DNA of 64,000 nt, taken from positions 57,164,001 through 57,228,000 of the forward strand of contig OZ024741.1 of assembly GCA_964016885.1 (NCBI GenBank), written 5' to 3'. Both the position numbers and the translations under genes were made by a program. This stretch comes from Eledone cirrhosa (lineage: Eukaryota). The notes under the pieces were generated by a model. It did no database searches, was not told where the DNA came from, and worked only from the letters and a program-made list of their open reading frames with translations. Positions 1-64,000 of the stretch are shown here, in pieces (positions within the stretch are counted from its first letter, which is position 1; each line of letters starts with the position of its first letter).

Positions 1-188
1 TACTACTGCTAAGCTGGTTTTGTTTCTGTAGTAAAGTTTTCCTATTGTATACACGAATGTTATTTTCATTGTAAACGACTATTCTTCTTGTCTTTACATT
101 CAACAGAAAGATAGAGAGAGAAAGACGAGTAGATAGATGGACTGGTGGGAAAATAGATAAGTAAAAAGACAAAAAGTTGGAGAGGCGG

Positions 189-242
<54 letters not shown>

Positions 243-333
243 CGAAGGAAATGTGGTAAGGAACCAGGTGGACCATAACGCACCAAAGTACTCAATACTT
301 GAGGTAGTAGAGTGGGTAATAGGAACCAGTAAG

Positions 334-427
334 ACCCCGACAGCTGAGCTCAAGCCGTTTCGACGGCTAATTCTGGACTAAATGAAAATTTATCCTGGTA
401 TTTAAATAGCCGATCTTCTCAAGGGGT
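334..427 (-). ncRNA. Type I hammerhead ribozyme, U3-A8 core variant (mirror copy)
   Basis: Reverse complement of 4393-4486. Confidence 0.8.
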
Positions 428-2078
428 AATTCCATATATGGTCAAAGTGATTGTCAAAAATCAGTAGTAATTCTGTGCTTGCAAATTAGTAGGGGAGATG
501 GTGGCTAAACCTGCCAGTAGGAGAAAGAGGGGAGGGGGTGGAGTAGACCCAATCAAGCGTTGGTAGTGCCAGCTACAGCTGGGCATGAGGTCAAAGAAGA
601 TACAGGGGAGGGGAGGGGGAGTAATTCGGAACGGTAGGTAGAACAATGGGGGGTAGAAATAGGAAAGAAAAAATACTGAGAGTGAAGAAAAGCAAATAAG
701 TGTAAAGAAAAAAGTAAAGTAAATTAAATTCAACGACCTAGGTGTCAGGCTATTGTTAGGCGAGAATAAAATAAAGAAAGAAAGAAAGAAGTAAATAAAT
801 AAATAAATAAATAAATAAGGAAATAAGTAAGAGAACTAGGTGGGGCGGATAAGGCAAGGACCCTTTTAAGAGGTATAAGTACGTAAATGATACGGTGACG
901 GGTCAACAAAAGGGGCCAAAATACTAAAGAGACTACCACGAAATAAACAATAAAGGTTTCCATCCCGGGCCAGCAACGACCCAGTGCAGCAAAGTGAACT
1001 TGTACGAGATAATAATTCTGAGTCCCGAGAAAAATATATACTAATGCTAACTCTAAAAGATCTAAAACAAGCTACATGAAAGTTCGTACGAAATAAAGGT
1101 AGAATACGGAGAAATAAATTCAGAATCCACCCCGCCCAGAAGAAAAGCGAAGCAAGAAATACTGAAACGAAAAAATAAGGCATAAGTGCCACTAAGAAAT
1201 ATAGAGGGCACAGAGAATAGTGGGAGCGGTCGGAAAAAGGGGGAAAGTATCCGGGGTCTAAGCCAACTGCTATAAAGGGCGGAGACCGCCAAATCTATCA
1301 AAGACATGGGGAGGGGGGGGGGGGGTACTAAGGCTACATGGGGCCAAAGGGCAGCCTCGGGTGGGCGAGAAAAGACGCCGACAAAGGAGAAGAGCTGGGG
1401 TAGAAGGACAAAGGAGAGAGGGGGGAAGGAAATAAAGGAAGCGATAAAAGAATACAAAGAAGATCTTACGTCTTACTTGGCAAGCAGGGGTTACCCATTG
1501 CAAAATCGGCAACTGGGGTGTTATAGCCCTAGTCTACCCCCCCGGGTCATTATGGGGTTTGAGGGCGAGGTAAGTCCTACGCAATCTATGTTTACATGCA
1601 GTAACCAGTTCATCTTTCTTGTTTAGGAGTTGGTCCGTCGAAAACAGCATTTGTAAAGTTTCCTCCGAGCATAAATTGCACGGACGGCGTCCTCCCGTGT
1701 AAGAATTGGCTCTGGACAGTAATCTCCAAGTGAGATCATAGGTGATGTTGTTGTCCTTGAGGTCCCATATGTGGCCCGAAAGTGTAGTGGCGTGACGCCG
1801 GGCCGGGTTTCGGAAGGTATGTCTATGTTGGTATAGCCGGGTCTTGAAGTCACATGCGGTAAGTCCTATATAGGCTTTGTTGGAGGTATCCGTCCTCACG
1901 TTGCACTGGTAGATCACATTACGGTCTCTGCATCTATTGTCGAGTGGGCAAATAGATCTATCCGGGCAGTTACACCTCCTGGTCGGTTCTCCACTGCTAA
2001 TTAGGTTATTTCTGCCATCGGGGTTGAGTTTTTTGTTGTTAGAGGAGACGATGTTTTGTGCGAAGTTTGGTGTAGTGC

Positions 2079-3287
2079 ATGGGCGCCACGGATTCGGCGG
2101 AGGTCACTGATCTTATAGGATTATTCCTAATAGCCAAACTCACTGATATGTTTCCTGCATTCGGTGGTGGATTGTACCGTGATGATGGGCTCCTTACCCT
2201 TAAAGGGTACAACCCCAGTAGTACAGATCGGGTCCGGAAACAATTAATCAGATTCTTCCGCGACTGGGGATTTAAAATAACCCTACAAACGTCCCTGACC
2301 CGAGTAAACTTCCTGGACGTAACCCTCGACCTCGAAAACGACCTGTACTACCCATACAGGAAACCTAATGACAATCTGCACTACATCCACCGCCGATCAA
2401 ACCATCCTAGGAACATCACAAACAACCTGGTCAAAAACATCTCCCTCCGCATATCCCGTTTGTCAGCTAATGAGCGGATATTCGATGAACATGCGCCTTA
2501 TTACAATCAGGCCCTCAAGCGGAGTGGTTTCCGGGAGGAAATATCCTACTGTCCAGCTCCCATTAGCGGAACCAGCAGGAGACACTGCCGCTCACGCAAT
2601 GTAACATGGTTCAATCCTCCCCACAACGCAGAGGTGACTACTCCCATCGGGAAACTATTCTTTAGGCTCATTGAAAAACACTTCCCATTACAACACCGCT
2701 ACCACAACATAATTAACAAAAATACCATCAAACTCTCTTACAGCACTACACCAAACTTCGCACAAAACATCGTCTCCTCTAACAACAAAAAACTCAACCC
2801 CGATGGCAGAAATAACCTAATTAGCAGTGGAGAACCGACCAGGAGGTGTAACTGCCCGGATAGATCTATTTGCCCACTCGACAATAGATGCAGAGACCGT
2901 AATGTGATCTACCAGTGCAACGTGAGGACGGATACCTCCAACAAAGCCTATATAGGACTTACCGCATGTGACTTCAAGACCCGGCTATACCAACATAGAC
3001 ATACCTTCCGAAACCCGGCCCGGCGTCACGCCACTACACTTTCGGGCCACATATGGGACCTCAAGGACAACAACATCACCTATGATCTCACTTGGAGATT
3101 ACTGTCCAGAGCCAATTCTTACACGGGAGGACGCCGTCCGTGCAATTTATGCTCGGAGGAAACTTTACAAATGCTGTTTTCGACGGACCAACTCCTAAAC
3201 AAGAAAGATGAACTGGTTACTGCATGTAAACATAGATTGCGTAGGACTTACCTCGCCCTCAAACCCCATAATGACCCGGGGGGGTAG
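2079..3287 (+). CDS. PLE1 5'-truncated polyprotein: C-terminal half of RT, Cys linker, GIY-YIG endonuclease (probably Nematis-like clade)
   Basis: MGATDSAEVTDLIG (motif B'), YRDDGL, FLDVTL, PYRKP, CNC...CPL...C, VIY...YIG, RLYQH...H, CNLC..E, LN; clade assignment is recollection, not a tree. Confidence 0.9.
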   Translation: MGATDSAEVTDLIGLFLIAKLTDMFPAFGGGLYRDDGLLTLKGYNPSSTDRVRKQLIRFFRDWGFKITLQTSLTRVNFLDVTLDLENDLYYPYRKPNDNLHYIHRRSNHPRNITNNLVKNISLRISRLSANERIFDEHAPYYNQALKRSGFREEISYCPAPISGTSRRHCRSRNVTWFNPPHNAEVTTPIGKLFFRLIEKHFPLQHRYHNIINKNTIKLSYSTTPNFAQNIVSSNNKKLNPDGRNNLISSGEPTRRCNCPDRSICPLDNRCRDRNVIYQCNVRTDTSNKAYIGLTACDFKTRLYQHRHTFRNPARRHATTLSGHIWDLKDNNITYDLTWRLLSRANSYTGGRRPCNLCSEETLQMLFSTDQLLNKKDELVTACKHRLRRTYLALKPHNDPGG

Positions 3288-4392
3288 ACTAGGGCTATAA
3301 CACCCCAGTTGCCGATTTTGCAATGGGTAACCCCTGCTTGCCAAGTAAGACGTAAGATCTTCTTTGTATTCTTTTATCGCTTCCTTTATTTCCTTCCCCC
3401 CTCTCTCCTTTGTCCTTCTACCCCAGCTCTTCTCCTTTGTCGGCGTCTTTTCTCGCCCACCCGAGGCTGCCCTTTGGCCCCATGTAGCCTTAGTACCCCC
3501 CCCCCCTCCCCATGTCTTTGATAGATTTGGCGGTCTCCGCCCTTTATAGCAGTTGGCTTAGACCCCGGATACTTTCCCCCTTTTTCCGACCGCTCCCACT
3601 ATTCTCTGTGCCCTCTATATTTCTTAGTGGCACTTATGCCTTATTTTTTCGTTTCAGTATTTCTTGCTTCGCTTTTCTTCTGGGCGGGGTGGATTCTGAA
3701 TTTATTTCTCCGTATTCTACCTTTATTTCGTACGAACTTTCATGTAGCTTGTTTTAGATCTTTTAGAGTTAGCATTAGTATATATTTTTCTCGGGACTCA
3801 GAATTATTATCTCGTACAAGTTCACTTTGCTGCACTGGGTCGTTGCTGGCCCGGGATGGAAACCTTTATTGTTTATTTCGTGGTAGTCTCTTTAGTATTT
3901 TGGCCCCTTTTGTTGACCCGTCACCGTATCATTTACGTACTTATACCTCTTAAAAGGGTCCTTGCCTTATCCGCCCCACCTAGTTCTCTTACTTATTTCC
4001 TTATTTATTTATTTATTTATTTATTTACTTCTTTCTTTCTTTCTTTATTTTATTCTCGCCTAACAATAGCCTGACACCTAGGTCGTTGAATTTAATTTAC
4101 TTTACTTTTTTCTTTACACTTATTTGCTTTTCTTCACTCTCAGTATTTTTTCTTTCCTATTTCTACCCCCCATTGTTCTACCTACCGTTCCGACTTACTC
4201 CCCCTCCCCCTCCCCTGTATCTTCTTTGACCTCATGCCCAGCTGTAGCTGGCACTACCAACGCTTGATTGGGTCTACTCCACCCCCTCCCCTCTTTCTCC
4301 TACTGGCAGGTTTAGCCACCATCTCCCCTACTAATTTGCAAGCACAGAATTACTACTGATTTTTGACAATCACTTTGACCATATATGGAATT

Positions 4393-4486
4393 ACCCCTTG
4401 AGAAGATCGGCTATTTAAATACCAGGATAAATTTTCATTTAGTCCAGAATTAGCCGTCGAAACGGCTTGAGCTCAGCTGTCGGGGT
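4393..4486 (+). ncRNA. Type I hammerhead ribozyme, U3-A8 core variant
   Basis: ACCCC-TTGAGAA-GATCGGCTA..TAGCCGTC-GAAA-CGGCT[tgagctc]AGCTG-TC^GGGGT; all three stems pair; predicted cut after 4481. Confidence 0.8.
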
Positions 4487-4498
4487 CTTACTGGTTCC

Positions 4499-4513
4499 TA
4501 TATATATATATAT

Positions 4514-4595
<82 letters not shown>

Positions 4596-4626
4596 ATATA
4601 TATACACATATACATATATATATATA
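4499..4626. repeat. Compound (TA)n/(TG)n microsatellite; representative of many such tracts (e.g. 4827-4910, 11003-11069, 23095-23160, 27452-27536, 32542-32636, 33003-33085, 62070-62150)
   Basis: Direct inspection. Confidence 0.98.
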
Positions 4627-4824
4627 GGAAAATATTCAAGACCCCGACAGCAGAGCTCAAGCCGTTTCGACGGCTATTTCTGGACAGTCCAGAAACAGCC
4701 GTCGAAACGGCTTCAGCTCTGCCGTCGGGTTCTTGAATATTTTCCTATTACCCACTCTACTACCCCAAGTATTGAGTACTCTGGTGCGTTATGGTCCATC
4801 TGGTTCTTTACCACACTTCCTTCG

Positions 4825-4826
<2 letters not shown>
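4625..4826 (+). mobile_element. Non-coding mini-PLE hairpin of the PLE1 family (arms 4625-4685/4687-4747, tail 4748-4826)
   Basis: Near-perfect palindrome holding the 3' half of the PLE1 hammerhead; tail matches the reverse complement of 241-319; (TA)n on both sides. Confidence 0.88.
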
Positions 4827-4910
<84 letters not shown>

Positions 4911-5126
4911 AAATCTTCAATTATTTTGTTTGACCTGTTTGGCTTGCCTCGTCTTTTTTGGCTTAGGTGGTTGATGGCTTTTTGACCGCCATCTCAGTTT
5001 GTTTGGCCTTTATAACCTATGTTTATTGCTCTGCTCTTTATTTGGTCCATGGAGCGCTTGCCAGCATAACTCGGATATTGCGTTTCGCTTTGTTTTCGAA
5101 ATTCGATCTCGCTGAAATTATATTTG

Positions 5127-5162
<36 letters not shown>

Positions 5163-5218
5163 TATATTTCTGAATTTGTTTAGCAAGATTCTTTATCTGA
5201 AAACGTGTGTTGAAACCG

Positions 5219-5596
5219 ATATTGTTATACTTTGGGAGGGTCATGTTGCCAATAAGAAACACAAGCACCAGTTGCTTTCACTTCAATTTATTATAATAAA
5301 TTTATAAATTTGGGAATTTATAAATTTCCGGTTGGTTGGTTGGTTCCACAACCTGACGATTGTTCATATATTGTCAAAGTTCTTTCGTCACACATTCTGT
5401 GACCTCTTCAGTGACTGGGATTCTTTTCTTTGTTTTTGTGCCTCTCCTTTGTTCTGTCCTACGCCATCTTGTTTGTGACACACACGGAAATTTATAAATT
5501 CCTAAATTTATAAATTTATTATAATAAATTGAAGTGAAAGCAACTGGTGCGTGTGTTTCTTATTGGCAACATGACCCTCCCAAAGTATAACAATAT
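5219..5596. mobile_element. Mini-PLE palindrome (arms 5219-5330/5485-5596) with a hammerhead in the spacer
   Basis: 112-bp inverted repeat; spacer is the reverse complement of a sequence similar to 18810-18940; right end abuts (TA)n. Confidence 0.85.
5373..5415 (-). ncRNA. Minimal type I hammerhead motif
   Basis: GTCA-CTGAAGA-g GTCACA gaatg TGTGAC-GAAA-gaac-TT^TGAC. Confidence 0.7.
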
Positions 5597-5723
5597 ATAT
5601 ATATATATATATATAGTAATAATAATAAAATTGAAGACTAAAATCCAGAGAGGGCTCGATAAGGAAAATATATATCAAATATATAAGAACCGAAGAGCAA
5701 ATATTTATTAAATAACAGATTAA

Positions 5724-5774
5724 AGTTTAAGCAAAGAATCGCTGCTTTCACCCTTAACGGGATCTTCTGAAACT
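5724..5774 (-). ncRNA. Hammerhead motif, CAGAAGA core (mirror copy)
   Basis: Reverse complement of 9139-9189. Confidence 0.62.
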
Positions 5775-6974
5775 AACAAAGTCAATCTGTAAACGCAGAA
5801 CTGGATATTTCAAAAAACGTTGCAACCGGAGGAAGACAGGAAGACGATACTTTGGTTCATGGTGACGTTCGCTGGCAAAGAACGGGAAAAAACGAATAAT
5901 ACGTCATTAATAGAAGCGGTGAAAAACAATTACGTGCAAGGACAGAACCACGTTTATGGTATAAAAGAGGTCGTAGACTAATGTTCTCTAAGTGGTGCAT
6001 AGAGACGTTCTCTGGCAATGAACGAAAAAACGAAGATAATAAGTCATATGTGGAGCGTGGAGAACAATAGCGTGCAAAGACAAAACCACGTAAATGGTAT
6101 AGCAGAAGTCGTAGACTAAAATTCTAACTAGGAGACCGAATGAATCTCCGCTACAGAGTTAAGAACAAAGCAAATAAATACAATACAGAAGTAATAGGAA
6201 CAAATAAATACATACACGCAAACAGATACGTACATACACAAGCATACGCATAACCTTACCATAGGTATACAAAACCACGCACATATAAATATGTGTATGT
6301 GTGTATGCTTGTGTACAAATAAATAAATAATTATATAAACGTATATAAGTAAATAAATACGTATATAACAAGCGCACACACATACCTACAAATAAATACA
6401 TGAAGGTTCGGAGACGTAAATCAACTAAAACAAGAAGTACACATATACACACACCCACACACCCTGCATACTCACGCAGACGCAAAACTCCCATATACAC
6501 ATAACCAAGCCCTAAATACCAGAATATGTAAAAATTATACGCCAAAACAGTCAAATATACGTACGAGAAGGTATATATACCTTCACAAAACATACGGGTA
6601 ATATATACTTACCTATGCAAAAAGTAAAGGAATAAACAAAACATATACTTAGCTCCCACATCAAGACGTAAATATCCACGTATAGATCGTGCTATCCGTT
6701 AGGGTATAACGTAGGGCTGTAATACAGGAAAGGTTTGTGCAATTTATGTTTACAAGCCGAAATTGCCTGAGATTTTTTGTTTAAGATGTGGTCTGTGGCG
6801 TAGAGTATTTCCAGGGCCTCAGCGGCGCAGAGGTCACATGGTCTTTTATTTCCGTTATATGATCTAGCCCTAGCTAGGATCTCCCAGTGTAACTTATATT
6901 GGGTGTGGTTGTCTTTTAGACTCCAGATATAAGCTGAAAGTGACGTCATATTCCTTCTTAGAGGGTAACGATTC

Positions 6975-8213
6975 TTGATAGAATTATACCTGAAATCCAA
7001 TAGTACCCCATTCGACGTGAGTATGGGCGCCAGTGACTCTGCGGAGGTTACCGATCTTATTGGCCTTTTCCTTCTTTTCTCTATCAAGGACGAATTCCCC
7101 AACGCGGGCGGTGGTTTGTACCGTGACGATGGCCTTTTGACCATGACTAAGTGCGGACCTCGTGCTTGCGACAGATTCAGAAAAGAACTCACAGCCTTCT
7201 TTAAAGGCTTCAACCTCTCTATACAGGTTGAGGCCAATCTCTCGGTCGTTAATTACCTCGACGTTACCCTCAATTTATTGAATGGGTTGCATTACCCGTA
7301 TAGAAAGCCGAATGATACGCTTAATTACATAAGTAAGCATTCCAACCATCCTGCCAGCATAACCAAGAACCTGGTAAAAAACGTTTCGTTGAGGCTTTCC
7401 CGTCTTTCCACCAACGAGCGCATTTTCAACGACCATTCCACTTATTACAATGAAGCTCTTGCTCGAAGTGGATTTGTCGATAAGGTAGCATATACAGAGT
7501 ACGAGAATAGACCTAGAAGAAATAGATCCCGTCGCATTTGTTGGTTTAACCCACCATATAATATGGAGGTGGCCACACCTTTAGCTAAGATCTTTCTTTC
7601 CCTTATTACGAAGCATTTTCCCCCTACACATAAATATAGTAAAATTTTTAATAGAAACACTATTAAAATTTCTTACTCAACGACTCCTAACCTTGCACAT
7701 AACATCACAGCTTCAAATTTAGCTATAATACCTAGCCGTAGGAACACGTGCAACCCTGTAGTTAGTACTAACTGTAATTGTAGGAATCGGGCTGATTGTC
7801 CCCTATCCGGGAAATGCCTCTCTAGTAACATTGTCTACAAATGTAAGGTTGTAACACCCACGTCCCGTAGGGCCTACAAAGGGTTAACCGCCAATAGTTT
7901 CAAGCAGCGTCTTTACATGCATACCCATTCTTTTCGTTACCCTCTAAGAAGGAATATGACGTCACTTTCAGCTTATATCTGGAGTCTAAAAGACAACCAC
8001 ACCCAATATAAGATACACTGGGAGATCCTAGCTAGGGCTAGATCGTATAACGGAAATAAAAGACCATGTGACCTCTGCGCCGCTGAGGCCCTGGAAATAC
8101 TCTACGCCACAGACCACATCTTAAACAAAAAATCTGAGGCAATTTCGGCTTGTAAACATAAATTGCACAAAACTTTCCTGTATTGCAGCCCTACGTTATA
8201 CCCTAACGGATAG
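6975..8213 (+). CDS. PLE2 5'-truncated polyprotein: RT C-half + GIY-YIG endonuclease
   Basis: FDVSMGASDSAEVTDLIG, YRDDGL, YLDVTL, CNCRNRADCPLSGKC, IVY...YKG, CDLC..E; homologous to the PLE1 ORF. Confidence 0.9.
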   Translation: MIELYLKSNSTPFDVSMGASDSAEVTDLIGLFLLFSIKDEFPNAGGGLYRDDGLLTMTKCGPRACDRFRKELTAFFKGFNLSIQVEANLSVVNYLDVTLNLLNGLHYPYRKPNDTLNYISKHSNHPASITKNLVKNVSLRLSRLSTNERIFNDHSTYYNEALARSGFVDKVAYTEYENRPRRNRSRRICWFNPPYNMEVATPLAKIFLSLITKHFPPTHKYSKIFNRNTIKISYSTTPNLAHNITASNLAIIPSRRNTCNPVVSTNCNCRNRADCPLSGKCLSSNIVYKCKVVTPTSRRAYKGLTANSFKQRLYMHTHSFRYPLRRNMTSLSAYIWSLKDNHTQYKIHWEILARARSYNGNKRPCDLCAAEALEILYATDHILNKKSEAISACKHKLHKTFLYCSPTLYPNG

Positions 8214-9138
8214 CACGATCTATACGTGGATATTTACGTCTTGATGTGGGAGCTAAGTATATGTTTTGTTTATTCCTTTACTTTTTGCATAGGTATGTAT
8301 ATATTACCCGTATGTTTTGTGAAGGTATGTATACCTTCTCGTACGTATATTTGACTGTTTTGGCGTATAATTTTTACATATTCTGGTATTTAGGGCTTGG
8401 TTATGTGTATATGGGAGTTTTGCGTCTGCGTGAGTATGCAGGTTCGTACGTATGGTGGGTGTGTGTATATGTGTACTTCTTGTTTTAGTTGATTTACGTC
8501 TCCGAACCTTCATGTATTTATTTGTAGGTATGTGTGTGCGCTTGTTATATACGTATTTATTTACTTATATACGTTTATATAATTATTTATTTATTTGTAC
8601 ACAAGCATACATACATACACATATTTATATGTGCGTGGTTTTGTATACCTATGGTAAGGTTATGCGTATGCTTGTGTATGTACGTATCTGTTTGCGTGTA
8701 TGTATTTATTTGTTCCTATTACTTCTGTATTGTATTTATTTGCTTTGTTCTTAACTCTGTAGCGGAGATTCATTCGGTCTCCTAGTTAGAATTTTAGTCT
8801 ACGACTTCTGCTATACCATTTACGTGGTTTTGTCTTTGCACGCTATTGTTCTCCACGCTCCACATATGACTTATTATCTTCGTTTTTTCGTTCATTGCCA
8901 GAGAACGTCTCTATGCACCACTTAGAGAACATTAGTCTACGACCTCTTTTATACCATAAACGTGGTTCTGTCCTTGCACGTAATTGTTTTTCACCGCTCC
9001 TATTAATGACGTATTATTCGTTTTTTCCCGTTCTTTGCCAGCGAACGTCACCATGAACCAAAGTATCGTCTTCCTGTCTTCCTCCGGTTGCAACGTTTTT
9101 TGAAATATCCAGTTCTGCGTTTACAGATTGACTTTGTT

Positions 9139-9189
9139 AGTTTCAGAAGATCCCGTTAAGGGTGAAAGCAGCGATTGTTTGCTTAAACT
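9139..9189 (+). ncRNA. Type I hammerhead motif, CAGAAGA (U4A) core
   Basis: AGTTT-CAGAAGA-tCCC gttaa GGGt-GAAA-GCA..TGC-TT^AAACT; stem I extendable by 9123-9131/9190-9198. Confidence 0.62.
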
Positions 9190-9198
9190 TTAATCTGT

Positions 9199-10523
9199 AT
9201 GTGAAAGTAAGAGTTGGGGGAAGAACGGGGTTGCATGTTCAGGAAGAGGTGTGTGTGGGGTGGGGTGTAGGTCGGAGTGTGTGTGCGTGTGTGGATGGGG
9301 AGGGGTCAGAGGGGTGGGGGGAGATGATTCCGGAGGCTGAGTGTGTAAATATGTGGTGGTACGCACGTGTGTGTGTGGTGTTTATGCGTGTTGTGGATGT
9401 AGGTGGCGTGTGGGAAAAAAAATGTTTTGAGTGTATGTCAGTGAGTGAGTCATTAAGGTAGTTCCGTAGACGATGTGGTGGAATGCTGGGTAATATCCTT
9501 GGGATGTGGTAGATTCTAGGGTTCGATGTTCACATATGTGTAATCCGTGAAGAGATTGGTCGGAAGAGGGGAGTTGTGGGGGTGCGCGCGCAACAGGAAG
9601 TGGTCAGAGGGTCGAGGCAGGAGGAGGGTTGTGTGTCTGTGTGTGCGGGGAGATGGTCAGAGATAAGGGCATAGCAGCAGTCGAGTAGAATGGTAAGTGA
9701 AGAAAGTCGGTGTGTCAGTGTGTGCGGAGGTGCGGTGGACAGGGGAGAGGATGGGTAGGTGTGAAAGTTGGAGTGAGGGGGGGGGTTATTAGTAGAGGTG
9801 TTAGTGGGATGTGTGAGAAAGGGTGTGGGTGGAGCGGGGAGAGAAGGGTGTGGGGGTCGGTGGAGGGAGTGTAGTGTACTGTTGTGTGCGTGTTTGGATG
9901 AGTGTGTATGTGGTGAAGGGGGTGTTAGTGGCTGTTAGTATACTGGAGGTGGGGAAAGGGTTGAATGCGGGTGTGAGTGGGGGTCAGTGGTGGTAGGGTG
10001 TGTAGAGTAGGTGGTGTAAGAGGGTGTGTGTAGGGTTGGGGGTGTTAGTGATGTTAGTTGCGTGTAGAGTGGGTGGTGTAAGTGGGTGTGTGTGTTCGTG
10101 TGCTTGGGTTCGGGGGGTGTTAGTGATGTTAGTTGCGGGGTAGTGGGGTGGATGTGTGGGGGTGAGGGTTAGTGGTGGTAGTAGGGTGTGTGTTTAGTGT
10201 GAGTGCGTGTATATATGTACCGGTGGGTGTGTGCGTGTGATAAGGAGAGGGGGGGGAGAAGAAGAGAGGGATGTTAGTATGTTAATTGGGGAAGGGTGGT
10301 CGGGTGTGGGGTGGAGGTGTTAGTATTGTTAGTTGTGGGGTGGGCGGTGAAAGGGAGGGGTGTGTTAATGGTGTTAGTGGGGGATATGTGTGGGGGGAGG
10401 TCGAAGGCTAAAGGAATAAGGGTGGGGAGTTCAGGCCGGGGGGAGTGTGGGTCTGTAGGGTGAAGATGGTTCGTTGTTCGACCCTGAGGAGAGTGGCGGG
10501 TGTTCCGTGGCATTGAAGTAGGC

Positions 10524-10526
<3 letters not shown>
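9199..10526 (+). repeat. G/T-rich strand-asymmetric low-complexity tract
   Basis: Very few C on + strand; recurrent GTGTTAGTG/GGGGGTG words. Confidence 0.85.
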
Positions 10527-10557
<31 letters not shown>

Positions 10558-10564
<7 letters not shown>

Positions 10565-11000
10565 AAATAAATAAGTCAAATATTTAAAATTTGGCTTCGT
10601 TTATTAAAGGTGTACTGCTATATATATTTCGGTGACAGCCATCTTTGGCTGTGACCTCTTCGGGCAGTCCGAATTGGTGTGGTAGAGACGGGTACACATG
10701 TTGTTGAGGTGTTTAATTCCGTCAATACTCCGATATGTCCAGTTCCTGGTTGGGTTGTTATTTCTCTGAGGAACTAGAATCTCTACCACACCAATTTGGA
10801 CTGCCTGAAGAGGTCACAGCCGAAGATGGCTGTCACCGAAATATATATAGCAGTACACCCTTAATAAACGAAGCCAAATTTTAAATATTTGACTTATTTA
10901 TTTTATTTTACATTACTCCGGAGTAACCGAACCAACCTGCGCACTTCGTCGAGTGCTCCAATCTGCATATTGAGGTGTCGGTAAACAACCAACATATACT

Positions 11001-11003
<3 letters not shown>
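10558..11003 (+). mobile_element. Mini-PLE palindrome (arms 10558-10688/10780-10910, tail 10911-11003)
   Basis: 131-bp inverted repeat, a hammerhead in each arm, (TA)n on both sides. Confidence 0.9.
10800..10854 (+). ncRNA. Minimal type I hammerhead ribozyme (mirror copy 10614-10668(-) has CCGAAGA)
   Basis: ACTGC-CTGAAGA-GGTCACAGCC gaagat GGCTGTCACC-GAAA-tatata-TA^GCAGT. Confidence 0.88.
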
Positions 11004-11067
<64 letters not shown>

Positions 11068-11070
<3 letters not shown>

Positions 11071-11426
11071 TGAACCCCCAGCATTCGCGGCATCGGTTAA
11101 TCGCGGAATTTTCCTTAGAACCTAACTAATAATTGTTCGTGGAAACCATCACATATTCACGGAATCGTAAATATCTTCCGCAATTTTATTATGGCTTTTT
11201 TCGTGGCTATATTTATATTTTTAACGCTAAATTATTAATAACAATATACCGTATTTGCCGGTCTATTGGACGCCCCTTCGCATAAGACACTCCCTCTTTT
11301 TTTTTTTACGTTATATTTTTACGTTTCTAGGCATTTTTATGGACCACATCCAATATTCGCGGGGTTTTTTCACTTTCGCGGGTGCTCTAGGAACGTAAAC
11401 CCCGCGAATACCGGGGAACAACTGCA
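11068..11426. mobile_element. Tc1/mariner (pogo/Tigger-like) MITE remnants
   Basis: Ends resemble CAGTNGTTCCCCGGTATTCGCGG-type TIRs in TA context; internal TACCGTATTT...ATAAGAC TIR-like piece near 11267. Confidence 0.5.
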
Positions 11427-11749
11427 TATATGTGTGTGAAGCGAAAGGAAATTTTAGGTGAAAGTTGATGTTGGTGTTGTGAAGTGGTATTTGTCCGTTG
11501 TTCAGTGGTTTGCGTTTATTGTGGTGTGGCTGTGTGTTTGTAGTAGTAAACCTTTATCTTGATGAATCTAATGTATAAGGTTGATCTAATGTATAAGGTT
11601 GATCTATCCCATTTGAAGCGCTGTTTGATTTACCCTAGTGAGTGAACAATAAACCATGATCGCTATTAAATAAATTTTATATAGGAATAACCTGCCACCA
11701 TCTTTGTTTTTCTTTTTTTCAGGCCTTTCTAAGACTACATGTGGTCTCG

Positions 11750-13555
11750 AAGAGCAGAAAAGACATTGGTGGCATTCTTAACTCAGAGAGATATTTCATA
11801 GTCGAGGGAGCAATGACAATTTATCGTACTACCGAGGTAGGTAAAGTTGTCAACCTTCAGTTTCTTTTTGTCACCGTAGATAGAAGTTTCCACATAGGCT
11901 GTGCCTGGTGCTGGTTGAAACATGAGAACTGTTTTATCCAAACTGATTGTCAGACCAAAGGCTTTGATTGGCTGGGATAACCTGTCCATAATTCACTGCA
12001 TATCAGCAGCAGTTTCTGAGACGAGGTCGCAGTCATCAGAGTAGAGGAGATCACGGGTTTCTTTCCATGGATTGGAATACGTTACTGTTCCAAGCCTGTC
12101 AAGCATGAGGGCCTGTGTATCTGGGGAATGGAGTTGAGCAACATCAAGACATCTGGGAAGCTCATTTGTCTTACGTGACTGAGCAGAAGACTTAATGGCT
12201 AAGTACATCTTCAATCTAATCAGAGCGTAGTGTGTCCATCATTCTGTATCCAACAAGGAACATACGTTGCAGACATCTTATGGACAATCATATAGTCTAA
12301 CAGGTGCCATTGCTTAGGTCTTGGGTGCATCTATGTTGTTTTACGGTTGTATTTGTGCTGCAAATAAACTGTTTAAATTCGGAGCATAGTTCAAGCAGGA
12401 GTAAAATACCGTTTACATTACCTACACCAAATTGTTCAAGGCCACTCCATGTCTGCCAATCCTTGCCGACACTGACATTGAAGTCGTCAAGAAGGCTATT
12501 CTTGTCCGAATTAGAGACAGATCACAGTAAATTTTGGACATCTTTGTACTCAGAAGGGTGGGTGCATAGATGCTAATTGGGGTAGCGTATCTACCTCCAC
12601 TTAAATGGAGACAGAGTGTCATGGTTCTGTCAGTGATACCATGGGTCAACACCTGCTTCCCTACGATCTTTAATTTTCTTACCTTTCCAGAAAAAGGTTA
12701 AACCCCCAGTAGGTTCTTGGATTTGGCCATCGTCAGCAAACTGAGTTTCTGAAAGGGCAGGTATATCGACAAAATACTTTGGGAGTTCCTCGTGCAGGTG
12801 AAGATCCTTCAGGATTGTCGACGAGGGTCCTTACATTCCAACAGGATATGTTTAGCATTACATTGAATCATTTAGGCATTTTGTTGTTTCAAGTGCATAG
12901 TGGTCATTCACCAGATTGATTGAAGAATCAGGCAATGTTTGGGTCCCATTTTCTAGACCGATCCAGATTTACTGGTGACTTTGTATCTACCAAGAGGCGC
13001 CAGTGTCCAGATTGGTAGCTACGTACCTCCAGCCCATCAGTCAGTATGCGTCACCACCTTCCCATCACCACTGGACTTCAAAAGTCAAAAACACAAGGTG
13101 TTAAGTATCAACAATGCTTGTGCAAGGGTTTTTAGTCAAGTGCAGCTTGCACAACACCACGACTCACTAGCAATACCAAGAAGCTCCGAGACAAGCAAAG
13201 TGCAAGATATCCAGCTCAGCAGAGCAGTGAATTTTATATACGAGTTAGCTTTCTCCAAAAGGAATGCCTTGACAAAACCCAAAGATCCCTCACTCACAGT
13301 GGGCTTACTGCACCCTCGGATACTTACCCAAATATTTCTATGACCCGGCATATGTAAATACTATTGAATGGCCATTGATTCTAATGAGTTCCTTTGCCCT
13401 ATGTCAGGTGTTGTGTTTCAACCCGCAGGGTGTCCAATATCACCATCCTCACCATACAAGCTTGGTGAGGTTGCTGGTTTAGTCGCTGACAACTGAACCA
13501 TGCTACGGTTTGTACTAGATTACATGTTAGCAGTAGTACTTGAGAATGGCCTAAC
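11750..13555 (-). mobile_element. Decayed, internally deleted RTE-clade LINE retaining its 5' UTR
   Basis: APE start CWNVRTL (~12845), SIYAPTL, RT LLYSDD, FGLTISLDKT, FTYLGS; multiple stops and frameshifts. Confidence 0.8.
13474..13551 (-). ncRNA. Degenerate HDV-like ribozyme candidate at the RTE 5' end
   Basis: P1 GGCCAT/ATGGTT, P2 CTAGT/ACCAG, P4 hairpin, CTAA joiner; homologous to 14379-14455 and 21512-21589. Confidence 0.4.
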
Positions 13556-14378
13556 ATACACACATACATACATGGATATATACATGGATACATACATACA
13601 TACATGCATACATACATGGATCCATACATACATGCATACATGCGTACAAGGATCAATACATACATACATACATACATTCATGTATGCATACATACATGAT
13701 GGCTACAGCTCTATTTTGAGTAATGCTATCACTTGACACTTAAGCATGAGCAGCACAGATGTGGCTTTTTAGTCCTGCTAGGGACTTGCACACTCTTGCA
13801 CAGATACTGCAACAATGGGGGCCTCTCACAGTAGGTTTTACTGTCCTGTTTTGGTAATACCTACTACGAGATTACATGTTAGCAGTAGCATTTAAAAATG
13901 ACCTGACATACATACATACATACATGTATACATACATACATTCATACATATATAATGATGGCTGCAATTCAATTTAGAGTAATACCTTGATACTTAACGC
14001 TTAATACTTAAGCATGAGCATCACGGACGTGGCTTTTTAGTCCTGCTAGGGACTTGCCTATGGCCAGCAATGCCATGCATCCTAAAAAATGTCACATAGC
14101 AAGCGATGCCTGTGTTTGAAGTTTTTTTAAGTGAGGAAAGGCTTTGCATGGAGCCAATCCCACTCTCGGAACATGAAATGCATTTACCCAAAAAGAAGAA
14201 CTGATCTACATTATTGGATGCAAATGAAGTCGCAGGTTTTATATCAGAGTGACCTTCTCCTAGAGAGATGTCTTAATGAAGACTAGGAGTCTCTCACTCC
14301 ACCCTTTGACAGGTTTTGTTTTTCATCCTGGAGGGTGACCAAAATCCCCCTCCTCACCAAGCTTGCTTGGTGGAGTTG

Positions 14379-14455
14379 CCAGTTTAGTTGCTGACGACCC
14401 GACCATGCACAGGATGTACTGGATTAAATGTTACCAGTAGTGCTGAAGAGCGACC
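14379..14455 (-). ncRNA. Degenerate HDV-like ribozyme candidate (within RTE 5'-UTR fragment ~14235-14460)
   Basis: Order P1(GGTCG)-J1/2-P2(CCAGT)-P3/L3 with CC-P1'(ATGGTC)-GG-P4-CTAA-P2'(ACTGG). Confidence 0.5.
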
Positions 14456-14889
14456 TGACATATATACATACATGCAAACATTTATACTTACACACATGCA
14501 TACATACATATTCATTTAAAAGTGTGTATCATCATAGAGTGTATGATAAAATCAATAGCACACCTTTGATGTGATCAACACACAAGAGAAGTTCTTTATT
14601 GATCAATAAATAGAAAGTATTTGAAATTGATTAAATCCTAATAACAGTTCAGATCTCTGACAATATTTAGTAGACATTTTATCTTGTACTGTGTTCTAAA
14701 ATTATCTCTTTAACTGGCTTTGATTTCATGATTTCAAGTTGAACCATATCTAATCAGCATTTCTCATGGGACTCCTGATTCATCATTGTTTGATATATAT
14801 CTGCAAATTATAAAAATTGATCAGGTCAAGATCAACTTACAGGATAAAGTGAAAGTGCTGGCAATAAGGAAGTCAGGACCAGCTATGCA

Positions 14890-16580
14890 TACACTATAGT
14901 ATCCAAATTCAACAAATTCCCAGAGCTAACTGAAAAGCTATTTCAACTTGGCAGTTTCTGCTGCAGCTGTTGAATGTTGCAAATGAAAGTGGCTTGGTGT
15001 GGCACTGAGAGGCAGGAGGACCCCCTGGTTCAATCAGGAGGTTAAAGATGCCATCCAAGCAAAGAAGGAGGTTTACAAACTTGGCTTTGATATAAGTCTT
15101 CCTTCTTGCACTCAAGGTAGCAGAGACAGAAAAGGCATCCAAGATTAATACATGGGAAGACTTTGGAGTTAATCTGGAATCCAACTTTAGATCAGCAAAT
15201 AGATTATTCTGGAAGATCATCTGCTGACTTCGTAACAAATAGTTCCTCTCCATGCCTTTTAACAGGAACTCACCTAGAGTGCTTCTCTCTGAAGAGAAGT
15301 GCATCCTTGAGAGGGGAAGAGAATATTTTGCTGATCTCCTAAATCTGATCACAATATCTTCTAATGTACATGAGTTACATCTAGGGGCAAAGACTAACCT
15401 CTCGGAGGTTGAGGTCACAAGAGCAATTAAAGAGCTCACATGTGGCAAGGCTTCTGAGGAAAATGAAATTTGGCCAGAGATGTTAAAAATCTTAAATACA
15501 GAACGTATTCTCTGGCTGTCTCATGTGTGCCAAGTGGCTGTATCTCTGAAAAAGCACCAAAACAATGGAGTATTAATTTCAATTTCCAAAAAGGGAAACA
15601 AGAGAAATTTATCTAATTATAGAGGAATCTTCTCCCTGATAAAGTCTATGCTAAGTGCCTGGCAAAGTGATAGAAAGATGTTGCCAAGTCCAAACTAGCT
15701 GACACACAGTTGGTTTTGCCCTGGACACAGCAGACAAAATATTCACATTGCGACATGTCTTTGAGAAATCATGGAATATTAACAAGAGGTGAATGTTTGT
15801 TTCCCAGACCACGAAAAGGCATATAACTACATTCAACAGGACTTGTTGTGGGAGGTTCTGCAGGAGTATGGGATTGATGAACAGCTTTTTGTTGTCTTTA
15901 AGTCCCTATATAAAAACCTTTGTATTTGTGATCAGATCAATGGTGCTCAGCCAAAATCATTCAATATGGGTATCAGGTTCCACCAGGAGTGTGTACTGTC
16001 ACTTCTCCTGCTCATAATCTCCATGAGCAGGATTAACATGTGCAGCCAGTTTAGAAGTGGTATCAGCTCCAGTGAGTGTAGGATCAATCAGCTGAAATTT
16101 GCAGACATGGTGCTACATAACTCATCAGAAAGGGATTCCGACATGAGCTAGATAGGTTTGTTGGTGAGTGCTACATAGCAGGAATGAAAATCAGTGCTGC
16201 AAAGACTGGGGCACTCATCCTCTCAGGGAGGTATGCTTAATGCACTCTGCATGCGAGTGGAGTTCCACTGAAGCAGATCGAGAAGTTTAAGTATCTCAGG
16301 GCCTTTTCATGGGAAATTAAATGCAAGAATTGCAGGGGCTGATGCAGTAATGTGCCAGCTTCATCAAATTGGTCATCAGAGGAAGGGAGGTAGGTGTAAA
16401 AGCCAAACTTGCTATCTTCAATTCAAGGTTTGTCCCAACCCTTACCTATGGTCATGAATCTTGTGTAATGACAGTAAGAATATGATCATAAATACAAGTG
16501 GCTGAAATGGGTTCCTCCAAAGTGTCTTTGGAGTAACGTTACTTGATGGGGTGTGCAGCTTGAAGATCAAAGAATCACTC
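14890..16580 (+). mobile_element. Decayed RTE-clade LINE RT region (Rex3/Expander-like)
   Basis: PWFNQEVK, GKA...IWPEMLK, NYRGI, CFPDHEKAY, QECVLSLLL, LKFAD, FKYL, PTLTYGHES across frames. Confidence 0.82.
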
Positions 16581-17189
16581 ATTAATCCCACGCATTATTC
16601 AAAAACCCTGTATGTTCAAGACTCTTATATAAAAGTGGTTATATACATTCCTGTTTTTGAGGAGGTATAACATCAGGTTCTCTGGAGGTTGGAAAAATCA
16701 GGAAAAGTGCGACACCGTTTGGGAGTTTTCTTCCTTAGATTATGTGATGTGGTTTCATGTGAAATAGGATTTTAGGAGTTTTACAGTTTAAAAAGATTTT
16801 TAGATAAAAATGATATTTTCCAACCGCACCACGTGTGTTCAAAACCCCAATATTTAAAACTGCATCAGATGTGAACCCATTATGGTGTACTTATTATTTG
16901 GCATTCATTTATTATTTATATTATACTAAATCTTAGTTGTTCTTGATGCATATCACTATTTGCTTTGCAGTCTTCGCAAAGACCACAAAGCAAATAGTGA
17001 CCCAGTCACAGGACCACTAACAGAGCCAGTCGGTGGAGCCAACATTGCTAGTAACTAGAGACTTTCCTACTCCCTCTCCCTCATCATATGCCCCATAACT
17101 GAAATGTCCCCAGACATATGTGACAGCATGGAGGACCACGTCATCAGAATCAACGAATACAACTGGGGACCTGACTGGCGGTACAAGAG

Positions 17190-18940
17190 GTAGTACGAAT
17201 GTGGTGTCCCTATACCCTTCCATCGATGTTGATTTTGCTGTGGAAAAATGTGTGGGGATAATCAGTGAGAGTGATGTAGAGTTCTGTGGGATTGACACAA
17301 GTAACCTGAGCTCCTACTTAGACTTACACAGGATAAGAATTATTTAGGTACACACGATCTTAGCAGCCTCTGCCCTACAAGGCCAGAGAGTGGCAGACCA
17401 CCTACTATTACCTCAATGGCCAAGAAGACTAACACAGAAAGATGGAGCAGGTGGACCAAAGCCATAAGAACCCCCGAAAACCACAACCAAGTAAAGAAAA
17501 TTATTGCTCATGCAGTTGGGGGCCAGCATAAAACTAATCCTTAAGTTCAATGGCAAAACATATACTCAAAAGGAGGGGGCGGCCATTGGCGTCAGCATTG
17601 TGGGTGACATAGCTAACCTCTTTATGGTATAGTGGGACAGAAGACTTAAGATGAGAACTCTATAACCCTGACTATGTACTCCTGCTATGTAGATGACATC
17701 AACATCACAGTGAAAACACCCTCGCAGGAGAATGGTCAGGAATTAGAGCGGAACACCATGGAAAGCATCCAGCAAATAGCTAACTCAATCCACCAGAGTA
17801 TTAAAGTTACCGTAGACTACCCAACTAAACACCCCAACCATAAATTACCTGTACTAGACACAGAACTCTGATTAGAAATTCGCAGTATCGGTAGAGAGTC
17901 AGACACCATGCTTTGAAGCATAGAGTTACGTCCCTTTATGATCTGAGTTCAAATCCCGCCAAGGTTAACTTTGCCTTTCATCCTTACGGGGATCGATAAA
18001 ATAAAGTACCAGTAATACACTGGGTAATTGCTGGCCTTGTGCCAAAAAGTAGAAACAATTAATAATAAAAGACAAATCCTCCATTTGCATTTTGCCAAAC
18101 CCATAACCTCCAAGTACCGAAACACAGCCGTTTCAGATAACATGAAAGTTAACATACTAATTGCAGATTTAGTAAGAATGATGAGGAATGTGTCTCGCAT
18201 GTGCAATCCTAAAGAATTAGAGAGACACATATAACCCTTCATCCACGGCATGCAATTCTCTGGCTACAATCAGAGAGACAGGATCAGGGTGTATAAAAGA
18301 GCCATGGCTAAATGGATGAAAGTTGTAGAAAATGATGTGAATGGGACTTGCTCCATATATAGGAGCAAATTTTGGAATAGGATAAGCCATGCTAGCGTGG
18401 AAGATAGACGTTAAATGAAAAACGATAGAGAGATCTAAGAAGAAGACTAATAAAACCAACTCATGGTGTGACAGCAATAAATACCAGAGTGCAATGTTTG
18501 TCAATGCAACCCCTAAAAGCAAACTAGCTTATAGATTTAAAAGGGCTCTAGACAAACAAAATTTAAATATTATCATAGTTAAAATACCAAGTATTCCCAT
18601 AAAGACCCTAATTAGTAGAACATATCCTTTTGAAAAAAAAAACCCCTGCACTGATAGGAAATACATAGTCTGCAAATTAAGTCCACAAATTAACTGCAAA
18701 ACTAGGAACGTAGTACATAAGATGTACTGAGAGACAGTGTAGGAATAAGAACACACACACACCCAGATATAACGCATGCACAACCCAAATACACAGTACA
18801 CAACACACAAAAACAAGATGGTGTAGGACAGAACAAAGGAGAGACACAAAATAACAAATTAGTCACTGCAAAGGTCACAGAATGTATGACGAAAGAGCTT
18901 TGACAATAAATAAATCATCCGGTTATTAAACCAACCAACC
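17190..18940 (+). mobile_element. Decayed Penelope-like element PLE4 (different clade), interrupted by a SINE
   Basis: SLYPSID, FNGKTYTQKEGAAIG, YVDDI, DYP..HP..KLPVLD, SGY, Cys linker + RNVVH; degenerate hammerhead at 18862-18904. Confidence 0.75.
17882..18062 (+). mobile_element. tRNA-derived SINE family A
   Basis: B-box GAGTTCAAATCC, central GCCTTTCATCCTTACGGGGTCGATAAAATAAAGTACCAG-like domain. Confidence 0.85.
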
Positions 18941-19344
18941 ACTAATTTGAATATCAAAACAACAAACAGCGAAGGACGCGTTCCGGACTTGTCCGACAGA
19001 CAACCTTTTCCCCCACCCCGGAAAAAACCCCAGTTGATGGATGTGAATCCGAAATATATAGGGACTATTAAATCTCTCCCAAGGTAACTCTCTCTCTTGT
19101 GTTGTTATTTTTATTTTATCCTTTATACTCTTCCCTTCATTCTACACATCTCACACATCTTATACACACCACGCATCTCAACGTACACCCACTTACATCT
19201 CTCTCTCCACCACCGGACCTTGTTACCCGGAGATTTACCCATTTGCATTGTCGAGGCTTCCAAACGACTTAAAGATATTTACTTATTGTTTCACAATGCT
19301 TCAAGCAAACTTCAATACTCTCTTATATATATAGTCCATTGACA

Positions 19345-19933
19345 GTTTCAAATACTTGGGGGTAATCATTTCAGATGAGGGATCTAAACCTCAAGTACTC
19401 GCTAGATCTGCCCAGACCACAGCAGCACTTACAAAACTTAGGACCATCTGGAATGACAAAAATATAGCCCTCAGCTCAAAGATCAGACTGATGCGCTCTC
19501 AGGTCATGTTCATATTCTTGTATGCCTGTGAGTTTTAACAAATATAGCAGATCTGGAAAGAAGAATACAGGCTGTGGTTGATGAGATGCTTCAGAAAGCT
19601 CCTACAGAGACTACATCTCCAATGAGGTGTGGAACAGAATTTGGCAAGCCCTACGAAGATCTGCTGACCATTGTAAAAAAATGCAAATTGAGATAGTATG
19701 GGCACGTGACAAGATCTTCAGGGCTTGCGAAGACTGTCCTGCAGGGAACAGTACAAGAAGGGAGGAAGAGAGGCAGACAGAGAAAGAGATGGGAGAACAA
19801 CATCCCGGAATGGACAGGCACAAGGCTGGGTGCAACCATGAGGAATGCGGAGGGGTGAGAGGAATAAAAGGAGCTGGTTGCCAGGTCATCTGTGGCGCCC
19901 CAAGGGTCCACCAGACTACGTGATAGATGAGAT
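19345..19933 (+). mobile_element. RTE LINE 3' fragment
   Basis: FKYLGVII, KIRLMRS.V..IFLYACE, W.GHV, GRQ; ends at a short repeat before (TA)n. Confidence 0.8.
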
Positions 19934-19935
19934 GG

Positions 19936-19967
<32 letters not shown>

Positions 19968-19968
<1 letters not shown>

Positions 19969-20265
19969 GTGTGTTGAGAGAGAAACTGTGTCTGAGAGGG
20001 ATAGAATGTAGTGTATGGGAGAGGAGACTGAGGTGGTATGGACATGTGATGCGCATAGAGGATGACCGATGGGTGAAGAAGTGCCAGGAAATGCCAGTTG
20101 AAGGAAGACGTAGTAGAGGTGGTGAGAACAGACCTCAGATCGCTAAAGCTCACGGGGGAGATGACGAAGGATCGTGACAAGTGGAGAGATGCTGTGCTGA
20201 ATAAGACCCGTCCCACCCTTGCAAGCAGGGAAGAGCGGACGTAAAATGATGATGATGATGATGAT
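19968..20265 (+). mobile_element. RTE LINE 3' end with (GAT)n tail
   Basis: RRLRWYGHVMR motif; reverse complement of 20403-20662. Confidence 0.85.
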
Positions 20266-20266
20266 A

Positions 20267-20400
20267 TTAGAAAGTGAGGTTTTTTTACAAAATGAAAAAT
20301 AACCGAGGTGTCCTACACGAGTGAAAGTATAAAGAAAAAAAGATGAAATCGAAAAATAAGACTCCAGTTGCATTTTCGATTTCATCTTTTTTTCTTTATA
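20267..20400 (-). mobile_element. Very short mini-PLE-like hairpin (arms 20328-20355/20373-20400, tail 20267-20327)
   Basis: 28-bp perfect inverted repeat plus one-sided extension, TA remnants at both ends; no ribozyme retained. Confidence 0.55.
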
Positions 20401-20402
20401 TA

Positions 20403-20662
20403 TCATCATCATCATCATTTTACGTCCGCTTTTCCCTGCTTGCAAGGGTGGGACGGGTCTTATTCAGCACAGCATCTCTCCACTTGTCACGGTCCCTCGT
20501 CATCTCCACCGTGAGCTTCAATGATCTGAGGTCTGTTCTCACCACCTCCGCCCATGTTTTTCGTGGTCTACCTCTACCACGTCTTCCTTCAACTGGCATT
20601 TCCTGGCACTTCTTCACCCATCGGTCATCCTCCATGCGCATCACATGTCCATACCACCTCAG
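20403..20662 (-). mobile_element. RTE LINE 3' end with (GAT)n tail
   Basis: LRWYGHVMR...GRRGRGRPRKTW...DRDKWR. Confidence 0.88.
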
Positions 20663-21511
20663 TGAAGTAATTCCGTCGGAAAGGTCCAGGAAAAAAGAGT
20701 GCTCTATGTGAATTACAGAGCTTATTAGTTATGTAATAAACAACATAAGATAATTATTTCATTTACCAGTGGTTTCTTGAAAGCAACCAAAATTGCTTTC
20801 ATTCATCAGAATGAAAAAAATCCAGGTGTCTTTATTGACAGTGGATTTGAAAAACAAAAATGTAACAGATATGAAAGTGAGGCTGGAGGAAAAAAAAAGG
20901 GGGGGGGGGGGGGAATAATAAATAAGAATATATAACAACACACACGTACACACTCACGCACACACACTCACATATATACATATATGGTGGCTGCCAACTC
21001 GTTTTCGAGTACGGCCACTACTTTATATCCATGTAGGAGAACCCCTACTAATGCGCTGAACGAGTGTGACTTTTTAGTCCAGCCAGCAACTTGAAAACTC
21101 TGGTACAAACACTACACTTGTGACAATTATTGACACATAGTGCTGGGCCCATGGTACCATGTGACGACAAGTGAAGGGAGATCTCCAGATATAAAGCAAT
21201 GCCTGTGCCGTGAAGCTTTTATAGTGAGCAAAGGCACTGCACAAAGCCAGTCCCACTCTCTTAACCAAGATGATATTTACCAAAAAGAAGAACAAGTCAA
21301 CATTATTTGATACCATCAGGGTTGCAGGTGTTATATCAGAGTTTTCCTTCTCCTAGGATTCTGCCTTGACAAAGGCTAAGGGGTCATCTCTCCAGGTGAT
21401 TTTGTATGGCCATTGACTCTTAAGAGCTCCTTTGCCCTTTGACAGGTTTTGTTTTTAGTCCTGCAGGATGTCCAAAGTCACCCTCCTCACCAAGAAACCT
21501 TGGTGGAGTTG

Positions 21512-21589
21512 CCAGTTTAGTCGCCAACGACCCGACCATGAGACAGGTTGTATTGGGATACATGTTACCAGTAGCACCAGCTGGTGACC
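21512..21589 (-). ncRNA. Degenerate HDV-like ribozyme candidate (RTE 5'-UTR fragment ~21320-21593)
   Basis: Homolog of 14379-14455; P4 GTCG ttgg CGAC, CTAA-ACTGG. Confidence 0.42.
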
Positions 21590-21671
21590 TGACATATACA
21601 TATATATATACATATATACACGCATATATACACAGACACATATACACACACATACATATATATATATATAT

Positions 21672-21935
21672 ATGATGTGTTGTTTCCTTGAGCAAGACAC
21701 TTTATTTCACATTGCTCCAGTTTACTCAGCTGTAGAAATGAGATGATAGGGACTGGGGTCCATATCATTCCACTGCAAAGTGGTCGTGGAGGTGCCACGG
21801 TAAAAAAGCACCCAGCACTCACTGTAAATGAGGTTGGTGTTAGGAAGGGCATCCAGCTGTAGAAATCAAGCCAGAATCAGTTCCTGTCCCACCCTTGCAA
21901 GCAGGGAAAAGCGGACGTAAAATGATGATGATGAT
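21672..21935 (+). mobile_element. SINE family B (CORE-like centre, RTE-derived 3' tail), 5'-truncated; near-identical copy at 22549-22853
   Basis: TCCTTGAGCAAGACACTT domain; 3' end matches the RTE ends at 20210-20265. Confidence 0.85.
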
Positions 21936-22096
21936 ATATCTAAGAGGTGAGTTTTATTGTAGTACAATAAAACAATGCAGATATCGGATAAGAAGCACTC
22001 TACAGTTTGTAGGACTGGAGTATAAATAATATATAAGATGTTGATTTAAAACTGCACTATTCACAAGTGTGTTTTAACCTTCATATCATGTCTCCC

Positions 22097-22167
22097 TATT
22101 TTATCTGACGAAAACGCAAATGTTATTGCATGATGATATTTGTTTTTGAAATGCGCATAATAAAATA
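22097..22167 (+). ncRNA. Minimal type I hammerhead ribozyme (in mini-element ~21938-22205 with tail on the left)
   Basis: TATTTTAT-CTGACGA-long stem II-GAAA-tgcgca-TA^ATAAAATA; palindromic stem III. Confidence 0.88.
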
Positions 22168-22240
22168 CATGGAACTCTTTTAACCATCTTTTGATCTTAT
22201 ATATATATAACACAACAGGAGGAAAAAAAAAAATATAACA

Positions 22241-22280
22241 CCACTGACGATCTTGCAGATGTGCAACGAAAGATTTATGT
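22241..22280 (+). ncRNA. Degenerate hammerhead motif in mini-element ~22209-22470
   Basis: CTGACGA-tcTTGCA gatg TGCAAc-GAAA; stems I/III eroded; homolog of 33171-33212. Confidence 0.5.
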
Positions 22281-22468
22281 AAATTATGTAAACTATATAT
22301 ATGTGTTTGTGTCTATAGTGTATCTGTATTATTTTTGACCGTCGGTCAGTCAATGGCAACATTGAGGACCGAGTAAGTTAGATCGCAGATATAAAAGACA
22401 GCGAGAAGCGAAAACCAACCAAACAGTGAGTGTGTTCTGTTATTAATTCTGGCAATATTACGCAAGTA

Positions 22469-22550
<82 letters not shown>

Positions 22551-22920
22551 CGAAAGGTTGTGAGTTCAATTCTCAGACCGGGTGATGTGTTGTTTCCTTG
22601 AGCAAGACACTTTATTTCACATTGCTCCAGTTTACTCAGCTGTAGAAATGAGATGATAGGGACTGGGGTCCATATCATTCCACTGCAAAGTGGTCGTGGA
22701 GGTGCCACGGCAAAAAAGCACCCAGCACTCACTGTAAATGAGGTTGGTGTTAGGAAGGGCATCCAGCTGTAGAAATCAAGCCAGCATCAGTTCCCGTCCT
22801 ACCCTTGCAAGCAGGGAAAAAGTGGACGTAAAATGAAATGATGATGATGATGATATATATATATATATCCATACATAAACACACCAACACACACATATAT
22901 ATATATATTTCTTGAGGAAA

Positions 22921-22995
22921 TTGCCTTGTCCGACGAACGAATGAGGACGTTTTTTCGTATTCGTCTTATTCGGGAAACCTCTGGTAATGAGGTAA
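22921..22995 (+). ncRNA. Type I hammerhead, CCGACGA (U4C) core, in mini-element ~22908-23094
   Basis: TTGCCTTGT-CCGACGA-aCGAATGAGGACG..CGTCTTATTCGg-GAAA-CC tct GG-TA^ATGAGGTAA. Confidence 0.75.
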
Positions 22996-23091
22996 TTATA
23001 TTGTATTGTTTATAATACATTAAATTTTGCTCTGGTACTTACATAGAGCACTCTTCACTCCTATGACATTTTCAATTTTCAACGGAAACTT

Positions 23092-23160
<69 letters not shown>

Positions 23161-23164
<4 letters not shown>

Positions 23165-23628
23165 GGTAAACATTGATGCAATTCAATTCAAGCACTCAAC
23201 GTACTTTTTCCACATAGGAGTGACGGAGTAAATATCGAATAAGGAAAAACGAAGTAGTTTCAGATGTTCAAGTCCTTTAATAATAATGTTGTGATATATA
23301 TTTCAGTGACGACACTGGCCACACTGTTCTGTGTGCGAGTGTCGTGTCATCATCAGACAGCTTGTTACATAATAAGGTTATGTTTCCGAGGCAATCCAAA
23401 TTGGATCGACAAGGGAACGGATGAAAAACCCAAGAACACGCAATTCATCCGTTCCCTTGTCGATCCAATTTGGATTGCCTCGGAAACATAACCTTATTAT
23501 GTAACAAGCTGTCTGATGATGACACGACACTCGCACACAGAACAGTGTGGCCAGTGTCGTCACTGAAATATATATCACAACATTATTATTAAAGGACTTG
23601 AACATCTGAAACTACTTCGCTTTTCCTT

Positions 23629-23632
<4 letters not shown>
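23161..23632 (-). mobile_element. Mini-PLE palindrome (arms 23237-23425/23444-23632, tail 23161-23236)
   Basis: 189-bp near-perfect inverted repeat, 18-nt spacer, (TA)n on both sides. Confidence 0.92.
23510..23579 (+). ncRNA. Type I hammerhead ribozyme (mirror copy 23290-23359(-))
   Basis: TGT-CTGATGA-stem II (ACGACACT/AGTGTCGT)-GAAA-tatata-TC^ACA. Confidence 0.8.
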
Positions 23633-23694
<62 letters not shown>

Positions 23695-23954
23695 TATACA
23701 CATACACATACACACACATACACACACACATATACATACACACATATATATACACATATGCATACGTACTCACATATAAAAGGATACATATGCACACACA
23801 CAAATAAGAATAAATAATCATAGTAGGTCGTCACATACAAATAAGCAAATGAAAAATAAGGATTAAGAAAATAAAAAATAAAAAATATTATTAAGTTGTC
23901 AGCGATACAAGACGGCAAAATTTAAAATAAAAATAAAAATAATAAAAATACTAA

Positions 23955-24138
23955 TAATTGTTTCTACTTTAGGCACAATGCCAGCAATTACTCAGTGCAT
24001 TACTGGTACTTTATTTTATCGACCCCGTAAGGATGAAAGGCAAAGTCAACCTCGGCGGGATTTGAACTCAGATCGTAAAGGGACGTAACTATGCTGGAAA
24101 GCATGGCGTCCGACCCTCTACCGATACTGCCAATCCAC
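23955..24138 (-). mobile_element. tRNA-derived SINE family A, full length (further copies ~47588-47700, 55275-55475, 60000-60185, 60235-60445, 60560-60745)
   Basis: A-box TGGCAGTATCGG, B-box GAGTTCAAATCC, conserved central domain, AT-rich tail. Confidence 0.88.
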
Positions 24139-24580
24139 CAATAAAAATAATAATAATGATAATAATAAATGACCAAACGCACGTGGTAAGCAAATGCACA
24201 AAACCTAAATATATATATATATATATTATGGAATACTGTTGGCTTCTTGCTACAATACTTTCTATAACTTTCATTTATATATATATATATATATATACAC
24301 ACACATATACATATATGTGTGTACAACACACACACACATATATACACATATACATACACACATATGCATACATATAAATATACAAGCACACCCCATACAT
24401 ATAAACAGAGCACAGACACAAAAGAGTATATACATACAAATACATATACACGCACACATAAATGCATACAACCACATACACACATATAGTGTAAAAATTT
24501 CTTAAAGATAAATACACAAATATAAAAACTATAAAGTTACATACACACATACGCATAAGTACGTACACACGCACGCACAT

Positions 24581-24635
<55 letters not shown>

Positions 24636-24704
24636 CATATATATATGTAAATACATATACATATATATATACAAATACACACATATATATATATATATAT
24701 ATAC

Positions 24705-26050
24705 ACTAAAGCAAATACGTGTTTGAAACGAAAGAATGGTATTTAACTAATGTGTACGAGATGGGGCCCATCCACAGCCCCAGCGGACAGAATGGAGAAG
24801 GCGTTTCCATGAAGGACGGCACGGGAGACGCGCTGGAAAAGCCACTCGCGGGGCTCACACCTACGGCTGGCCAGCTCAGCGCCTATGGTGGTGAGTAAGG
24901 AGGTAGCCCTGGGGCCGAGGACACTAGAAGTTTCCACTGCCAGGGGAACGACCGCAAACCTGTCGGAGAGCCACCGGTATTTGAGGAGTTTGGCCCCCTC
25001 AGCCCGACGTGCAGCAGAACCTGGGTCAGTCGCAGGTTGCGGCTGTAGAAAGTGTCGGTGCAAGTGGCATCCCAGACGAGGGGTTTTCCACCGCGGAACG
25101 GGAAGATGGTCATGCCATCTGGCCTTTTGCCGTCCCCTCGATCCAGCCCCACCGGCTCGAGCTGGGAAGGGAAGCCTGCAGCGTCCAAGCCATGCTTAAT
25201 GACCTCGTTGAGGGCAGTATGGTGTGGAATGCGACCGGCACTGTGACGACAGGAAAGCGGGTCGAAGCCGAAAGAGTCCACGGTGGAACCGCAGCGACAT
25301 TGGTGTGGCTGGCAGATCCGGAGGCCGAGCGTCAGGGAAACGCCGATTCGCAGGCTATGGTTGTCTAGCTGCGTGCCAGTGGGGAAGGAGGGCAGAGCAT
25401 GGAGTCAGGCACCACTGTGGGGTTTGGAGGCCGCACGAAAACAGACAAGGCGGTGCTGGTCGAGCTGGCGCGTGAGCCTGTCTGAGGCCAGGCTGCACTG
25501 GGTGGCATCCCAAATGCGTTGGGGTGACTTGACGTCAACAGGGGAAGAAGGAGGAGGGACGTCTACTGGGCTAAGTCCCAGCCGGTCCCACGTCTCACAG
25601 GCGGCCTCACGTTCTCTGAACACAGAGGATTCTGTTGTGTGTTGAATAACCCTGCTGACGAGGACGCGGCACGAGGTTACCGACGAAAGATACGCCGGCA
25701 AAGCTAGTGAGATCGGGGACCGGAGACCTAGGCCGCCATACCTGACCGGTAAAATGGCCTGTTGCCACCCTATGTCATCAAACTTGACGTTGCATATCCC
25801 CTCGGCTGCTGCTCGGATACAAGTATCGAGGTCAGCGAGGAGAGATGTCTGGGTGTAGCATGGAGCGTTGCGGAGTGTATAGAGGAGCTTCGGCATGGCG
25901 AAGCAGTTCCTCAGCAGAAAGAGAGCTGGGTGGCCGTTAATCAAGCCCAGTCGGCTCGTGAGAGTCTGGAGCTGTTGAAGCCCGGACCTCATGGTGGAGC
26001 GGATGGCCGGCGGGTGGATCAGTGATCCGAGGATGAGGACATCCTCAAGG
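24705..26050 (-). mobile_element. CRE-clade non-LTR retrotransposon 3' part (RT thumb, Zn knuckle, restriction-like endonuclease); pseudogenised
   Basis: LPVRYGGLG, SGA*(W)L, CRCG..D..G..LSC, H..LN, EP, RPDG, WDAT, KY..L....PLAVET; one stop and one frameshift; 3' end abuts (TA)n. Confidence 0.85.
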
Positions 26051-26144
26051 GGGCGGGGGGGGGGGGGGGCCCCATATACACATATATATATAAAAGAAAT
26101 ACATAAAAGTTTATTTTCAATTTTATGCATATATATATATATAT

Positions 26145-26806
26145 GGCATTGGTAAAATATAACGTCCGGGAAAGTGAAACTAATTTTTATGACAAGTGAA
26201 TGTGTTTGTTTTGTTTTTTTTACACTGAAAATTACGATACAGTTTGTTTATTTACAACAGGTCTCTATAGTGATATGGTGTTAATTAGTATTGCGTGTGT
26301 GATTATTTTCTCTTATATATATATATGTGTGGGTGTGTATATGTGTGTATATATATGTGTGTCTGTATGTATATATATATGTGTGTTTGTATATATATAT
26401 GTGTTTGTGTCATCATCATCGTTTAGATGTTTTTACCCAAATCCCTTATCATTCTCTGTCCTTTTTATGACCCCGCCTTAATCTGTTTATAGTTGGTGCC
26501 AACTTTGGCAAGATATTACAAAAACATCTAAACGATGATGATGACACAAACACATATATATACAAACACACATATATATATATACATACAGACACACATA
26601 TATATACACACATATACACACCCACACATATATATATATAAGAGAAAATAATCACACACACAATACTAATTAACACCATATCACTATAGAGATCTGTTGT
26701 AAATAAACAAACTGTATCGTAATTTTCAGTGTAAAAAAAAAAAAAACACATTCACTTGTCATTAAAATTAGTTTCACTTTCCCGGACGTTATATTTTACC
26801 AATGCC
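26145..26806. repeat. Fold-back element, arms 26145-26434/26520-26806, in (TA)n
   Basis: ~290-bp inverted repeat with few mismatches; no ORF or ribozyme core recognised. Confidence 0.85.
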
Positions 26807-26838
<32 letters not shown>

Positions 26839-27167
26839 TATATACATATATAAATGAAAAGTATAGAGATTATTGTAGCAAGAAGCCAACAGTATTCCAT
26901 AATATATAAGTGACTATAGCGTCAAAATGGAAAAATAGTTAACGTAAGATGTGGGAAAATAATTCAAACTCAATACATATACACATATATATACATACAT
27001 ACACAAAATAAAAATAAAGGGAAAGAAGTGGTATCCAAATAGTAGGGCATACGACAAATAAAAAATAAAGGTATAAATGTTTATAGCTGATTAAGAGCAC
27101 TCAACACTTTGGTTGCTTTCAAGAAACTACTGGTAAATGAAATAATTATCTTATGTTGTTTATTACA

Positions 27168-27213
<46 letters not shown>

Positions 27214-27251
27214 ATATTAATAAATGGAAACTATATTTATAAAACCATATT

Positions 27252-27317
27252 TATTTTATTATACATATTTCAAGGGCAACCAAGGCAGATTATGATGCGC
27301 TTTCATCAGATAAAATA
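27252..27317 (-). ncRNA. Type I hammerhead ribozyme in mini-element 27209-27448
   Basis: Same family as 32915-32980. Confidence 0.78.
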
Positions 27318-27452
27318 CAGATTTGTTTTATAAATAAATATTGACATACCCGGAAAAAAGACAACCTTAACGGTTGGAGCTTCCTGGATAGTTGAGGTTA
27401 AATTTTTAAGCTTGTTGAATCCCAACAAATTAAATAAAACCTCTGCATTTGT

Positions 27453-27540
<88 letters not shown>

Positions 27541-27658
27541 TACTAGGGAGAGGATCAGGGGTGTATAACACTCCACTTATCCAGCAGGCAGTATAAGGTT
27601 AGCTCGATGTCTGAGGACAGAGCCGTGATATAATAAATAACAAAGAACGCCTATAGCA

Positions 27659-27722
27659 TATGCATATCTTTACTTGGTAACATTGTTTCATCCGCACTAT
27701 AAGTGGGACTCATCAGAGCATA
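27659..27722 (-). ncRNA. PLE3 hammerhead motif, stem III imperfect
   Basis: TATGCT-CTGATGA-GTCC CACT tat AGTG c GGAT-GAAA...TA^TGCATA. Confidence 0.5.
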
Positions 27723-28322
27723 AAGGTTAATTACATACCACACAAGCAATAACAAATCCAAGACATTGAAGAATGAAAAATAATAGAAGATAAAGGATAT
27801 TAAGGAAGTAAAAGTAAAAATAAGAATAAAAATAAAAATAAAAATAAAAATAAAAATAAACAATGAAAAATAAGGGGTGCTATCAGTCACAGTTGGGCGG
27901 TGTGCTGTCAACATATAGTTACATACAAGCATACACATGGATAAGAGAACAGACAAGAGTAGATAAGATAGATAGGATTAGGTAAGAGTAGGTAAAAAAT
28001 AGGTGAAAAACAGACTTATAATATATATAAGAAAATATAAAAAAATATAACAAACTTACATATAAAATATAAAATATACAGATAATAGTGATACAGGGTA
28101 AGGAATGAAATAAAATAATATAAAATTAAAATTAAAATTATATAAAATTATATAAAATAGAACATAATATAATATAATCATAAAATAAGATAAAATAAGG
28201 TAAACTAAAATAAAATAAAATAGACTAAAGTAAAATAATATAATATAAGATATAATTAAATGTAATTAAATAAATAAATAAATAAATAAAATTAAATAAA
28301 TAAATAAAATTAAAATTAAAAA

Positions 28323-28358
<36 letters not shown>

Positions 28359-29866
28359 GTAAATAAATAAATAAATAAATAAATGAAATAAAATAAATAA
28401 ATAAATAAAATTAAATAAAATGAAATGAAATAAAATAAAATAAAATAAAGTAAATTGAGATAAGATATATATTTTTTTAGAATATATCTCTTGAATATAT
28501 CAGGGGCCCACGAAGGCACTAAGTGTCACAGTTATCTGTATCACTTGACCATTTTTTTAGAATATATTTCTTGAAAATATCAGGGGCCCACGAAGGCACT
28601 AAGTGTCACAGTCACCAGTATCACTTGACCATTGCAAGGCAATGGAGGCGTCCCAGGTTGGGCAGTCTCAAAAGTTCACTCGAAAGTCACGGGTGTGCAT
28701 TCACACAGTTGAGCGGTGGGGTAATCACAAACCGGTTCACACCCGGGCAGGAGTCCAATGGTCAAACAGAGGTGCATCGAAGGAAGGTAGGAGAATTCAC
28801 GTGCAGTAGCAAGAGGCCGAAAGCGAGGTGCAGGCGGGTTAGCCAAAGCAAGCAGACACAGTTGGAGCGCATACAAAAGATATATAAAAAATAGCTTCAA
28901 GAGCTATGAAGTCACCGCATTGGGACATCACAAGATTATACACACCAATATGTTCAGCACGTATATGCACATATACACACCACATGCATATGCAGAGACG
29001 GTATACATATATATATATTTTTTTTATATACAGACATATACAACCACCTACACCCATACACATATAAATGTATACACAGACACACACGCACACACACACA
29101 GCGTAGGACACCCAGGTCAAAGCTGATATTAAACACAGAAATACCACATTAGGCAAGACCCACCACCACGGATAATACATTCAAAATAAATACATACGAT
29201 GAGATGTAGTAAAATAAAATTGAATTCCTACGGAGATAATCATGTCCGCACGTCTCATTGCCCGATTTAAGTGTACACAGACCGTTAGTAACTACGGAGG
29301 GCTATCGGGGCCAAAACGTTACTTTCGGGATCATAACAACGACCGTCAATATATGGAAGGCCGATCGTGCTAGAAAGACTACAACCCCGGGCAAGAGCTC
29401 CCAGAAGTGAGCCTGTAGATCTTAAACCACAGAATAGGAGGGCAACACGTACATGCGCCACGTATCTACTGCTTACGGCGAGATGGCACAGGTCCGCCCA
29501 CAGTTACAGGCTAAATTTCTATTAGTGCAGCCTATATCACAGTACACGCTCTACATAGATACATTACATCACAACTCATGCGCATACAGGGGTACAGATC
29601 CACAAGATACACATCAGGATGGACCCACCAATGCACCAATGGTGGGTAGGCGATCGTGGATGGGTTACATCCGCTGTGCCAAACAGGGGTGCTTATTAAC
29701 ATACACACCCACTCACCTGTACACCCCAATATCCTGATCAATATCCTCCCGCAGGCATACGTATACACTCACCGACTCATATACATAGAAGACAAACAAT
29801 AGGAGACAGTTACACACAATCAGAGACAGTTACACAAGATAGCCCAACTGGAGAAATAAGGAAGTG

Positions 29867-32355
29867 CTAGCTAATAGGTTTAAAGTAGAAGAAAGAGCTT
29901 AATATTCGGTGGGGGCAAGAGGAAAATATTTCTGACTTTCTATTTAGTAGAGGGCATTTAGCAAATATAATAGAGTGGGATTCGGCAAGGCATAGGTTAC
30001 ATACTCTATTATGAGGAGTATATGGATGGGATTTAGCAACCTGCCGCCAAGTAAGTGTGTAATGTGTTCGTGCATTTTTTAAATTGTGGACGTACGCTGC
30101 CAATGAGGTGGAGTTCCTCAGTTTATTATGTCTAAAAGTGCATTGGTGAGAGTTAAACCTGGTCTTAAAGGGGGTGGAGGTTGATCCTATATAGGTTTTA
30201 GTGGACGCCGTAGTTACCACATCACACGCATAAACTATGTTTCTAACAAGGCAGAAACCATTCAGGGGGCAGCCTGAAGCCCTTCTACAGTTACAACTTC
30301 TGGTGATGCTATTCTCAGAATGATCACCACTTGTGTTTCGGCCCACTCTGTCCACTACCGTGTTTTCCCCTAGGCTTAGGTTGTCTAGGCCTTCCTTTAT
30401 TTTCTTATTATTAGTAATGGCCAGATGAGAGGCCAGATTTTGGGTTGTAGAATACGAAAGTTTAACAACATTCTTATTGAGGATAGAGTGGTACCTATTA
30501 CCAGGAGGGAAGTTCCTTTCTAACACAGAGAAGAAGGCCCTAGGAATATTTATAGCCACTTCAGAATTAAAAGGGGGGTTGAAGTATGTATTCAATCTTC
30601 TTCTATTCTTTTTATTCTTTCTATTTCCATCACTATTATTAGCATTATTATTTCTACGGTTACTATGCTCACCTAGTCTATGCGGGGAGCTGCGAGGCCT
30701 ACCATTGCTATTACTTAGACTAATGGTGCCCTGCTGGTTCATTCCACCGGCATTTAGAAACCTCCCATTCGCGACACCTCTATTGCTATTACTTAGACTA
30801 ATGGTGCCCTGCTGCTTCGTTCCACCGGCATTTAGAACCCTCCCATTCGCGACACCTCCATTACCAATGGACATATTATGTGTTATAACAACACTGGTAG
30901 AGCTACTATTAGGACTATTATTTCCCTGGGTGTAATACAATTTGTCCCTAAAGCCGGATCTAGCTAAGGCATCATTATAGTAATCAGCCTGCGAGTCAAA
31001 CGCCTCCTCACTATGTGAGAGTGAACTTATTCTGTTAGATACGCCCTTCAGTATACCGCTGATGACCGACCTAGGGTGGTTAGAGTTGGTATTCACGTAA
31101 GTCAGCAATTCATTAGGCTTATGGTACGGTGTGTACGTATGGTTATCCAAGTCTAATGTAACATCCAGGAAGTTCACAGTTCTATCATTTATATCCATAG
31201 TAATGGATAGGTTAAAGGTTTTAAAAAAACTATGCAGCTTTTTCCTAATGCGCACTATATTATACTTACTAGTATCTATGGAGAGTAGGGCGTCATCCCG
31301 GTACAACCCGCCCCTAAGGAAAGGGAAGTTACTATGCAGTTCATTGAGGAGGTATAGCCCAACTAAGTCGGTGATCTGAGCAGAGTCACTCGACCCCATA
31401 GTAATGTCAAAATTATCAGGTGTGTTTTTTCTCGTCCATAGATTATCCTCAAACATGATAATGGTTTTACGTGCAGCGAGAACAATATCTATCTGTGGCC
31501 TTGTAATTGCCCCCCTCTGCATGGCTAGGATGAGGGCCTTATTGAGGATAATAGGAGATATAGATTATAATAAGCATCAATATCAAATTGGATGAATTTG
31601 AGTGAGTCACGACCACAATCCGTAGAGAACCACCTAATGACTTCACTAGTGTTACCCCAAAGCTCAAGGAAAGTTTTTTCTCTAACCAGGGGAATAACGC
31701 TATCCAAGATTCCCTTACTAATAATCCCCAGGTCAGACTTGGAGGGGCAGATAAGCCTAACTGAGGGTCTGCTAATAAAATCTTCCTTGTGGTCCTTGAG
31801 GGTGAATCTAGGCTGCTTGGGGTAATAAGGCTGAGTGTGTTTATCCAGACCTAGTTTTACCACTATGTTATACCCCTCCAGATTAATATTATCTAAATTA
31901 CTCTGCGTTGTTTTTTTGTAGTTCCTATGTAGTTCATTATAAATGAAGCCTCGATAGGTTTTATAATCCATACTATATAAGTTTTTAGTTTTGTCAGAGG
32001 GGACCAGAATGGATTTATTATCCCTAAAGTCTCTAACGATTGAACTTAGTTTACTCTGAAATTTATTGGTACATCTAGATTTTTTATATCTAATATTCCT
32101 AACAAGGGATAATAGCTCACTTTCGAAGTTATCCAACAGGCTATAATGCGGGGGGCTCCTATAAGTCTTAAATCCATAATTATTAAAACTACGCCTCTCT
32201 TCAGGGCTATCATACTTCTTATCAAAATGGAACGCACGCCACCGAACACGTTTTACGAATGAGTTTATGCTAGTTATCAGTGATTTCTCATATGAGATTT
32301 TAGGGTGGGTGGGAATATTCTTCAAAGAAATGGGTAAGTATGTCTTTGTTAGCAT
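29867..32355 (-). pseudogene. PLE3 polyprotein (~830 codons; RT + GIY-YIG) broken by a single 1-nt frameshift near 31566
   Basis: SLKNIP, SDKT, KDHK..F...P..RLI.P, FDIDAYY|(S)ISP, MGSSDSA, YRDDAL, FLDVTL, CNC..CPL.G.C, IVY..YIG, CNLC. Confidence 0.9.
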
Positions 32356-32539
32356 ACTGCCTGATAATATACAAGGACACAAATCCACGTATATCAAAGT
32401 TTAAGTTCAACCAGTGGGAGCCGTATAGTATACTAGGGAGAGGATCAGGGGTGTATAACACTCCACTTATCCAGCAGGCAGTATAAGGTTAGCTCGATGT
32501 CTGAGGACAGAGCCGTGATATAATAAATAACAAAGAACG

Positions 32540-32635
<96 letters not shown>

Positions 32636-32636
<1 letters not shown>

Positions 32637-32998
32637 GCAGAGGTTATATTTAATTTAAAAATTTTTATAACTGATATAAAGCACTCAACAAATTAGTGGA
32701 GTAGTGGAGTAAATATACAATATATTAATAAATGGAAACTATATTTATAAAACCATATTTATTTTATTATACATATTTCAAGAGCAACCAAGGCAAATTA
32801 TGGTGCGCTTTCATCAGATAAAATACAGATTTGTTTTATAAATAAATATTGACATACCCGGAAAAAAAGACAGCCTTAACGGGTATGTCAATATTTATTT
32901 ATAAAACAAATCTGTATTTTATCTGATGAAAGCGCACCATAATTTGCCTTGGTTGCCCTTGAAATATGTATAATAAAATAGTTTCCATTTATTAATAT

Positions 32999-33006
<8 letters not shown>
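32636..33006 (-). mobile_element. Mini-PLE palindrome (arms 32713-32860/32880-33006, tail 32636-32712)
   Basis: Inverted repeat with a ~20-nt deletion in the right arm; hammerhead in both arms; (TA)n flanks. Confidence 0.88.
32915..32980 (+). ncRNA. Type I hammerhead ribozyme (mirror copy 32760-32825(-))
   Basis: TATTTTAT-CTGATGA-AAGcGCACC..GGtTGCcCTT-GAAA-tatgta-TA^ATAAAATA. Confidence 0.82.
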
Positions 33007-33084
<78 letters not shown>

Positions 33085-33087
<3 letters not shown>

Positions 33088-33430
33088 ATAGTTAATTCAT
33101 TCGGCAATCAATGTTTATCATTGATTGACCAACGGTCAAAAATACAGATATAAATACATATGTATAGTCTAACAAAGTTCTTTCGTTGCACATCTGCAAC
33201 ATCATCAGTGGTACTATTTTGTTTCCTCCTATTGTATTGTATGTCTACGCCATTTTATATCTGTATTTTTGACCGTTGGTCAATCAATGATAAACATTGA
33301 TTGCCGAATGAATTAACTATGGAGATATAAAAGATACAAAAGCGAAAACCAACCAAACAGTGAGTGTGTTCTGTTATTATTTCTGGCAATATTATTACAA
33401 CAATATGACCCTCCCCAAGTATAACAATAT
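33085..33430 (+). mobile_element. Mini-PLE palindrome (arms 33085-33154/33254-33323, tail to 33430) with hammerhead motif at 33171-33212(-)
   Basis: 70-bp perfect inverted repeat; CTGATGA-tGTTGCA gatg TGCAAC-GAAA-gaac-TT; tail shared with 22389-22470 and 5570-5596. Confidence 0.85.
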
Positions 33431-33484
33431 ATATATACACATACCCACAAAATATGCATGGTTGGGAAAAAATGGGTATACTCT

Positions 33485-33565
33485 GCAGGGCTGACGCGTG
33501 AGAATGTTTGTGGGACGAATGACAGATAACTACGCAGTGACGTCCGCCAGAAGGAAATGGTACAT
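33485..33565 (+). promoter_or_regulatory. Possible promoter/TSS region of the downstream small gene
   Basis: Local CpG cluster with TGACGC/TGACGT (CRE-like) words ~1 kb upstream of the first coding exon; no transcript evidence. Confidence 0.25.
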
Positions 33566-34581
33566 GGAGAGAGAAGCAGACAGAGCGGCAAAAATAAATA
33601 GGAGAAAAGGAAAGAGAAATAAGAAAAATAAAGAGGACAGTTTGGAAGAAAATGAGATTGATATTTACAGAGAGAGAGAGTAAATATTTGAATGTGTACA
33701 CGTGTGACTGACAGAGATCAAGGGCAGGTAACTCTGCACAGAAAATAGTTGAGAGAGAGAAAGAAGGAGAAAAAAGAAAGAGAGAATTACATTTGTATGT
33801 GTGTAGTGGAATAAAGAGCAGGTAACTCTGCAGTAACATTTATTGCAACTATTTGAATGTATCAACAGTTTTGCAGACGACATTTTGATGGATGTGTAAT
33901 TGTTTCATTTGGTATATATATCTTTCCACAGGTAGGTTTCAACACCATGCTTGGATATGAAATATACGAAGAACTAATTAATCGCAAAAGACGAGATGCG
34001 AACCCACTTATCAATATAATTATGATTTAAACATACACACTCATGTTAAAATGAAAGTAACGAGAAATGAGGACGGTCTTATAAAAGTCGGAAATCAACT
34101 CTGGTAACTTTAACGTTACCATATTCACTGCCTGCCTGTATATTTATAAGTATATATATATATATACATACACACAGTTGCATATATATTGTACGACTGT
34201 TATCTGCTGGTGACATCTAATTTTTATCATCTCACTGATTCTCCGAAATTTTGTTTTGGCATTTTCTGACAGTGTAAGATATAATATTCTCTGTTATTTT
34301 CTTTATAGACTGGCACGTTTTATTATTATTTATTTATTTATTTAGATTAATTTTATTTTAGTGACTATAAAAACCCATACATTTTCATCCGTATATTCTG
34401 TATAATATTATGCTTCATTGTAATTATTTCAACTGATAAATATTGAAATACAGTTGAGACCAAGAGAAAGTAAAACACCAACCACTTCTCTATCTGAATA
34501 TCGAAATCGTCCTCTTCACATTAATAAATCAACATATATAACAAACAGTTTGAAATTATTTTAGGTGTTTATGTGAAAACG

Positions 34582-34653
34582 ATGTCGAAAACAGGGAACC
34601 ATCAATATCGAAACTATTCCAGCAATAATAATGTTCCAATAGATAACCCACAA
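34582..34653 (+). CDS. Probable first coding exon (MSKTGNHQYRNYSSNNNVPIDNPQ) of the small Cys-rich protein gene
   Basis: Acceptor TTTTAG at 34564, ATG, 24 codons, strong donor GTAAGT in phase 0, compatible with the exon at 53910. Confidence 0.6.
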
Positions 34654-37639
34654 GTAAGTTTTACATTTTGCGTCTCATTTTTTTTGTGTCTTTTTATTTA
34701 CGAAAATGTTATTTATGTATACGAATATGTCTTTTTCTTTTGTAAAATATAGATAAGCTGTTATGATATATCGGACGAACTACGTAATTGTTTTAAACTA
34801 CATAGTCCGATATTCCATTCCCTACTTTTTTTTCAGTAGGGTAGTATGATTTAAGGGGAATTGGGACTATGGCTCAGACATGTCGTGCGACCACGTAGAG
34901 GCCTCTTCGTTGGTTCAAGGATTAAAATAAGCCGATGTAGATTATGATTAAGTTGAACGTGCTGTCTTCCCAGTTTCTCTTACGAGGGGTGATTAACACC
35001 ACTTTATATATATATTATATATCGCGTCCATGTTTACCCTATAGGTATTCGTTATACTACACACATTTAATGTCGCGTTGTGTTTATAGCTGGTGTATAC
35101 ATGACCATAAATATATACGTTTACAGCCACATGTTTGCTTTTTACCTATATATATATATATATAACAAATTGGGATGATAGAAATAAGTTCTTACATAGT
35201 TTAATCCTTAGATAATTCTTAATATCGAAACTATTGTAAGGATTAAACAATGTAAGAACTTATTTCTGTCATCCTAATTTATTTTAGATGTTCTGTGTTA
35301 AAATTTCGACATTTCTTCTACCCTTTGAAAGTCCCCTCATATTTCTTTCTGTATAAATTACATTGAGCTTAACTCTTTAAATCACAATTTCTCTTCAAGT
35401 AACTATATGGGTGGGTATGTGAATCTAAATACCTCTATGTTTACGTATTTGATACAACCTTATAGTGACTTCTTACTTGTATTTATTTATATATATAATA
35501 TAGTGTGTGTGCATGGGTAGAACATTTTCAAAACAGTTTGACTGCAAAAATGAAAGTAATAGTAAAAAAAAAAAAAAGAATACTTCTGCACATAAGTTTT
35601 CGATAGAAAAATTTATAGAAATAGTTTGTTTCTTCAGGCATTCGCATATCCATGTGCAAATTATACGTGAAGATACAAACACACACATCACGTTATTGAT
35701 GGGTATACTGTCATGGACAGCTTCTTTTTAAGCTGCTACGATGTATATATGCTTTAAACATACAACTTTAAAATATTACAGTAAAGCGTCTATACGAAAA
35801 AAACACAATAATAACCCCCTATTACACGTGTATATTATTGATATATATATAGACGGACGGCATAAACACATAAGTATATATATATACGAAATACTTTTTT
35901 TGTAAACGTTTACATGAAAAATTAATACTTTGAATTACAGAAGTATTTATTTTGGTCAGACTTATCTCGGACTTTACGTACAAAAAGTTCGAGAAACTCG
36001 TTGAGTATTTTAATTGTTGACACGTCTCTACATAAACTTTATCATCAGCATTTTTCATACATGTACTAAGGGCAAATTCCTAATTCCGTTCGATAAAAAG
36101 GTAATCCGTTATGTTATCCCCCCCCCCCTTTTTTGTATATAGTAGGAAACTAATATACAGTATATATTTGTTTAGAGAGGTAGGTGTTAATTTGAGGGAA
36201 ATTTGAACGATATTTCTACATAGAACGCTTTCTTGTTTGCTCATGATAGTATACAGCGTAACGGGAGAAACCAGAGAACTAATGTCTACCAGTAAATAGT
36301 GGTACAAAACTCAGCACGGAGTTAGAACGTTGTTGCTCATATTTTGAACGAATAAACACTAACATGTATTAAGTATTCTTTCTTCTCTTTACACACTGGC
36401 TCTCTCTCTCTACAGCTATGTTGTGTGAATTTTTTTAATTGAAAAGAAATCTATTCAAACAGTTTTTATTTATTTCTACAATACATAATTTTAAAAATTT
36501 AGGAGTGAAATTCCATATTCGTCATTAAAATAGAGGGGCAGGGGGTAGAAGACATTCACATTCATTCATTCAATCACTCACCACAACGTGCGGCGCTGGA
36601 ATTTCCCTGCTAATCATTTTTGAGGTAAGTCAACAACTTGTAGCATTGCCGAGACAAAAACGTTGGAATAACCAACCATCCTTATGGGCACCACCTGATA
36701 CCTCAGTAAGGCGAGCCGCCAAAAATGACAAGAATTTTGTTGTTGGCAGCCCATCTTCCCGAAACATCTTTAATGCCACAGAATTCCTTGTATTTTAAGA
36801 TTTTATTCAGTTCACCTACTAATGCAATGGCCTTCACCTTTACTGCGACATCCAGGATGATTTGGCCTTCAACTTTGTTAAAATAAATTAGCTTTTAAAT
36901 TGAAGTTAATCGGTCTGCAAATTGTAAATACGATGCGTTTTTAATTGTCAATTTTCCCAAATGTATTGTCCTTATTTCAACTGAAATCCTGCCATTTGGT
37001 AGCATAACTACAGTTTAATGCCACCCTGCGATTTCTTCATAATTTTAATATTTTAAAATGAAATTGGCAGAGGTACGTTTTCCGCGATGTAGACGATGAT
37101 TATGTTGATGAATCTTCTTTGCCTACATATTGCTGTGAAGGTTCTGGGGGCAGTCCTCAAGTATGCCTTCAATTACTCTGGTGATCCCAGCCTCCTGAGA
37201 GATTAATCTTCACCTCTGATGCACTTCATGTACATCAGATGTGACTGGATTTAGGAGATCAGCAAAATATAATCTCCACTTCACATGGATGCACCTTTAT
37301 TCAGAGAGGAGAACCCCAAGCAAGTTCCTGTTGGCAGGCATGGAGGGAGACTTATGAAGTTGGCAGATGGTCTGCCAGAATACTTTTTTGGTCTAAAGTC
37401 AGATTCCAGCCTAGCCCGTCTTCCCATGTTTGACGCTTTTATTGTGCCTGCTTCTACTGCAAATGCAAGAAAGTGGACTTGTTTCCAAGTCAAGATTTGT
37501 AAGCTTCCTTTTTTACTTGGATGACATCTTTGGCCTCTTGATGAACCAAGAGGTCCTCCTGTTACCTGATACCACATCTCCAACCTGGATGTCTCGCAAT
37601 GGGACAACCCGTCCTAGTCATGCTAGTATGGAAAATGGG

Positions 37640-37973
37640 CGTTAAACAATGATTATTTGGTACATGATATATTGAAAAGGTTAATTCGTTTTATTGAAAA
37701 TTTGGCATGTCAAGAATTACCATTTATAGGACACAATGAAACAAACGAATCAAACAAGGGTAATTTTCTGGCTACATTTTCTGAATTTTCAAGTGGTTCT
37801 CAAAACAAGATCATTTGTATATCTGCTACAATTGAAGGTGAAATTAAGGCAATGATTGAAAAAACATCATTTGTTGCTGTTATGTATGATGGGGCAGGGA
37901 GGCTCCACAGCCCCACCCTCTGACATGACAATTAGCCTGCATGCCCTGCTTTCCAAATCACCCATTGCCACTG
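37640..37973 (+). mobile_element. hAT transposase remnant (DUF4371/ZMYM1-like) with possible terminal repeat
   Basis: LACQELPFIGHNE...NKGNFL...QNKII...FVAVMYD; ends GCCACTG. Confidence 0.7.
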
Positions 37974-37989
37974 CAGTCCATAACACATT

Positions 37990-38200
37990 CCAATAGCCTA
38001 ATGAGTATCCCCAATCTTACCTGTGTAATCATTTCTGCCATCACACCTAAATAGTGAAGTTTCCATTCAAATCTACAGAGCCATGGAACTTTGTTGAAAA
38101 AACTCTATATCTACCCTGTAGCATCTGACCTCCTTCACTAGTTCTTGTTCCTTACCTATAAGGGTTGTGATGTTCCAGGTTCCAATTGTTAAAGTTTGCT
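37990..38200 (-). mobile_element. LINE APE endonuclease N-terminal fragment
   Basis: LTIGTWNITTL motif on the minus strand near 38160-38192. Confidence 0.55.
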
Positions 38201-38784
38201 ACCTTTCAGACCCTCTTTGGAATCTCTAGATATGCAACCTTGATGCTTCCTTTGGATGGAGACTAATATATTTTTCAAACAAGCCCCCTCTACCTGTATA
38301 CATCCCTTGTTACTCCACATGAATGACGATGCAGTATGAATGCTTTTTTTGCATTTAACAATTCTGCAATGTTTTGATGGTCTTATACATGTCAGTCACT
38401 AATTTAGTACTTTTCTCAGACCCACGAAGACTAGGCTTTTTTAGTGACAACCTTTACTTGCCTCATCATAGCTACATCACTGGGCTGTGAGAGTTTTCTT
38501 GCGACCTAACATTGTCACCCATTGCTCCATCTTCCTCTAGCAGCTTACTGCTGTTGGTCCAGGGTTGCTTATTTGTCCGACAGAAGCCTGCTTGTATCGC
38601 TAATAACTATCATATCTGATGGCCATATAGCTATCTGTCACTTACAAACTGTTCTCTAATAGAACAACTCTGCCGATAATATTGATGAATAATAAAAAAT
38701 AATAATAATAATAATAATTTAAATAATGTTGATGAATAGAAATAACAATAATTTAATACAAATGCTTTCATTTACTGAATACTG

Positions 38785-39800
38785 TGTTGCCAACCCTTTC
38801 ACCTGCCATCCAATCAGCCCTCAAGTCCAAGCTTCACCAGCTCAAAACTCTTATGAGCAGACTGCCCTTGATTGGCATACATCTGCCTCTCTTCTTGCTC
38901 AAGAATTGCTTTGCCATGCTGAAATTTTTGTATACCTTGTTACAGTCATGCATCTCATCTTACAGATCTCGGTGCCTGCACCTGGTATGTTGCAGAGAAG
39001 ATATGCAATATCCAGTTCAATATCGGATATATTGGCCTTGGTCTCCAATCTCCAGTTTTATTGGCACTGTTGGCATTTATTTCATCATTACCCTCCTGTT
39101 GTGCCCTTGTCGACAAGGTTCTTAACAATACATTACAGCTTACTATGACTAGAAAACTCGTAGTGGCCTACAAGATTTGGAGCCAACTCTGCCTTCATTC
39201 TGTGAATGCCCATTTTCCCCAACATAAATGAGACAATCCAATGCAGCAAAGCTTCTGACAGCCTTGTGCACCTGCTTGACCAACACTTTCTGGCATGTTT
39301 CTATTCTGCTTCCCAACCCTATATTGTGCCTGGATAATTGACATACCCTCGCTGTCAACCAGTACTCAGCTGGACAGCGACTATCTATACACCAGTGTTT
39401 CCCTGAGGCTCAGCCTCCAGATCTGTGAGTAACACAATTGTTGCTGTAGATCCTCAGTGAACACTTCCAGTCATCAGCCTCCCATACTTTTGCAGTGCTT
39501 TTTGCCTGCCATGCCACTCGCAACAAGAGCATTAAGCATGGCTTGGATGCTGCAGGTTTCCCATCACAGCTGGAACAGGTGAGGTTAGATGAAGGGGACA
39601 GAAAAAGGCCAAATGTCATCACAATCTTCCCATTCTTTGGCGGTAAGCCCTTCATATGGGTCACAACAAGTAGTGAAACATTCTCTAGCTGCAACCTGGT
39701 GAGTTCAGCGATAGTCAGGCTTTGTTGCCTCACAAGCTGTTCAAGTGTTGTGTTTGCAATAGACTTCTTGGACCTATAGTGGTGGAAACATCTGGCAGAG
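38785..39800 (+). mobile_element. Decayed CRE-clade element
   Basis: LFLLKNCFAMLKFLYTL; [15 protein letters not shown]...KRPNVITIFPF.GGKP; homolog of 24705-26050. Confidence 0.8.
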
Positions 39801-41156
39801 CCTTTCACCTCTCCATTTCTGAACACAGCTAATTTCTTCCAGAGGAGAAATAGTGAGGAAGAAACTATCCTAGTACTGAATTGGTACTTTTTTTATCAAC
39901 TTGAAAGGATGAAAGGCAAAGTTGACTTCAGTGGGATTTGAACTAAGAGAGAGCAGAGAGTCAGAACAAATACTGCAAAGCATTTTGATGTTCTAATGAC
40001 TTTGTCAATTTGCTGCCTTTGGTGAAATAGATCTATTATCAATGGCATTCGAGCTGTGATCATTCTAGCTTTTTTTTTGTGTGTGTGTGTAATAGTGTAT
40101 GTATTCAGGACTATATCATCCTTTCTTTGTATATATCTCCTTATCTCCTTTTTTTATGGACAGTAGAATGATTTGAGGTAGATGTGGCTCCCATTTTCTT
40201 GCTGGTTGAACAACTATACTGAGCAAGGGCATGTTGAAAGTGCATCAGCTGTGGGGCCACATCTGTGCATTTTATGTTTTTCATGTCAGTATGGGTTGTT
40301 ACAGTCCTGTTATTCTACTAGATGAGTTAGTCCATATCTCATTCAGTATGTTCCACTCTTGACATGGTTTCTGTGGCTAGATGCCTTTCCTAATGCCAAG
40401 CACTTTACAGAGTGTATTTGGTGCATTTCACTGTGGTACCAATACACAAGATTGACATGGCTATAGAGCTTACGCAACCCTTTGGCATGCCTGTTTTAAT
40501 GTCAACCACTTTACAAAGTATACTGGGTGCATCTATTATGGCATCAGCACTATGAATTTATAAGTATGTAACTTGCATTAAATTAGTTTTGGTCTTAAGA
40601 GTGAAGTTTTTTTTTTTCTTTTCATATGAGTTTTTAGGAAACAGTCTCTACACCCAAAGACTAGGCAGTATATTTTAGCTGTGCTCTGGATAAAATGGAG
40701 GAAAAAATCTGGTGGAGTTTGTTCATTAGTATGGTGTTTGTCATATTGCTACAATAAGTTTGCATTCCAATCACAAGGTCCAGTGTTCTAACCCTACATT
40801 TGCCCCTGTAAATAGTTATTTTTCCAAAGTTACTCATGCATTTAATTCTCTGTCGTTTGTACATATTTGCTGAACATTCATATAATTATATCCTAAAAAT
40901 AAATTATTAGAATATCATTTTTATTTTTAATCACTTCCATGTCGGAAATCAGTCTAAACTACAGGGTTTCTCTTATGCCAACCGTTAATTTATCAAGATG
41001 CAAATTTCCTAGTTTGTCTGATTGTTCACATATCCAGTAATTCTAGTATATATGGCATACCAATCCTGGTCTCCAAAATGTTATACATTTGATGCTAGCT
41101 TTGCAGCATATATTTATAACCCTTTACGTTCTGAGTTCAAATCCTGCCTTTCATCC

Positions 41157-41462
41157 TTATCATCATTTTACGTCCGCTTTTCCTTGCTTGCAAGGGTGGG
41201 ACGGGAACTGATTCTGGCTTGATTTCTACAGCTGGATGCCCTTTCTAACACCAACCTCATTTACAGTGAGTGCTGGGTGCTTTTTTTGCCGTGGCACCTC
41301 CACGACCACTTTGCAGTGAGATGATAGGGACTGGGGTCCCTATCATCTCATTTCTACAACTGAGTAAACTGGAGCAATGTGAAATAAAGTGTCTTGTTCA
41401 AGGAAACAACACATCACCCGGTCTGAGAATTGAACTCACAACCTTTCGATTGCAAGGCCAAT
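41157..41462 (-). mobile_element. SINE family B inserted into a family A SINE
   Basis: Reverse complement of 22549-22853; family A halves at 41125-41157 and 41465-41537. Confidence 0.8.
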
Positions 41463-41904
41463 GAGTTGATAAAATAAAGCACCAGTAATGCACTGGGGGT
41501 TATTGCTGGCCTTGTGTCATAAGTAGAAACAATTATTAGTGATACTGGGCCACTGGTTTAAAGATACCTTATATACCCAAATACGATGGTAAAATAAGGT
41601 CATCAATAGTTTGACAATTTTCACCAACTTTAAATTCTAAGTAAATAAGGTGCTAAAATATCTGGAGTGATTATTTTACAATGAAACACCATTTTCAACA
41701 TTGATGTTATTTATGCATTCCCTTGAAAATATTTCCCACAAATTTTTATAATTTGAACTTTTTCATACACACATGCACACATATTTTTTTCTCTGACAAT
41801 ACTTTTTCTTTCAATCTTCTGATTTGATTTTATTGCTCTCACCCTCTCTCCCTTCTCACTCTGCCTTCCCTCACTCTCACTTGTTGTCTCTCCCTCTCTT
41901 CAAC

Positions 41905-43075
41905 TCTATGTAGATGTGACAAGGATGACAGAGATTACACCTTATCGACACATACCTGGGGCTCTTCCTCCTGAGGAACTGCTTTGCTCTCCCCAAATTC
42001 TTCACACTATGCGGTGCACCTTGCCACCCTCTAGTGACAGAATCATCGAACTTGATGCCACCATCTGTTGCTGTGTTGAACTCATTTACAATGTTTGCTT
42101 TGACCATGCCAGCTGACAACAGATGAAACTCCATGGGATAGTTGGTGACCTCAGCCTCCGATCCACTCTTCACTTGGCAGTGCAAGCCTTACTATCCTCA
42201 ATCTCCTCCAGCTGCACTCTCATCAGTCATATTCTCTGCAAGATGACTCAACCTTAGGTGGCCTGGGAGCTGGAGTCAGTTCTGGCTTATTGGACTATAG
42301 AAGGCCTTGCCATCCACCAGAATATATTAACTGGGATGACATCAAGTGCAAGACTTCTTTCAGGTGAATTGAGATTTCCTCTGGCCCACACTATCTTGCC
42401 TAACTATACTCACTTTCGCAACTAATTAATGGCACTTGGCTCAATTTGGTGCTTTCTCAACCAGTACCCTTCATCATGGTGAGTGTATTGGAGTGGCACA
42501 GCACCTCGGCTTCCACATGAGTGAGCCATGTAGATGCCATTATAGAGCAGTTGTTGATGAGTCCAGTGCACCTGTTATTTTGCTGCCTTAGTACAAACCA
42601 GCTCCCCCATCATGCTGCTCTGAATGATATCAGAAGGAACCTCGATGCAGCCAGTTTCCCATCACAATTGGAGCCTGCAATGGCAAGCACCCTAACAGAT
42701 TAACACTCTTCCCTTTTGAGTGGGGGGGGAATCCTTAATTTAGGATGCAACGTGCTGCAACTTATTCTGTCTGCCTCCAACCTTGTTACTTCTTCACAAA
42801 CCCAGGCTCCACTGCCCGCAATGCAGAGGAGAGGAAGATAGTTAAATACTGGAGCCTGACTGAACACTTCCTCTTTATACTGGTCTTTGTTGAGACCTCT
42901 GGTGTCCTTGGTCCCTACACTGCCGATTTCCCTGTAAAATTGGAAAGGTGACAGCCCACTTGAGGAGGGAACTTCATGAGGTACAGAGGCTGTTGTAGCG
43001 GGTATCTCTGGCCATTCTCCACTGTCACACCTTTGCCATATTGTCTGTGGGGCACAGCTGAAGCACTTGTCAGAC
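41905..43075 (+). mobile_element. Decayed CRE-clade element
   Basis: HAALNDIRRNLDAASFPSQLEP; KIVKY.SL.....VETSGVLGP. Confidence 0.78.
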
Positions 43076-43607
43076 TGGGGTCTAGTGTTTCTTCTCCCTT
43101 TCTTTCGTTGCTTGATTCTTTTTTTTCCTTTTTTTTTTTTTTTGTTCCCTTTAATAGTGTATTTTGTTTTTGTATAAACAGCTTTGTAAAATAAACACAA
43201 ATGTTATCTAGTTCTTTTATTCAATCTTTTGCTTTCAAAGTACTAGCATGTGAGTGACCTGAAGTAAACACTCATTCAAGAAACCTGTTGAAACTTAACA
43301 TAATGCAAATTCATTACATTATGGAGTTGTGAAAAAAAACTATGCTCTAAATGACACTTTTTTAAAAATCAAAATATTAAAACTTCATAAATATAATTTA
43401 TGCTCAGAATTTCAAAACCACACCATTTAAACATGTTGATTAGCTGTCTCAACTTATAAATTAGGTTTGGATTTTTGCCTATTTTCAAACATAAAATAGT
43501 GGTGGGGGTCAGCTTATATTCAAGTATATAGATGCACCCTGCTATATACTGCCTTATGGTGCTCACTTCATCTCCCACGTTTCCTTGTGGTTGATTAGAT
43601 GATATAC

Positions 43608-43656
43608 ACGTCTTCTGATGAGAGTCCAATAAAGTCTGAAAATCGATTAAAGATGT
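43608..43656 (+). ncRNA. Minimal type I hammerhead motif, intronic
   Basis: ACGTCTT-CTGATGA-weak stem II-GAAA-atcgat-TA^AAGATGT. Confidence 0.65.
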
Positions 43657-43789
43657 TTATCATTTTTTCAATTTACAGGGATATTCATATTTTCTGACAT
43701 GTACACCCCAATCCACTACCCCTACCCTATCCTTCCACTCCCACCAACACCACCCTCTCTCTCTGTAAAGTTGGTACCACAACATCCAG

Positions 43790-44054
43790 TCCAAATAAAT
43801 GAGATGAGATCGTGTAGGTGTCGCAACAAAAAAAACAGTCCACGCTGTAATGTGGTAACACGGTAACACGGTAAAAAGTTCCCAGTTCCACACTGTAAAT
43901 GTGGTTGGTGTTAGGAAGGGCATCCAGCCGTAGAAAACCTGCCAGATAGTCCTATATGAGCGAGACACTGTCACCCGACCAACCTTGCCTCAAGTGGGAC
44001 AACTCCCGTCTAACCCATGCTAGCGTGGAAGATGGACGTTAAACGATGATGATG
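43790..44054 (+). mobile_element. SINE/RTE-tail repeat; near-identical copy at 49495-49755
   Basis: Shared GGTGTTAGGAAGGGCATCCAGC and CCATGCTAGCGTGGAA...(GAT)n end. Confidence 0.8.
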
Positions 44055-44138
44055 TGTATATCTTTATACACATTAGTGCAGTCTCAGTTTATTTATACAG
44101 ATATAACTTTCATACACTTTGGCTGCTAGTACACTTCT

Positions 44139-44174
<36 letters not shown>

Positions 44175-47100
44175 CACATACACACACACACTTGCGATTC
44201 ATTTAGTATATACCTACTAAACATAACAACTTTGCCAACCCACACATAACACTGATATATATATATATGCTAATATATACCACTAGTATATACACATGAT
44301 ATGGAGTCACAATATTAACATTACATTACCTCACATTCCTACATATTCCTTTTAACAAACTACTAACACCATAGTGTTGTTAATATTACATTTGTATGTG
44401 TGAACCTGTAAGTCCTGATGGAGGTGTAGAGGTGTCATAGTAACATACTGCATGTTTACTGAACATGGAGAGGACCATCCTTTCTCTAGATTTGAACATA
44501 GTTGATTTCTTCCAGAGAAGGAGAGAGAAGAATCAACACAAGACTGGTACTTTTTTTTATAGACCTCAAAAGAATGAAAGGAGGGTTTTGAAATCAGAGC
44601 GCAGAGAACTGGAACGAATACCATGAAGCATTCTTTCTCATGTTCTAAAGACTCTGCCAGTTCACTACTTCTAATATTACATTTACATACATAGATATAT
44701 ACTCTCTTTTGCTTCACATACCTACACATTCCTTGAACAAGCAATTAATACCACATTGTTAACATTTTACACACACGCATACATACTCTGCTGCTTCACA
44801 TTCCTTGAACAAACTGCTAATTCATATGGAATGTAGACGTTTTTTAGTTTAGTTGGCATTCTCTCACTGTCTCTGTCTAACTTTTCTAGTGGTTATGAAG
44901 GATAGATATAATACAATGGTGTCAATTTGACTAATCAGGAGGCTGTAGTTTGTCTTCTGTGTTTTTCTTTTTTCTTTTATGAGAAATTGGTGGCTTGGCT
45001 GTGGTTATAATTTTTTTTCATTGTTATATTGTCATTCTGATATCCTTTTAATAGAGTGGAAGTGGAAATTTTGTGAAGTCTGTAATTCCCAGAATGAGTA
45101 CAACTTGGGGGCACTGAGAGACACAAGGGGTCATGAGTATCTGGGTTTGATTCCAATGTATAACCTCTTGAAAACATGTCGCATAGTGGTTAGGGTGCTG
45201 GGCTCCTGTTCATGAGGTTGTGAGTATGCTTCCTAGATGGAGTGGTGCGTTATACACTTGCTTTGTACTTTGGAAGGCAAGGGATCATGAGAAGTAAAAG
45301 GGTAAAGATAGTGGGTGTTGTGTAAAATGCTTTTATTGAAATTAAAAAAACATTTTTAATGAAATTTTCAATGTATAATTTTTTATCAACCTAACAATGG
45401 TGCTGATGAAATATATTCTCTAAAAGGGGGCAGTAGTAAAAAAACGTTTGGGAAACTGTCTCAAGCCTTATAAGGCTAGAAATCATCTCGGTTTCTATGC
45501 CGTTAACTGAGAGTACAAGACTCGCTCTCTTAGAAAGTATGCCTATGTGTCGCAGTTAACCTTCAGCTGTTGCGAGTACTCATTTCTTTTCTGATGAGTG
45601 GACTGGGGCAACATGAAATGAAGTGTCTTACTCAAAGATACAATACACACCACCCAGTCTGTGAAACAAATGTGAGCCAAATACCCTACCCACTAGGCCA
45701 TGGCCCTTCACATTAGTGACATCACTGAAATGAAATTCATGCTTCAACTAGAAACCAAAGGTGGGTTTACAAGACTTTGTTCTCATCAGTAGCTAATCCC
45801 TATATGCTATGTCCCTTTGTGAATACAGCATGGCTGAATGGTTAAGTTCATATTACAGTCATGATCCCAATGTAAAACCACTTGAAAGTGGGTTGCATCG
45901 TGGTTAAGGTGCTGGGCACACGATTGTAATGTTATAAGTTCAATTCTTAGATGGGATGGCATGTTGTGTCCTTAAGCAAGACAATTTCTTTCAAATTGTT
46001 GCAGTTAACTCGGCTAGCAAATATGAGTTGTACCTGTAAATTGAATATTGAATATCCGAGAACTGCGTTAAGGGTCTATGTGCCTGTGGAATGTTTGGTT
46101 GCTTACATGTTAATTTTATGAGCAGTTTTGTTGATGGAATTAATTGGAACACACGCTGGAAACGATGGAGGACCAACAACATAACATCTTGAACAAATAT
46201 CTTTTACAAAAGCCTTGTGAGTGAAATTTGGTAGATAGAAACCCGTTTGAAAGGCTATCAGATAGACTTGTCACACACCATATTTTGCTGAATATCTCTT
46301 TCATTAACATTTTTAATGAAAAACACTGAGGATTTTCATTTAATTTTTTAAATAAGTATTTGGACGGATTTAGTAAAATTGCTTTCTTTATTAAGTTATT
46401 TGGAGCATACCTTTTACCATAATTTTATTTAAGACCCTTTTTGTGTTCCAATTACCTGTTTAATAATAAGAAAGCCTGTTATATTACTAAAGCCATCCAA
46501 ATTCTTGATTAGTTTCAAAATGATTTGAAAATAATAGGCAATGTGTTTCATTTAAGATAGTTTGATAGTTTACATAGTTGTGTTGACATACATAATAGAG
46601 AACTAAAGTAGTTGCTCTGAAATGTATTTAGTTCATTGTGTCATGGTATTTTGACTTATCCTTTGTTTTCTATGCCTTTAAGGCAAATAACAAAAGTTAA
46701 TTGTATTGATATTACTCTAGTTAAAATCCATCTTCATGAAAGAAAAATACTTGTTTAGTAAAAGGCAGTAAATTGTAGTTGTTAGACTGTTGGATTAAAT
46801 GCTTTGATATATATTGATATATATTCCAAGTTCAAATCCTGTTGAGGTAATCTTTGCCTTTCATCCTTTTGGGGTCAATCAATACCATACCAGTCAGGCC
46901 CATTCCAGGAATGGTGGATAGACAGAATTGTTAAAAATTCAGTTGGGCTGTTTTGTGTTCTCTGATTTGGATCTGTGCATTGAGCTCAAATTCTGCCTTC
47001 TCCTGGCAGATAGTTTCAGCAATAGAAACATAGTTTCCTTGGTCTAATCTGCTTATTGGCTTCTTTCTTTTCCTGAGTAAAAGGAAAACCTTATACTATC

Positions 47101-49955
47101 AATGCAAGCGTGAAAAAGCTCCCAGTACATGCTATGGAGTGGTTTGTATTAGTAAGCGCATCCAGCCATAAAAAAAAAACATAAGTAAGATATGGTCACC
47201 TGACCTGTCTGACCTCATAGTATGACAACCCATCTTACCCATGCAAGTATGGAAAATAGACATTAAAAGATGATGATGAACATTCCAAACACAGAAAATG
47301 ACATGTAATAGCAGTTGATCACTATAAATAATAGAGAAAATTGGGTAAAATGCACTTAGAGACAGAAAAAAGTGGACAAAAGTGCCTACCAAGAATCGAA
47401 CTCCATATCTCTTGAATATTTTATTTAGCTAGAAAATAATAAATGGATATTAAAATTGCATTTATTTAAATTAGCACTGTCTTGATAATGTAGCCCAAAA
47501 CACTACACAGCTGGTATACCATTAGTCTAAAAATGTAGCACTTTTCTTGACCTTCAAATGAGTTATGTGAATCGCGTCCTATTATTACCAAATCCCGCCG
47601 AGGTTAACTTTGCCTTTCATCCTTCCGGGGTTGATAGAATAAAGTACCAGTAATGCATTGGGTAATTGCTGGCCTTGTGCCAAAAGTAGAAACAATTATT
47701 ACCAGACATTGTTTATGGAGTGCTTGTGCCAGGTTTTTTTTATATATTTAGCCTATTTTTAAAGTAATTTCCAGGAGATTTTTATGAGAATGAATGATAC
47801 AGATGTTAACAGTAGTGATGATCATAATATTGACAATTTTGATAGTTTGGGTGATTCTGGAGGATGGTAACCAGTGCAAGAAGTGAGAACATTACCATTT
47901 GTTTAGATGATCATTAATATGCAAATAAGAAAAATTAGCATAATTGATTAAATTTTAACTGGTTCTGTTAGTTGCAATGTCTTGCCTCATTTGCAAGTCT
48001 TACAAAAATCTGTTTTATAGTACCTCTGAGTGATATTCATTTGAGTCTCACTGTTTTTCTGTTGTCTTTGACAATTACTCTATTTTGTTTTTCATCATCA
48101 CCGTTTATCTGTTTCCCATGCTTACATTGGTTAGACGGGTTGTCACGTACTGAGACTAATCTTGTCAGGTGACCACGTCTTTCTTCTATGCCCTGTTTTT
48201 CATATAGTTTCTATGATTGGATGCCCTTTTTGCCAGCATGTGCTAGGTGCATTTTATCACGCCTTTGATTCTACGATTCATATTTAAATTAAGGGTTGAG
48301 AGGATTCTTCACACACAGTTTATGCTCAAATTTAAGTGACTGAACATACCATATGAGCCAGTGCAGAACTGATCAAAATGTTACACTTAGTATGGTATTG
48401 TTTGAAAACACTTTTTATCAAAATAGAATCCATTTTCGTACATATCTAGGGCTGGAATTTTACTCTCTTTTCTTATTTCACTGTCACAACATTGCTGATA
48501 ACAACTATAGTGATAGCTGACTTTGGTCAGGGCCAGTACCAAGGTATTTAGCACCCTACAATGGGCACACTCCCCTTCCAGTTATGCACCATTTTCCCAA
48601 ATAAAATAATTTAAATTTACAGTTTAGCAAGCTGATACTCTGACCACACTAAAAAAATTACTAAGCTTGCATTTGTAAATTCCTAGCAGAATACAGCCCT
48701 GTCTATCATGTTTGATATTTCCACAAAGCCACTATGTGGCAAAGAGGTTTAGTGATTTATTTACTAATTATAGGAAATTGTTATATATTTAATTAATTAC
48801 ATAAAAGTTTTAAATAATTATATTAAAGTTGAGTAATGTGTATCTCTTGAGGTCTGTGTCCTAGTTAGTCTCAATGGTATTGCCAACCCTAGTTTTGGCA
48901 CGTTGGCTGTGCAACAATGTATGATTCTACATCACGAAAATCAATTTCCATCTTTGTTTTGGTCTTGGTGACATTTTCACTATCTTTGGAATTGAATTTG
49001 AGTCACATTGTTGTGTAAACAAATTGTTTCCAGCTGTCATTATGAAATGTAATAAAATTATCACTAAAGAAAAGACATTCATTACATTTAAAAAATCCAA
49101 TGAAATTTGGAAACTAAGCATATAAATGACATATGCCCTATAGCGTAATTTGCAGATGCAGTGAAATTGTAACAAACCTTTTATGCATTTCTAAATGGTT
49201 AACATGACTCTTCTACAATGTAATTATCTTTCTCTTTCTATCTGAATATCAGTATTTTATATCCATTTTTCCATTTTGTAATGGGTTGGACTAATATATA
49301 ATCATTATTTAATGTTTATTTTCCCTGCTAGTTGAATGGGTCTTCACAGACCATGTCTTTACGTATGTGGTGCTACTGGCCTCTTAGATGGGCTAGGGGC
49401 CTGCATCTTACTTACATACATTCCTGCTCTCTATCAAGTACATTTGATCATGGTACAAGCACTAAGGAGGTTGCTATGTCTTTGATACAGCTGAAGAGAT
49501 CGAGATCGTGTAGGTGTCACGAGAAAAAAACACACAGTCCACGCTGTAATGTGGCCGTGTAGGTAACAGGGTAAAAAGTTCCCAGTTCCACACTGTAAAT
49601 GTGGTTGGTGTTAGGAAGGGCATCCAGCCGTAGAAAACCTGCCAGATAGTCCTATATGAGCGAGACACGGTCACCCAACCAACCTTGCCTCAAGTAGGAC
49701 AACTCCCGTCTAACCCATGCTAGTGTGGAAAGTGGACGTTAAACGAAGATGATGAAGAGTTCTCAACTCTTTGGCAAACTTTCTATAGCTGGATACTCTT
49801 CTTATCATTAACTACTTTACACTGTACTGGGTGCGTTAATTGTGTAGGTCACCAATGCTAGTAGAGCATTTGTCATGCTGTTGACAACTGAGAAGGAAGA
49901 ACAGATTATTTACACAGTTTATATTCAGAGAGAGTAACGTCCCACAAAAGTCTAG

Positions 49956-49994
49956 AAACGGCTTAAACTATAGAATCTATAGTTTAAGCCGTTT
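49956..49994. repeat. Perfect 19-bp inverted repeat with 1-nt centre
   Basis: AAACGGCTTAAACTATAGA-A-TCTATAGTTTAAGCCGTTT. Confidence 0.9.
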
Positions 49995-50782
49995 ATCTAT
50001 AGTATAGATCCTTTGATCTATAGGAAGGTTTAATAATATTGCGTTAGCTTTTATAAAGTCGTTTTGCAGTCTTTGATTTTACAGAACAAAGAAAGATTGA
50101 TACTATTTGAAAGTAATCTACTCCAGCTTTTATCCATATACTACTTGCAGACCGTACTAACGAAGCATCACTTCAGAAGCAATATTATGCGGTATATTGT
50201 TGCGTTTCAGATGACGTCCTTTGGAGCTGAAAAAGATCATACTGACTATGGTTATTTCACATTTAAAATCCAAGGCTAATTCTACCATTTAATCGGCAGC
50301 CTAATAAGGAAGTTTTATGATTGCTTTTTTTTTTTTTATGCCTCTCTCACACACACACTACGGTCTCACATGTGTTGTCTCGTACCAGACAACACATCCA
50401 ATACAGTTGATTTCTCTTTTATCCGTCTTCTTTTAACTGTTCTCCTGAGCGAAGCCATTGTGGAAATACCCAACGTAGTGGAGAGGTTTGTAGGCTTCTA
50501 TGACCTGTTGTATGATTGATGTGTGTGAATGCAGATTTGGTAATTTTCTTAGTGAGGTCAGAGCAATGTTAAAAACTAAGTTTGTCAGCTTACCAAATTA
50601 AGTTGAAATTTGAAAGAATTGTAGGACTATAGGTACTGGCTCTGAGTCTTTTTCATCATAGCTAAATGTAAGAATCTTTGTTCCAAACACCAGGTTAATG
50701 AGAAAATTGTACTATTAATCCCAACAAATTCTTGATTATTTTCAAAATTAATTGAAAATCACAGGCATCATCTTTCATTGAA

Positions 50783-51144
50783 ATCATCATCATTTCATTT
50801 TACGTCCGCTTTTCCCTGCTTGCAAGGGTGGGACGGGAACTGATTCTGGCTTGATTTCTACAGCTCGATGCCTTTCCTAACACCAACCTCATTACAGTGA
50901 GTGCTGGGTGCTTTTTTTTTCCATGGCGCCTACACGTCCACCTTACAGTGTGGGCTGGGTGCTTTTTTGCAGTGGAATGATAGGGACCCCAGTCCTATCA
51001 TCTCATTTCTACAGCAGAGTGAACTGGAGCAATGTGAAATAAAGTGTCTTGCTCAAGGAAACAACACATCACCCGGTCTGAGAATTGAACTCACAACCTT
51101 TTGATTGCAAGGCCAATGCTCTAACCACTAAGCCATGTGCCCCC
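50783..51144 (-). mobile_element. Full-length SINE family B (tRNA head, CORE-like centre, RTE tail)
   Basis: A-box TGGCTTAGTGG, B-box GAGTTCAATTC, (GAT)n tail. Confidence 0.88.
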
Positions 51145-53909
51145 AAATATGGTGATAAATGGGTCATTTCTACAGTACAGCAATTATGATAAATTCAAAG
51201 GTTTTAATTTTTTTTGTTCCAAAAGAGGCAAGTCAGATGTTATTTATAGCAGATGTGTGTGGTAGTTAGGTGATTGTTGTATAAGCATGTCTGTCACCTA
51301 AATATATTTTGCAGTCTGTTGTAAGAGCCAAAAGACCAGAGATAGATATGAGGGTTACTATAATTTCAGAGGAAGTTGAAGAAACTAGGTTACTAGGATA
51401 TCCTGATTTCATTAAGGTCAGAAGGATGTCATACATACAATACATATTTGTGTGTATTATGACTGTCAATAAACTATCCAACCCACCTCAGCATGGAAAA
51501 GCTAATGTAAAAATAGTGATAATGATGATAGACATAAAAATTACAATTGAAATCAAAGTGTATGATGCTATTAAGGTTAACTTTATTAATTTCAGATATG
51601 TTGAGAGATGAGCCCTCTTACTCTATTTCTGATGAAAGAAACTGCTCGTGATTTCCAAATAATTTTTTAAATAATCAAAGTTTTGGAGGGATTTAGTAAT
51701 ATAACTATCTGTCCCATTATAAACATGGTGTTTGGAACATAACTTAATAAAGGTTCTTACATAAAATTATAATGGAATGTTTAAATTAAAATAGAAACAC
51801 TTTAAAGTAAACAGCTTTGTGTCATAGAACCAAAAACAGCTTCAGGTAGGTTGGTATTAAAAAAATACTTAGTTAATCCCAGCTTGGAAATAGAAATTAA
51901 TCTACTGAGAGTGATAACATTTAGATCCCGTGAGATTATCATCTTTATTCTAAAGTGTATGTATTACATAATAGTAATGATAAATCTATAATAATTGCCT
52001 TTTTTATCTATACAATATACTTAAGCTGACTAGCTATTAAATTTCTCCCCCACTACTACCAATACACTTTACCCTTCTCCATCTCAGGCCCCTTTCAGTC
52101 ATGAATTACCATGGGTTTGCACCTGGAAAGTTCCCCTCCTAGACACAAGCCTGGGCAAGGTGTACTTGTGGAAGACCTGTAGTCACCCATGCACACCCAT
52201 CTTTACTCTCCCATCATTGATGTTGTTCAAGAAAAAGGCAGTCAAAACAGCTTGGCACCAGTCATTTCGGAACTCGTATTTTTCAAACTTGGTGAACTGG
52301 AACAATGTAAATTAAAGTGTCTTGTTCAAGAACACAATGCAGTGCCTAGTCTGGGAATCAAACTCACAACCTCACAATTTGAGCCCACTGCTCTAACCAT
52401 TAAGCCATGCAACTTCTCTTTAGACTCTCATTAATACCTTAAACTAGAGAGGTAAATCAATTTCAAGATAAAAGTGCATGCATTTTATGCTGTATTCTGA
52501 TTAATATTTATTTATTTATTTTGTTTATATTATAATATAGCCATCCTATAACATCCCAAGAGCATAAAAATTAATTCTTTTGATACTAATACACCTGAAA
52601 TTGTCCCTGGTTTTACGCTACAAAACTATTCATTTTAAATTTTTTATTTATCTAAAGAACCTTAAAACACAAGCTTAATAAGAAAGTTAATTATATTACA
52701 TCATCATTCCAAATTCTTGAGCAGTTTCAAAACTAATTAAATATCTTTGGCAATTTATTTATTTCATTAGAAATATGATAACGAAAGAGTTGAATAGAAT
52801 TGTCTCCATATGTAAATGGTTTAATTTGAATGAAGAATACGACACAGTGAATTGAATTAAATACCTTTCACAACCAGTCAGAATTGCTTTGATTCATGTC
52901 ATACATCATATTTTCATTTCAATTGTAATTTTTATATGCATCTATCATCATCATCATTTTTTATGTTAGCTTTTCCATACCAGCATGGGTTGGATATGAA
53001 TTGTGAGACAGTGATCTTGACACCAACCCTTTTAGTCTCCTTTTATGTCAGTGTTGTAGTGTATTTTATTCTAAAAAGTGGGATAAGTCATGACCATCGT
53101 AAATTCTACTCATATACTGTACATACACATTCAAATCCATGCTATGTCATCATTGTATGTCTACTTTTCCATTGGCATGGGTTGGACAAAACGTTTTGAT
53201 GTAGTTACTTTTTCTTCAATCATACACTCTTTCTGAGACCAACCCATTATCTAATCTTTGATTATCATCAGGTATTTTATTCCTGTATGTGTACATAGTT
53301 TGAATCTTGCCTGGTGCTATGAACCTTTATTTCTGAACTAGGGATAATCTCATGATGCACTGGGTCAAATGAAACTATTAGCAAGAGATTCTTGAAAAGT
53401 ACAAAACAGCAGTACAACTGAATCATATCAAAAATTAAAGTTGTTACTCTAATATTTGAATTAACAAACCCTTTAGATATTTTCTGCTAAGTCATTTCAA
53501 AATGTTGAGACTTAATACTGCAAATTTTCACTTGTCTACTAATAAAGATACTATAAACATTTAAATTTATACAACCCATTTTTAGACATTAACCCTTCAG
53601 CATTCACATAACTCTATATTTACTATTATATTTACATGGTAAAGGCTTTACCATGTATAATTATCTCACATAACATCGAATTTACGAGATTTTGATATTA
53701 TTTATTTTGGGAACAATACCTTAACATTGGTGTGAGTGGCTGATTTGAACAGAAAGGTGAGAGAATTCTGGCCAGATATGGCCGGTTTAAATGCTAAAGA
53801 GTTAAGATGTTAGTATATTTTTAACTCTTAACTAAGTGTTTTGATAAATATAAACAACTTAACATTCATTTGACATTATCTAATCTTATCCTCTCTTCTC
53901 TCCTCTTAG

Positions 53910-54134
53910 GTGGTTGATGAAATGTCTGGATGTATATGTAACCGGAATCCAAAGCGTGTGTTGTGTCCTGTGTGTGGTTACAATATTCAAGGAAGAGTGC
54001 GGCAGACTTGTGCCTGGCATCCCAATGTTGTTCACCTCATGGACATAGGAGCATGTCCAAACTGTAAAGCTACTTGTCTGCGTGAAATTCAACCACAGCC
54101 ACATCGCAACAACAGGAACACAGCCCCCCACTAA
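53910..54134 (+). CDS. Terminal coding exon of a small Cys/His-rich, putative zinc-binding protein (resembles insect CG13380-like uncharacterised proteins)
   Basis: Polypyrimidine tract + TAG acceptor at 53909; CxC-R..CxxCG....GRV...CxxHP....LMD...CPxC; family resemblance is recollection. Confidence 0.8.
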   Translation: MVDEMSGCICNRNPKRVLCPVCGYNIQGRVRQTCAWHPNVVHLMDIGACPNCKATCLREIQPQPHRNNRNTAPH

Positions 54135-57100
54135 CAGTTGGCTGCATCCATCCATATAAACCAAAACAAATGGTTTAGAGAAAAAAGATATATTGATTGG
54201 TTTTTTAAATATCAACCTTTCTTCTTTCTTTCCTCCTCTCTCTCCTCATTCCCTGTCTATCACACACCACACGCACACGCACACGCACACACACAGAGAT
54301 ATACACATACATACTATACTCTATTCTCACTTCCTCTTCCTTTCTCAATCTCTCTTTGCTCTATCAGCTTGTTATCTAACTACCTCTACCTCACTCTCCT
54401 TACTATACTGTCTCTCTCTTCACTATGGACCACAACTCATTGTTGGTGCTACTGAAGGTCGATGGAGGAGATTATGTTCTCTGTATACCATGTAAATAAT
54501 GGACTGACTCAGTGATGTAATGGGGAAGCAGGATGATGAAGAGGAGGAGAAAGAGACCCCATTACGATATAGGTGAGGGATGATAGATTGTAAAATTAAA
54601 ATAAATGGTTTAATCCTTTTGTAAACATATTCACCACTGTTTTACATGTTCATAACTGGTATGAATTAGACATACTGTCAGTTTCTAGGATTTGACAGGT
54701 CAGGTGACCATGTCTTGCTCATATGTTCCATTTTGGGCTTAGTTTCTATGGCTGGATGCCCTTTCTAATGCCAATCATTTTACAGCTTGTACTGGGTGCT
54801 TTTTATCTGGCACCAGCACTATTTATTTTACAGGCTGGACTGAGTGATTCTTTCCTCCCTCTCCCCACAATGTTTGGAAACCATAAAAAGGGTCACAGGC
54901 ACTGATCTTCCTCTGACTAAACATTTTTAAAAATCCTTACTTTTACCAGAACCACAATAGACAAATGATCGCATGACGTTGACAGAATTGTTAGAGCATT
55001 GGATTAAATGCTTTGGTATTTGTTCTGGGTACAAATCTTACTGAGGTCATCTTTGCCTTTTATCCTTTCAGGGTTGGTTAAATAAAATAATAGTCGAGGG
55101 TGTTGAAAAGTTGGTTGAGTTGTTTTGCAATAGCTGTTCCAGTGCTCTCTGTGTCCTGAGTTCAATTTCTGTCTCTGCCAGGAGCTGTGACTAGCAGTGG
55201 AAAGACAGGACATAGTTCCCTTGATCCTATCTGACAATCGGCTCCTTTCTTTTTAATACTATCTTTCATGTGTGGTAGAGCATTGGATAAAAAGCTTTTG
55301 CAGTATTTCTTCTGGCTCTGAACATTGTGGGTTTAAACCCAATTGAAGTCAACTTTGCCTTTCATGCTTCTGGGTTTGATACAATAAAGTACCAGTCAAG
55401 TACTGGGGTTGATTTAATCAACTTTACCCATCCCCCAATTTGTTGGCCTTGTGCTTAAATTAGAAATCAATATTATCTTTTGTGTACTAATGAGATTCCA
55501 GTCCAGAATTTGAATTTTAAAATAAACACTGTAACAGAAAGTGTTTCAGTCAGTTTCATCATTAAAGGGGTGTCAGAATACAAATCTCTCTCTCTCCTTC
55601 CTTTTTTCTTTGTGTGTGTGTGTGTGAGATGTATTGGTTGTGCTTGTAGAGGAATAAACTATCTTCTTCTCCCCGGTGCCAATACAAGCAGCCTAGAAGT
55701 AAACCAAGCTGCACATGCACACACACATGCTGTCAGAGTGACTTAATGTTTTGTATTTTTGTACATTTGCATAATTATAAGAATTTGTGTGGCATATTCA
55801 CACATATATACCACATTCTGTGCAACCTTCATTTATATTGATATTACTGAGATGCTTACATTTGTGCACACACACACATCTTTGTGCAGGCTTGCACACA
55901 CTTATCTATCTAGATATGATTACATATATCTAAAAGCACCATTGTGCAGGCAAGTGCATACACACACACACACTGAGATGCACACATCCATACACGTCTA
56001 CTTAAGCTCGTATGTACTCAAACTTGCACGCATTATGTGTTCATATGCATATACACACATGCCTACTAACACAAATTATATCCTTAAATATAGAGAAGCC
56101 CTCATATTTATAACAGATATACACACACACACACATATATACATACAATATACACACCTGGTTATTGACCGCATACCTATATATATACATAGATGTGAAT
56201 TTACCACATATCTATATATACATGTGATTATTTGCTGCTGAAATTGATTTTTTTTCTTTTGATTTTTTTAGTTTTCCAACCAAGTTGACTGCACCAGTGT
56301 TTATAAAATAAAAATATTCATATATGAATGTATAAATACTGTATCTTTTTTATATTTAAATTGATATATAAATACTAATTTATCAATATAAATAAATTTC
56401 TGTGCATAAACATAACTTATATAATTAAAGCTTTTTGTTGTTTTTAACTATATTTTACTCAAGATTATCCCTTTCATTACCATATTTATATTGAATTAAT
56501 GAACAATTTAGAGAAATTTACTAATGTTATTGATTATTCCATTATCATGATGGCAATTGTAATTTATAAGGGTCTTATATCAAACTTTATTGGAAGGCTT
56601 TAATTTAAATAGAAACACTTTGAAATAGGTGTTTTTTTTGGGGGGGGGGGGGTTTGTTTTGTTTTTTTATAGTTTAGTCAGAAGAGGAAGGAAGGGGAGT
56701 GTCCATACACCTTTTGAGGAAGTTATACTTAGGGGCTAATGTGTATAACAGTCACTTTTGCTAGACATTTATGGACCATGGGATAGTGTGAAAACTGGGC
56801 AATGAATTTACTCTTTTCATACCAAATCACCTGACTAGAAAGAAACCAGCTAATCTCTTAACCTGTAAACCTGTTCTTCAGTGTTATGATTAACTGTAAG
56901 ATGAACTCTAGAATGTTAGCTGTTGATAAATATACTGAGTTAAGTCATACAATAACTAATGCTAAACATTATAAGAATTAACCCAGTTAATACTAAACTG
57001 CTCTACAATACTAAGTTTGTTTTAAAGTGTTTATATTTATCTAAAAACCTTCTTTCATAATTTTATGTTTAGCACCTTTTAAAAATTATTTTGCAAGCAC

Positions 57101-57809
57101 CAGTTTAATAATGAGAAAGTTATATTTTTAATTCTTAATTATCTAAAAATTAAAGGCAGTGTTTTTTTTTTTGTTAGAGATATGGTTTAACCAGAGACAG
57201 AAAAGGTACACTGAAATGATAGACTTTAAGAAAAATGTTTTAGTTAATTTAGGATATCTTGCAACTAATTAGAATGCAGAAATTTGGATGTGATTTTTTT
57301 TTTTTTTTTTAAATACTAGTGGTCTCTCATTCTTGATGTTGCTTTGACTTCAGTGAAGACTTAAACTATTGTATGATATAAGATTCCTAGCAAGCTCATC
57401 AAACCTGAATTTTGATCTGTGTCAATGGGGCTTTCTGCATTTTACATTTTACTAACTTTGGTGTAGCTTTAAATGTGTGTATTCAGTTTACAATAAGTAC
57501 ACTATCCCTGTGTGTTGTGATAAGTAACTAAAATGGTTGGTACCAGGAGGAACATCTGGCTGTAAAACATTACCTCAAAAAGAGCCCCACAATGAAGAGG
57601 AAATTGATCATGGGACCAGCAAGACTAACCCCTGCTTTAGCAGAGAAAATTGCCTAACAAGGCTTGGTGTAGTCTTAGGTGTTTACTGTAATGTCTAGGA
57701 GATATCTAACACCATAAACTCCTAATAAAGATATTGTCATTCCTTTCTGATTATCTTCCTACATGAAGGCATTATCAGCAACAGAAAACCACTAGCTGAC
57801 CCTCTACAG

Positions 57810-57820
57810 CAGGGGTTCCC

Positions 57821-57856
<36 letters not shown>

Positions 57857-58151
57857 CCCCCACTGTGGACCACAATCTTTTAAATCTTTTGTAATAGAAC
57901 TGCTATTTATAAGCATCAGATGTTTTTTTTTTTTTTGTTTTTTTGTTTTTTCAATGAATTAGAAAATGCTATTATCATGTTGCAGTGCCTAAAAATCTAG
58001 GCAAATAAACAGCTGAAGTCGTACTTATGTGAAGAATAAGAACAGCGCTTTAAGTCAAATGCATGGATCAAAAAAGAATTTGCTATTGAAAATTTTCTGT
58101 GGGCCACCTGAATTTTCCTGTGGTCCACATGGACCAGGTTGAGAAACCCTG
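57810..58151. mobile_element. hAT (Charlie-like) MITE
   Basis: TIRs CAGGGGTTCCCAAC / GTTGAGAAACCCTG; 8-bp TSD CTCTACAG/CTCTAAAG. Confidence 0.85.
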
Positions 58152-58871
58152 CTCTAAAGGATTCCTCAATCTGTTATATATAACTGCTAAATTCCCACAA
58201 AGCATACATTACCTTAGAGTGAGGAAAGACGCATTAGATAATGTAGTCTTTGATATATAAATATATGGTAAATTTAAAATGAAGTCCCAGTCAATTGCGA
58301 GCAATATAGAAGGTCAGATGTTGAAAATACTAAGCAAAGACAAACAGGACAAAATGCTAAGTAATCCCCAGTGAGTCCTTTTCTGTAAATGTAAATGGCG
58401 AGACGTGGTGATCTGTAACTCTGAGTACCCCCATGCTGTACAAGCATGTTGGAAGTCAGATTAGTTGAAAACATGAAAAAAAATGTTCTCATCACAAATG
58501 TTTGAAAATTTCTAGATGTGCAGTTGATTGGCATTCATTCTGTAGTGAAGTTAGACATGTGGTTTACATAACAGGATCGTATGGGCAGGGAAGATGTTGA
58601 AGTTGATGAAACTTTGATAGTTTTCGGGGGGAAAGGTTTTTGCAATGCTTTGGAAGGTCGGATTAGTTGAATGCACACGAAGAGAAAAAAAATTGAAAAA
58701 AACATTTTTTTCTAACAGAATTGGAGACAAGTGTTTTATCGGAAATTTACCAAAAGGATAATTTTCCATGGAGGAATGTATGCTTTGTCTAAGGAAACAG
58801 AATAGCTACAATATCGTCTTAGGAACATCATAACTCTTTCTACACTGCCACAAATATTGCTATTTTGTGAC

Positions 58872-59043
58872 CAGTGCTGGAATTACCATTGTGCTTAGGT
58901 GTGCTTAAGCACAAGGTCCCATTGGGCAGGGGCATTTTCCTGACAAAAATTTTTTTTTTAATGGGCCTACCTCCTTCAGGGCCAAAGTAAGAGGCCTCAT
59001 AACTTAACTAGCACAGGTCCTCATTTGTCCTAATCTGGCACTG
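58872..59043. mobile_element. hAT-like MITE
   Basis: Imperfect TIRs CAGTGCTGGA / TCTGGCACTG; no clear TSD. Confidence 0.5.
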
Positions 59044-61551
59044 GTCATTACAATGGAATGTGATGAGATGACACATAATCAAAATTCTAAAAAGCTCCAT
59101 CTTTATCAACGTGCAGGGTCAAATTGTAACAAAGTAGTAGTAGTAGGAGAGTAGCGGCGAAAATGAAACCTTGATCGTTTTTTGAGGAAAACCAGATTGC
59201 TGAAACCTCTTACCCTCCTACGACCTGCTACTCATGCTATTTTTAGGCCATAAAAACTTTTGTATATTTTTTTATCATTGTATTGAGCAACTTTCTTTTC
59301 CATGTTATAAAATAAAATTACAGAAAGACTCAGATTTTTTTTTCTCCACTGAAACTTATATTTATATCAAAATACTCAGATATATTCATAGGATAATAAA
59401 GAATTAAATATTTAGACAAATATACAGAAAAAGAAGCAGGATTGGAAAAGGACTAAATGCCATAAATGAGATGGAAAAGGGGGGGGGGGTACTATTAAGC
59501 AGCAGAAGAAGGGAAGGGAAAAAGGTAACAGACTCTACACCTAGGTCAGAGCAGTGTTTTGGCTGCGTCCCTCCTCCCGTGGACAATGACCAACAACAAC
59601 CACCCCACTCCCTCCAGTATTCCCACGCTCTCTGTTTTTGTGGGAGGAACCTGCTGTGTTCAGACCTAAAGAAGACTGGACTCTGCACGGTTTAAACGCC
59701 AAAGACACTGTTACTACGGTTTTTTATCATTCAAATGCTCAGCATTTGATTTAAAGTAGGAAACAAGGGAAATAATTCCATATATAATATATGTTATTTA
59801 CCCTTCCTTATACAAGACACGTTCTCGACTTCGTTACAACTAGCATCTGGAGAATTTTCTTTTTTACTCTTCGTTGAATAATACCTTATTATAGGAATAA
59901 ATAATTATATTTCTTATGAGAACTCAAAACTAAATATTCAGTTTGGCACTCAGTGACACGTAACATTTTTTAATGGGTAGTTGGGACTCGATTTAGAGAT
60001 AATTGTTTCTACTTTTGGCACAAGGCCAGCAATTATCCCAGTGTATTACTGGTACTTTATTTTATCGACCCCGTAAGGATGAAAGGCAAAGTTAACCTCG
60101 GCGGGATTTGAACTCAGAATGGCAAGGGCCGTAACTCTATGCGTCAAAGCATGGCGTCCGACCCTCTACCAATACTGCCAATCCAGTACCCATTTAGTGA
60201 TAATAATGGGTTGATAACATTGCCTGTAATTATAATAGTTTCTGATTTAGGCACAAAGCCAACAATTTGGGGGGAGGGAGACGTCGATTAAATCGACCCC
60301 AGTGTGTTAGTGGTGCTTTATTTTATCGACCCTGTAAGGATGAAAGGCAAAGCTAACCTCAACGGGATTTGAACGCAGAACGTAAAGGGATGTATGTACC
60401 ACAAAGCATGTTATCTGGCGCGCTACCGATACTGCCAATCCACCACCAATTCTAGTCAGCAACAATCCAAAAGTTGTTTTTTATTCCATTTCCCCATCTC
60501 CTGTCAAAGTCAGGAATAGTGTGTTACTCCGTCGGTTAAGCATCAGAAGAAAAAAAATGTGGATGGCAGGAGTGGTAGAGCGTTGGACAATATACTTCGC
60601 AGCATAGAGTTACGTCCCTTTACGTTCCGAGTTCAAATCCCACCGAGGTTAACTTTGCCTTTCATCCTTACGGGGTCGATAAAATAAAGTACCAGTAATA
60701 CACTGGGTATTTTGCTGGCTTTGTGCCAAAAGTAGAAACACTTATTTGGTTACTGCACTATATATTGCCGAAATGTTTAAGTTCACCTCATAATGAGGAA
60801 GTCCCAGGTGAGCAAGTAAGTATGGTAACCATAGCCATAGGTCGATATAAGGCAGGTGAGATCTGTCTTTTAATTGCTAGAAATAGCAGCCAATTGCAGA
60901 AGGCCAATGTGTATGTGTGTGTGTTCTGGACTTACACAATTCTATCTTTAGCAATTAAAAGGCATTTTCATTTTGTGATTATCACACATACATATATATA
61001 TACACACATACACACACAAACACACATATATATATATACACACACACAAACACAGTGAAAGAGTAGACGCACGCGCGCGCAAACATACGCGACACTTATC
61101 TATTTATTCATTGCTATCTACCACACATATATAAATATCATCATCATCGTTTAACGTCCATTTTCCACGCTAGCATGTGTATACATACATGCACACACAC
61201 ACATTTTTATGTAAATGTGTGTGTAATATTATCATCATATGCAAACAATATGCAATAAAACTTTTCCAGATTTCAAAAATGTTATGCAAAAGAAAAACAT
61301 AAGAATTGTTTTCAAGGGAAACTACAAGGTTTTATTTCACATTTACCTGATTGTCTCCCTTAGAGTGTGTATGTATACTCATGCTATGTATCTTGGATTT
61401 ATATATACGTGGATTATAAATATACATTTGGCTGCTATTTCTAGCAATTAATCACTATATAAATGCTCCAATTACATACATACATACATATATATAAGCT
61501 CTGTAGCCTACATAGAGCACTTTTTTTCCTGTACCTTTCCTACGGAAATAC

Positions 61552-61585
<34 letters not shown>

Positions 61586-61669
61586 AAAGGTAAACAGAAA
61601 TAACGACACAATCGATACAGTATATGGCAGGAATATATTAGGTTAACGCTTGAAATAGCAGGAAGGGTG

Positions 61670-61705
61670 TCTTAACGTTTCGGACGCTAGTCCTTCATCA
61701 GAAGA
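61670..61705 (-). ncRNA. Minimal type I hammerhead ribozyme (element ~61583-61795)
   Basis: TCTT-CTGATGA-aGGAC tagc GTCC-GAAA-cg-TT^AAGA; palindromic AACGTT. Confidence 0.8.
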
Positions 61706-61804
61706 AAGAATAAGAAATAAGATAGATTGCAGGGACGTGCGGGGTGGAATTGGAAAAAATGTCTTTAGATAAAAATAACAGGTCCATTCATGTTGACATC
61801 TGTC

Positions 61805-62067
61805 GATAGGTTAAGCCTTTATTACGCTTATAGGTTGGTGACGCGCGTTTCGCTATTGATCAGCTCAAGGTTCGATCTGGACTAATTCTGGAATCAAAAG
61901 GTCGTCGGACGAGCTTTAGATTCCAGAGTCAGGCCAGATCGAACCTTGAGCTGATCAATAGTGAAACGTGCGTCACCAACCAATAAACGTAATGAAGGCT
62001 TAACCAATCATCCTTGTATCGAGTGCTCACCTGGGTGAACCTACAGTAACTTCGCGTTACACTCTCT

Positions 62068-62070
<3 letters not shown>
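61805..62070 (+). mobile_element. Mini-PLE hairpin (arms 61805-61895/61919-62009, tail 62010-62070) with 3' half-hammerhead
   Basis: GAAA-cgcgcg-TC in the arms; tail carries TCGAGTGCT; (TA)n on the right. Confidence 0.78.
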
Positions 62071-62148
<78 letters not shown>

Positions 62149-62152
<4 letters not shown>

Positions 62153-62341
62153 AAAAGAGTCAGAAACCCGACGGCTGAACTCCGGCCATTTCGACAGCTA
62201 GATCAGTTCGGATCTAGCTGTCGAACGGCCGGATTCAGCCGTCGGGTTTCTGACTCTTTTCCTATTATCCACTCTACTACCCTAAGTATCGACTACTCTG
62301 GTACGTTATGGTCCACCTGGTATTTTACCACACCTTCTTTG

Positions 62342-62343
<2 letters not shown>
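62149..62343 (+). mobile_element. Mini-PLE hairpin, PLE1-related family (arms 62149-62204/62211-62264, tail 62265-62343)
   Basis: Colinear with 4625-4826; (TA)n on both sides. Confidence 0.85.
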
Positions 62344-62379
<36 letters not shown>

Positions 62380-62851
62380 TCATCATCATCTATTAACGTC
62401 CATCTTCCATGCTAGCATGGGTCAGACGGGTCCCATTTAGAGGCAAGTTTGGCTGGGTGACCGTGTCTTGCCATATATATATAGAGAGAGAGTGGGGGGG
62501 GGTTTAGATGTATATGTATATATATATATACACATACACAAATACACATATCTATATGGTGTCACGCAGTAATACAGAAGAGGCGACTTCCCATGAGTAC
62601 AAGCCGAAGCTGAAACATAGACAATATTTCCCCCACCCCCTCCCACTGTAAAGTGGTCATGTAGGCGCCACGGAAAAAAAGCACCCAGCACTCACTCTAA
62701 ATAAGGTTGGTGTTCGGAAGGGCATCCAGCTGTAGAAATCAAGCCAGAATCAGTTCCTGTATGAGCAAGACAAGGTTAGCTGACCGGGCACTGCCCACAA
62801 CAAGAAAACCTGTCTAACCCATGCTAGCGTGGAAGAATGGATGTAAAACAG

Positions 62852-62909
<58 letters not shown>

Positions 62910-63088
62910 ACACAGACATATATGCATACATATAGCATATGTGCGCTAGCAGCCGAAGTATACAGTAAAGTTATATCAGTATAAATAGAGTGGGTAACCG
63001 AGACTGCACCAATGTGTATATAAATATATATATATACACATATCAAAATGAAAATCCGAAGGCAAGGTAAAATTTCCAATCATTTTAA

Positions 63089-63162
63089 TCACGACACATG
63101 TTTCAATAAAAAATAGATCGATCGTGAAGCCATGATCGATTATCACTGATCTCGTCAGGTGA
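63089..63162 (-). ncRNA. Type I hammerhead ribozyme at the 3' end of an element probably extending past the window
   Basis: TCAC-CTGACGA-long stem II (ATCGATCATG/CACGATCGAT)-GAAA-catgtg-TC^GTGA. Confidence 0.82.
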
Positions 63163-64000
63163 AAATGAATTGTCTTCAAATTCTTGATATGAGGGAGAAA
63201 ATTAGCAATGTTCACTCACAGAGTTTATTCCCTCATATGAAGATCAAGCAGTCAAAACACGGCGACTGCTATCGTCCCCAGTTAAGGTCATAAAACTATC
63301 AAGTTTCTATATCCCAATAGTTGCAAAAGACGCTGGACATCAATCAAATCTGTAGAATTACAGTCGGTCACAGTTAATGTGAGTGGGTACAGACACACTC
63401 AACACCCATACACACCGACTCGAGGTCAAAGAAAAAAAATATATACACATACCAACACAGCATCAGATCTGTAGAACTATAGACGGTCACAATTAGTGTG
63501 AGCGGGTACACACACACTCTCACACACACCGAAGCGATGTCAAAGAAAAAATAATAAATATAAGAATATACCAACATAGTATTCACCGAAAGTTAGTTTA
63601 CAAAACAACAAATGTTACATTGGTTAAATCTCAATTTAACGATGTAAATTGGAAATGTTGGGTCAACCGCAACCCCATACACAAGCAAGTAAGTTCAGTT
63701 CAGTGTTCTGCTATACGTGTATAGATTGAATTGTAACACCCGTATCTCCAAATAGTGTATGTTATGGTATATACACATCCGTATCGTCCAAAAAAGTGTA
63801 TGTCTAGGTATATACACATCCATGTGAAGAGCAAGCAATCAGCTCATATCGAACTCAGTATGTACCGCTGTCCCATTGAGAATCCAAGTCCCCAAATCCG
63901 TGCGTGCAAGCAACCGCTATGTAGGCCAGCAAGGGGCTCCGTGTAGGGTTGGGTATTTGGGTTAAGGTGTCAGTAAGTGCGATTTCCCATCCTATGGGCC

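Follow-up and report, generated by a model that had tools for sequence, protein, structure and literature searches.

The window, that is, the whole stretch of 64,000 nucleotides analysed here, is an AT-rich part of the 3.0-Gb genome of Eledone cirrhosa. The feature under study is a 450-nt fold-back at 10555-11002, which consists of two arms and has a (TA)n tract on either side (Table 1). By sequence comparison, this element is the 5'-truncated fold-back end of a coding family of Hydra-type Penelope-like retrotransposons (Penelope-like elements, PLEs): two coding relatives, at loci L258 and L259, show 83-87% identity to it and match the Hydra profile over positions 2-686, with broken frames. 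Since coding copies of the family exist (L258 and L259), the possibility that the element is a non-coding mini-element was rejected.

Three Hydra-type frames (PLE1, PLE2 and PLE3) also lie in the window. Pfam assigned no family to 12 frames of the window and gave a weak RT match in one of three homologues, and a search of viral contigs found no relative. Hydra ends are nested in the (TA)n tracts of earlier Hydra insertions, forming stacked arrays (4442-4900; L045, L049 and L050; many loci). Three other fold-backs, at 5219-5596, 22244 and 33208, are those of a non-Hydra PLE with a Neptune- or Nematis-type linker and a tail of 45-61 nt; the protein at 5219-5596 has DKS, YVDD and a Cx4CxxC linker, and its ORF contains N/T-rich low-complexity inserts. 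In addition, broken frames at 24743-26247 on the minus strand, which have no Pfam match, look by eye like the reverse transcriptase (RT) and restriction-like endonuclease of a further non-LTR element.

Table 1. Coordinates of the features discussed in the text (positions in the window)
Feature	Position	Strand	Remark
(TA)n target tract, left of fold-back	10527..10559	.	
Inverted 5'-truncated arm	10555..10688	-	ends at short site (~6 nt before hairpin 1)
Sense arm of fold-back, end of the element's 3' region	10780..10913	+	83-87% identical to L258, L259
Minimal hammerhead core and stem II	10805..10841	+	predicted fold, without Rfam match
One-sided tail, ~95 nt	10909..11002	+	short site to long site
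(TA)n target tract, right of fold-back	11003..11069	.	
Hairpin 1 of the 10555-11002 element	10915..10957	+	ACTC 10915-18, inner stem-loop 10919-48, bulge 10949-50, GAGT 10951-54, GCT 10955-57
PLE1 frame, Hydra-type RT + GIY-YIG	2076..3287	+	5'-truncated
PLE2 frame, Hydra-type	6969..8213	+	5'-truncated
PLE3 frame, Hydra-type	29867..32400	-	two pieces
PLE1 hairpin 1	287..313	-	
Hairpin 1, nested PLE1-like fold-back	4754..4780	+	
PLE2 hairpin 1	5651..5698	-	GCTC/GAGC, inner stem weak in this copy
GCTC/GAGC-ACT hairpin	20698..20721	-	absent from first-pass annotation
Hairpin 1	21994..22021	-	ACTC/GAGT form
GCTC/GAGC-ACT hairpin	23029..23052	+	absent from first-pass annotation
Hairpin 1	23191..23229	-	ACTC/GAGT form, 7 nt past short site
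3' strand alone	27096..27102	-	5' half replaced by another family's sequence
PLE3 3' tail, hairpin 1	27599..27623	-	GCTC/GAGC
PLE3 5' leader, hairpin 2	32405..32421	-	one base differs; intact in other genomic copies
PLE3 5' leader, hairpin 1	32489..32513	-	
Hairpin 1	32680..32710	-	ACTC/GAGT form, 5' strand duplicated
GCTC/GAGC-ACT hairpin	61498..61521	+	absent from first-pass annotation
3' strand alone	62021..62027	+	whole hairpin in relatives (L035, left flank)
PLE1-type hairpin 1	62271..62297	+	damaged

Among PLEs, the Hydra clade is marked by RWR/RWK, DKT, CxCX5C, CxxC and CxH (Craig et al. 2021, PMC8557442), and these motifs are present in the three window frames. In particular, the N-terminal motif is RWK in L259, which belongs to the family of the 10555-11002 element, and RWR in PLE1 and PLE3; DKT replaces DKG in L259, the PLE1 array and PLE3; and a CxCX5C linker lies ahead of the C-terminal GIY-YIG domain in L259, PLE1, PLE2 and PLE3. 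CCHH is absent, and CxxC and CxH flank a conserved E and N (by alignment for PLE1-3 and by motif scan for the PLE1 array). The elements insert into (TA)n, and a hammerhead core with stems I and II is predicted at 10805, near the 3' end of the element, with scores below the Rfam thresholds. Judged by these marks, the elements belong to a known clade, the Hydra-type PLEs with a C-terminal endonuclease. In a tree that comprised only proteins from this genome and from metagenomes, a branch with a support of 100 separates the six families of this genome from 23 metagenome rows.

Compared with the clade as described in PMC8557442, the RWK/RWR, DKT, CxxC and CxH motifs and the CxCX5C linker are common to both, as are the (TA)n targets, the hammerhead near the 3' end and copies that are inverted and truncated and bear a tail on one side only. 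The published tails are 30-40 nt long, whereas those here are about 55-100 nt, and the published units are "generally under 3 kb", whereas the PLE1 unit here is 3.54 kb. Unlike the elements of PMC8557442, those of this genome mostly have a hairpin 1 (see below) of the form ACTC/GAGT. The hairpin is visible in the consensus sequences of that paper from a coral, a sea cucumber (twice in Hydra-1_Ajap) and a copepod (degenerate); the accessible part of its text does not mention it.

As for ribozymes, Rfam 15 at the gathering score gave 0 matches in the window. Hammerhead cores with unusually long stem II regions lie at 23356 (-), 23513 (+), 27309 and 32817. By eye, PLE1 has a hammerhead-like fold at about 4394-4488 (+) and 332-426 (-), in which the first core strand is atypical and stem III is long.

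The first-pass annotation of this DNA had drawn attention to the motif GAGTRCT in the tails of these elements. All of its eight positions match, namely 287-, 4774+, 10951+, 21994-, 23191-, 27096-, 32680- and 62021+, where the signs denote strands. A TACTCC upstream of the motif in four families (10951, 21994, 23191 and 32680) is likewise present, at a measured distance of 16-37 nt, and the TCGAGC variants in the PLE2 and PLE3 tails were found on the minus strand at 5654-5659 and 27602-27607, 1-3 nt away from the positions originally given. The families had been called otherwise unrelated; their tail sequences are indeed unalike, but the families are related through their proteins. The ACTC/GAGT stem that had been proposed is real, although it also occurs as GCTC/GAGC and continues, across a bulge of 2 nt, into an inner stem, and the copies at 27096 and 62021 lack its 5' strand. 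Two things had been overlooked: the form GCTC/GAGC-ACT, which is dominant outside this genome, and a second hairpin immediately beyond the long end.

In the window, GAGTRCT has 23 matches, against 11.0 +/- 3.5 expected from 100 shuffles. Eight of them are those listed above, one is the opposite strand of the palindromic match at 4774, two (20697 and 23047) are hairpins read on the wrong strand, five belong to another repeat and seven are others. That other repeat is dispersed (21814, 22724, 41268, 50899 and 62687), has GAGTGCT in the same surroundings each time and bears no relation to the tails. Genome-wide, GAGTRCT lies 28-58 nt before (TA)8 in 47,315 cases, compared with 3,289 for the reversed pattern, when each motif is counted once (237,672 versus 19,689 when repeated starts are counted). 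By a one-strand count, the motif is present in at least 47,000 tails of this genome. In a set independent of the motif definition, 200 kb of flanking DNA, a (TA)n tract occurs 20-85 nt downstream of 12 of 28 hairpins versus 3.7% of random positions, and on the 5' side of 2 of the 28. Finally, tails were defined by structure alone in 444 kb, which yielded 34 (7 from the window). A strict hairpin is present in 17/34 of these, compared with 30/6,800 shuffles, 2/34 antisense sequences and 27/527 stretches beside any TA tract. By eye, the 17 tails without it consist of 7 with a damaged or variant hairpin, 3 of the non-Hydra family and 7 that are neither.

A bulged hairpin, which can be written as RCTC-(stem-loop)-2-nt bulge-GAGY-RCT, has GAGTRCT as its 3' strand. 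The bulge is TT, TC or TA, the loop ranges from 6 to more than 30 nt, and the first inner pair (inner pair 1) alternates between C-G and U-A with both sides changed. Although conserved, the trailing RCT has no pairing partner in the model; in all hairpins, GAGY and the trailing RCTC make up a near-palindrome, GAGYRCTC. A variant hairpin with a 1-nt bulge was observed in the 66-nt tail of another family (L271:5885 and L271:9324).

Several known identities were considered for this motif and rejected. A hammerhead stem III needs an A-U closing pair directly after GAA and then a cleavage base other than G, whereas the pair is G-C in 79/89 rows; moreover, at 10951 a G follows GAGT (position 10955) and there is no adjacent GAA core. 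The downstream promoter element RGACGTGY of Penelope and LINEs (PMC2377424) is mismatched by direct comparison, and the consensus of the polymerase III B box gave no match by eye.

Pairing was counted in two ways. With anchors placed by sequence only, inner pair 1 forms in 41/45 cases at a bulge of 2 nt (C-G 29, U-A 11 and U-G 1) and in 1, 4, 10 and 15 of the 45 at bulges of 0, 1, 3 and 4 nt, respectively; inner pair 2 forms in 35/45 at the 2-nt bulge. In the model-fitted alignment (91 distinct rows; 62 sources searched), the six pairs comprise one with G-C 79 and A-U 7, three that are invariant, one with C-G 32 and U-A 29, and one with A-U 24, G-C 17 and U-A 8. Note that the model-fitted counts lean towards structure because short hairpins had their 5' strand placed wrongly in the MAFFT alignment (A3); the count with sequence-only anchors is the fairer test of pairing. 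On a quick tree of 29 proteins, the rows of which were selected for possession of one inner pair, inner pair 1 changes 8 times, with 8 changes on each side. The A-U/G-C base pair changes only twice on the tree, and its A-U form is restricted to the families of this genome. Only 4 independent pairs lie on well-supported branches, and all of them agree (p 0.125), a number with which significance is out of reach. Together, the two-sided changes indicate that the structure is kept.

The hairpin at 10915-10957 is not the minimum-energy fold of its copy (z -0.69), and the base stem of hairpin 1 has a predicted probability of 0.00-0.28 in 6/8 families. With a base stem this improbable, a protein would have to stabilise the hairpin. 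An asymmetry of G-U versus A-C that favours the sense strand is weak (10 versus 1; 9 versus 4 in a second count).

In Hydra-type leaders, the bulged hairpin is present twice between the hammerhead and the ATG. The second copy, hairpin 2, was predicted beforehand from the published consensus files to lie just past the long end, and was then found in PLE3, PLE1 and the 10555-11002 family; in tandem copies of the last, it starts 6 nt past the 11003 junction. The order in the leader is hammerhead, 48-63 nt, hairpin 1, hairpin 2, 5-42 nt, ATG. The spacing between the two hairpins is 55-83 nt in metagenome leaders and 78-99 nt in this genome, and the sequences between them are unalike across 8 families of this genome. 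Metagenome leaders were collected by using one window protein as a query (967 relatives) and then a 53-protein alignment (77 metagenome loci); a leader of at least 150 nt was available for 38 of the 77 loci, and 33 remained after removal of near-copies. Exact GAGYRCT occurs twice in 18 of these 33 leaders, once in 10 and not at all in 5. As controls, 6/251 ORF windows and 83/3300 shuffles contain one such motif, and none contains two. Matches to the two-motif pattern in this genome number 1,871, compared with 423 for the reversed pattern. Of 13 two-hairpin families of this genome, 8 have a Hydra ORF start 17-34 codons further on, including the 10555-11002 family, and the remaining 5 gave no Hydra ORF start match. 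In the PLE1 array (L268/L269), the open frame takes in both hairpins: it starts 5' of hairpin 1, 67 codons ahead of the first ATG. Given the enrichments in flanking DNA, metagenome leaders and structure-defined tails, chance and a repeat-count artefact were rejected as explanations of the motif.

The motif seems to be limited to the Hydra type. The non-Hydra family at 5219-5596, whose tail lies inside the ORF, has no hairpin, and six 9-mers searched against consensus files gave three internal hits (Naiad and Chlamys) and four in Hydra ends or leaders, where line breaks in the files may hide more. A motif of all PLEs was rejected, since the Neptune/Nematis-type family is without it and the Naiad and Chlamys hits are internal only. 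Within the Hydra type, Hydra-1_Obim has no clear hairpin by eye.

The positions of the two hairpins correspond to the ends of the inserted copies. Among 98 (TA)n junctions from 8 families, 91 fall 2-12 nt before one of the two hairpins, with a mode of 6, compared with only 43/220 reference TA sites at -12 to -2; 60 loci of this set were fetched with queries that favour long ends, which leaves short ends unaffected. Junction and TA target have 1-8 nt in common in 84/98 cases. Of the metagenome loci with at least 40 nt of foreign flank, 10/14 stop within 4 nt of a hairpin start, and the other four comprise an end at the hammerhead, one 32 nt past a single hairpin, one without a strict hairpin and one tandem run-on. 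Similarly, the hairpin begins 5-9 nt after the arm end in 13/17 of the structure-defined tails that have one. The two arms of a fold-back end at different sites: 28 fold-backs that were not selected by their ends comprise 24 long+short, 2 long+long, 0 short+short and 2 others. For 24/26 long+short, p is 5e-6, as independent choice would give about half; among fold-backs selected for a long end, 15/19 are long+short. Since the ends adjoin the hairpins and the arms pair a short with a long end, the one-sided tail is the stretch between two hairpin-marked sites.

A related arrangement has been described for a Poseidon PLE, PAc of Anolis, the tail ends of which are, in vitro, two internal RT starts (Frangieh et al. 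2024, PMC11167929). The reaction requires the RNA 3' of these starts and the initial 172 nt of the ORF; cutting and extension take place on both strands, and a dimer is predicted (PMC11167929). The Hydra elements would be alike in having two internal starts that bound the tail downstream of the hammerhead, in a requirement for RNA 3' of the starts and in the use of both target strands. They differ in that the PAc starts lie inside the ORF, at an AC-rich stem-loop for which the accessible part of PMC11167929 defines no conserved motif, and in that PAc priming is reported to be non-homologous, whereas Hydra junctions here share a few TA bases with the target. On the assumption, carried over from PAc, that ends represent starts, the distance from hairpin to cDNA start appears to be fixed.

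By the same analogy, the hairpins are probably RNA binding sites that position the Hydra RT at two start points. The first-pass annotation had suggested a shared cis-element of this kind, an RT-binding or priming-positioning hairpin, and the suggestion gains support from the positional enrichment, the two-sided base changes and the mapping of ends; it had named a lack of enrichment over shuffled tails and a lack of covariation as evidence to the contrary, and both enrichment and two-sided changes were found. The process may be pictured as follows. The Hydra protein would cut (TA)n on both strands, and each cut 3' end would pair by a few bases with a UA-rich patch just 5' of a hairpin, where each hairpin would hold one protein subunit. 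One strand would be primed at hairpin 1, giving the short arm, and the other at hairpin 2, giving the long arm, which would copy hairpin 1 and therefore carry the tail; the two cDNAs would then join head to head. Since inserted 3' ends never include hairpin 2, the RT would have to copy a tandem read-through or a ribozyme-cut circle, or else cross an RNA by template jumping. In fact, a head-to-tail array at L268/L269 (G000:C1:91472001-91492000) contains four full PLE1 units with a period of 3,542-3,543 nt and open frames of 784-786 codons each; the last unit stops 6 nt before hairpin 2. The array shows that tandem templates exist. The complete scheme, in which the template is tandem or circular and a dimer of the Hydra protein uses two tandem hairpins, one for each strand, to prime the two strands of a single (TA)n break, is tentative, and we would give it somewhat less than an even chance.

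Other readings of the same data have to be weighed. The endonuclease might read the motif in single-stranded or extruded DNA and trim a longer cDNA or a tandem intermediate at a distance of a few bases from each hairpin, in which case the ends would be cut sites. PMC8557442 attributes the tail to resolution of an intermediate by the endonuclease, and PMC11167929 cites a Drosophila tail as required for endonuclease recognition of plasmid DNA. The end positions are compatible with trimming as well as with priming, and the near-palindrome would also suit a nuclease site. We nevertheless regard trimming as unlikely, because the Poseidon tail ends are RT starts in vitro (PMC11167929), because the 1-8 nt shared with the TA target at 84/98 junctions are expected from priming by short pairing, and because a loop that varies from 6 to more than 30 nt is awkward for a double-stranded site.

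The remaining readings give the motif a function apart from the start position. A leader promoter or translation-control element, with ends nearby by virtue of AT-rich priming patches, would leave the combination of long and short arms unexplained; other TA patches are unused, the two-sided changes of the inner stem fit a single-stranded structure, and the Drosophila 34-bp repeat is dispensable for normal initiation (PMC2377424). We consider it quite improbable, even though the first ATG follows hairpin 2 by 5-42 nt in 23 leaders and the Drosophila repeat scores as a promoter, its region controlling expression in the ovary (PMC2377424). The hairpins could also be packaging or recruitment signals only, or partners of the hammerhead, that do not set the start directly. 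This would agree with the fairly fixed position of hairpin 1, 48-63 nt after the hammerhead GAAA (16 leaders), with the protein requirement of the Poseidon ribozyme (PMC11167929) and with the use of ACTC/GAGT as stem III in several Hydra hammerheads (File S2). It is, however, very improbable in our judgement: a hammerhead stem III is incompatible with GCTC/GAGC and with a G or A that comes next and has no core, and the ends follow each hairpin despite a spacing that ranges from 55 to 99 nt.

Cis-acting stem-loops that recruit an RT are found in hepatitis B virus (epsilon, which is bulged), at the 3' ends of LINEs and SINEs, and in telomerase RNA. The Hydra hairpins would be like these in being a small structured RNA thought to bind its own RT and fix the start of copying. 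They differ in that there are two in tandem and in that cut genomic DNA would serve as the primer; furthermore, since the Hydra start lies 5' of the hairpin, a hairpin is not copied from its own site, unlike epsilon-type stem-loops. Type I minimal hammerheads in PLE ends are shared with non-LTR retrozymes and minimal PLE hammerheads (PMC4209133; bioRxiv 10.64898/2026.07.22.740005). By contrast, the 10555-11002 element represents the truncated end of a coding family rather than a tandem non-coding repeat, and the Hydra hairpin is separate from the ribozyme. A search of the open full-text literature, as distinct from subscription papers and Repbase or Dfam notes, found no description of the hairpin. 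The twin hairpin appears to be a new form of a known kind of signal, in elements that themselves belong to a known clade.

The origin of the one-sided tail and inverted ends of PLEs is named as a next task in PMC8557442, and the accessible part of PMC11167929 locates two starts and gives no signal for them. The start of copying is likely indicated to the enzyme by the hairpin pair, and this would account for a tail on one side only. Because the motif is conserved across proteins that are about 50% identical and has a fixed offset to both ends, it poses a direct question for mutagenesis, and the offset can guide the annotation of Hydra boundaries. Telomerase has its closest relatives in the reverse transcriptases of PLEs, and the way in which the start is fixed on PLE RNA therefore bears on the origin of template definition. 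If the reading with a dimer and two hairpins is true, a single two-site signal would explain the tail as well as the inverted arms, joined head to head, and the tandem units of PLEs. In that case, no template-positioning RNA element would have been defined before the hairpin pair in the sister group of telomerase.
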